From Promethearchaeota archaeon (GTDB lineage Archaea; Asgardarchaeota; Lokiarchaeia; Sigyniarchaeales; SOKP01), in contig JAHLWH010000176.1 of assembly GCA_019058015.1 (NCBI GenBank), positions 1 to 36,226 of the forward strand: DNA of 36,226 nt, given 5' to 3'. The position numbers and the translations under genes are program-made. Position 1 is the first letter of the stretch. Each line of letters opens with the position of its first letter. Positions 1 through 36,226 of the stretch are shown here, piece by piece. Under the pieces are notes generated by a model. The model saw only the letters and a program-made list of their open reading frames with translations. It had not been told where the DNA came from and did not search any database.

Positions 1-241
1 CTGTTGATATTCTCTCTTTGGTATCGGGATCCAAACTGCCTAAATCTGAAAGGCTCGGATCAAAATATAATCTTAAATCACCGACATTAGGGTCAAAAAC
101 TCTTAAATCACTGTGATCAGGTTCAAATGGCTGGACTTCATCTAAATCTTCATTTGAATCCTCTTTTAAATCTTCACTTAGACCCTCATCTGAATCTTCT
201 TCTGAATCATTATCTTGAGTTTGTTCTCTTAATTGGGACAT
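1..241 (-). CDS. Partial CDS running off the window; acidic N-terminus followed by F(D/E)PxxxDL-type peptide repeats; function unknown
   Basis: Manual translation from ATG at 241: MSQLREQTQDNDSEEDSDEGLSEDLKEDSNEDLDEVQPFEPDHSDLRVFDPNVGDLRLYFDPSLSDLGSLDPDTKERIST..., open to the window edge. Confidence 0.75.
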   Translation of the reverse strand, partial: MSQLREQTQDNDSEEDSDEGLSEDLKEDSNEDLDEVQPFEPDHSDLRVFDPNVGDLRLYFDPSLSDLGSLDPDTKERIST

Positions 242-246
242 GTCTC

Positions 247-354
247 TTAATTTTCTTTAATTGAATACGAATTTAACACTCGAATGCTTATTCGAGTTTG
301 CCAAATATCATACTCTTTTAGAGTTTTATTAATTTTTGATTCATTTTTTATCAT
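247..354 (-). CDS. Possible 35-aa small ORF directly upstream of the 1..241 gene
   Basis: AGGTGA SD-like motif 6 nt before ATG; MIKNESKINKTLKEYDIWQTRISIRVLNSYSIKEN*; stop lies 5 nt before the next ATG. Confidence 0.35.
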   Translation of the reverse strand: MIKNESKINKTLKEYDIWQTRISIRVLNSYSIKEN

Positions 355-816
355 TTTTCATCACCTATTGTATTTATAGTATCTCAATAAAACAATTATA
401 TTTAAAGGAAAAACCTTGTTTGAAATTTTTATTAATCATAAAAAGTTAAATATCTCTTAAAATTATTGAATCCTAAAGATAAGAAATATAATCTTGAATC
501 TTTATTGTCAAAATTACAGAGATTCTCGCACATGTGATTATTAAATTCGAAAAAGTCACAAAATCAAGAGATCCCTTAAATCTTACTCTAATAAATAAAA
601 TAGTAAAAAAGATTTTATATTTCAGTCAATTACATTAAAATTTTTACTGAGAAATTATAAAATATTTTGTAATTTTCATTTGCGATATTCTCTAAATCGT
701 TTGGGTGATAAATTTTGCAATTTTGCGGAAGAAATATAATTGAAGTTATATAATTTAAGTGAATAATCTCTCTTATTTAACCAAATACGCGTTTCTTTTT
801 TTTTAGTCATTTTGAC

Positions 817-1422
817 TTAAATTGATATTTGGTTAATTATTAATCCTGGAAATATGAGTTCAATAATTTTTTTGAAAGAATTAACAACTCCATCTCCCAA
901 AAGTGCTATTGTTTTAAAAAAGGCAAATGATTTATATTTTTCAAAACGAATTTTCTCTAAAAACTCATAAAAATTAAATTTCCTTAATAAATCTTGTTTG
1001 TTGAAATTGCATACAATGGGCATTTTCAACAGTTTTTCACCATATAAACTGGCTAATTCTCTCCATGAAATCAAATTTCTATTAAAACTGTCTAAATTCG
1101 AATCAGCAACAAAAATGATTCCATCAGTCCCGATCATTGTCGTAGGGCGAGTGATCGCGTAGTAATCTTGACCTGTTGTGGAATAAATCAAGAATTTAAC
1201 ATCCCACTTAATCCCTTTTAACTTTATTATTCCAAAATCAAAAAATAAAGTTCTTCCAGTAGTTGTATTAATGGATTTAATTTTATCTAATTTCCCAAAT
1301 TTTTGAAATAAATATTTTAAAGTTGTAGTCTTTCCACTTAATGCAGGACCATAAAAAACAATTTTTACATCTATTATTTTTTTTTTATTATCAAATTTCA
1401 TATTTATATCCTTTTTAACCAT
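817..1422 (-). CDS. MglA-like small GTPase (Ras superfamily)
   Basis: KIVFYGPALSGKTT P-loop, GRTLFFDF switch I typical of MglA, STTGQ in place of DxxGQ, NKQD G4; the start may be the second Met. Confidence 0.85.
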   Translation of the reverse strand: MVKKDINMKFDNKKKIIDVKIVFYGPALSGKTTTLKYLFQKFGKLDKIKSINTTTGRTLFFDFGIIKLKGIKWDVKFLIYSTTGQDYYAITRPTTMIGTDGIIFVADSNLDSFNRNLISWRELASLYGEKLLKMPIVCNFNKQDLLRKFNFYEFLEKIRFEKYKSFAFFKTIALLGDGVVNSFKKIIELIFPGLIINQISI

Positions 1423-1549
1423 GATTAATGTTTAATTTTGTTAAAAACGGTATTTTTTTTCAATAAAACTATATAAAATTATCTAATTTTTCTAAAATTA
1501 AAATTAATTAATTTATTAAAAATTTAAAAATAAGGGAAATAAAAGTATT

Positions 1550-1966
1550 TTAAGAAGAAATTTCCTTCAAAATTCGATCTAGCTCTTCCGACGTTGCTTG
1601 ATTTTTCGGAATTTTTTGTCTAATTATTCCATCAGCTACTTTTCTAGGAATAATATGTACATGAAAATGATTTATTTCCTGTCCAGCTGCTGTATGGCTA
1701 TTAACTAGGATGTTATATCCTCCAATATCTAATTTTTTCAAATAATTATTAGCCAAATCTTGAACTATATTGAAAATTTCACAAACTTCAGTTTTATCAA
1801 CATCTTCAAAATAATTTACGTGTGATTTAGGGACTACTATTGTATGGCCAGGAGACATTGGAAAAATATCCAGAAAAGCTAAAATTTTATCATTTTCAAA
1901 TACTTTTTTAGAAGATATATCCCCCCTAATAATTTTACAGAAAACACAGTTTTCATTCGATCCCAT
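1550..1966 (-). CDS. HIT (histidine triad) family nucleotide hydrolase
   Basis: CVFCKII N-terminus, PGHTIVVPK, HFHVHIIPR triad. Confidence 0.95.
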   Translation of the reverse strand: MGSNENCVFCKIIRGDISSKKVFENDKILAFLDIFPMSPGHTIVVPKSHVNYFEDVDKTEVCEIFNIVQDLANNYLKKLDIGGYNILVNSHTAAGQEINHFHVHIIPRKVADGIIRQKIPKNQATSEELDRILKEISS

Positions 1967-2141
1967 TTCTCTTTATCACATTTTTATTTTTTAATTATTA
2001 AGAAAAATATCAGAAAATTTAAATTATAAATTTTATTGAGTTTTACTTTTCTTATTTTTTTTTTATACCATTTCCTTTTTATATTCCTATAAACTATAAG
2101 CCTATTATGATTTAAAAAAAGTAGGAAATTCTCTTATAATT

Positions 2142-2951
2142 ATGCTATTAAGTCAAATAACTGATTTTTTAGAGAAAAAAATTGCACCAAAATCTTTTGC
2201 TTTTATAAATGATATTCATGGAATTCAATTTGGGCCAAAATTTGAAGATAGAAATATAAAAAAAATTATGATTACCTTAGATCCTTCTCTAAACGCAATA
2301 ATAGAAGGTGTAAAACAAAAGGTTTCTTTGATTATTTCCCATCATGGATTAATTCATACTCCCACAAAACATTTTCACGAAAATCTTATAAAAAAATTTT
2401 ACTTATTATCAAGCGCCCGTATTATCCTTTTTGTTATAAATACAGCATTTGAAGCAGCTCAAAACGGAATTTCAGAAATTATTGCAAATAGGTTATCATT
2501 AAAAATCGAAAATTTGTTTGAATTAAAAGATACATCTGGCAAAGAAATCCCTTTAGGCCGAATTTGTACACCTGAAAGATATCTTAATAATACAAAACCT
2601 TTCTTGTTGGAAGATTTGATAAATCGAATTAAAAAAAATCTAAATTTGAGATATATAAAATATATTGGCGAATTAGATGATGAGATAAATAAAATTTGTA
2701 TAATTGAAAATGTTTCAATGAATTCATTATTAAATGCATTAAAACTTAATTGTGATTGTATGTTAACAAGAGATACCCAATATGAAACAGCATTAATCGC
2801 TAGAGATTTAAATTTAGACCTAATATTAACCCCTCATTTTAATAGCGAGATTATTGGAATGAAAGAGCTGTATAAAATTCTTTCAATTGAATTTCCCCGA
2901 GATTTTTTCATTTTTTTTGATTCAAATGATCCATTTTCTTATGCAATCTAA
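2142..2951 (+). CDS. NIF3/YbgI-like dinuclear metal-centre protein
   Basis: IMITLD, LIISHHGL, LGRI and C-terminal H-x-x-SE; the usual HTxxD motif reads NTAFE. Confidence 0.85.
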   Translation: MLLSQITDFLEKKIAPKSFAFINDIHGIQFGPKFEDRNIKKIMITLDPSLNAIIEGVKQKVSLIISHHGLIHTPTKHFHENLIKKFYLLSSARIILFVINTAFEAAQNGISEIIANRLSLKIENLFELKDTSGKEIPLGRICTPERYLNNTKPFLLEDLINRIKKNLNLRYIKYIGELDDEINKICIIENVSMNSLLNALKLNCDCMLTRDTQYETALIARDLNLDLILTPHFNSEIIGMKELYKILSIEFPRDFFIFFDSNDPFSYAI

Positions 2952-3071
2952 GGTTTTTATCTTTTTGATTTTAAAGACCCCAATTTTAAGAATAAATATT
3001 AAAAAGATATAAAGGAGAATATAATATATAAGAATTCTAAAAATTATTTTTAAGAAAAATAATTAATAATT

Positions 3072-3653
3072 ATGCCAATAATTGAATATAATGGTAAAAA
3101 ACCCCAAATAAGTGAAAATGCTTATGTCTCTCCAAATAGTGTTCTAATCGGCGATATCGAGGTACAGGACAATGCTGTAATCTGGCCCGGCTCGTATATC
3201 AGAGCAGAAAATGCCCAAATAAGCATCGGCCAATATTCAACAATTTTTAATAATGTGGCTTTAATTACTAGGACGCACCAATCTCCAATAAATATAGGAA
3301 ATTTCTGTATAATTGAAACTGGAGTTTTAATTTTTGGATGCTTTTTCGCAGACTATATTCAAGTATTAGCCGGAACAATTATTTATGAAGGGGTTTCTAT
3401 AGGTGAAGGCGCAATTATACTTGAGAAAAGTCAAATTCCTTCTGGCTTAACGGTTCAAGAGAGAGCAATAATGAAAGGAATACCTGTAGAAAAAATAAGA
3501 GAACAAAGTAGAAATGATTTATTAAAGGTAAAAGAACGTGCAGAACATTACTCACAATTGTTTATAAAAATAAAAAACCAATTACCAAATATTCAGAGTT
3601 ATGTATTAACTTTATCTGATTTTATGAAAATATTAATCGATAAAATAAAATAA
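3072..3653 (+). CDS. Left-handed beta-helix (hexapeptide repeat) gamma-carbonic-anhydrase-like protein lacking the Zn-binding His residues
   Basis: YNGKKPQISENAYVSPNSVLIGDI N-terminus typical of the YrdA/PaaY family; hexapeptide repeats; the His positions are replaced (ALITR, IIETG, LIFGC). Confidence 0.85.
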   Translation: MPIIEYNGKKPQISENAYVSPNSVLIGDIEVQDNAVIWPGSYIRAENAQISIGQYSTIFNNVALITRTHQSPINIGNFCIIETGVLIFGCFFADYIQVLAGTIIYEGVSIGEGAIILEKSQIPSGLTVQERAIMKGIPVEKIREQSRNDLLKVKERAEHYSQLFIKIKNQLPNIQSYVLTLSDFMKILIDKIK

Positions 3654-3734
3654 CAAATTAATCATAAATAAAAAAAAAATATATTTTTCCAAAAACATTG
3701 GTTTTTGATAACTTCTTATTTTATTCTTCAATTA

Positions 3735-4640
3735 TTATTGTTTATTGTAATTAAGCTTATTTGAAAGTTCTTTATATCTGGAACGTAGTGTAACCTCTGT
3801 AACACCAATAATTGTTGCAATTTTCTTTTGTGAGACCTTTATATTTTTTAATTTACATATTAAATATAATGCCCCTGCACATAATCCCTTAGGATCTTTT
3901 CCACTTGTTGAAAAATTTTTAATAAATTTTTTTAATAATTCGATTGTATCTTTCTCAACTTTTTGGGAAAGTCCAAGATCTGTAACGTATCGTGGAATTA
4001 GTAAAATTGGGTTTGTCGAAGGAACTTTAAGATTTAATTCTCTAACAAGAGTTCTATAACATCTTCTAACATCTCTTGGCTTTACATTGGTTTGATCTAT
4101 AATTTCTTGAAGTGTCCTGGGAATTTTTTCTTTTCTACAGGAATAATATAAACTTGCTGATACCATCCCATTGATGGATCTACCTCGTAATAATTTTTTA
4201 TTAAAAGCGTGTTTATATATTTTTATAGCTAATTCTTTAACATGATTAGGTAAATTTAAATTACTTGCAATTCTTTTTAATTCCGTTGTGGCTAATAACA
4301 TATTCCGCTTGTCCCAAGTCATCCGAGTATTCCATTTTGCAGCCCTTTTAAGATTGGGATCATTTAAATTCTTTTTATCTATTACAGTACTTAATCCCAT
4401 ATCTGGTAATAATAAAGTAATTGGAGATCCAGTACTCTCTCGTTTTTCTTTCTCTTGTTGAGTAAAGGCTCTTTTCCCATTATGAGCAGTATCAATTATA
4501 TGTTCACTTATTACTAAACCACATCCTTCACAAACTAATTCTCCTCTTTCTGGTTGTGAAATAATTTCACTTCCACATTCGGGACATTGATTTGAAAACT
4601 TAATTTCTTTCTTACTGATCAAATTTTTAATATCATCCAT
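3735..4640 (-). CDS. tfb: Transcription initiation factor IIB (TFB)
   Basis: Zn ribbon CPECG...CEGCG, B-reader RAFT...R..G, GRS and GKDP cyclin repeats, C-terminal GVTEVTLRSRYKEL. Confidence 0.97.
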   Translation of the reverse strand: MDDIKNLISKKEIKFSNQCPECGSEIISQPERGELVCEGCGLVISEHIIDTAHNGKRAFTQQEKEKRESTGSPITLLLPDMGLSTVIDKKNLNDPNLKRAAKWNTRMTWDKRNMLLATTELKRIASNLNLPNHVKELAIKIYKHAFNKKLLRGRSINGMVSASLYYSCRKEKIPRTLQEIIDQTNVKPRDVRRCYRTLVRELNLKVPSTNPILLIPRYVTDLGLSQKVEKDTIELLKKFIKNFSTSGKDPKGLCAGALYLICKLKNIKVSQKKIATIIGVTEVTLRSRYKELSNKLNYNKQ

Positions 4641-4932
4641 TTTTTTTATTTTATTTTTTTTTATTTTATAAATTATACTATAAATACAACAGAACCGATT
4701 TCCTAACCCAAATCCCTAAAAAATCGTAAATTTATATTATAATGATTTTGTCAGTGAATCCCTTATAAGCGTAATTAAATTAAAGCGTAGAAAATGCTTA
4801 GTTGTACCCTATATATAACCAATCTCTCTATTGTAAACTTAAATATTTACCTTTAACTATTTAAATGTTTCGTTTTCAAATTTTTTAGGAACTTTATGAG
4901 AATTAATTAAATCGATTTAAAATCCATTTAAA

Positions 4933-6102
4933 TTATTTTATTTCTCCAAATATAACATCAATCATTGTTTTTAATTGAGATGTCTGCATTATTGAATAAA
5001 AAAATCTTATATTATTAGGGTATTTTATAGCAAATTTTGATTCTTTTAAAATTTCTAAATCTAATAGGTTTTGAAGTATTTGATTAAATTCACTAGAATT
5101 TTTTTCAAATTCTAACGTCTCACATGATATCTCATATAATTCTTTTAATTTAACTAAATCAATGTAATAATTATATTCATTTGAAAAGTAATTTACTAAA
5201 TTATCCAAAAAGATGTCTATTAAAATATCTGCTTCCGTTAGATATGATATTATCTCAAATTCGTCTAAGGAAAAAGAATCAAATTGCATTAAACATTGTT
5301 CTCGTAAATGATCAGATGTAATAGATCCATTTTTTTTTTTAATGATTGGATAAATTTCTCTCATCAATTCTATGCATTTGCCTGGTCTTAAGTAATCATA
5401 TTCCGCAACTAGATCAACCATTAAATTTGAAAGAGAATCATCAATATTAAAGGGGTAAGTTAAAGCAAATCTTTGTTTAATTATATCAGATAATTGCGAT
5501 GGATTATATAAATCAATCCTTTTCTTAACATCAAATTCAGAAAGAAAATTTAATTCTGGATTGATGGAAATCTTGTTAATTGTTGATATTATTGAAATTT
5601 TCATCTCTTTACCAAATCTTAAAAATTTTTTAAAAATTTTGGGATCTATTTCCTCAATATTATGAAATACAAGAAATTTAAAAGTATTACATTTTTTACA
5701 AGCAAGTTTTAAAATGTTCCAAAGCCTTGGAATAGTCAAATTTAACAAGAAATTAATATTCAATTTCATTTCTTCTGTCTTTTCTAAGTTTAAAATCAAT
5801 GAAATTATTATTTCTTCTAAATTTTTCCCTTCACAATTAATAAATAATTTTAAAATATCTTTTCCGTTATCTTTGCTTTTTATTTTTAAATCTGATATCG
5901 TTTTATTGATTAAAACAGTTTTTCCAACCCCTTTTATTCCTTTAATTAAAATATTAGCCCCAAAATTATCTAAAAATGAGTCTTTTAAAATTGTACTAAG
6001 CATTTCTTCCTCAGATTTTCTATGCAATAATGCAGGAGGAATAAAATATGGATCAAATATAGCTTTAGGACCAAAATAAGTAGGTTTTATTTGGGATGCC
6101 AT
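4933..6102 (-). CDS. Divergent Orc1/Cdc6-like AAA+ protein with probable C-terminal winged helix
   Basis: FDPYFIPPALLHR N-terminus, Walker A GIKGVGKT, FINC, YxxxQLxDIIxQR; Walker B degenerate. Confidence 0.8.
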   Translation of the reverse strand: MASQIKPTYFGPKAIFDPYFIPPALLHRKSEEEMLSTILKDSFLDNFGANILIKGIKGVGKTVLINKTISDLKIKSKDNGKDILKLFINCEGKNLEEIIISLILNLEKTEEMKLNINFLLNLTIPRLWNILKLACKKCNTFKFLVFHNIEEIDPKIFKKFLRFGKEMKISIISTINKISINPELNFLSEFDVKKRIDLYNPSQLSDIIKQRFALTYPFNIDDSLSNLMVDLVAEYDYLRPGKCIELMREIYPIIKKKNGSITSDHLREQCLMQFDSFSLDEFEIISYLTEADILIDIFLDNLVNYFSNEYNYYIDLVKLKELYEISCETLEFEKNSSEFNQILQNLLDLEILKESKFAIKYPNNIRFFYSIMQTSQLKTMIDVIFGEIK

Positions 6103-6538
6103 TTTTTTAACTCTTTTATTTTTTATTTTTTATTTACTCTCTCTCTCTGTATTTTTTACTTTTAATTTACTCTCTGTCTTTATAAAGTCCTAAATTTTTT
6201 TTAAAAAATAAAACTAAGCTCCATTTGAATTAGTTTATTAATCTTTATATTCTTGGATTATTTTTATTAAAATAATCAAATAATTCTGAGATATGTAGAA
6301 TTCGATTGAATTTTCTAAGATATATCTCAATATTTCTATTTTAAGAAGTAAATATTACGAAAGGTAATTTTATAATTTTGGTTGGATTATTTTATGCAAA
6401 ACATATATATACAAAGAAGGTAATCGAAATTATGATAACTCTCTTTTTTCTGGCTATATTCTTAGAAATCATTATATTAATAATATAAAGTAAGATGATT
6501 GATAAGATTATTAGAATTGTTCAGCCTATAAAAAATTT

Positions 6539-7282
6539 TTATCTTTCAATTTCATTTTTAATAGTTTTATTTAATTCAATGTTTAATAGCCTTATAGGTT
6601 CAGGGATTCGATATTTTAATAAATTTGATATAATTTTCATAGCGAAATTTAAACTAATATTATTACCAACAGAAATATAAATGCCATTTTTTAGATTTTT
6701 AATTAATAAATATTTTCCAACTAATTTGTTTTTAAATACTATATCTCCTACAATCTTAGATTTATTTAATTCTTTTAAATTAATTGGTATACTACTCTTA
6801 CAAAGATTATTTTTAGATACTCCAATAACTGGAATCTCTTCTTTTAACTTTAAGCCAAAATCAGATGCAACTCCAAATAGAAAAGGATGCAATTGACCAC
6901 TTGCATTTAATAAATAACAATCCGGATTAAATTTAATCTGTTCAGCTAAATTCAAATAAATTTCCAGATCTCTCAAAAATAAAAGAGTGGGAAAATAAGG
7001 AATGGTTTGTTTATATTTTCTTATCTTAAAATTTTTGTCCTTCTGGTTTTTAATATCATAAAGTATTGATCCAGCGTAAGCAACATTATTATAATATTTA
7101 ATTTTCAGACAAGCAATTAAATTAATTTTATTTTTTAGATTTGTTGTCTTAATTCTTTTAGCACTTAATTTTTGATATTCTCTTATTTCTTCTAAACTCG
7201 AAAAGTGTGTCTCCTTTAAATAAGGCTGGAAGCATTCCGGGCATACATACTTATAGGACAAATTATGTTTTTTACATTTCAT
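6539..7282 (-). CDS. Endonuclease V-like protein with an N-terminal Cys/His zinc-finger-like motif; probably inactive
   Basis: PYFP, GxLHP..FGVAS, PVIGVSK, IYISVG and RIPEPIR are EndoV motifs; N-terminus CKKH-x7-CPEC. Confidence 0.85.
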   Translation of the reverse strand: MKCKKHNLSYKYVCPECFQPYLKETHFSSLEEIREYQKLSAKRIKTTNLKNKINLIACLKIKYYNNVAYAGSILYDIKNQKDKNFKIRKYKQTIPYFPTLLFLRDLEIYLNLAEQIKFNPDCYLLNASGQLHPFLFGVASDFGLKLKEEIPVIGVSKNNLCKSSIPINLKELNKSKIVGDIVFKNKLVGKYLLIKNLKNGIYISVGNNISLNFAMKIISNLLKYRIPEPIRLLNIELNKTIKNEIER

Positions 7283-7332
7283 TGAAAGTTTCTAATAATA
7301 TTTCCAAATTTTTCGGCTAATAAACTTTAGTT

Positions 7333-8148
7333 TTACTTTTTTAATTTAATATTCTCCATACTTATTGCTTCTTTAAATCTTTTCTTTCTAAGTTTATTTG
7401 GAAATTTTAAATCAATATTATCAAATAAAATAGCATGTTTATTTAATGGAGCTTCAAGAATTTTTAATTTAGATGGTGAATAAAAACCTTTTACAAAAGA
7501 AATTATTTTACTATTGCCAGGAAATGTTCGGTCTTTTAAAATTCCAAAGGAGTTGCACGCTGCTATTGGAACTCTGTTTTCTAGAGATTTCGCTCTTAAA
7601 TAAACACCCCAATTCTCTAATCCTTCTTCTCTAATTAATGTAGGAGATATCAAAAATTCAGCACCATTCCTAACTGCAAAACGGGGGGTTTCAAACACCA
7701 TATCAAAACAAATCAAAATTGAAAATAGGTGTCCATTTAGACTAAATAAATTTAGAGTATCTCCAGGTTCAAAAAAAAATTTTTCATAACGATATAGGTG
7801 AATTTTATCTTGACGTCCAATTTCTTCACCATCTTTATTAAAAAAATAACATGTTATATAATTTTTATTTGAATTTTCCCTTTTTTCCCAAATACCTCCT
7901 GAAAGGATGTTAATATGACATTTTTTTGCAATTTTTTTAATGAATTGATAATGAGTTCCCCTCTCCTCTTGAATATTTTTTTCAAGATTTGGATTCATCT
8001 TAATCCATCTTTCTGGTAAACAAACTAAATCACAGTTTTTTTCTATAAATGGAATGCTATTTATGAGATTTTGAATTTCAAAAAAACATTCCTTGTCTTT
8101 ATTAAACATTTCAGGTTGAATTAAAATAAGTTTCAAATTAATATCCAA
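7333..8148 (-). CDS. Carbon-nitrogen hydrolase (nitrilase superfamily)
   Basis: LVCLPE, DKIHL and ICFD (catalytic Lys/Cys region); ENRVPIAACN; TTG start. Confidence 0.92.
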   Translation of the reverse strand: MDINLKLILIQPEMFNKDKECFFEIQNLINSIPFIEKNCDLVCLPERWIKMNPNLEKNIQEERGTHYQFIKKIAKKCHINILSGGIWEKRENSNKNYITCYFFNKDGEEIGRQDKIHLYRYEKFFFEPGDTLNLFSLNGHLFSILICFDMVFETPRFAVRNGAEFLISPTLIREEGLENWGVYLRAKSLENRVPIAACNSFGILKDRTFPGNSKIISFVKGFYSPSKLKILEAPLNKHAILFDNIDLKFPNKLRKKRFKEAISMENIKLKK

Positions 8149-8153
8149 TCCGT

Positions 8154-8894
8154 TTATTTAGAATTAATTTCTTTAATAATTTTGTTTAATTCTAGAAGAG
8201 AATTTATTTCAAACTCAGGTTTTGTTCCATTAAGAATTTTCTCTCCCGTTGTTATGTTATTATATTTTCCTCCTCTATGAATATATACGCTGTTCATTCC
8301 ATTCATACGAGCTGGAACGAGATCTTTCTCTGGATTATCACCCACATAAATTGATTCTTCTCCTTTAATCCTAAATTTTTTCAAACAATATTCAAATAGC
8401 TTGGGATTTGGTTTTCTGATACCAATCTCATCCGAAATTACAATTAAATCAATTAAATCATCAATTCCCAATCTTAATATTTTTTCATATTGCTTAATTG
8501 GTATTCCATCAGAAATTATTGCGGTTTTTATGTCTAAATTCCTAATTTGCTTCAAACAAGGAATAACATCATTAAAAGGCTTAATTAATTCAATTTTTTG
8601 TTCGTGATATGCCATAACAGCAGCAGATACATATTTATTTTTTTGATTTGTTTTAATAAAATCAATTTGAGGTTCAAATCTATTAATACGCAGAATAAAT
8701 ATATCATAATGATGAGAATTATTTGTGCCATATTCTTTAACAATCTCATCTAAAATTGAAATTGCACTTTTTAATTCAATTTTTAAACCCTTTTTAATCA
8801 TAGCTTTTAAACCACTAATTCTAGATTCTCTCGCTAATTCTGTCGCATTATAAAGTGTATCGTCTAAATCGAATGCTATTACTTTTATTACCAC
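8154..8894 (-). CDS. HAD-superfamily hydrolase (subfamily IA, archaeal MJ1437-like)
   Basis: FDLDDTL, ISDG, KPNP, YVGDN..KD motifs. Confidence 0.95.
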   Translation of the reverse strand: MVIKVIAFDLDDTLYNATELARESRISGLKAMIKKGLKIELKSAISILDEIVKEYGTNNSHHYDIFILRINRFEPQIDFIKTNQKNKYVSAAVMAYHEQKIELIKPFNDVIPCLKQIRNLDIKTAIISDGIPIKQYEKILRLGIDDLIDLIVISDEIGIRKPNPKLFEYCLKKFRIKGEESIYVGDNPEKDLVPARMNGMNSVYIHRGGKYNNITTGEKILNGTKPEFEINSLLELNKIIKEINSK

Positions 8895-9180
8895 TATTTT
8901 TCACTTATCGGTAAATCATAAAAAAAAATTAATGAAAATATTTTTTAAACTTAAGAAAATAATTAAAATAAATCTTAATATATTTAATCGGCAGATATAA
9001 ATTAAAATTGATGTACATAATAAAATCCTATTTTGTATTTTAATGGTTTAGAGAGAGTCACATTTGAATATTTTTCAATCTTCAAAATATATATAAAGAA
9101 ATTATTAGAAAAATCAAACTAAAAAAAAACGATCTTCAATCTTGGATTTCACTAAAGAAAAGAACTATAGGAGGTAAAAT

Positions 9181-10413
9181 ATGAAGCCCATCGTTTCTCT
9201 TAGTTATTTTCATCGTAAGATTGGTCCATTAGTATATTATTCATTTCCAGAAAATGCTTTAGATACTAGATTATATGTTAGAATTGCAAACATTATGGAT
9301 CAAGCTATTGAAGAGGGCTTTTTTACCCATAGTATTGAAGATCTTAACTCTATGAATTATTATTTTGAAATCTATTCAGAAAAGGCTCGAGGAGGCAAGG
9401 AAATGTTAATGCTATCAGTGATTATTGATCAATCTATGACTCCAGAAATAGAACAAAATATTCTCTCATCGTGTATTGAATTTGCAGAAAAACTACAATC
9501 TAATGAAGAAGTACATAAAGCATTTTATATAAATGAAAAAAATAGCTATGATGAAATTGAACAGAAAAAAATAGAAGAAAATGAAGAATTAATTAAATTA
9601 TGGCTAAAGGAATTATATTGGGCCTCATTAGACGAAATTCGTGAAAAAACTGAAGAAGAACAAATATCAATTCTACTAAAAAATAAAGAATTTTTTTTTA
9701 CACTCGAGAAGCTTTCTAATGGACCAATTACATATGAAGATTTACAAAAATGGTTCAATAAAACTTTCAAAAAATCATTATTTGAAGATTTAATAAAAAC
9801 ATTGTTAAATCAAGGTTTTATCAACATAAATGAAATTGGTTATGAAAGATACATTCTTCTTGTAAAAGAAGTTGAATCAATACGAATGCCACCAAAAAGT
9901 GTTATTGAACACTTTGATGAAAAACCAATGTTAATTGCTCTAGTTATTCAAAAAGTAACACAATTTTTTGATGCATATAAACCAACCAAAGAAGATTCAT
10001 TTCAATTATTTCAATTCATTTCGGACTCTAAAATATATAATGTGCTTTCAAAACTTAGAGTAGGTCCAATTTTAAAAAGTGTTCTCCCAAAACTCATCTC
10101 AGAAAAAGCTTTAGCGTCTTACTTCGAAATTCTCGACACTTTAAAAAAAGTTGAAATTATTGATGAATTTAAACATGAAGGGGCAATTTACGTTATTTTA
10201 AAAACTGATATTCAAATAACTACCTCATTTCCTAAATATCTTAGGAAATTATTACCAAGAGAATCTAAAGCGGTTATTGCTGATAAATATGAACCACCTG
10301 CAAAAAAAAAAATTGATGTAAAAAATTTTCTTGATGATTTATCATCAAAACCTAGTTATAAGAATGAAGTGGAAAAGAAAAGAAAAGTATCTAAGAAAAA
10401 AAAGAAAAAATAA
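9181..10413 (+). CDS. Longin/uDENN-like N-terminal domain protein with probable winged-helix repeats and a basic tail
   Basis: GGAGGT SD; N-terminus LSYFHRKIGPLVYYSFP fits the FH..xGP longin/uDENN start; ARGG..MLML; two HTH-like segments ending in L...G.I...Y.L. Confidence 0.65.
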   Translation: MKPIVSLSYFHRKIGPLVYYSFPENALDTRLYVRIANIMDQAIEEGFFTHSIEDLNSMNYYFEIYSEKARGGKEMLMLSVIIDQSMTPEIEQNILSSCIEFAEKLQSNEEVHKAFYINEKNSYDEIEQKKIEENEELIKLWLKELYWASLDEIREKTEEEQISILLKNKEFFFTLEKLSNGPITYEDLQKWFNKTFKKSLFEDLIKTLLNQGFININEIGYERYILLVKEVESIRMPPKSVIEHFDEKPMLIALVIQKVTQFFDAYKPTKEDSFQLFQFISDSKIYNVLSKLRVGPILKSVLPKLISEKALASYFEILDTLKKVEIIDEFKHEGAIYVILKTDIQITTSFPKYLRKLLPRESKAVIADKYEPPAKKKIDVKNFLDDLSSKPSYKNEVEKKRKVSKKKKKK

Positions 10414-10554
10414 TAATAAACTACCTCAGTCTATTAAATAAAAATCAATCTTTATGATTTTTTTTAATAAATTGAAATATTTGAGCTTTTTAAAGAGAGC
10501 AAGAAAATTTAATTAATAAAACCCTTTAAAATATTTTTAATTTTAGATATTACA

Positions 10555-10824
10555 ATGTTTGCTAACAAAAAAAAAACAAATGACGGCATAAACTTGAAAT
10601 ATTTAATAGGAGATATGGGTTTTGAGATTCTTCTTGCTATCGAGAAAGGAGCTAGTAAAAAAGAAACTATTAAATTACTTTCAGGAGTCCCGATGGAATG
10701 CATTAATGGAAGACTACCAGTTTTAATTGATCTTAATTTAATAAGCAAAAATAATGAAGAATTTTACATAACTGAAAGAGGAATCAAATTTAAAAAACGA
10801 GTAGAATTTAAAAATAAAATTTAA
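10555..10824 (+). CDS. Small winged-helix protein
   Basis: ILLAI..G....I..LSGVP...I..RL..L....LI.....FYITERG wHTH pattern. Confidence 0.8.
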   Translation: MFANKKKTNDGINLKYLIGDMGFEILLAIEKGASKKETIKLLSGVPMECINGRLPVLIDLNLISKNNEEFYITERGIKFKKRVEFKNKI

Positions 10825-10848
10825 TAAAGATTTTAAATTAAGTAAATA

Positions 10849-10922
10849 TGCATGATGATGTACTCAGTGACAATCTGAGCTAATGCTCTTGGCAATGATT
10901 TTGTCGCCCCAAACTGAATGCA
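10849..10922 (+). ncRNA. Box C/D methylation-guide sRNA
   Basis: Box C ATGATGA 10852-10858, D' CTGA 10875-10878, C'-like ATGATT 10895-10900, D CTGA 10914-10917, terminal stem TGCAT/ATGCA; GC-richer than its flanks. Confidence 0.85.
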
Positions 10923-10931
10923 CCTATCAAT

Positions 10932-12041
10932 TTATCTCTCTCTTTTTCCTTCAATAAATTCTTGAACCCACTGTTTGGCTATTACATCAGAAGGGGCTTG
11001 AATTGGAGGATGCTTAAAACAAAATGAACTAATACTATCTAATTGTCCTGAAATGCCTCGATCTAAAGCAATCTTCATTACTCTTAGTAAATCAAATATC
11101 ACTCCAGCAGAATTTGGAGAGTCTTCAACTTTTAATTTTGTATCAAGAATAAGAGGTAATCCCCCAAATGTTATTCCATTAACTTGAATATAACAAATTT
11201 TTTTATCTTTTAAAAAGGGAACATAATCGCTGGGTCCAATTCTACATTTTATTGGATAAGGTAAAACACTTGTTATGGCAGAAGTCTTTGACTTCCTTTT
11301 AGTTGTTAATCTCGACTCTTTTTTCATATTTTCAAAATCTGTATTTCCACCAATATTAAGCTGAAAAGTATCATTGACTATAACACCTCGATCTAAAAAT
11401 AATTTCGTTGCAACTCGATGTAATATGGTTGCCCCGACTTGAGATTTGATGTCATCCCCTGCACATGGAAGATTATTATCCTCAAATTTTTTTACCCAAT
11501 CTATATCTCCAAGAACTTGTTTGCTCACAATAAATTCAGGAATGCAATTTATGAATCCACAACCCGCCTCTATTGTAGCCCGGGCATAAATTCTTGATGC
11601 TTCAAAGCTTCCCACCGGTAATAAATTTAATAAAATCTCAGCTTTAGAATTTTTCAATTCTTGAACAATATCAACCGGTTTTATTTCTGATTCATCATAG
11701 CAATAAAATGAATCTGTCATATGCTTTGCACATCCATCGGAAATAGGTCCAGCTTTAACAAGAACTCCAGATTTTTTAAGATTCTCTGGATCTACAAATA
11801 TTTGGCAACAATTTGGAGGGGTGAAAATAGCTTCATGAATATCCTTACCAATTTTTTTTTTATTAATATCAAATGCACAAACGCATTCTAAATCATACGG
11901 AGTATAATTACCAATCTTGGGATTCATTAAACCATGAATATGTAAATTATTTTCATCAATTTTTTCATAATATTTTATTCCTTGAATTACTGCAGATCCA
12001 ACATTTCCTATTCCAGCAATTGCAAATTTTATTTTTCTGAT
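10932..12041 (-). CDS. ino1: myo-inositol-1-phosphate synthase (archaeal/actinobacterial type); probable ATC start 38 codons upstream of the tracked ATG
   Basis: LPVGS, FINCIP, GDDIKSQVGAT, QLNIGGNTDF, GPSDYVP and EDSPNSAG motifs; the Rossmann motif KIKFAIAGIGNVGS lies in frame upstream of 11927. Confidence 0.93.
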   Translation of the reverse strand: MRKIKFAIAGIGNVGSAVIQGIKYYEKIDENNLHIHGLMNPKIGNYTPYDLECVCAFDINKKKIGKDIHEAIFTPPNCCQIFVDPENLKKSGVLVKAGPISDGCAKHMTDSFYCYDESEIKPVDIVQELKNSKAEILLNLLPVGSFEASRIYARATIEAGCGFINCIPEFIVSKQVLGDIDWVKKFEDNNLPCAGDDIKSQVGATILHRVATKLFLDRGVIVNDTFQLNIGGNTDFENMKKESRLTTKRKSKTSAITSVLPYPIKCRIGPSDYVPFLKDKKICYIQVNGITFGGLPLILDTKLKVEDSPNSAGVIFDLLRVMKIALDRGISGQLDSISSFCFKHPPIQAPSDVIAKQWVQEFIEGKRER

Positions 12042-12131
12042 ATTAATTTCCCCTTAAAAAGCTCTCATTTGATAAAATATTTAATAACAATTTAAAGACA
12101 AAATTTAATTTTAAAATCAATACATTTACCT

Positions 12132-12530
12132 TCAATCTCTATATTTTCTCTCATAATAACCCCATTTCTTTTTTTCTCCAAAACTTTCTATCCCCTCATT
12201 TTTTATTCGGTTCTTTAAGGTATTATATTCCTTTTCAGATATTTCTTCTCTTTTAAGGAGAAAATCTAAAATATCGTGAGCCTCTTCTTGAGTACTACAA
12301 CGTCTTATAAAATTCTCTACCCTAGGATTAAAGAGTTCATCTGATTTTTCTATAATTTCATTAGAATCTGTAATTCCATTTATTCTAATTTTTTGACTAC
12401 TTTTTTTTAATTCATTAAAAAGATGAGGAAGAATTTTCTTAATCTCTTCTCTATCATAAGATATTGAAATACCTTTCTTATCGTCAATAATTACTTTCTT
12501 TAAACTACTTTCTTTATCTTTTTTCCCCAT
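12132..12530 (-). CDS. DUF2095-like archaeal protein
   Basis: NP.V..FIRRC.T.EEA..I..FL..R.EI and FG.KK.WGYY. Confidence 0.75.
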   Translation of the reverse strand: MGKKDKESSLKKVIIDDKKGISISYDREEIKKILPHLFNELKKSSQKIRINGITDSNEIIEKSDELFNPRVENFIRRCSTQEEAHDILDFLLKREEISEKEYNTLKNRIKNEGIESFGEKKKWGYYERKYRD

Positions 12531-12761
12531 TTTTCAAAAAATCTATAAATTTATTTTAATAAAATAATTTTTAGTTAAGTTAAAAAATTATCTAGATAAT
12601 CAAATCAAAAGAATATAAATCATTATAAATGACTATAAGGAATTTTCTTTATAAAAAAGCTTTTAATGTTAAACTTGATCATTTACCTTAATTTTTAGAG
12701 AAACAAAATTTTTAACTTATGAAATTTTTTAACAATTACATTAGAATTAAGTGAAACATGT

Positions 12762-13346
12762 TTGAAGTCAGGATATAGATTCATTAAGGAGACTTTTCAG
12801 AATATGGAAACTGGACATGATACAGACTATTGGCATAGAGGTATAAAATATAGAAAGGGTAGATCAGTCGAACGCATAGAAAAACCAACTAAATTATATA
12901 GGGCGAGGGAATTAGGTTATAAAGCAAAACAAGGATATAGTATCGTTCGCTCGAGAATCCGAAAAGGTAGTCGACGTAAATCTAGACCAAAAATGGGTAG
13001 AAAACCAAGAGCTATGGGAGTATCAAAAATTACTCCTGGGAAAAACTTACAAAGAATTGCCGAAGAAAGAGCCCAGAAAAAATATCCAAATCTTGAAGTC
13101 TTAAATTCATATAAAGTGTATGATGACGGAAAATCGTGGTATTATGAAGTGATATTTGTTGATCCACATCATCCAAGGATTATCTCAGATCCAAATATAA
13201 ATTGGATTGGACATCAACAACATAAGAAGAGAGTCTTTAGAGGATTGACTTCTGCAGGAAAACGGGGTAGGGGTTTGCATAAGAAAGGATGGGGTTCTGA
13301 AAAAACCCGCCCAAGCATCAGAGCAAATAAAGGACGTGGAAAATAA
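12762..13346 (+). CDS. rpl15e: 50S ribosomal protein L15e
   Basis: ARELGYKAKQG, AEERA..KYPNLEVLNSY, YEVIFVDP.HP, RVFRGLTSAG. Confidence 0.98.
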   Translation: MKSGYRFIKETFQNMETGHDTDYWHRGIKYRKGRSVERIEKPTKLYRARELGYKAKQGYSIVRSRIRKGSRRKSRPKMGRKPRAMGVSKITPGKNLQRIAEERAQKKYPNLEVLNSYKVYDDGKSWYYEVIFVDPHHPRIISDPNINWIGHQQHKKRVFRGLTSAGKRGRGLHKKGWGSEKTRPSIRANKGRGK

Positions 13347-13568
13347 ATTACTTTAAGTATCATTCATTTAGTTTTAATCTATTTAATCCCTATTTTTATA
13401 ATCTAAAATTATTGATGTATAATTTAGTGTGAATTTAAATATCGATCTATCTTTTTACGAATTATATATTAATCAAGATCAAAAACAAAATTTATCACAT
13501 AAAATAGAAATTTTAAAAATAATATTAATTTAAAAAAACTGTCTCACAATAAAGGAGTTTAACAAAAA

Positions 13569-14282
13569 TTGGGGTACTTTGAATCAAGAGTCCCGGTAGA
13601 TATCGAAAAATATGATGATATCATAGATAGGCTCAAATTTCTTCGAAAATTGGATTTTAAAAATGTTATCTTAGAACCAATAAATAGTATTGAAAAATTG
13701 CCACAAAAATTAATAGAAAAAATAAGAAAAGCAATCAATCTTAATATCTATTTCAGAATAAATCTAAAACCAAAAAATATTACAGAGTTAAAACAATTGA
13801 TAAAAAAATATAATAATTTTTCACATATTTTATCAGTGGAATCTGAAAATAAAGAAATACAAATTTTTTGCGCAAGAGATACTAGAATTGATGTTGTATC
13901 CTTCTCTTATCCAAATATTGCAAAAACATTAACTCCTGGGGTATTATCCCTTTCTAAGCAGTATAATTCTTTTATTGAATTTTCTTTTGCTCCGATTTTT
14001 AATGAAAATAAATATATTCAATCTAAAAATATTCGTATTATATATTCTGCATTACGAATGACTTTAGTTAAAAAAGCTAATTATTTCATAAGTGGAAATT
14101 TTCCAAGTATTTTTGATTTCCGATCTCCAAGAATATTAATAAGTATTTGTCAAACGCTTTTAGATATGAGTTCTACTAACGCTAAATTATCTTTAAAAGA
14201 TAATCCCTCTAAATTAATACAAAAATTAAATAAAAAAATTGATCCTAATATCATTGAAGATGGAGTTAAAATAATAAAATAA
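13569..14282 (+). CDS. rnp3: RNase P protein Rpp30
   Basis: RIDVVSF, IEF, ISG....DFRSPR motifs; conserved position between rpl15e and pop5. Confidence 0.85.
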   Translation: MGYFESRVPVDIEKYDDIIDRLKFLRKLDFKNVILEPINSIEKLPQKLIEKIRKAINLNIYFRINLKPKNITELKQLIKKYNNFSHILSVESENKEIQIFCARDTRIDVVSFSYPNIAKTLTPGVLSLSKQYNSFIEFSFAPIFNENKYIQSKNIRIIYSALRMTLVKKANYFISGNFPSIFDFRSPRILISICQTLLDMSSTNAKLSLKDNPSKLIQKLNKKIDPNIIEDGVKIIK

Positions 14283-14304
14283 GTAAATTGGAGTTAAATG
14301 GACA

Positions 14305-14634
14305 TTGAAATTTGAAAGACAGCGATATATTTTATTTTATTTTATTATTGAAAAAGATATAATAATTGATGGAAAATCTATTATCAATCTTATTTGGAAA
14401 AATTTATTTAGATATTTTGGCATAAAAGAGACAAGCAAAATCGGATTATGGTTAGTTAAGTTAAATTTAGAAGAACGATGGGGTATATTAAGATTTGCTC
14501 ATACATCAAAAGAAATTGTAATTACTTCATTAGGAATGATACGATATTTGCAGAATTCACGAATATCTATTTATCCCATAAAAACAAGCGGAACAATAAA
14601 AAAATTAAGAAAAATATTAAAAACCTTTCATTAG
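14305..14634 (+). CDS. rnp2: RNase P protein Pop5/Rpp14
   Basis: RQRYILF, YFG, GILR, TSGTIKKL. Confidence 0.92.
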   Translation: MKFERQRYILFYFIIEKDIIIDGKSIINLIWKNLFRYFGIKETSKIGLWLVKLNLEERWGILRFAHTSKEIVITSLGMIRYLQNSRISIYPIKTSGTIKKLRKILKTFH

Positions 14635-14654
14635 AAAAAAATTTTCTTTTAAAT

Positions 14655-15071
14655 ATGAATGAAAAAAAAATATTAACTACTGCATTTTTAAAGAAAATTA
14701 ATGATGATTTTTCATTAAAAATCGATGTTTCAAAATCCACCTTACAAAGTTTAGAAAATAAAAGTAATCTTTTAATAATACAAACTATTTCAAAAAAATT
14801 TCTAAAATATATGGTTTATCCAATTCAAAATGATACCGTCATAAAAATAACAATTTATGGAATTGACTTTTCCAGTGAGAATACATTAAAAATATTTGAA
14901 ATCCTAAAAAATTTTAATATTATTCATACATCCGGAGTATCATTAAAAAAAGATGAAATAATTCAAGAAATATATTTAAATCCAAAAGAAATAGATCAAG
15001 GTATTTTGGAAAAAGAAATTAAAGAAATAGAAGGAATTTATAAATTATTGATTGAAAAAATAAATTACTAA
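14655..15071 (+). CDS. Hypothetical protein with a possible C-terminal ACT-like domain
   Basis: Start reassigned to the ATG at 14655 to avoid a long overlap with pop5; IIHTSG and an alternating beta/alpha pattern. Confidence 0.55.
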   Translation: MNEKKILTTAFLKKINDDFSLKIDVSKSTLQSLENKSNLLIIQTISKKFLKYMVYPIQNDTVIKITIYGIDFSSENTLKIFEILKNFNIIHTSGVSLKKDEIIQEIYLNPKEIDQGILEKEIKEIEGIYKLLIEKINY

Positions 15072-15108
15072 AAATTAAAAAAAAATTAATCATAATAAAT
15101 GAACTTTA

Positions 15109-15552
15109 ATGAAGATATGGAAAATCGGGATCGAATTTTCTGATGGAACAAGTGATCAGTTAGAACTATATGATAGTGCATCAATATTCAATAGATATAT
15201 AACCATCAAACGTAGGTATTTTGATGAATTAATTAAACAAATAAAAGATAACCCAAAATATATTACGGGGAAAGCAATTAATAAAGTTTCTGGTCCAGAT
15301 GGATCTGATTGGACAAATAATCCATGGCTTTTTTTATTAATAAAAGATGTGGAAAATCAAAAACCAATTTGGCTCTTATTTAAAAGAGAGAAAAATCTAG
15401 ACGGATTACTTGTTGCAATAGGTCCAAAAAAATTTGCAAATTATTTAAATTCTAGCAAGGAATCAGATAAAACTATTAAGAAATTATTAAATTACTTTAT
15501 AGCATACCCTAGCAAGTGGACAAATCTAGTTCTGCTTCCAAATTTTCTTTAA
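15109..15552 (+). CDS. Hypothetical protein
   Basis: 147-aa ORF co-oriented with its neighbours; no recognisable motif. Confidence 0.7.
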   Translation: MKIWKIGIEFSDGTSDQLELYDSASIFNRYITIKRRYFDELIKQIKDNPKYITGKAINKVSGPDGSDWTNNPWLFLLIKDVENQKPIWLLFKREKNLDGLLVAIGPKKFANYLNSSKESDKTIKKLLNYFIAYPSKWTNLVLLPNFL

Positions 15553-15637
15553 AATTTTTAGTATCCATTTAAAATGTATTTTTCACTATAATCTAATATT
15601 ATATTTAATAATGTTGAAATAAATTGGTTCGACTCTT

Positions 15638-16483
15638 GTGAAGAAAATTAATAGTGTAAAAAAATTTCTTGCATTTATTATTCTTGTCTCAATAATTTAT
15701 TCTCTAAATTCTTTTCCAAAATTTGTTGGAGCCGGTTTTAATGATGATATTTTAACCTCAGTTGAAACAATGCCAATAATTATTGATGGAAATTTTAGTT
15801 CTATAGAAGATGAATGGACAAACGCAAATAGTACAGAAGGATTTATTGATGATCTTCCTATTGAAATTTGGGTTTGTCATAATAAATCTAATTCATCATT
15901 ATATATAGCAATTAGTATTGAGTTAGAAATCCATCCTTCCAATGAATTTTTAGGAATAATTCTTTGCAATTCTTCAAATGAAAATGAAACGGAATTTTTA
16001 GATGCGAAAATTGTTCAAAACTATAATTTGGATAATTCATCACTTCATAATACATCATTTTTTGATATTTATATAGTCAGTGGAACCAATTATATTCTAG
16101 ATACTAATATAAATGGAAATGGCTCCTGTAAGCTTGATGAGAAGAAGACTAAATATGAATTTGAAATAGAATTCAATGAAAATAATACAGATAAGCAGGA
16201 TGTTTTATTAAATCTCTCACAAACTTATGCAATAAAATTCATATATGGAAATAATCCCAATGGAAATAATCCCAATTATAATAGCTCAATTTTAAAAGAA
16301 TCTGCAACTTTAAAAATAAAGATTGGTTTGTTCGAAGAATCTGATGAATCACCTTTAGATCTATTAGAATTAACAATAAATGTTTTTACAATAACTTTTT
16401 TTATCAGTGCAGGGATTATTTATAGTTATTTTGGTTTTTATATCTTTAAAACTAAAAGCAAACATAAAAGGAGGAGAAGATAA
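15638..16483 (+). CDS. Secreted, C-terminally anchored surface (glyco)protein with a possible DOMON/CBM9-like beta-sandwich
   Basis: N-terminal signal, IIIDG...DEW motif, many N-x-S/T sequons, C-terminal TM followed by a KHKRRRR tail. Confidence 0.7.
   Translation: MKKINSVKKFLAFIILVSIIYSLNSFPKFVGAGFNDDILTSVETMPIIIDGNFSSIEDEWTNANSTEGFIDDLPIEIWVCHNKSNSSLYIAISIELEIHPSNEFLGIILCNSSNENETEFLDAKIVQNYNLDNSSLHNTSFFDIYIVSGTNYILDTNINGNGSCKLDEKKTKYEFEIEFNENNTDKQDVLLNLSQTYAIKFIYGNNPNGNNPNYNSSILKESATLKIKIGLFEESDESPLDLLELTINVFTITFFISAGIIYSYFGFYIFKTKSKHKRRRR
16245..16276. repeat. In-frame 15-bp tandem duplication (ATGGAAATAATCCCA x2, encoding GNNPN twice)
   Basis: Read directly from the sequence. Confidence 0.9.
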
Positions 16484-16912
16484 ACGTCTAAATATAAAAA
16501 AATTCCCGAAAAGGAAACTATAGAAAAAGAAAAACCTAAGAAAATATTAACAACGGATGAATTTATAATAAAATCGGGAATTACTTCGTTTTATTTAGCC
16601 AGTATCTTCTTTGCTGTTTCCATATTATTCAATTCAGGGATTGTAACCATTTTTATGAATCAAAATCTTTTCCTAGATTTTGTGGATATTTCAATTAAAA
16701 CAATTTCAATTATACTATTTTTCTTATTTCTTTGTGTTGCAGTAGGTAATGTAGAAGAAATAAACGGAAAAGTACTTGGTTGGAAAAAACTCACGATCCT
16801 TATAATAATTTCATTAATTCAGTCCATAAGAAATGGTTGGGTATTTCTTTTCTCAAGTATTGGAATTATTGTATTAATCCTTTATTTTTGGTTAGTCCAA
16901 GAAAGTAGATAA
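16484..16912 (+). CDS. Multi-pass membrane protein; probable ACG start (142 aa)
   Basis: The frame is open 57 codons upstream of the ATG at 16655 and adds a further TM segment; GGAGG precedes TAA-ACG. Confidence 0.6.
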   Translation, partial: TSKYKKIPEKETIEKEKPKKILTTDEFIIKSGITSFYLASIFFAVSILFNSGIVTIFMNQNLFLDFVDISIKTISIILFFLFLCVAVGNVEEINGKVLGWKKLTILIIISLIQSIRNGWVFLFSSIGIIVLILYFWLVQESR

Positions 16913-16935
16913 AAAAGAGATAATAACTTTATAAA

Positions 16936-17082
16936 TTAAGTTAACCTGCCTAGTTCTTCTTTTAAAAGGTCTCTTACGGCCATGCGGATTGCTTCACTTC
17001 TATTTGGATATAGATCTCGCGTTACTAATTCTTCCAATTTATCTATATATTTTTCAGGTAGATGAATTGTAATTAATTTCAT
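16936..17082 (-). CDS. 48-aa ribbon-helix-helix regulator (CopG/CdrS-like), absent from the ORF track
   Basis: MKLITIHLPEKYIDKLEELVTRDLYPNRSEAIRMAVRDLLKEELGRLT*; YPNRSEAIR signature. Confidence 0.93.
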   Translation of the reverse strand: MKLITIHLPEKYIDKLEELVTRDLYPNRSEAIRMAVRDLLKEELGRLT

Positions 17083-17169
17083 GAAATTTAAATAAGAATT
17101 CAAAAATATATTTACGTGTATTATTTCAGTATTATAAAATTGGAATAAAAAAAGCTTTTTTTAAATCAT

Positions 17170-17910
17170 ATGACAAAAAACCTTTTATTAATTGCCCATC
17201 GTGGAAATAGATTAGAGTATGATGAAAATACTATAATTTCATTTTCTAAAGCTATAGAGAACGGTGTAGATTTTATTGAATTTGATCTACATATAACAAA
17301 AGATCACAAATTAGTCATTAATCATGATAATACTTTACAAAGAACTTATAATGGAAATGGTATAATTTCCAAAATGACTTATGCAGAAATTTGTAAGTTT
17401 AGAACAAAAAAAGATGGTCAGAAAATGCCATTATTTACTGAATTAATTTCAGCATTTAAAAATAAAACTAAATTTTTAGTAGAATTAAAAGGAGATAATG
17501 TAGTAGAACCTGTCGTGAAAATAATTGAAAAATATAATCTTATTTCAAATTGTGTGATTAGTTCAAGAGATCTTTGGAAATTAGAAAAAATCAAATATTT
17601 TTTACCAAATTGTAGAATTTGCTATAATATAACGAAGGCAAAGGAATATACATTAAAAAAATTCCTAAAAAATAATTCTTCAAAGATTAAATCACTTAAA
17701 TTTGATATGATTTCCCTCCGCTCTACATTGGTTTCAAAAAACTTTATTAGAATTTGTCATTCAAATAACATTATCGCCTTAGCTTGGGATTTTATTAATC
17801 TCAAGAATTCTATTTTAAAAATCAGAGAATTATTAAAATTAGATATTGATGGAATTCTATTTGATTCATTAACTAATTTAAAAATTATTAGAAATGAATT
17901 AATAAAATAA
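17170..17910 (+). CDS. Glycerophosphodiester phosphodiesterase
   Basis: IAHRG, ENT, IEFDLH.TKD...VINHD, VELK, DGILFD. Confidence 0.93.
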   Translation: MTKNLLLIAHRGNRLEYDENTIISFSKAIENGVDFIEFDLHITKDHKLVINHDNTLQRTYNGNGIISKMTYAEICKFRTKKDGQKMPLFTELISAFKNKTKFLVELKGDNVVEPVVKIIEKYNLISNCVISSRDLWKLEKIKYFLPNCRICYNITKAKEYTLKKFLKNNSSKIKSLKFDMISLRSTLVSKNFIRICHSNNIIALAWDFINLKNSILKIRELLKLDIDGILFDSLTNLKIIRNELIK

Positions 17911-17917
17911 AAATAAA

Positions 17918-19963
17918 TTAAATAGCTAATATTTCCGAATTTCCAGCTGGTATCAGTAGTATAATATCATCTAAGGACAAAATATTCACCCACTTTTTCA
18001 AATCATTATCAACTTTTTTTAAAAAAAGATTTTTTAATTTTTTTGCGATACTCCCTGAAGATTCTCCACCTTTCTCAGGAATCAATAGTTCATAAATCTC
18101 CGTTTGTTTTTTAATAGATGATTCCGGTCCTGAAATTACCTTTGGGTAAAAATGTATTAATTCGGGATTCAAATCTTCCTTAATTTTTTCAAATATAATT
18201 CCAATTGCTAATATTAATTTTACTTTTTGAATAAAATTCTTTTTTCCCGAGATTATAAATGAACCTTTTGGTAAAAATTCTCCCGAGGGGGGCGTTTTAC
18301 TCACTTGTTTAGGTAGAACATAAAAAATGTCAGTTATTTTATAACCTTCTTTCCATGCTCGAGAATAACAACCAACAAAAATACTAGCTTCATTAATAGT
18401 ATCTAGAGGGATTTCCTTATTTTCTGGATTTTTTATAACTGTTAATGGTGATCCTCTAATTTCTGAATGTAAAACTAAATCATTAGGCTCAATATATTTT
18501 CTATAGATTGCTTCATTCGAACTGATATCTCTTCCTCCAATTACTAAAAATTCATTACTGGAAATGAACCATCTATATTTTTCATACCATTTTTTCTTTG
18601 GTTTTCGTACCAAATGATCAACAATAACTTGTTCACTATCTTTCTCAATTATAAGTTTTTTAATCTTTTTTTTTGTTTCCTCAATGGCAGAATAGGTTCC
18701 TTCAATTTTTTTTTGAGCTTTTTTACCTTTAGAAAAAATTAAATTTGCATTTTCTCCAATACTTTTATTTAAATCTATGATAAATTCTTTCCCATCTAAT
18801 TGAATAATAATTTGCTTTTTAGAAGGTATGATTTTTCTAAATGGAATTATCTCTTTTATTCCTTGTTCTTTTCCTAAAATTAATTTATCTTCAATTTCAT
18901 TCCATTGATATCCTTTTTTTTTAGCGTCCAAAATTGTTTTTAATAGTTTTTCTAATTCTTTGAAATGTTTATATATACTTTCTCCAATATTGTAATATTT
19001 TTCTTTTTTATTTTCTTGTTCTCTTATATATTCTATTTGTGTTTGTAATCTTTTCTCTAATTTCTCCATCTCTCGATTATATTTTTCAACTGGTTGAGGT
19101 ATAACTTTCGTAGAATCTAACTTTGAAAAATAATTATCAAGGCCCTCATTAAAAGATTCAACATATTGTTTCTGATAACTTTCATATATATATAGATCAA
19201 ATGGTACCACATCAACCACTTCATTCTTATCATCTAAAATAAATTGAGGCTTTAATTTTTCAGTTTTTAATTTTAGAGCAAAGTCCTTTAATATATTAAA
19301 TAATTTACTAATTTCTTCTTCGCTTAATGTATTTGATTTAACTTTTTTATCTAATTGGGACATTTTACAAATTTCTTCACTATATAATCCTGCTATATTA
19401 ATGTTTCTTGCGATTATTCTCACTAATTCATCATTGGAAGTATAAATAATTTTAGAGAAGGAATCTTTATCTAATGAAAATAAATCTAAACCTCTTGATA
19501 GAGGAAATTTATATTCTCTTTTAGCTAATATATCTCGATCTTTAAATTTTTTATATTTTTTTGCCACCATAACTAAATTTTCTTCATTTATGAGAATATA
19601 GTTTCCTTTGGCAAAAAGTTCAATAATAAATTTCCATGAAACTGTGTTCTGATTACTTAACTCAATTACCAATATTCTATCTAAATTATGCTGATAAATG
19701 CTTAAAATTCGACGGTTTTTTAAAAATTTTCTCAAAGAACTACAATATTGACTTGGATATTTTGGTACAGGATAATTATAATTGGTAAGATTTACTCTTG
19801 AATCTCGTTCAATAACTAGATTTCTATTTACTTCTCTAGTTCTAATTTTTATTATTAATAAATCTTTTACCTCGTAGATATTATCAATAAATCCATCACA
19901 TAACTTATCATTTAATTCCTTAGCTACAGCAAAAACATCAATATTGGAAAGTTGTGTTTTCAT
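17918..19963 (-). CDS. rqcH: Ribosome quality-control factor RqcH/NEMF (NFACT family)
   Basis: LDRI, ELFAKGN, coiled coil, WYEKYRWFISS, GGRD...NE, QVSKTPPSGEFLPKGSF. Confidence 0.95.
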   Translation of the reverse strand: MKTQLSNIDVFAVAKELNDKLCDGFIDNIYEVKDLLIIKIRTREVNRNLVIERDSRVNLTNYNYPVPKYPSQYCSSLRKFLKNRRILSIYQHNLDRILVIELSNQNTVSWKFIIELFAKGNYILINEENLVMVAKKYKKFKDRDILAKREYKFPLSRGLDLFSLDKDSFSKIIYTSNDELVRIIARNINIAGLYSEEICKMSQLDKKVKSNTLSEEEISKLFNILKDFALKLKTEKLKPQFILDDKNEVVDVVPFDLYIYESYQKQYVESFNEGLDNYFSKLDSTKVIPQPVEKYNREMEKLEKRLQTQIEYIREQENKKEKYYNIGESIYKHFKELEKLLKTILDAKKKGYQWNEIEDKLILGKEQGIKEIIPFRKIIPSKKQIIIQLDGKEFIIDLNKSIGENANLIFSKGKKAQKKIEGTYSAIEETKKKIKKLIIEKDSEQVIVDHLVRKPKKKWYEKYRWFISSNEFLVIGGRDISSNEAIYRKYIEPNDLVLHSEIRGSPLTVIKNPENKEIPLDTINEASIFVGCYSRAWKEGYKITDIFYVLPKQVSKTPPSGEFLPKGSFIISGKKNFIQKVKLILAIGIIFEKIKEDLNPELIHFYPKVISGPESSIKKQTEIYELLIPEKGGESSGSIAKKLKNLFLKKVDNDLKKWVNILSLDDIILLIPAGNSEILAI

Positions 19964-20003
19964 AACAATAAAATAATAATAATAAAATATATTATTAGAT
20001 TTT

Positions 20004-20330
20004 ATGCCTAATAAAAAAGAGGAAGAAACTGATCTCTTAGAAATACGATTGAAGAAAGAAACTAAGCTTTATTGGATTAAAGCAATAACAGGCGCCGTTA
20101 GTGCATTAGTTGGAAGATTATTTCTTGGTTTAATTGGTTGGTGGATGTTTATTTGGATGCTCTCTTTTTGGTTCGGCTTTCCTTTCATAATTAGTTTTTT
20201 GATTTCTCCTTATGATAAGGAAGAATGGAATTGGAAAATAATATTAAAAACTGGTATTGGAATTTTTTTCTTTACTTTCATGGTAGTTGGGACTCTAACC
20301 CATACGATTTTAAAATTTTTACAATTCTAA
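20004..20330 (+). CDS. Three-TM membrane protein, EMC6/Rab5ip-like
   Basis: Small G/A-rich TM1, GL.G loop, C-terminal G...FF.TF....T..H pattern. Confidence 0.6.
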   Translation: MPNKKEEETDLLEIRLKKETKLYWIKAITGAVSALVGRLFLGLIGWWMFIWMLSFWFGFPFIISFLISPYDKEEWNWKIILKTGIGIFFFTFMVVGTLTHTILKFLQF

Positions 20331-20825
20331 TCTCTGTTTTATTCTCTTTTCTCGCTTTTTTTCAATAAAAACTAACTCATCTAAATTTAAAATTCGATCA
20401 CAATAAATACATTGAATTTTTAAAGGTTTTTCATGTAATACATTAAATTCAGAGTCTATTGGTTCATTTTCAGAATTAGAAATGCAAGTAATATTTGGGC
20501 ATTTTATTAATTTTTTAATTATTTTTGGTAACTTTAATCTTACTTTTTCTATTACATTGAAGTCTTCTATTAATGATATTGATACATTTGGTGTGATTAT
20601 TGAAATTTGTTGTATTTGAGTTTCTGTTAAAAATATATTTTCAACTTTAATAAGATCCTTTTTCCCGTATTTTTTTGATTCAATATTAACACCAATTGTC
20701 ATTAGATTCTGTGTCTCTCCTAATCCAATAATATCCATAATAGATAATGCATATCCTGCGTCTATATGATCAATTACTGTCCCTTTTTTAATTTTTGGTA
20801 TTTTTAATTTGTCTGATTCTTCCAT
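20319..20825 (-). CDS. pyrI: Aspartate carbamoyltransferase regulatory chain
   Basis: GTVIDHI, KKDLIKVE, Zn site CPN..CIS...C.YC. Confidence 0.96.
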   Translation of the reverse strand: MEESDKLKIPKIKKGTVIDHIDAGYALSIMDIIGLGETQNLMTIGVNIESKKYGKKDLIKVENIFLTETQIQQISIITPNVSISLIEDFNVIEKVRLKLPKIIKKLIKCPNITCISNSENEPIDSEFNVLHEKPLKIQCIYCDRILNLDELVFIEKKREKRIKQRLEL

Positions 20826-20901
20826 ATATATCTCACTTTAATAATAAGACCTAAAATTGTTCTTTATTTATCTTTTAAGAAATTATCCATAATTAAAAAC
20901 T

Positions 20902-21993
20902 TTACAATAATAAATATATAATAATTGAAGATGTTATTAGGAAACTAAGATTATCATCAACTGGCAAATCAAGATAATCTATTATCCCAATTATTAAAGC
21001 AACTGTTAATGAGATAAGGAGTGTTTTCTGAGGGCTTATAAAGTTCGGAAAGAATTGAAAAATTAAAAATAAAAATAAAATTCCGGATAAAAAAGAAAAT
21101 AAAATCCCACCAACTAATCCTTCATAACTCTTTTTTCCCCCTCTTATTTTATGACGTCCTATTGTAATTCCTATTAAATTTGCTGAACTGTCACCAACGG
21201 AAGACATAAATATTGAAAGACTAACTATTAACGGACCAATGTTTGATAGAGGTCCAAAAATTAGGATTATTGAAATAGTCCCTACTGCCATTGTAATATG
21301 AGGGCCTATTCTAGTTTTTAATTCTCTTTGTCGTAAAAGTCGATTAATTGATTTCAAAGGATAATCTTCGGGAGCAATTATTCTCACATAATCTGCTGTT
21401 AAAAGTCCCATTAATGAAATACTGGTTAAAAAAACGACTAAATATTGAGTAAAATCTACATTATTTAAAAATATTAAATTTGCCCCTGAAAAAAAATTTT
21501 TAATAAAATCTGGAAGAATGGAAATAAAATTATCTAAAAGAAATTTTGTAAATACTCCAAATATGAAATAGAAAAAACAAATGCAAATAACCATTAAATG
21601 AGCTAATTTTCTATATATCTCATATTTAAGAGGTAATACTCTCAATCCTTCAACATCAACACGTAATTCAGTTAAATTACTCGTACCTTTTTTCATTCTT
21701 TTTCTTTCTCTATATATTAATAAATGGAATGCAAGAAAAAAGGGGAACATAAATAAAATAGTAAAGAAATCAAATGGATATATTAAAATTGGATTAAAAT
21801 TTGGGTTAATAATAGGTCTTAACATACTTGCAATAATTGCGATTAGTAATGTTGAAGTAGTAATAATATTATTAATAAAAGCACTCATCTCATCATACTT
21901 ATATGAAAGAAATGAAAGTTTAAATAACGTACCACATGTCAAGAATAGTAAAAATAAATATATTATGTAAGTAACTATCAAAAAAATGCACAA
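20902..21993 (-). CDS. CTP-dependent polyprenol/diacylglycerol kinase-like membrane protein (dolichol/phytol kinase family)
   Basis: E..RK..H, GD..A..IG...GR, KKSYEG, DDNL. Confidence 0.85.
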   Translation of the reverse strand: MCIFLIVTYIIYLFLLFLTCGTLFKLSFLSYKYDEMSAFINNIITTSTLLIAIIASMLRPIINPNFNPILIYPFDFFTILFMFPFFLAFHLLIYRERKRMKKGTSNLTELRVDVEGLRVLPLKYEIYRKLAHLMVICICFFYFIFGVFTKFLLDNFISILPDFIKNFFSGANLIFLNNVDFTQYLVVFLTSISLMGLLTADYVRIIAPEDYPLKSINRLLRQRELKTRIGPHITMAVGTISIILIFGPLSNIGPLIVSLSIFMSSVGDSSANLIGITIGRHKIRGGKKSYEGLVGGILFSFLSGILFLFLIFQFFPNFISPQKTLLISLTVALIIGIIDYLDLPVDDNLSFLITSSIIIYLLL

Positions 21994-22075
21994 TTACTAA
22001 TTTTTATTATTAAGTGAAATATTAAAAAAAATTTTAACTTAACTAAAAAAATTAAAAAAAAAATATTAATTAAAT

Positions 22076-23473
22076 TTAAAAAGAGGCTTCGTTTATTTTT
22101 GGCATATCATCTGCAGATAACGCCTTTTCTATTTCTTCCGTTGGCATCTCATAATCTTCTAGGGCTCCATCCATATATTCTTTATAAGCTAATAAATCAA
22201 AAAATCCATGACCACTAAAATTAAATAGAATTGTTTTTCTCTCTTTATTTTCCTTAGCTTTTAATGCCTGATCTATTGCTTCTTTTATCGCATGGCATGT
22301 TTCTGGTGCAGGTAATATATATTCTGTTTTGGCAAATAAAAGTCCCGCTTGTATAACATCTGTTTGATGGTGCATAACTGATTTTATGACTTTATTCTTC
22401 AATAAAATAGAAAGGATAGGTGCCATTCCATGATATCTTAATCCTCCCGCATGAATTGGAGATGGAATAAAGTTATGACCTAAAGTATACATCTTTACAA
22501 TAGGTGCCATCTTTGCCGTATCTCCATAATCCCACATATACATTCCTTTGCACAGACTTGGACATGCTCTAGGCTCAACAGCGATCATTTCCGTTTCGGG
22601 GTATACACCCCTTATCTTTTCTCTTATAAAAGGAATGGCGGTTCCAGCAAAATTTGATCCACCTCCAGCACAACCAATTACAATGTCAGGATATTCTCCT
22701 ATTTTAGAAAGCTGGGATTTCACTTCCTGACCGATTACTGTTTGATGTAAAAGCACGTGATTTACAACACTTCCTAAAGAATATCTAATAGATTCATCCC
22801 TTAAGCAATGTTCTATCGCTTCAGATATTGCAAGTCCTAAACTTCCAGGATGATCATTATCTTTTTTCCAATATCTCCTTCCAGATTCTGTGAATTCTGA
22901 TGGACTAGCATGTACTTTGGCATTAAAAATTTTCATTAAAATTTTTCTTCCTGGTTTTTGTAAAAAACTTATTCGAACCATATACACTGTACATTTTATT
23001 CCAGATAAATTACAAGCTAAAGCTAAAGCGCTACCCCATTGGCCTGCACCTGTTTCTGTCACCATCTCATTAATACCTTGTTTCTTGCAAAAATATGCTT
23101 GTGCAAGTGCAGTATTCAATTTGTGACTACCAGTTGGGCTTACTGATTCATTTTTATAAAAAATCTTTATATTATCTCCTTCTATTCCAAGTTCTTTTTC
23201 CAATCTGTATGCTCTATGAAGTGGTGTAGGTCTTCCTATAGATGCATACATTGCTCTTAAATCATTTGGGATTGGAATTGAGTTTTCTTGTGATACCTCT
23301 TGTAAAACACATTCCTTTGCGAAAATCCTCATTGCTAATTCGGGAGGAGCTGGTTTACCATCGGCAGGATTGACTAATGGTGTCATTGGAGTTGGTAAAT
23401 CTGGAAGTATATTTATCCATTCTTTTGGTATTTCACTAGTTGGCAATATTATTCTGCTATTAAATAAATCCAT
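22076..23473 (-). CDS. trpB2: Stand-alone tryptophan synthase beta chain, type 2
   Basis: GRPTPL.RA, PTGSHKLNTA (PLP Lys), TETGAGQWG, GGGSNF, HAGGLRYHG, APE..H, SGHG; GAAGGAG SD is spaced for the ATG at 23473 rather than the TTG at 23479. Confidence 0.95.
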   Translation of the reverse strand: MDLFNSRIILPTSEIPKEWINILPDLPTPMTPLVNPADGKPAPPELAMRIFAKECVLQEVSQENSIPIPNDLRAMYASIGRPTPLHRAYRLEKELGIEGDNIKIFYKNESVSPTGSHKLNTALAQAYFCKKQGINEMVTETGAGQWGSALALACNLSGIKCTVYMVRISFLQKPGRKILMKIFNAKVHASPSEFTESGRRYWKKDNDHPGSLGLAISEAIEHCLRDESIRYSLGSVVNHVLLHQTVIGQEVKSQLSKIGEYPDIVIGCAGGGSNFAGTAIPFIREKIRGVYPETEMIAVEPRACPSLCKGMYMWDYGDTAKMAPIVKMYTLGHNFIPSPIHAGGLRYHGMAPILSILLKNKVIKSVMHHQTDVIQAGLLFAKTEYILPAPETCHAIKEAIDQALKAKENKERKTILFNFSGHGFFDLLAYKEYMDGALEDYEMPTEEIEKALSADDMPKINEASF

Positions 23474-23515
23474 ATTCAATTCTCCTTCAATATTATTTTT
23501 AATATTACAATTTAT

Positions 23516-23532
23516 TCACATCTAAGATGTGA
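23516..23532. promoter_or_regulatory. 17-bp palindrome TCACATCT-A-AGATGTGA in the trpB2 leader (operator or RNA hairpin)
   Basis: Perfect 8-bp arms, read directly; about 40 nt upstream of the trpB2 start. Confidence 0.5.
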
Positions 23533-23659
23533 TTCATCTCTTATTAGATCTTAATAAGAATAATGCAGTTTTAGGATGCGAAATAGTTATTATAAACTAT
23601 TTAAGTAATAGTTAATAAAGTTGCAAGATTAAACTAAGGAAAGACCAATGCCAATAGGC

Positions 23660-23737
23660 TTATCGACACCAACACCAAGCCCACTGCCAACGCCATGAGC
23701 AATTAAAAAGACTACAATTAACTTCCTTAATTTTCAA
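23660..23737 (-). CDS. Candidate Trp-rich leader peptide (25 aa) upstream of trpB2
   Basis: TTG AAA ATT AAG GAA GTT AAT TGT AGT CTT TTT AAT TGC TCA TGG CGT TGG CAG TGG GCT TGG TGT TGG TGT CGA TAA = MKIKEVNCSLFNCSWRWQWAWCWCR*; same strand as trpB2, ending 186 nt before its start. Confidence 0.7.
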   Translation of the reverse strand: MKIKEVNCSLFNCSWRWQWAWCWCR

Positions 23738-23832
23738 GCTTTTTTAACTAATTTTTTTATAATTTCCTAATATTAAAATATGATATTCTTTAAAATATAA
23801 AAATCTTTTTTTTTAAAAACAAAATTAGAATA

Positions 23833-24237
23833 TTAGACTCTGCTTAGAATTTCTCTGATTTTATTTGCGGCGATTCTAAATACCTTCACTGTTTTCATCA
23901 TTGTTTGAATAATAGTTCCTGCTCCAACTAAAACGAAACGACCGGCATTTGATACAATAAAATAACCTGTTTCTCCTCTTACAATTATTTCATTAATATT
24001 TTCTCCAAAAAGTGAGTTCATTGCGCTTCTCGCTGTCATTAGGATTGCCGAACTTAGACCTCCAAATCTATCTCCATCCATTTTATATTGTGGGAGACAA
24101 CTGAAAGCTATGACATATCCTTCTTGGCTTACAAGCGCTAGTGCCTCTATTTCGCAATTTGATGTGATAAAAGTTATTTGAGGGGCAATTTCATCAATAA
24201 CTCGCTGGTCTAATCCTAGGTCGGAACCGAATTGCGT
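23833..24237 (-). CDS. Roadblock/LC7 (MglB-like) protein; probable ACG start (134 aa)
   Basis: The in-frame upstream extension supplies the roadblock helix 1 and IEALALVSQEGYVIA strands; the C-terminal half reads EIIVRGETGYFIV. Confidence 0.88.
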   Translation of the reverse strand, partial: TQFGSDLGLDQRVIDEIAPQITFITSNCEIEALALVSQEGYVIAFSCLPQYKMDGDRFGGLSSAILMTARSAMNSLFGENINEIIVRGETGYFIVSNAGRFVLVGAGTIIQTMMKTVKVFRIAANKIREILSRV

Positions 24238-24446
24238 TTATTCTCACGTCCACAAATTTAAACTTTTTTTATGACTAATATAATTCTAATAAGGAAATGG
24301 TTATTTATTTTTTTTCTTTTAAGATTATTTTTAATTAAAAAATGTAAGTATGATTTCAGATAAATTTAGGATGGATTAAATTAAAAATAACGATATAATT
24401 ATTTATATAAGATTTTAAGATAAATATAGATAATAAAAAAATTTTT

Positions 24447-26762
24447 TTGATTTTTTTGATTACTACACGCGAATATATTGAGAATATTTATACCATAATC
24501 TTTGGATATTCCTCTCCAGATCGAGATATAAAAGTTGGAGAAGTTATTGGACCAGGAAAATTAACACAAGAAAAAATAAAAAACTTAGTTAGTGAATTAT
24601 TGATATTTCAAACTCAATATAATGCAATGTTGAAAGATTATGCTGGCTCAGAAATTTATTTCATTGAATTTGAATTATTTAATATTGATGAGAAAGATGC
24701 AAAAACTAAATTGTATCCAAATTCTATGATTTTTATTCCTGGTTCTTTTAAGGATTGTGAGTCTCTTCTACTTGCATTAAAACCTGAAAAAAAAGTTTTA
24801 GAAATTCATAATTCCCGAGAATCTCTTAATAGAATCAGTAAATTATTTTTTGAAGTTGAGGAATTTACCAGACGTCCTGATTTAAATAAATTTCATAAAG
24901 AAGCGGTTCTAGCGAAATTTGCCACTCATTTCACATTTAAACTACAAGGAGATTTATTGGAGGGTAAATGGGATAAAAAATTAGTTGGAATAAAATCTTC
25001 GACACCTACTGAAGATGAATCAATGAATGTATATAGCACAATTAAGGGTGATAATATATTTTTATATGGAGAATCCCCCCCTGAAATACGAATTGAGAAC
25101 CCTATATTTGTAAAAATTCCTTTAAATTTTAAAGAAACTGTTATTAATGAACATACCAAATATTTTATCTCATCACCAAGCGCATATTTCATTACATTAA
25201 ATACATTGAAATTGGGGGCAAATTTATTGAAAATTGCAAATACTGGTACAATTGACGAAATTCAAGAAAAGATTGTTACTTACTTAATTGAAATTATTGC
25301 TCAAAAAATTCAACCAATAAAAGAGCCTAAAAATGATCAATGGTTAATTGATAAGATAAATACAATATTAATAAATTGTTCTTTATCTTTTAGTAAATAT
25401 TTCGATTTCATTTCTAAATTCATTAAAACGGGCGAAACTGGCAATTTAGAGGAAATTATAGAAAAATTATTAAAATATATTTCTCATAAAATAGAAATAA
25501 CCGAAGAAAATTACAAAGAATATAATTATATAGTTGAATTTACTCTGAAACAATTGTTAAAAGAATATAATTATATTCACGCTGCTGAGCTCGAATCAAC
25601 ACTAAACTATTTGAATGAGTTATTTAAAAAAACCTTAAAAATATTCATTATCGCGCTTCCAAAATACTTTTTTGGATATAGGTTAAAATTCTATTTAAAG
25701 AAATATATACAAAGTCTCAGAATCTTGATGGAAAATGAGCCAAAACTCTCAAATATCCTCGGAAATAAATTTATTGATAAATTGGATGATTATATTAGTA
25801 ATTTAATAGAAAAAAGATTGATTATTGAAAGAATAAAAAAATATGATGAGACACAACCAATTGAAGAAATTAAAGAAATAATTAATTCCAGTATAATGGA
25901 ATTTTTTGAAAAACTAGATTTCAATATATCCGATCTTATTTCTTTTTCAGAGATAATGATGGATGGAGACCCAAGCCGAATTCGAATACATTTAGATAAG
26001 CTTAAAGTTTTTCCTCAAGAAATAAAATTTCTATTAAATCTTATTTTACGATATTCTACAATAAACCGATTCCTTAGAGGAATATCTATAGATGAAATTC
26101 AAGATCCAGTTACATTTGGAAATTTTTTTCATAGATTCTTACAAAAAAGAGTGGGAGGGATTGATTTAAAATGGAGCGAGCATTGTCTAAATTGGATAAA
26201 ATTATATGTTAAACAATACTTGAACATAATAGAAAAGAAAGATTGGCAAATTTATGAAATTGTTAATGAATTTATTGATTTCTTGGAAAAAATTGAAAAA
26301 CAAGATCAAGACCCTAAAAATTTTAGCGTAATTTTGAATAGATACATTGAAACCATTATTAATCAAGAAGAAAAAAGTATTCTCTTGAATTTCTCTAAAC
26401 ATTATCAATCTTCATTAGAAATTAAACAAAATTTTTCTAGATATATAGAAAACATTATAATTGAGGATCTAAAAAAAATTAAATTTGAACCAAAACCTCA
26501 AATACCCATTAAATTTATTTTTCCAGATGATTCTCAAGAATCATTATTTGAATTTTTAGAAAGAAAAGAATTAAAATATTTCTCGAAATTAATCGCACGA
26601 CCTATGACAATAACTCTAAAGCATATTTTAGATGAAAATGAAAAAGACCGGGTTAAAGAGGAATTATATCATGTCTTTGATTTTCAATATTGGCATAATA
26701 ATCTAAAAATTCGTTTAAAAAATAATTGGAATGATATATATAAAGAGTGGATGTCATATTGA
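24447..26762 (+). CDS. Large, mostly helical hypothetical protein
   Basis: 771-aa ORF; no recognisable motif. Confidence 0.8.
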   Translation: MIFLITTREYIENIYTIIFGYSSPDRDIKVGEVIGPGKLTQEKIKNLVSELLIFQTQYNAMLKDYAGSEIYFIEFELFNIDEKDAKTKLYPNSMIFIPGSFKDCESLLLALKPEKKVLEIHNSRESLNRISKLFFEVEEFTRRPDLNKFHKEAVLAKFATHFTFKLQGDLLEGKWDKKLVGIKSSTPTEDESMNVYSTIKGDNIFLYGESPPEIRIENPIFVKIPLNFKETVINEHTKYFISSPSAYFITLNTLKLGANLLKIANTGTIDEIQEKIVTYLIEIIAQKIQPIKEPKNDQWLIDKINTILINCSLSFSKYFDFISKFIKTGETGNLEEIIEKLLKYISHKIEITEENYKEYNYIVEFTLKQLLKEYNYIHAAELESTLNYLNELFKKTLKIFIIALPKYFFGYRLKFYLKKYIQSLRILMENEPKLSNILGNKFIDKLDDYISNLIEKRLIIERIKKYDETQPIEEIKEIINSSIMEFFEKLDFNISDLISFSEIMMDGDPSRIRIHLDKLKVFPQEIKFLLNLILRYSTINRFLRGISIDEIQDPVTFGNFFHRFLQKRVGGIDLKWSEHCLNWIKLYVKQYLNIIEKKDWQIYEIVNEFIDFLEKIEKQDQDPKNFSVILNRYIETIINQEEKSILLNFSKHYQSSLEIKQNFSRYIENIIIEDLKKIKFEPKPQIPIKFIFPDDSQESLFEFLERKELKYFSKLIARPMTITLKHILDENEKDRVKEELYHVFDFQYWHNNLKIRLKNNWNDIYKEWMSY

Positions 26763-29152
26763 GCATTTCTGGAGTAAAAAGAAAAACTACAGCTGCTGAG
26801 AGCACTCAAAAATATTTCCAAACTATATATTTAATAATTTCACACTTGAAACGTGAGGCAGATAAACAGAAAATTTTTGAATTAATTGGAATTAAAAATA
26901 AACTTCATAATGTGCTTATAGCAGCTGCTGCAATCCATGCATATCATAATTTAGGTATAAGAATACAAGATTCATCCAATTTAGCTCAAATCTCTGTGGA
27001 ATCTACATATAAAATTGAAAAAATGGAAAAAGATACTTTATTTAAAGAAATAAAATCATTTGTAAAAGATTCATTTGATTATGAGATAAAACTAAATAAT
27101 GAGAAGTTAAATTTAAGAAAGAACATAATAAGCTATTTACTAAATTGTAATAAGTTGGCTGGTTTTCAAAAAAAGCAAGAAGAACAGAAAATTAAACAAG
27201 AAATGGAAAATTTTCTTATGCTACTAATACAAAATTATCCTGAATATCATTTCTATGATTTTATTGGAGATCTTTTAGGATTTACCCAACAAATTAAAGG
27301 TGATATTATTGAAGAAGGATCAGAATTAAAAAGCATTTCTATTGAGATTGAGAAGGAACTAGCCTTAAAAGAAAAAGAAGATAAATATATTGAATTATCC
27401 TTAATTTCTCGATTAGAAGAAACGTTAAAAAAAAAATTTGAATTCAAGTCATTTAAAGATCTCCAAATGCAAACAATGTCTATTAGAATGATTTTAAGAA
27501 AAGCTTTAGAATTTAATTTTGATACTTTTCCCATTTCAAAACGTGCATTAAATTTATTTTTAAATGCAAATCAAACAAAACAAGAACTTGTAAATAAAAT
27601 TGAAAATGGTCTTCAACAAGAAAAAAATTATGAAGATTTTGAGAAAGAAATAATTGGATTCATATTTAATGATCTTGCTCAAATAAATAGTAAAAATGTT
27701 AATGATTTTGTCTATTACTTTCAAAGTTTAATGAATTATTCTTTTTCCGATACCATTTTTATTCTAAATAAGTTTGGTGTTTTTAACCTTAACCATCTTA
27801 ATAAAATTTCAATTGAAGTTGTAGAAAATGTTATAGAAACAATGAAGAATTTTAATATTGATAAATCAGATATTAATAAATTGCGAGATCCTCAAAAGAA
27901 TCCAATAATTATGGCAAAACTTTTTTATAATCATCTAAAAGAGACTCATCCTCAAGGACTAACTCCCTTGAAAAATGGAAATGAATTAAAATACATGGAT
28001 TTAATGGAACTATTCTCAGATGATAAAAATCAAAAAATAATTGAAAGAATTTGCAATGGTATTGGTACATCACCGAAAGAGTTAAAAACATATAATCTTA
28101 AGCATCAAATTATTAATAATCGAATTATAAAAAAATATAATCTTCAAAATTATTCTCAATTATTAAAAATATTAGAATACAAAGAAATTTTATTAAATCT
28201 CGCAAAAGAAATATATTTTAATATTTTTTCAGAAATTATTCGACACTTAGGTCGAATTCTTGAAGCATATATTAAAATCAGCGATGATAAATCATTATTT
28301 TTAAAAGGATTAGAAAGAATATTCGGTACAACAAGTACTGAAGGATGGGTTAGTGTTAAAATTGAAGAGTTAATGATTGAGAGAATGTTAAGAAGACAAA
28401 AAGAGCTAAGTAAGATATTTAACGCACAGAACAATCCTTTCTTAGTAAATGGTTTCATTTTGGCAAGACTTACAGATAAATCATTAAAAGAAGGTATTAA
28501 TGAATTAAAAACTGAAGTTAGTCCAATTTTTGAGGATTTTGTTTCATTAACATTAAAAGAAGAATATATGTCTCCAGTTTCTTATGTAATTGCATATGAT
28601 TTAATTCAAAGAATAAAAACATATGAACAGCTTAGAAAACTCAGAGTTGAAGAAATCTATGAAAAAAAGAAACAAAAAGAAGAAGAGAAGATAAAAGAAA
28701 TAAGAGAGAAACAAGAAATTAGCACGTTAAATTGGATAGAGAGAAAAATAACTTCATCATTAATGAGAATTACCAGTCCAGGAATAAATCCTAATCAATT
28801 ATATTGGAATGAAAAAGATACTAAAACAGCAGCTGAAAATTTAAAACTTCATAGTGAATTAAAAGGAGATCCTATTGAATTATTCTCTCAATATTATTAT
28901 TTTGCATTACAGAAAATAAAAGAACGCTGGGATCCCATCCGAATTCCGGCGTATGAAGACATAAAAGAAATAGTAATTAAAATTGCAACTCCAATTTTAA
29001 AAACGAGACTTAGTCGTGAGCCTACTTCTGAAGATTTTAAAGTAATGATTGAAGGAGAACGCTGGGGAATTGCTAGTAATATATCAAAAAAAATCGGAAA
29101 ATTTTTGGATAAAGCATTATATGAGAAATTCAAAACCCATCGAAAAAAATAA
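26747..29152 (+). CDS. Large helical/coiled-coil hypothetical protein, overlapping the previous gene
   Basis: 801-aa ORF, GTG start, 16-nt overlap; charged coiled-coil segment near the C-terminus. Confidence 0.8.
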   Translation: MDVILSISGVKRKTTAAESTQKYFQTIYLIISHLKREADKQKIFELIGIKNKLHNVLIAAAAIHAYHNLGIRIQDSSNLAQISVESTYKIEKMEKDTLFKEIKSFVKDSFDYEIKLNNEKLNLRKNIISYLLNCNKLAGFQKKQEEQKIKQEMENFLMLLIQNYPEYHFYDFIGDLLGFTQQIKGDIIEEGSELKSISIEIEKELALKEKEDKYIELSLISRLEETLKKKFEFKSFKDLQMQTMSIRMILRKALEFNFDTFPISKRALNLFLNANQTKQELVNKIENGLQQEKNYEDFEKEIIGFIFNDLAQINSKNVNDFVYYFQSLMNYSFSDTIFILNKFGVFNLNHLNKISIEVVENVIETMKNFNIDKSDINKLRDPQKNPIIMAKLFYNHLKETHPQGLTPLKNGNELKYMDLMELFSDDKNQKIIERICNGIGTSPKELKTYNLKHQIINNRIIKKYNLQNYSQLLKILEYKEILLNLAKEIYFNIFSEIIRHLGRILEAYIKISDDKSLFLKGLERIFGTTSTEGWVSVKIEELMIERMLRRQKELSKIFNAQNNPFLVNGFILARLTDKSLKEGINELKTEVSPIFEDFVSLTLKEEYMSPVSYVIAYDLIQRIKTYEQLRKLRVEEIYEKKKQKEEEKIKEIREKQEISTLNWIERKITSSLMRITSPGINPNQLYWNEKDTKTAAENLKLHSELKGDPIELFSQYYYFALQKIKERWDPIRIPAYEDIKEIVIKIATPILKTRLSREPTSEDFKVMIEGERWGIASNISKKIGKFLDKALYEKFKTHRKK

Positions 29153-29325
29153 TATAATAAAAGTAAGTATTTAATTCTTAATTATTAATTCTCCTATTAA
29201 AACAAATTTCTGAATGAAAATTAAAGAAATTTAAAAAAACCTAAGGATTTAAATAAATCTTAAATTATTTTAATAAATTAATTTTTCTTAATTAAATATC
29301 TTTTAATCATAATAAGTGCAAAAAA

Positions 29326-29604
29326 TTGGGGACCTTCACAATCTGGCTAAAAAACCAGCTCAAACATCTCATTATATCTAAATCAGAAATTATTATGGCT
29401 ATATTGGTTTTTAGTTTGGCGGTTAGTGGAGTTGCTGTTGCCGCAATTTTGAGATTTCTTGAATTTGACGGGTTAATTATTTTATTTTGTTCAATAATTA
29501 TTGAATTAATTTGTATTTCCCTCCTTTATTTTTTTCTAAAAGGTTTTTTAATATCAGAAGAACAGAAAAAGCCAATTAAAAAAGGAAAATTAAATAATTT
29601 ATAA
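29326..29604 (+). CDS. Small two-TM membrane protein
   Basis: Two hydrophobic segments and a basic tail. Confidence 0.7.
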   Translation: MGTFTIWLKNQLKHLIISKSEIIMAILVFSLAVSGVAVAAILRFLEFDGLIILFCSIIIELICISLLYFFLKGFLISEEQKKPIKKGKLNNL

Positions 29605-29628
29605 TATAATTACTTTAAAATTATTTTT

Positions 29629-30345
29629 TTAAAAATATTTCTCCCACTTTCTATCTCCATAACCATGATTAATTAAGAAATCCTTGATGTCTGATAATAA
29701 TATCTCTGGATTATATTCCCAAACTTCCCTCAAACTAAATGAAATGCAACGTAATTTCTTGATTTTTAAAAGATTTTTTATTAAATTCCCATATGTTGCT
29801 ACTTGTGGTAGGCTCCACAGGAACCTTCCCTCTGGTTTATAGTCAATAACTTTAATTAAATTTTCATTTGCTTGAATCAAATCAATATGTCCAGTTAAGG
29901 AGCCATTTTGACTTCTTTTCCAAACTGGAATTTCTATAGCAAGGGATTCCTCATCTTTTATAAGAATATTTTTTAATACGGCTTCATGATTGGGTTTTTC
30001 TTTTAAACCATTCTGTTTAAAATTTCTAAATACGCTTTGAACCATTTTAGAATATTTAGATATTTCATCTAATCGTTTTATTTTTCCTTGTCTTATCAAT
30101 TTTGTCTTAAATGATCCAAGTATTTTAGGATTAATTCCTGATAATTTAAATTGTGATATTCTTGGAAGATTATAATCATTAAATAGTTGATTTGGTATAT
30201 CTCCTTTTCCAATTCTTTCAAAAAAATTCCAAAGTTTAATAATATCTGGGTTATTTGAAATCTCTTTTAATTTTTTATGATTTTCCATATTCCAATTAAA
30301 GGAATAAACTAATCCCTTATGATGAAAATTCTTTCTTTTTATCAA
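29629..30345 (-). CDS. PD-(D/E)XK nuclease-family protein
   Basis: EIPVW, TGHIDLI, IDYKP and Q..TY (RecB/Cas4-like motifs, without Fe-S cysteines). Confidence 0.85.
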   Translation of the reverse strand: MIKRKNFHHKGLVYSFNWNMENHKKLKEISNNPDIIKLWNFFERIGKGDIPNQLFNDYNLPRISQFKLSGINPKILGSFKTKLIRQGKIKRLDEISKYSKMVQSVFRNFKQNGLKEKPNHEAVLKNILIKDEESLAIEIPVWKRSQNGSLTGHIDLIQANENLIKVIDYKPEGRFLWSLPQVATYGNLIKNLLKIKKLRCISFSLREVWEYNPEILLSDIKDFLINHGYGDRKWEKYF

Positions 30346-30492
30346 AAAAATAACTTTAAAATTGTTAATTCAATTTAATATTAGATTTATAAAAAGACAT
30401 AACTAATTGTTCTTAATAAAATTAAGATATTAATGAATTATTAATTTTACACGATTTTATTTGAGTATATTACCGACAATATCAAAAAAACC

Positions 30493-30546
30493 TTACTCTA
30501 ATTCTAAAAATAGACTAATTATGACGATTTGAACGTATAGAATCAT
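30493..30546 (-). CDS. Possible 17-aa hydrophobic small peptide
   Basis: GGAGGTG-TCA-ATG; MILYVQIVIISLFLELE*; a T7 tract follows 2 nt after the stop. Confidence 0.4.
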   Translation of the reverse strand: MILYVQIVIISLFLELE

Positions 30547-30553
30547 TGACACC

Positions 30554-30627
30554 TCCAAGAAGTAATTGAAGGGGATGAGATAACTCAATATTATATTAAT
30601 AGTTCAATTACTTCAAGAATTTTTGGA
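30554..30627. repeat. Inverted repeat/hairpin immediately downstream of tRNA-Arg
   Basis: GAAGTAATTGAA (30559-30570) / TTCAATTACTTC (30603-30614) perfect 12 bp, extended by TCCAA/TTGGA across an 8-nt bulge. Confidence 0.8.
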
Positions 30628-30640
30628 ATCCTTAAATTAG

Positions 30641-30749
30641 CGGACCTAGGCGGATTTGAACCGCCGACCCTCGGATTAGAAGTCCGATGCCCTATGTACC
30701 CATTTGAAGGTCTTAATAAATCTTTAAATCCAGGCTAGGCTATAGGTCC
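30641..30749 (-). tRNA. tRNA-Arg(UCU) with a 34-nt D-loop intron (30696-30729); CCA not encoded
   Basis: Acceptor GGACCTA/TAGGTCC, anticodon arm TCGGA-CTTCTAA-TCCGA, T arm GGCGG-TTCAAAT-CCGCC; removing the insert restores GCCTAGCCTGGATAGGGC. Confidence 0.93.
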
Positions 30750-31116
30750 ATTGATAGAATTATTTTTAATCTAAATCTATTTTTAAAGAAAAGGTCATTT
30801 CAGTTAAATTTTTCTTTTAAATTAAAAAGATGATATGATTTAATTTCAAAAATAATTTTGGCGTTTTAAAACATAAAAAAAACAATAAAAGGTAAAATCA
30901 ATAAGTTAATTTTGGAACATTCAATCCTATTAAACCCAGTGTATAAATAATACTAAATGGTTTTTTGCCAATTTCAATTAAATTAATAAACTTAAAAGAT
31001 AAATTTCTCGATGATAATTAATAATATAAAAATTTTTTTATTATTCAAAAGAGTATTAATAATCGCTTCTCTAAGATTATAATAATAATAATCATCTTTT
31101 GTTTGTGAAGAAATAA

Positions 31117-32163
31117 ATGAGTTTAGAAAATGAACTTGAAATAAAAAACCTCCAGAAAGAATTAAAAGAAAAAGAAGGTCTTATTATCCATTTAAATGAA
31201 AAAATATCACAATTGAAGTCAGAATTAAATGAAACCAAAATTGCAAAAGTTAAATTTGAAGGCGATTTGAAAGCAATAAATTCAGAAATGAAATTAATGG
31301 AGATCAAAATAAAAAACACAGAAGAAATGGAAGAAAAGGTTAAAAGTTTATCTTTAGAGCAAATGAAACTCAAACAACAATTATCAGAATATAGACAAAA
31401 GAATGAATATTTATTAAAAGATCGAGAAGATCTTTTGAATGAAAAAGCACAAATCTTAGAAGAAAAGAATGAAAGGCTTCAAGAATATGCTAATTTAAAA
31501 CTTAAAATGCAAGAGAGAGAGGTAAAAATTGCTGATTTAAAAGCCAAATTTAACAAGGCTTTAAGTCAAATTTTAATAAAACAAATGGATTTTGAAAAAA
31601 ATCTTAATAATCAGAAAGAGTTGGAAGAAACCAGAACGTTAATTTTTGAAGAATTGGTAAATTATAAGCAAAAAGTGGCGGAACTTCAACAAATAATTCA
31701 GAAAGATCACGAGGAAACTCAAAAAGTAGAATTTAAACAAGATATTAACCTTCAAGGAACAGGAATAATTTCAAATCTCTATGCTATGGAAAATTATTTC
31801 AAAAACCATATAAAAAACACTAAACGAAATATTCGATTAGTTTTACCAAATATTCGGGATCTCGAAAGATATGGTTTATTAGAAATTCTAAATAATTTAC
31901 CTGAAAATGTAAATGTTTGGATTGCAGGAAAAATTGATCAACAAGCCGATAATGGATTTATCCAAGAAATAAGAAAAAGATATCAGATTATTGATTATTC
32001 TAATGAAGGTATTTTTGCTTTAAATATAGATTCCGCTACTATTTCTATCGGAATAACAAGGCATAAAAAAACTATTGGAATTTTTACTGATTCAATCGAT
32101 TTAATTAATATATTTAAACCGACAATTATGGAACCGTTCATTAGAGGTAGAAAGGTATCATAA
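31117..32163 (+). CDS. Long coiled-coil protein with a C-terminal alpha/beta domain (possibly PLD-like/TrmB-C-like)
   Basis: About 200 aa of heptad E/K/L-rich sequence, then IKNTKRNIRLVLP...ALNID..TISIG. Confidence 0.7.
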   Translation: MSLENELEIKNLQKELKEKEGLIIHLNEKISQLKSELNETKIAKVKFEGDLKAINSEMKLMEIKIKNTEEMEEKVKSLSLEQMKLKQQLSEYRQKNEYLLKDREDLLNEKAQILEEKNERLQEYANLKLKMQEREVKIADLKAKFNKALSQILIKQMDFEKNLNNQKELEETRTLIFEELVNYKQKVAELQQIIQKDHEETQKVEFKQDINLQGTGIISNLYAMENYFKNHIKNTKRNIRLVLPNIRDLERYGLLEILNNLPENVNVWIAGKIDQQADNGFIQEIRKRYQIIDYSNEGIFALNIDSATISIGITRHKKTIGIFTDSIDLINIFKPTIMEPFIRGRKVS

Positions 32164-32176
32164 TTACCATATTTAC

Positions 32177-33310
32177 TTATTTGATTTTTACATCCATTAC
32201 AGTTAGATATTTATAAGGACTATATGTTTTAACAATTTTTGTTGTTAAGACTTTCTCAATATTAAAATTCAATTCTTCTAATTTTAATTTTAATTTCGTA
32301 TTGATATTTTTTAAAGGATAAGGTTCTCCAGAAATACTATAAAAATGAATAATCCCTTCTTTCTTTTTTATCATATTACATGCTACTTCTAAATAATCTA
32401 TTGAATTTTTAGGCAAATTCATAATTATTCTATCCATTTTATTTTTGAGTCTTTTTCCTAAATCATTATTTTTATTAAGAAGATCTTTAACATCCATGAG
32501 AAAACAAGTTATTTTATCCTCAACTTTATTAATTTTAATGTTTTCCTTCAAGTATTTAATTGCATCAGGATTTATATCCATAGCAAAAATTCTCGAATTG
32601 CACTTTTTTGCTATCTGAATTGAAAACGAACCTACCCCAGCAAATAAATCCAAAACGATATTATTTTCATTAATACCTGAATGCGTTATTCTCTGCCTTT
32701 CATGAACTAGTCTGGGAGAAAAAAATACTTTTTTAATGTCCAATTTAAAAAAACAGTTATTTTCCTTGTGTATTGTTTCTGATCTTTCCTCACCTGCTAA
32801 AAGTTTTAATCTTCTAGTTCTATATGCTCCTTTTCTTTCACTTTTTTTCTCAAAAACTGAATTAATACTTTTATTTACATTCAGTAACGCAATAGCAATA
32901 GTCTTTTTAATTTGGTCAAATCTTTCTATTTCGATATCTGTATTTTCTGGAAATTCAATAATTGCAAATCTTTTTGATTTTTTTGACCCAATTATATCAA
33001 AAGATCTTGGAATTAAATATAAATAGTTACTATCTAATTTATTTTTTAATTCCCCGATTATATCTTTAAATTTATATTTCTCATTAATTATTGGTTTGCT
33101 AACGATTATCTCCATAAATGGTTTTTGTTCAATTATTTTTATAATTTTTTCTTGAGCGTAAATCTCCTTTTTTAAAGGAAATAAAACATAATCTTGGTTC
33201 CTTAAAATGCGATATTTTTTTTCGATAATTTTTTTTTTTGAAAATAATTTTTTAATGGAGTTTGATTTTTCTCTCTCAATCTTTAAATAATGAATATTTT
33301 CTTCATTCAT
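32177..33310 (-). CDS. trm5: tRNA (guanine37-N1) methyltransferase, Trm5 family
   Basis: SFDIIG, HKEN, VFFSPRL..ER.R, DLFAGVG.F, DINP, RIIMNLP; ATG at 33310 preferred to the TTG at 33322. Confidence 0.9.
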   Translation of the reverse strand: MNEENIHYLKIEREKSNSIKKLFSKKKIIEKKYRILRNQDYVLFPLKKEIYAQEKIIKIIEQKPFMEIIVSKPIINEKYKFKDIIGELKNKLDSNYLYLIPRSFDIIGSKKSKRFAIIEFPENTDIEIERFDQIKKTIAIALLNVNKSINSVFEKKSERKGAYRTRRLKLLAGEERSETIHKENNCFFKLDIKKVFFSPRLVHERQRITHSGINENNIVLDLFAGVGSFSIQIAKKCNSRIFAMDINPDAIKYLKENIKINKVEDKITCFLMDVKDLLNKNNDLGKRLKNKMDRIIMNLPKNSIDYLEVACNMIKKKEGIIHFYSISGEPYPLKNINTKLKLKLEELNFNIEKVLTTKIVKTYSPYKYLTVMDVKIK

Positions 33311-33740
33311 CTGATAATTCAATATTCATTTCAATTAAATGATTTTCATTCTTTAATTTCTCAATCAAAATACGGCTTAAATCTTGACTTGATTTGGTGC
33401 AATTAATTAAAATTGTTCGGTCACAAATGAAATTACTCTTTCTAAAAACAATATCTCTAGAATTTATTAATTTTAAATCTTTGTGCCCCCATCCATAAAA
33501 AGTTTCACTTATATCATTTAATTTTATTACAACCTTGAATTTACTTTCTTTCCAAATTTCTTGTTTTAGTTTTACATTTAAATCAGAGCATGCTTTATCT
33601 GCTTTAATTCCTATTATACAATCTCCTCTTAAAGTTAAATCTCTCTCTTTTGTAATCTCAATAGTTGTGTTATGTGTCCCTAGAATGTTTGCATGACCGA
33701 ATGCTTTTATCACTTCTAAAGATTCCACCTTAAACCACAA
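33303..33740 (-). CDS. DUF371 family protein
   Basis: GH.NI...H.TT.EIT....LT.RGDCIIG, V.RKS.F...RT. Confidence 0.9.
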   Translation of the reverse strand: MWFKVESLEVIKAFGHANILGTHNTTIEITKERDLTLRGDCIIGIKADKACSDLNVKLKQEIWKESKFKVVIKLNDISETFYGWGHKDLKLINSRDIVFRKSNFICDRTILINCTKSSQDLSRILIEKLKNENHLIEMNIELSDE

Positions 33741-33752
33741 ATTTTATTAAAA

Positions 33753-35393
33753 TTAATTTTCAATAAAAAAATTTAAAATTTCTTCTAATGAATCGCTTTC
33801 AATCAGAGTGTTTTGAAAGTTTTTCTCTAAATAAGCCTTTAAGTCTTTTATTGGATGGGAAATAAATTCTTTTTTTTCATTAAATTGATTATAATAGATT
33901 TTTGGAACTAAAATTCCGCATTTTTGATATGATTTTGCATAATTTTTAAAAAAATCCACCGAATCCCTTATAGATTTTTTGTATAGCTCATTAGATTGAT
34001 CTGGAAATGAAATTGTTTCATTCTGACCAAATGGATAAGAATTACTTAATTCTAAAGGTACTATTCCAAAGAGGGTTGTCATAAAAATCACATGGATCAA
34101 TTTTCTATTTATCTCCTTAAAATTCTCTATAAAATTAAGCCATTTTTTTATGATTGGAGAACTCTCTCTATTAACATCTAATTCTGGTAATATTATAACG
34201 TATTTAACTGATTCAGGAACAATATAGGTGTTTTTTAAATACTTTATTTGGCGTGAAATTATTGGACGATTAAGTGTTTCTGAAGAAATGTAAAATAAAC
34301 CTCCTTTTTTATATCTTTTTTCATATTTTTCAATAAAACCAGAATATTTTTTTAATATATTTAAACCTTTAATTAAATTTGGATGGGAACGAGTTCTTAT
34401 TTCTACTAGTTCCCACAATTTCCCCTCCCTTATAGCTTGTCTAATTGTCTTTAATTCTGAATAAGATACATGTAAATTGTGTTTTGCCAATAATTCTGTT
34501 CTTAATTTTTTATTGAACGTCATCAGTTCTTTGGGACTAAAATTAAAACAAACCGGACAGTCGCAAGGAAATTCTTTTAATTGACTTAATTTCTTAGTTC
34601 CGGTAGATAAGGTAAAATAGCGCTCGTCTTTAGCGTATAACATAAAAGCTGCTGAATCCATAAAATCACACCCACAAGCAACAGCTAAAGAAAAAAATTG
34701 AGGGAGTCCTAAACCAAACATATGTAATGGTCTATTTGGAATAATATTTTTCTTAACAGTTAATAAAATATCAACTGCTAAATCAAAGCGATAATCGATA
34801 AATAATTTAACCAACCCTCCAATAGCATATATACTAAAATCTAATCTACTCATCTCTTTAGCACTCAACTCGAGCAAATCTTTATATTTTGCGCCATGAA
34901 TTGGCCCCATCCATTCAGATTTAGTTTGTCTCCTTCTTTTTATGTTTTCTTTTGCTCTTTCAATAGTTTTTAAAACTTTATTTTTTGCATCTTCGTAAGT
35001 ATCATTGGGTTGCACCGGGATATCTAAAATCACAGGAAAATCTGAACCAATATTCTCTTGGAAAATCTCAATTTCTTCCGGTTTAATATCTATTTTTTCA
35101 TTGTACATATATTGCTGAAAAGCTCCGGAATCTGTTGCAATAATACCATCATAATCTAATAATTTATGAATGCCATTCCTTAATGCTCTCTCTTTTAAAA
35201 TTTCATTTTGATGTAATATATATGCATTTGTAAATATACAATCGACCCCTAATCTTTTAAGCTCATACGGGGTAATTAAATTCCCTGAAGGTTTAACTAC
35301 AGCAAATAAATTAGGTATTATTAGATTTTTACCGTTCACTTCAATTTTTGCGATTCTTGCGAGTCCGTCCGTTTCAAAAATCTCGAAATTCAA
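33753..35393 (-). CDS. tgtA: Archaeosine tRNA-guanine(15) transglycosylase (arcTGT), no evident PUA domain
   Basis: DGLARI, TNAY, TDSGAFQ, LDIP, HMFG, DSAA, Zn site CDCPVC...HN, LWELVE.R.R.HP. Confidence 0.95.
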   Translation of the reverse strand: MNFEIFETDGLARIAKIEVNGKNLIIPNLFAVVKPSGNLITPYELKRLGVDCIFTNAYILHQNEILKERALRNGIHKLLDYDGIIATDSGAFQQYMYNEKIDIKPEEIEIFQENIGSDFPVILDIPVQPNDTYEDAKNKVLKTIERAKENIKRRRQTKSEWMGPIHGAKYKDLLELSAKEMSRLDFSIYAIGGLVKLFIDYRFDLAVDILLTVKKNIIPNRPLHMFGLGLPQFFSLAVACGCDFMDSAAFMLYAKDERYFTLSTGTKKLSQLKEFPCDCPVCFNFSPKELMTFNKKLRTELLAKHNLHVSYSELKTIRQAIREGKLWELVEIRTRSHPNLIKGLNILKKYSGFIEKYEKRYKKGGLFYISSETLNRPIISRQIKYLKNTYIVPESVKYVIILPELDVNRESSPIIKKWLNFIENFKEINRKLIHVIFMTTLFGIVPLELSNSYPFGQNETISFPDQSNELYKKSIRDSVDFFKNYAKSYQKCGILVPKIYYNQFNEKKEFISHPIKDLKAYLEKNFQNTLIESDSLEEILNFFIEN

Positions 35394-35456
35394 TTAATAA
35401 TTATCCTCAAATTTTTCTTCTTTTCATAATAAATATAGACTCTACAAATTTTATTT

Positions 35457-36059
35457 TTATTCAAAAAATTCATCAAGGTGATTATTTGTAAATAACTCTT
35501 CTAGCCAGTCTATCTTTCCTAACGCATATTTTTCAAAACCCATATCATTCTTAATTATTGAAACCATATCTTCAGCAATTTCTTCAAAATTTTCAATTGT
35601 TGTATCAATTTCCATAATCGTTTTTATTATCTTTTTTTCTAAGAGGAAAGAAACACAATCACCTAAAATTTCGGCTTGTACATTTTCCTTTATTTTCCTT
35701 TCTTTATAGTTCCTTTTTTCCAATCTACTCTTTAATACATCAGGATGGCATCTAAGAACAATTCCATAATCAATTAATTTATTAGGAACTAAATCGGATA
35801 AATGACCTTCAATGATAATTAATTCATAATTTTTACTTCTTTTCTCTAGTTTTATGATTTCTTTTAATCGCGGAATCAATGTTTTTTCATTTACTACCCA
35901 TGTTTCTCTTGCATTATCATAATTCAATGTGTGTTTTTCATTAATAATTAATTCATTTAAAAAAACACAAAATGTGTTTATTTTTCTACTAATTAGTTTT
36001 GTCAAAAAAGTTTTCCCCGTCCCGGGTGTTCCAGAAATAATACAAACTTTAGCTTTCAA
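35457..36059 (-). CDS. AK6/Fap7-type adenylate kinase/ATPase
   Basis: SGTPGTGKT, IIIEGH, VLRC.P..L..RL..R.Y...KI.EN..AE. Confidence 0.92.
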   Translation of the reverse strand: MKAKVCIISGTPGTGKTFLTKLISRKINTFCVFLNELIINEKHTLNYDNARETWVVNEKTLIPRLKEIIKLEKRSKNYELIIIEGHLSDLVPNKLIDYGIVLRCHPDVLKSRLEKRNYKERKIKENVQAEILGDCVSFLLEKKIIKTIMEIDTTIENFEEIAEDMVSIIKNDMGFEKYALGKIDWLEELFTNNHLDEFFE

Positions 36060-36159
36060 ATTGAAAATGATAAAAATTTTTCTTATGATATATTAAAAAA
36101 GTAAATTTTTTATTTAAATCCAAGATTATTAAACTTATTAATATATTTCTTGAGATTTT

Positions 36160-36226
36160 GCGCCCGTGGCTTAGCTTGGTTAGAGCGCACGGCTGAAGTA
36201 AAAATTACTGCCGATATAACCGTGAA
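36160..36226 (+). tRNA. tRNA-Ile(GAU), cut off by the window end, with a 20-nt intron inside the anticodon (36196-36215)
   Basis: GCGCCCG-TG-GCTT..AGAGC D arm and CACGG/CCGTG anticodon stem; BHB-type motif with helix CGGC/GCCG, bulges UGA and AUA, and intron stem AGUAA/UUACU; splicing gives the loop CU-GAU-AA. Confidence 0.85.

What the first reader, a model, noticed from the sequence alone, without database searches (positions are those of the whole stretch)
23660..23737. Trp-rich leader peptide upstream of trpB2: candidate tryptophan-sensing ribosomal attenuator in an Asgard-like archaeon
Seen: on the trpB2 strand, an unannotated TTG-started 25-codon ORF ends in W-R-W-Q-W-A-W-C-W-C-R*, i.e. 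five TGG codons at alternating positions. Two more in-frame TGG codons follow the stop. This is a G-rich island in an otherwise very AT-rich spacer, placed directly in front of a tryptophan synthase gene. A 10-bp stem (CAGUGGGCUU 23686-23677 with AAGCCUAUUG 23661-23652, including G-U pairs) covers the third Trp codon and the stop codon, like segments 1:2 of bacterial trpL. Known: bacteria use Trp-codon leader peptides (trpL, tnaC); the archaeal trp control I know of uses the TrpY repressor; transcription and translation are coupled in archaea, and FttA/aCPSF1 terminates uncoupled transcripts. Inference: ribosome stalling on the Trp codons controls trpB2 read-through or translation. I know of no description of this in Asgard archaea, but could not search.
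Basis: partly seen in the sequence, partly recalled or inferred. Interest (0 to 1): 0.92.

Follow-up and report, generated by a model that had tools for sequence, protein, structure and literature searches.

The report
Tryptophan leader peptide in Asgard archaea
A tiny tryptophan-rich reading frame folded into a conserved RNA structure sits in front of tryptophan-synthesis genes in many Asgard (Loki-type) archaea, and looks like the archaeal counterpart of the classic bacterial trp attenuator, which has not been described in archaea as far as I could find.

Summary
Window 23660-23737 (-) is a TTG-started 25-codon ORF ending W-R-W-Q-W-A-W-C-W-C-R-stop. It lies in a GC island 186 nt upstream of a TrpB2 gene.

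It is not a chance ORF. It is a divergent copy of an RNA and leader-peptide element found in 95 of 135 genomes of the same family.
- **Context:** of 102 matches, 87 lie upstream of trpB2 and 13 upstream of a trpD-trpC-trpF operon.
- **Translation signature:** the Trp frame is open in 99 of 99 aligned copies, against 39 and 41 for the other two frames. The aligned start is ATG in 94 of 99. The ATG-to-Trp-cluster distance is a multiple of 3 in 98 of 99. All three stop codons are used.
- **Structure:** the ORF sits inside a three-helix structure with many compensatory changes. A U-rich tract follows it, then a second hairpin module found only at trp leaders.
- **Wider spread:** shorter W-x-W leader ORFs occur upstream of trpB2 in other Asgard families (21 of 53 regions; 0 antisense; 0.4 expected).

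Best reading: a ribosome-mediated Trp-sensing leader. The read-out step, probably premature termination, is inferred and not shown. The window's own copy is atypical: TTG start, no U run of 5 or more, and no trp operon found in the genome. No Rfam family matched, and seven literature searches found no description.

The parts
23790..23805 (-). Predicted BRE/TATA-like promoter motif (AGATTTTTATATTTTA), about 66 nt upstream of the leader ORF's TTG start.
   Evidence: Read. In relatives, a motif of the form RRNTTTWTAW clusters 53-66 nt upstream of the leader ATG. It also clusters 41-60 nt upstream of the element start, with 74 hits in 65 loci. This is a prediction only.
23660..23737 (-). Leader ORF (uORF): TTG start, 25 codons, five alternating Trp codons, TAA stop.
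   Evidence: It corresponds to the ATG-started 15-19-codon leaders of relatives.
23634..23730 (-). Leader RNA element as matched by covariance model R1. This is a divergent copy.
   Evidence: It is the only R1 match in the whole genome: 22 bits, E = 3.4.
23722..23733 (-). P1 outer helix, 5' strand (contains UAAGGAAG).
   Evidence: MFE fold. It is the equivalent of P1 in relatives, where 8 of 8 pairs show changes on both sides.
23631..23642 (-). P1 outer helix, 3' strand (contains CUUUCCUUA).
   Evidence: In G001 the change TAG to TAA turns a G-U pair into an A-U pair.
23676..23686 (-). Central stem, 5' strand, over the third Trp codon (CAGUGGGCUU).
23652..23662 (-). Central stem, 3' strand, over the stop codon (AAGCCUAUUG).
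   Evidence: In relatives the equivalent helix is P3, with 91.5% of cells paired and 4 of 6 pairs showing changes on both sides.
23505..23575 (-). Second module: long hairpin H4 (about 23566-23533) followed by hairpin H5 (23531-23517).
   Evidence: It is the only R2 match in this genome: 40.3 bits, E = 1.2e-4. H4 pairing was counted. Compensatory differences within one genome were seen.
23482..23485 (-). Shine-Dalgarno-like GGAG of trpB2.
   Evidence: Read. It lies 8 nt upstream of the ATG at 23473.
22076..23473 (-). trpB2 (TrpB-like PLP enzyme), 465 aa counted from the ATG at 23473.
   Evidence: Orthologues in 102 of 121 genomes of the order.

Best explanation
The ORF is this lineage's version of a conserved Asgard (Loki-type) tryptophan leader.

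**What it is.** A short translated ORF carries 2-6 Trp codons in a W-x-W-x-W pattern, placed just before its stop. It is embedded in a structured 5' leader RNA of trpB2 and, in relatives, of the trpD operon.

**How it most likely works (inferred).**
1. Transcription starts about 30 nt upstream of the leader ORF.
2. A ribosome translates the leader while RNA polymerase moves on.
3. When charged tRNA-Trp is plentiful, the ribosome finishes and leaves. The leader then folds into three helices:
   - P1 encloses the whole ORF and covers its ribosome-binding region.
   - P2 pairs the start region with the Trp codons.
   - P3 covers the last Trp codon and the stop.
4. Transcription then ends prematurely in the U-rich, G-poor tract that follows. 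Termination would be intrinsic oligo-U and/or aCPSF1/FttA-assisted.
5. When tRNA-Trp is scarce, the ribosome stalls on the Trp codons. It keeps the structure open, and transcription or expression continues into trpB2.

**Shown here.** Conservation of the translated Trp frame, the RNA helices, the U tract, and the link to Trp genes.

**Inferred.** Stalling, the termination step, and the direction of the response.

A second hairpin module (H4/H5), found only at trp leaders, lies between the U tract and the gene. It belongs to the system, but its role is unknown.
For: **Family.** Covariance model R1, built from 15 leaders, matches 95 of 135 genomes of the family at E <= 0.01. It gives 102 matches, usually one per genome.

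**Context of the 102 matches.**
- 87 lie 112-186 nt upstream of trpB2. This rests on coordinates compared, blastp, and reading.
- 13 lie upstream of trpD-trpC-trpF. TrpD scores 422 bits on TIGR01245 and IGPS scores 216 bits.
- 1 has another context (L093).
- 1 lies at a contig end.

**Translation signature in 99 aligned copies.**
- The Trp frame is open in 99 of 99, against 39 and 41 of 99 for the other frames.
- The aligned start is ATG in 94 and GTG in 3.
- ATG-to-core-TGG distances are 27, 30, 33 or 36 nt, and 98 of 99 are multiples of 3.
- The stop lies 4-6 codons after the core TGG in 89 of 99.
- Stop codons used: TAA 56, TAG 29, TGA 14.

**Structure.**
- 84.2% of cells are paired, against 76.9% in shuffles (0 of 500 reach it) and 33-51% when the partner columns are slid.
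- 157 cells show changes on both sides, against 46.8 in shuffles.
- P1 has such changes in 8 of 8 pairs.

**U tract.**
- The linker is 50% T and 6.5% G.
- A T run of 5 or more occurs in 73 of 93 leaders, against an A run of 5 or more in 20 of 93.
- The first T5 run starts a median of 11 nt after the element.

**Promoter.** A TATA-like motif is positioned upstream of the leader and not in the H4 region.

**Other families.**
- 12 of 13 trpB2 upstream regions in three other families of the order carry a W-x-W ORF. In most of them the stop sits in or at a strong hairpin, and in most of these a U4-5 run follows.
- Across the phylum, 21 of 53 non-family regions have an ATG-started ORF ending in W-x-W. 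The antisense strand gives 0 and shuffles give 0.4.

**Termination factor.** An aCPSF1/FttA orthologue is present in the genome (890 bits).
Against: **No direct data.**
- No RNA run holds this stretch.
- The one metatranscriptome contig covers only trpB2 coding sequence.

**The window's copy is atypical.**
- It has a TTG start and no ATG.
- P1's 5' strand lies inside the ORF.
- R1 scores it at only 22 bits.
- Its linker has no T run of 5 or more.

**No antiterminator.** No alternative pairing with covariation was found.

**P1 is not predicted to open.** A nearest-neighbour model predicts that P1 still forms with a ribosome footprint on the Trp codons (mean pair probability 0.62 free, 0.60 stalled). 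How stalling would prevent termination in this family is therefore unexplained.

**P2 is weakly supported.** It is 74-83% paired, and one position is unpaired in 62 of 99 copies.

**Alignment bias.** The A5 alignment was fitted to the model, so its pair counts lean towards the structure.

**Non-Trp positions.** The interleaved codons are also rather conserved (CAG, CCU, CGU). UGG(G/C)CUUGGC is kept at the nucleotide level across families. A peptide-specific or protein-binding role is therefore not excluded.

**Archaeal termination.** Hairpin-dependent termination is not established for archaeal RNA polymerase (recalled).
Confidence: 0.7

Rival explanations
1. The leader peptide works like TnaC. 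The nascent W-x-W-P-W peptide senses free tryptophan inside the ribosome and arrests it at or near the stop codon. The arrested ribosome, not hungry Trp codons, sets the fate of the transcript.
For: - The non-Trp positions are not free: Q, P and R dominate.
- W-(P/A)-W recurs across families.
- The stop codon follows the last Trp within 1-2 codons and sits in a hairpin.
Against: - The conserved non-Trp codons lie in helices P2 and P3, which explains much of their conservation.
- The residues do vary: R/C/S/H/Q at one position and P/A/S/T/L/Q/H at another, while TGG is kept.
- The number of Trp codons varies from 2 to 6.
- The genes controlled are biosynthetic, and for those, sensing of charged tRNA is the known logic (recalled).
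- No TnaC-like spacing motif was seen (the motif is recalled, not searched for).
Confidence: 0.1
2. The UGG repeats (a hexamer period of NUUGGC) are the binding site of a Trp-activated RNA-binding protein, as with TRAP, or of tRNA-Trp, as with a T-box. On this reading the reading frame is incidental.
For: - The repeat has a strict 6-nt period, and UGG(G/C)CUUGGC is conserved at the nucleotide level across families.
- H4 is a sequence-conserved hairpin found only at trp leaders. It could be a protein operator.
- H4 persists in some genomes where R1 finds no leader.
Against: - The translation signature described above is not expected for a pure binding site: the ATG, the 3-nt indels, the open frame in 99 of 99 copies, and the interchangeable stop codons.
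- No TRAP (PF02081) homologue was found in the genome, which is 94% complete.
- No T-box or any other Rfam family matched at E <= 1.
- The other families keep only two UGG codons, yet still have an ATG and a stop.
Confidence: 0.08
3. The window's own copy is a decaying relic, or mainly encodes something else. That could be the 20-residue hydrophobic peptide MALAVGLVLVSISLLALVFP or a free W-rich peptide with a function of its own. On this reading it no longer regulates trpB2.
For: - TTG is the only canonical start.
- R1 scores the copy at 22 bits.
- There is no U5 tract.
- In this genome I found no TrpA, no IGPS over the cut-off, and only a weak Glycos_transf_3 hit of 61 bits.
- In the four same-genus genomes, the few substitutions are synonymous or conservative in the MALAV frame, and TAG becomes TAA.
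Against: - All five TGG codons, P1, the central stem and H4/H5 are kept in four genomes of the genus.
- The TTG lies at the same distance from the TATA-like motif as the ATG does in relatives.
- The same substitutions are also compatible with the Trp frame and with P1 pairing.
- The MALAV frame has no start codon in other genera and is open in only about 40 of 99.
- With 94-98% identity there is too little divergence to judge decay.
Confidence: 0.12

Closest known systems
Bacterial trp leader peptide attenuator (E. coli trpL and relatives; Rfam Trp_leader). Its properties are recalled.
   Same: - A short translated ORF with clustered Trp codons just before its stop.
- It lies in the 5' leader of Trp-biosynthesis genes.
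- The stop codon and the last Trp codons are embedded in RNA helices.
- A U-rich tract lies downstream.
- In the other Loki families a hairpin followed by a U run directly follows the ORF.
   Different: - It occurs in archaea, with archaeal RNA polymerase and termination factors.
- There is no sequence or model similarity. No Rfam hit was found.
- Trp codons alternate (W-x-W) and number up to six, instead of two in tandem.
- The fold is a three-way junction that encloses the whole ORF.
- No 2:3 antiterminator was found.
- There is an extra H4/H5 module.
- About 110-190 nt separate the leader stop from the gene.
TnaC / tna operon leader (recalled).
   Same: A Trp-linked leader peptide whose ribosome position decides factor-dependent termination in an unstructured downstream RNA. 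The U/C-rich, G-poor linker here recalls a factor loading site.
   Different: TnaC senses free Trp through the nascent chain and induces a catabolic operon. Here the genes are biosynthetic and the conserved feature is the set of UGG codons.
TRAP-regulated trp leader of Bacillus subtilis (recalled).
   Same: Regularly spaced triplet repeats in a trp leader RNA.
   Different: The repeats here are UGG at period 6 and lie inside a conserved ORF. No TRAP homologue was found.
Cys-codon leaderless short ORFs as attenuators in mycobacteria (bioRxiv 10.1101/834739; I saw only the search listing and the start of the abstract).
   Same: Short ORFs enriched in codons for one amino acid, placed upstream of the matching pathway genes and acting as sensors.
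   Different: Those are bacterial and leaderless. Here there is a roughly 30-nt 5' UTR with a Shine-Dalgarno-like GGU or UGAU inside P1.
TrpY repressor control of archaeal trp genes (recalled).
   Same: Trp-dependent control of archaeal trp genes.
   Different: TrpY is a DNA-binding protein acting at promoters. Here the conserved features are a translated ORF and RNA helices with compensatory changes, some of them within a single genome.

Membership tests
Amino-acid leader-peptide attenuator (functional class) | A short ORF in the 5' leader with clustered codons for the pathway's end product. | tested here: met
   The window's ORF has 5 TGG in 25 codons. Relatives have 2-6 TGG. It ranks first of 9,881 upstream small ORFs in the genome.
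Amino-acid leader-peptide attenuator (functional class) | It lies upstream of, and on the same strand as, genes for that amino acid's synthesis. | tested here: met
   Of 102 matches, 87 lie upstream of trpB2 and 13 upstream of trpD-trpC-trpF.
Amino-acid leader-peptide attenuator (functional class) | The ORF is translated. | tested here: met
   This rests on the comparative signature only: frame open in 99 of 99 against 39 and 41, ATG in 94 of 99, 98 of 99 distances in codon units, and three stop codons used. No ribosome profiling is available.
Amino-acid leader-peptide attenuator (functional class) | A terminator lies downstream of the leader ORF. | tested here: inconclusive
   A T run of 5 or more follows in 73 of 93 leaders, against an A run in 20 of 93. 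In the other families a hairpin followed by U4-5 is seen. None is present in the window's copy. Termination was not measured.
Amino-acid leader-peptide attenuator (functional class) | Mutually exclusive alternative pairings (antiterminator against terminator). | tested here: inconclusive
   An all-against-all column scan found only weak UUGG/CCAA candidates with few compensatory cells. P1 is predicted to form with or without a ribosome footprint.
Amino-acid leader-peptide attenuator (functional class) | Expression responds to tryptophan or to charged tRNA-Trp. | not testable with these tools
   No RNA data.
Rfam Trp_leader or any Rfam 15 family | A match to the covariance model. | tested here: not met
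   No match at gathering score in the window. No relevant match at E <= 1 in L050, L082 or L111.
TRAP-dependent trp leader | (G/U)AG triplet repeats and a TRAP (TrpBP) protein. | tested here: not met
   The repeats are UGG. PF02081 was not found in the genome, which is 94% complete. The control genome B. subtilis was found.
T-box riboswitch | A match to the T-box model (the specifier loop plus antiterminator architecture is recalled). | tested here: not met
   No Rfam match at E <= 1.
TrpB2 (TrpB-like PLP enzyme) for the downstream gene | A score over NCBIfam's curated cut-off. | tested here: met
   NF009057 scores 655.9 bits against 366. TIGR01415 scores 610.2 against 518.85. The canonical trpB model TIGR00263 scores only 146 against 392.

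The most novel reading that the evidence does not exclude
Asgard (Loki-type) archaea run a true ribosome-coupled transcription attenuator. A leader ribosome reading Trp codons decides whether an RNA structure followed by a U tract stops the archaeal polymerase.

This would be the first amino-acid attenuator in Archaea. It would give direct genetic evidence that transcription-translation coupling is used for regulation in the closest prokaryotic relatives of eukaryotes. It would also show that RNA structure can govern archaeal termination. The trp-specific H4/H5 module would be a second, still unknown, sensing or expression platform.
Probability: 0.45. Interest if true: 0.95.

Novelty: new variant of a known kind. 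Interest (0 to 1): 0.88.

Why it matters
Leader-peptide attenuation is a textbook bacterial mechanism. It depends on ribosomes following RNA polymerase closely. As far as my searches reach, it has not been described for archaeal amino-acid operons.

- **Scope.** A conserved Trp-codon leader with its own RNA family sits in front of two different trp transcription units in about a hundred Loki-type genomes. Simpler versions occur in other Asgard families.
- **What it makes testable.** It offers concrete sequences for asking how archaeal termination (oligo-U, aCPSF1/FttA) can be regulated by translation.
- **Practical use.** It is a natural Trp-responsive switch for the few cultured Asgard strains. 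It also marks unannotated regulatory RNA in these genomes.
- **Physiology of this genome.** I found no trp operon, only trpB2 behind the leader. This suggests that indole salvage by TrpB2 is itself tuned to tryptophan supply.

Tried and rejected
1. **MALAV hydrophobic ORF as the conserved product.** Rejected. That frame is open in only about 40 of 99 copies and has no start codon in other genera.

2. **A second W-leader in the same genome.** The alternating-W hit on contig C175 is the off-frame reading of a D-G repeat in a coding sequence. R1 finds no other copy in G000, G001, G002 or G004 apart from chance-level hits.

3. **Leader peptides for other amino acids in G000.** A scan of 9,881 upstream small ORFs gave nothing convincing besides this one.

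4. **A stalled ribosome destabilising P1 thermodynamically.** Not supported. The mean P1 pair probability is 0.62 free and 0.60 with the footprint.

5. **Pairing of the conserved CAUUGG junction strand, or of the UUGG codons, with H4's UCCAAU as an anti-H4 switch.** H4 covaries locally (AUUG/CAAU to UUUG/CAAA or GUUG/CAAC), but the junction strand does not follow. Only 1-5 compensatory cells were seen. Left open, not supported.

6. **A second small ORF starting at the AUG in H4's 3' strand.** That AUG becomes ACG or AAG where the pairing partner changes. The constraint is therefore pairing, not coding.

7. **H4 as the trpB2 core promoter or a DNA operator.** No TATA-like motif falls there. Two leaders in one genome carry different, self-complementary stems.

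8. **RNAalifold on plain MAFFT alignments.** It found only P3, or P1 plus P3, because the 5' strands were misaligned. I then supplied the structure myself.

9. **Bacterial-type terminator scan of the window.** Nothing was found in the leader.

10. **RNA evidence.** No RNA holder was listed. Run X20, a possible metatranscriptome, gave one 290-nt contig inside trpB2 coding sequence and nothing on the leader.

12. **Literature.** Searches returned no paper on an archaeal Trp leader peptide.
    - I saw search listings and the starts of abstracts only.
    - I also saw passages of PMC12548453, which says archaeal polarity is likely due to FttA.
    - I saw passages of PMC10219788, which states in general terms that uORFs regulate genes in archaea too.
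    - Supplements were not opened.
    - Subscription journals are not in the library, so 'not in print' holds only for these searches.

**Rows left out.**
- The 100-source limit kept L018-L020, L080, L083 and L085 out of alignment A5.
- Loci L023, L025, L027, L036, L041 and L045 (the last masked with N) were left out of A2 and A3, because no W-rich ORF was seen there.
- The seed for R2 used 21 of 31 sampled segments. The other 10 were wrongly anchored.
Full report
**1. The observation**

On the minus strand, 23737-23660 is a TTG-started 25-codon ORF, MKIKEVNCSLFNCSWRWQWAWCWCR-stop.
- Five TGG codons alternate with other codons. Two further in-frame TGG codons follow the TAA stop.
- GC rises to 0.42-0.48 at 23620-23709, in a spacer of 0.08-0.22.
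- The gene 186 nt downstream is a TrpB2-type enzyme. NF009057 scores 655.9 bits against a cut-off of 366; Pfam finds PALP. Its ATG is at 23473.
- TGG is 1.05% of codons in the genome's long ORFs.
- Among 9,881 small ORFs upstream of long ORFs, this one ranks first for enrichment of one residue, P = 9.9e-8.
- The stretch is unique in its genome.

**2. It is conserved, in the Trp frame**

Three same-genus genomes hold the spacer at 94-98% identity with all five TGG codons. That is too close to be informative.

The decisive step was to find trpB2 orthologues and read their upstream regions. Orthologues occur in 102 of 121 genomes of the order, and I read the upstream regions of the 30 best loci.
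- 24 of the 30 carry a short ORF ending in W-x-W-x-W and a stop.
- Outside the window's genus these ORFs start with ATG and have 15-19 codons. Examples are MATVNNWAWRWQWPWRWR and MATGNYYFWQWPWSWL.
- The 6 without such an ORF are L023, L025 and L027 (one genus), L036 and L041 (another genus), and L045, which is masked with N.

**3. An RNA family**

Single-sequence folds and alignments suggested three helices.
- **P1** is an outer helix enclosing the whole ORF. Its 5' strand lies 5-6 nt upstream of the ATG and contains the only Shine-Dalgarno-like bases (GGU or UGAU). Its 3' strand lies about 15 nt after the stop.
- **P2** pairs the start-codon region (GGCAACUG) with the middle Trp codons (CAGUGGCC).
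- **P3** is a hairpin over the last Trp codon and the stop.

On the 15-sequence seed, 86.8% of cells pair, against 82.6% in shuffles and 28-46% when partners are slid.

A covariance model, R1, matched 95 of 135 genomes of the family at E <= 0.01, giving 102 matches. It matched 90 of 126 family genomes but 0 of 24 genomes of six other families of the class.

In 100 stored sources it found exactly 99 matches, one per locus. The window was the one source without a match at E <= 0.05. On that alignment (A5, fitted to the model, so it leans towards the structure):
- 84.2% of cells pair, against 76.9% in shuffles (0 of 500) and 33-51% when slid.
- 157 cells show changes on both sides, against 46.8 in shuffles.
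- P1 shows such changes in 8 of 8 pairs. One pair, for example, reads A-U in 37 copies, G-C in 35 and G-U in 8.
- P3 is 91.5% paired.
- P2 is weaker, at 74-83%.

In the window's own genome the single R1 hit is 23634-23730 (-), at 22 bits and E = 3.4. This is a divergent copy. Its P1 reads UAAGGAAG/CUUUCCUUA where relatives have AUGGUUUA/UAAACCAU.

**4. Signature of translation**

In the 99 aligned copies:
- The triplet aligned with the start is ATG in 94 and GTG in 3.
- The distance from it to the core TGG is 27, 30, 33 or 36 nt, and 98 of 99 are multiples of three.
- The Trp frame is open from start to core TGG in 99 of 99. The other two frames are open in 39 and 41.
- The stop lies 4-6 codons after the core TGG in 89 of 99.
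- The stop is TAA in 56, TAG in 29 and TGA in 14.

By script, 96 of 99 copies have an ATG-started ORF in the Trp frame. For L102 the script printed the wrong frame. Reading the sequence gives MIENDFFLGWQMPWRY.

Residues between the Trp codons vary (R/C/S/H/Q and P/A/S/T/L/Q/H), while TGG stays.

**5. Link to tryptophan**

Context of the 102 matches:
- 87 lie upstream of trpB2. This rests on coordinates compared, blastp, and reading of L072.
- 13 lie upstream of trpD-trpC-trpF. TrpD scores 422 bits on TIGR01245, Glycos_transf_3 about 300 bits, and IGPS 216 bits. In 5 of the 13 an 80-90-residue ORF with no Pfam or NCBIfam match lies in between.
- 1 precedes a 71-residue ORF and a CxxCxxCC protein (L093).
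- 1 sits at a contig end (L085).

Six genomes carry two copies. In four of them (G069, G117, G112, G144) one copy lies at each locus.

An exact 20-base core motif occurs in 42 records of 185,579 species genomes.
- 32 are low-GC contigs with the leader ORF and TrpB2 (28) or TrpD (4) downstream.
- Most of these are titled Promethearchaeota or Promethearchaeia, including Loki_b31 and Loki_b32. Some carry other Asgard labels, and two carry Bathyarchaeota and WOR-3 labels.
- The other 10 are matches without that context, mostly in high-GC bacteria.

**6. What follows the leader**

The linker after P1 is 50% T, 29% A, 14% C and 6.5% G.
- A T run of 5 or more occurs in 73 of 93 leaders, against an A run of 5 or more in 20.
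- A T run of 6 or more occurs in 39, against 3 for A.
- The first T5 run starts a median of 11 nt after the element.

Oligo-U is the archaeal termination signal, and aCPSF1/FttA assists there (recalled). The genome has an aCPSF1/FttA orthologue at 890 bits.

Next comes a long hairpin, H4, with a sequence-conserved top (UAUUGAUUUCCAAUA) and a covarying lower stem. A short hairpin, H5, follows it.
- On 21 sequences, 82.1% of cells pair, against 74.9% in shuffles (0 of 500) and 34-52% when slid.
- Two leaders in one genome carry different, self-complementary stems. In G144 they are GCGUUU/AAACG and GCAUUAAU/AUUAAUG. This argues for RNA pairing and against a DNA operator.
- Model R2 finds H4 in 108 of 135 family genomes, once or twice per genome.
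- Every R2 match whose coordinates I compared lies at a leader locus. A few matches were not checked: G021, G068, G124, G129 and G153.
- The window's genome has a single R2 hit, at 23505-23575, E = 1.2e-4.
- H4 also stands upstream of trpB2 in some genomes without a leader match, such as G009, G020 and G084.

The role of H4/H5 is unknown.

**7. Promoter**

A TATA-like motif of the form RRNTTTWTAW clusters 53-66 nt upstream of the leader ATG. It gives 74 hits at 41-60 nt upstream of the element in 65 loci, and almost none in the H4 region.

In the window a comparable motif lies 66 nt upstream of the TTG. This suggests one transcript from leader to gene. It does not prove it.

**8. Beyond the family**

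R1 does not reach other families, but reading their trpB2 upstream regions does.
- In 12 of 13 regions from three other families of the order there is an ORF ending W-(P/A)-W-x-stop (all but G032).
- In most of these the stop lies in the 5' strand or the loop of a strong hairpin. In most of those a U4-5 run follows. In one family the base of the stem includes the first Trp codon and is directly followed by U5.
- The stems covary: GCUCUAG/CUAGAGC against GCUCUAA/UUAGAGC.
- Across the phylum, 21 of 53 non-family regions have an ATG-started ORF ending in W-x-W. The antisense strands give 0 and shuffles give 0.4.
- Of 7 family genomes that have trpB2 but no R1 hit, 6 still show a W-rich leader by eye. 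The 95 of 135 is therefore a lower bound.

**9. Mechanism**

*Shown here:*
- A translated Trp-codon ORF.
- Helices that include its start, its Trp codons and its stop.
- A strand-specific U tract.
- Exclusive association with Trp genes.

*Inferred:*
- Ribosomes stall at UGG when charged tRNA-Trp is low and keep the leader unfolded.
- A finished and released ribosome lets the structure form.
- The structure promotes premature termination in the U tract.

The simpler design in the other families fits this directly, because the Trp codons and the stop lie on the 5' strand of a hairpin followed by a U run.

For the window's family the step from stalling to read-through is unresolved.
- P1 is predicted to form with or without a ribosome footprint.
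- No covarying antiterminator was found.

Possible solutions:
- steric exclusion by the ribosome inside the P1 loop;
- a trailing ribosome held on the start site, which overlaps P1's 5' strand; the constrained 27-36 nt from ATG to the Trp cluster is about one ribosome length;
- a read-out through H4/H5.

**10. The window's copy**

It keeps the Trp codons, P1, the central stem, H4/H5 and the promoter spacing.

It differs in several ways:
- a TTG start;
- 14 codons before the first Trp, against about 8 in relatives;
- P1's 5' strand lies inside the ORF;
- there is no U5 run.

The genome is 94% complete. In it I found no TrpA, no IGPS over the cut-off, and one weak Glycos_transf_3 hit. Here trpB2 probably works alone, for example in indole salvage (an inference).

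A same-genus genome, G003, does have a canonical leader in front of trpD.

**11. Known or new**
- No Rfam family matches.
- No TRAP homologue was found.
- Seven literature searches gave no archaeal Trp leader peptide.
- One tool paper states in general terms that uORFs regulate genes in archaea.
- One review says archaeal polarity is likely due to FttA.

I file it as a new variant of a known kind. It has the bacterial leader-peptide logic, in another domain of life, with an unrelated RNA architecture.

Noticed in passing
window 23505-23575 (-); the same module in relatives, e.g. L082, L107: Hairpin module H4/H5 occurs once or twice per genome. Every match I checked lies at a trp leader locus. 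It also stands upstream of trpB2 in some genomes where no Trp leader was found (G009, G020, G084). Its role is unknown: it could be an expression platform or a protein operator.
   Followed up: partly
L097:443-682:+, L105:433-687:+, L102:1815-2063:-, L095:1789-2049:-, L070:1640-1909:+: An 80-90-residue ORF with no Pfam or NCBIfam match lies between the leader and trpD in several genera. Its N-terminus reads like M-x-EEKLISKK.
   Followed up: partly
G000 whole genome: I found no TrpA and no IGPS over the cut-off. The only Glycos_transf_3 hit is weak (61 bits, a 431-residue frame on C143). The genome seems to keep trpB2 without the trp operon.
   Followed up: partly
window 23652-23700 (-) and the leaders of other families: The Trp region is a hexamer repeat, NUUGGC. 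UGG(G/C)CUUGGC is conserved at the nucleotide level across four families, which is more than W-x-W coding alone requires.
   Followed up: no
L093 (G013:C17): A leader copy encodes MKAINCLFSFWFFFWRF, rich in Phe as well as Trp. It precedes a 71-residue ORF and a CxxCxxCC-domain protein, not a trp gene.
   Followed up: no
G051:C50, positions 67336-68958 and 83315-84941: Two trpB2 copies lie on one contig, each with its own leader and H4 module.
   Followed up: no
window 30641-30701 (-): Rfam finds a tRNA here (38.9 bits), but ARAGORN reports no tRNA in the window. It may be an atypical or intron-bearing tRNA.
   Followed up: no
window 23836-24081 (-): The gene upstream of the leader is a Roadblock/LC7-domain protein. 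The same neighbour precedes the leader in several relatives.
   Followed up: no
L172 and L190: Two low-GC contigs in bins titled Bathyarchaeota and WOR-3 carry the Loki-type leader plus trpB2 at 67-70% identity. They look like mis-binned Asgard contigs.
   Followed up: no
window 23595-23613 (-) and 23491-23514 (-): The window's linker holds two extra AU-rich hairpins: AACUAUU...AAUAGUU, and AAUAUU...AAUAUU just before the Shine-Dalgarno sequence. I did not see these in other genera.
   Followed up: no
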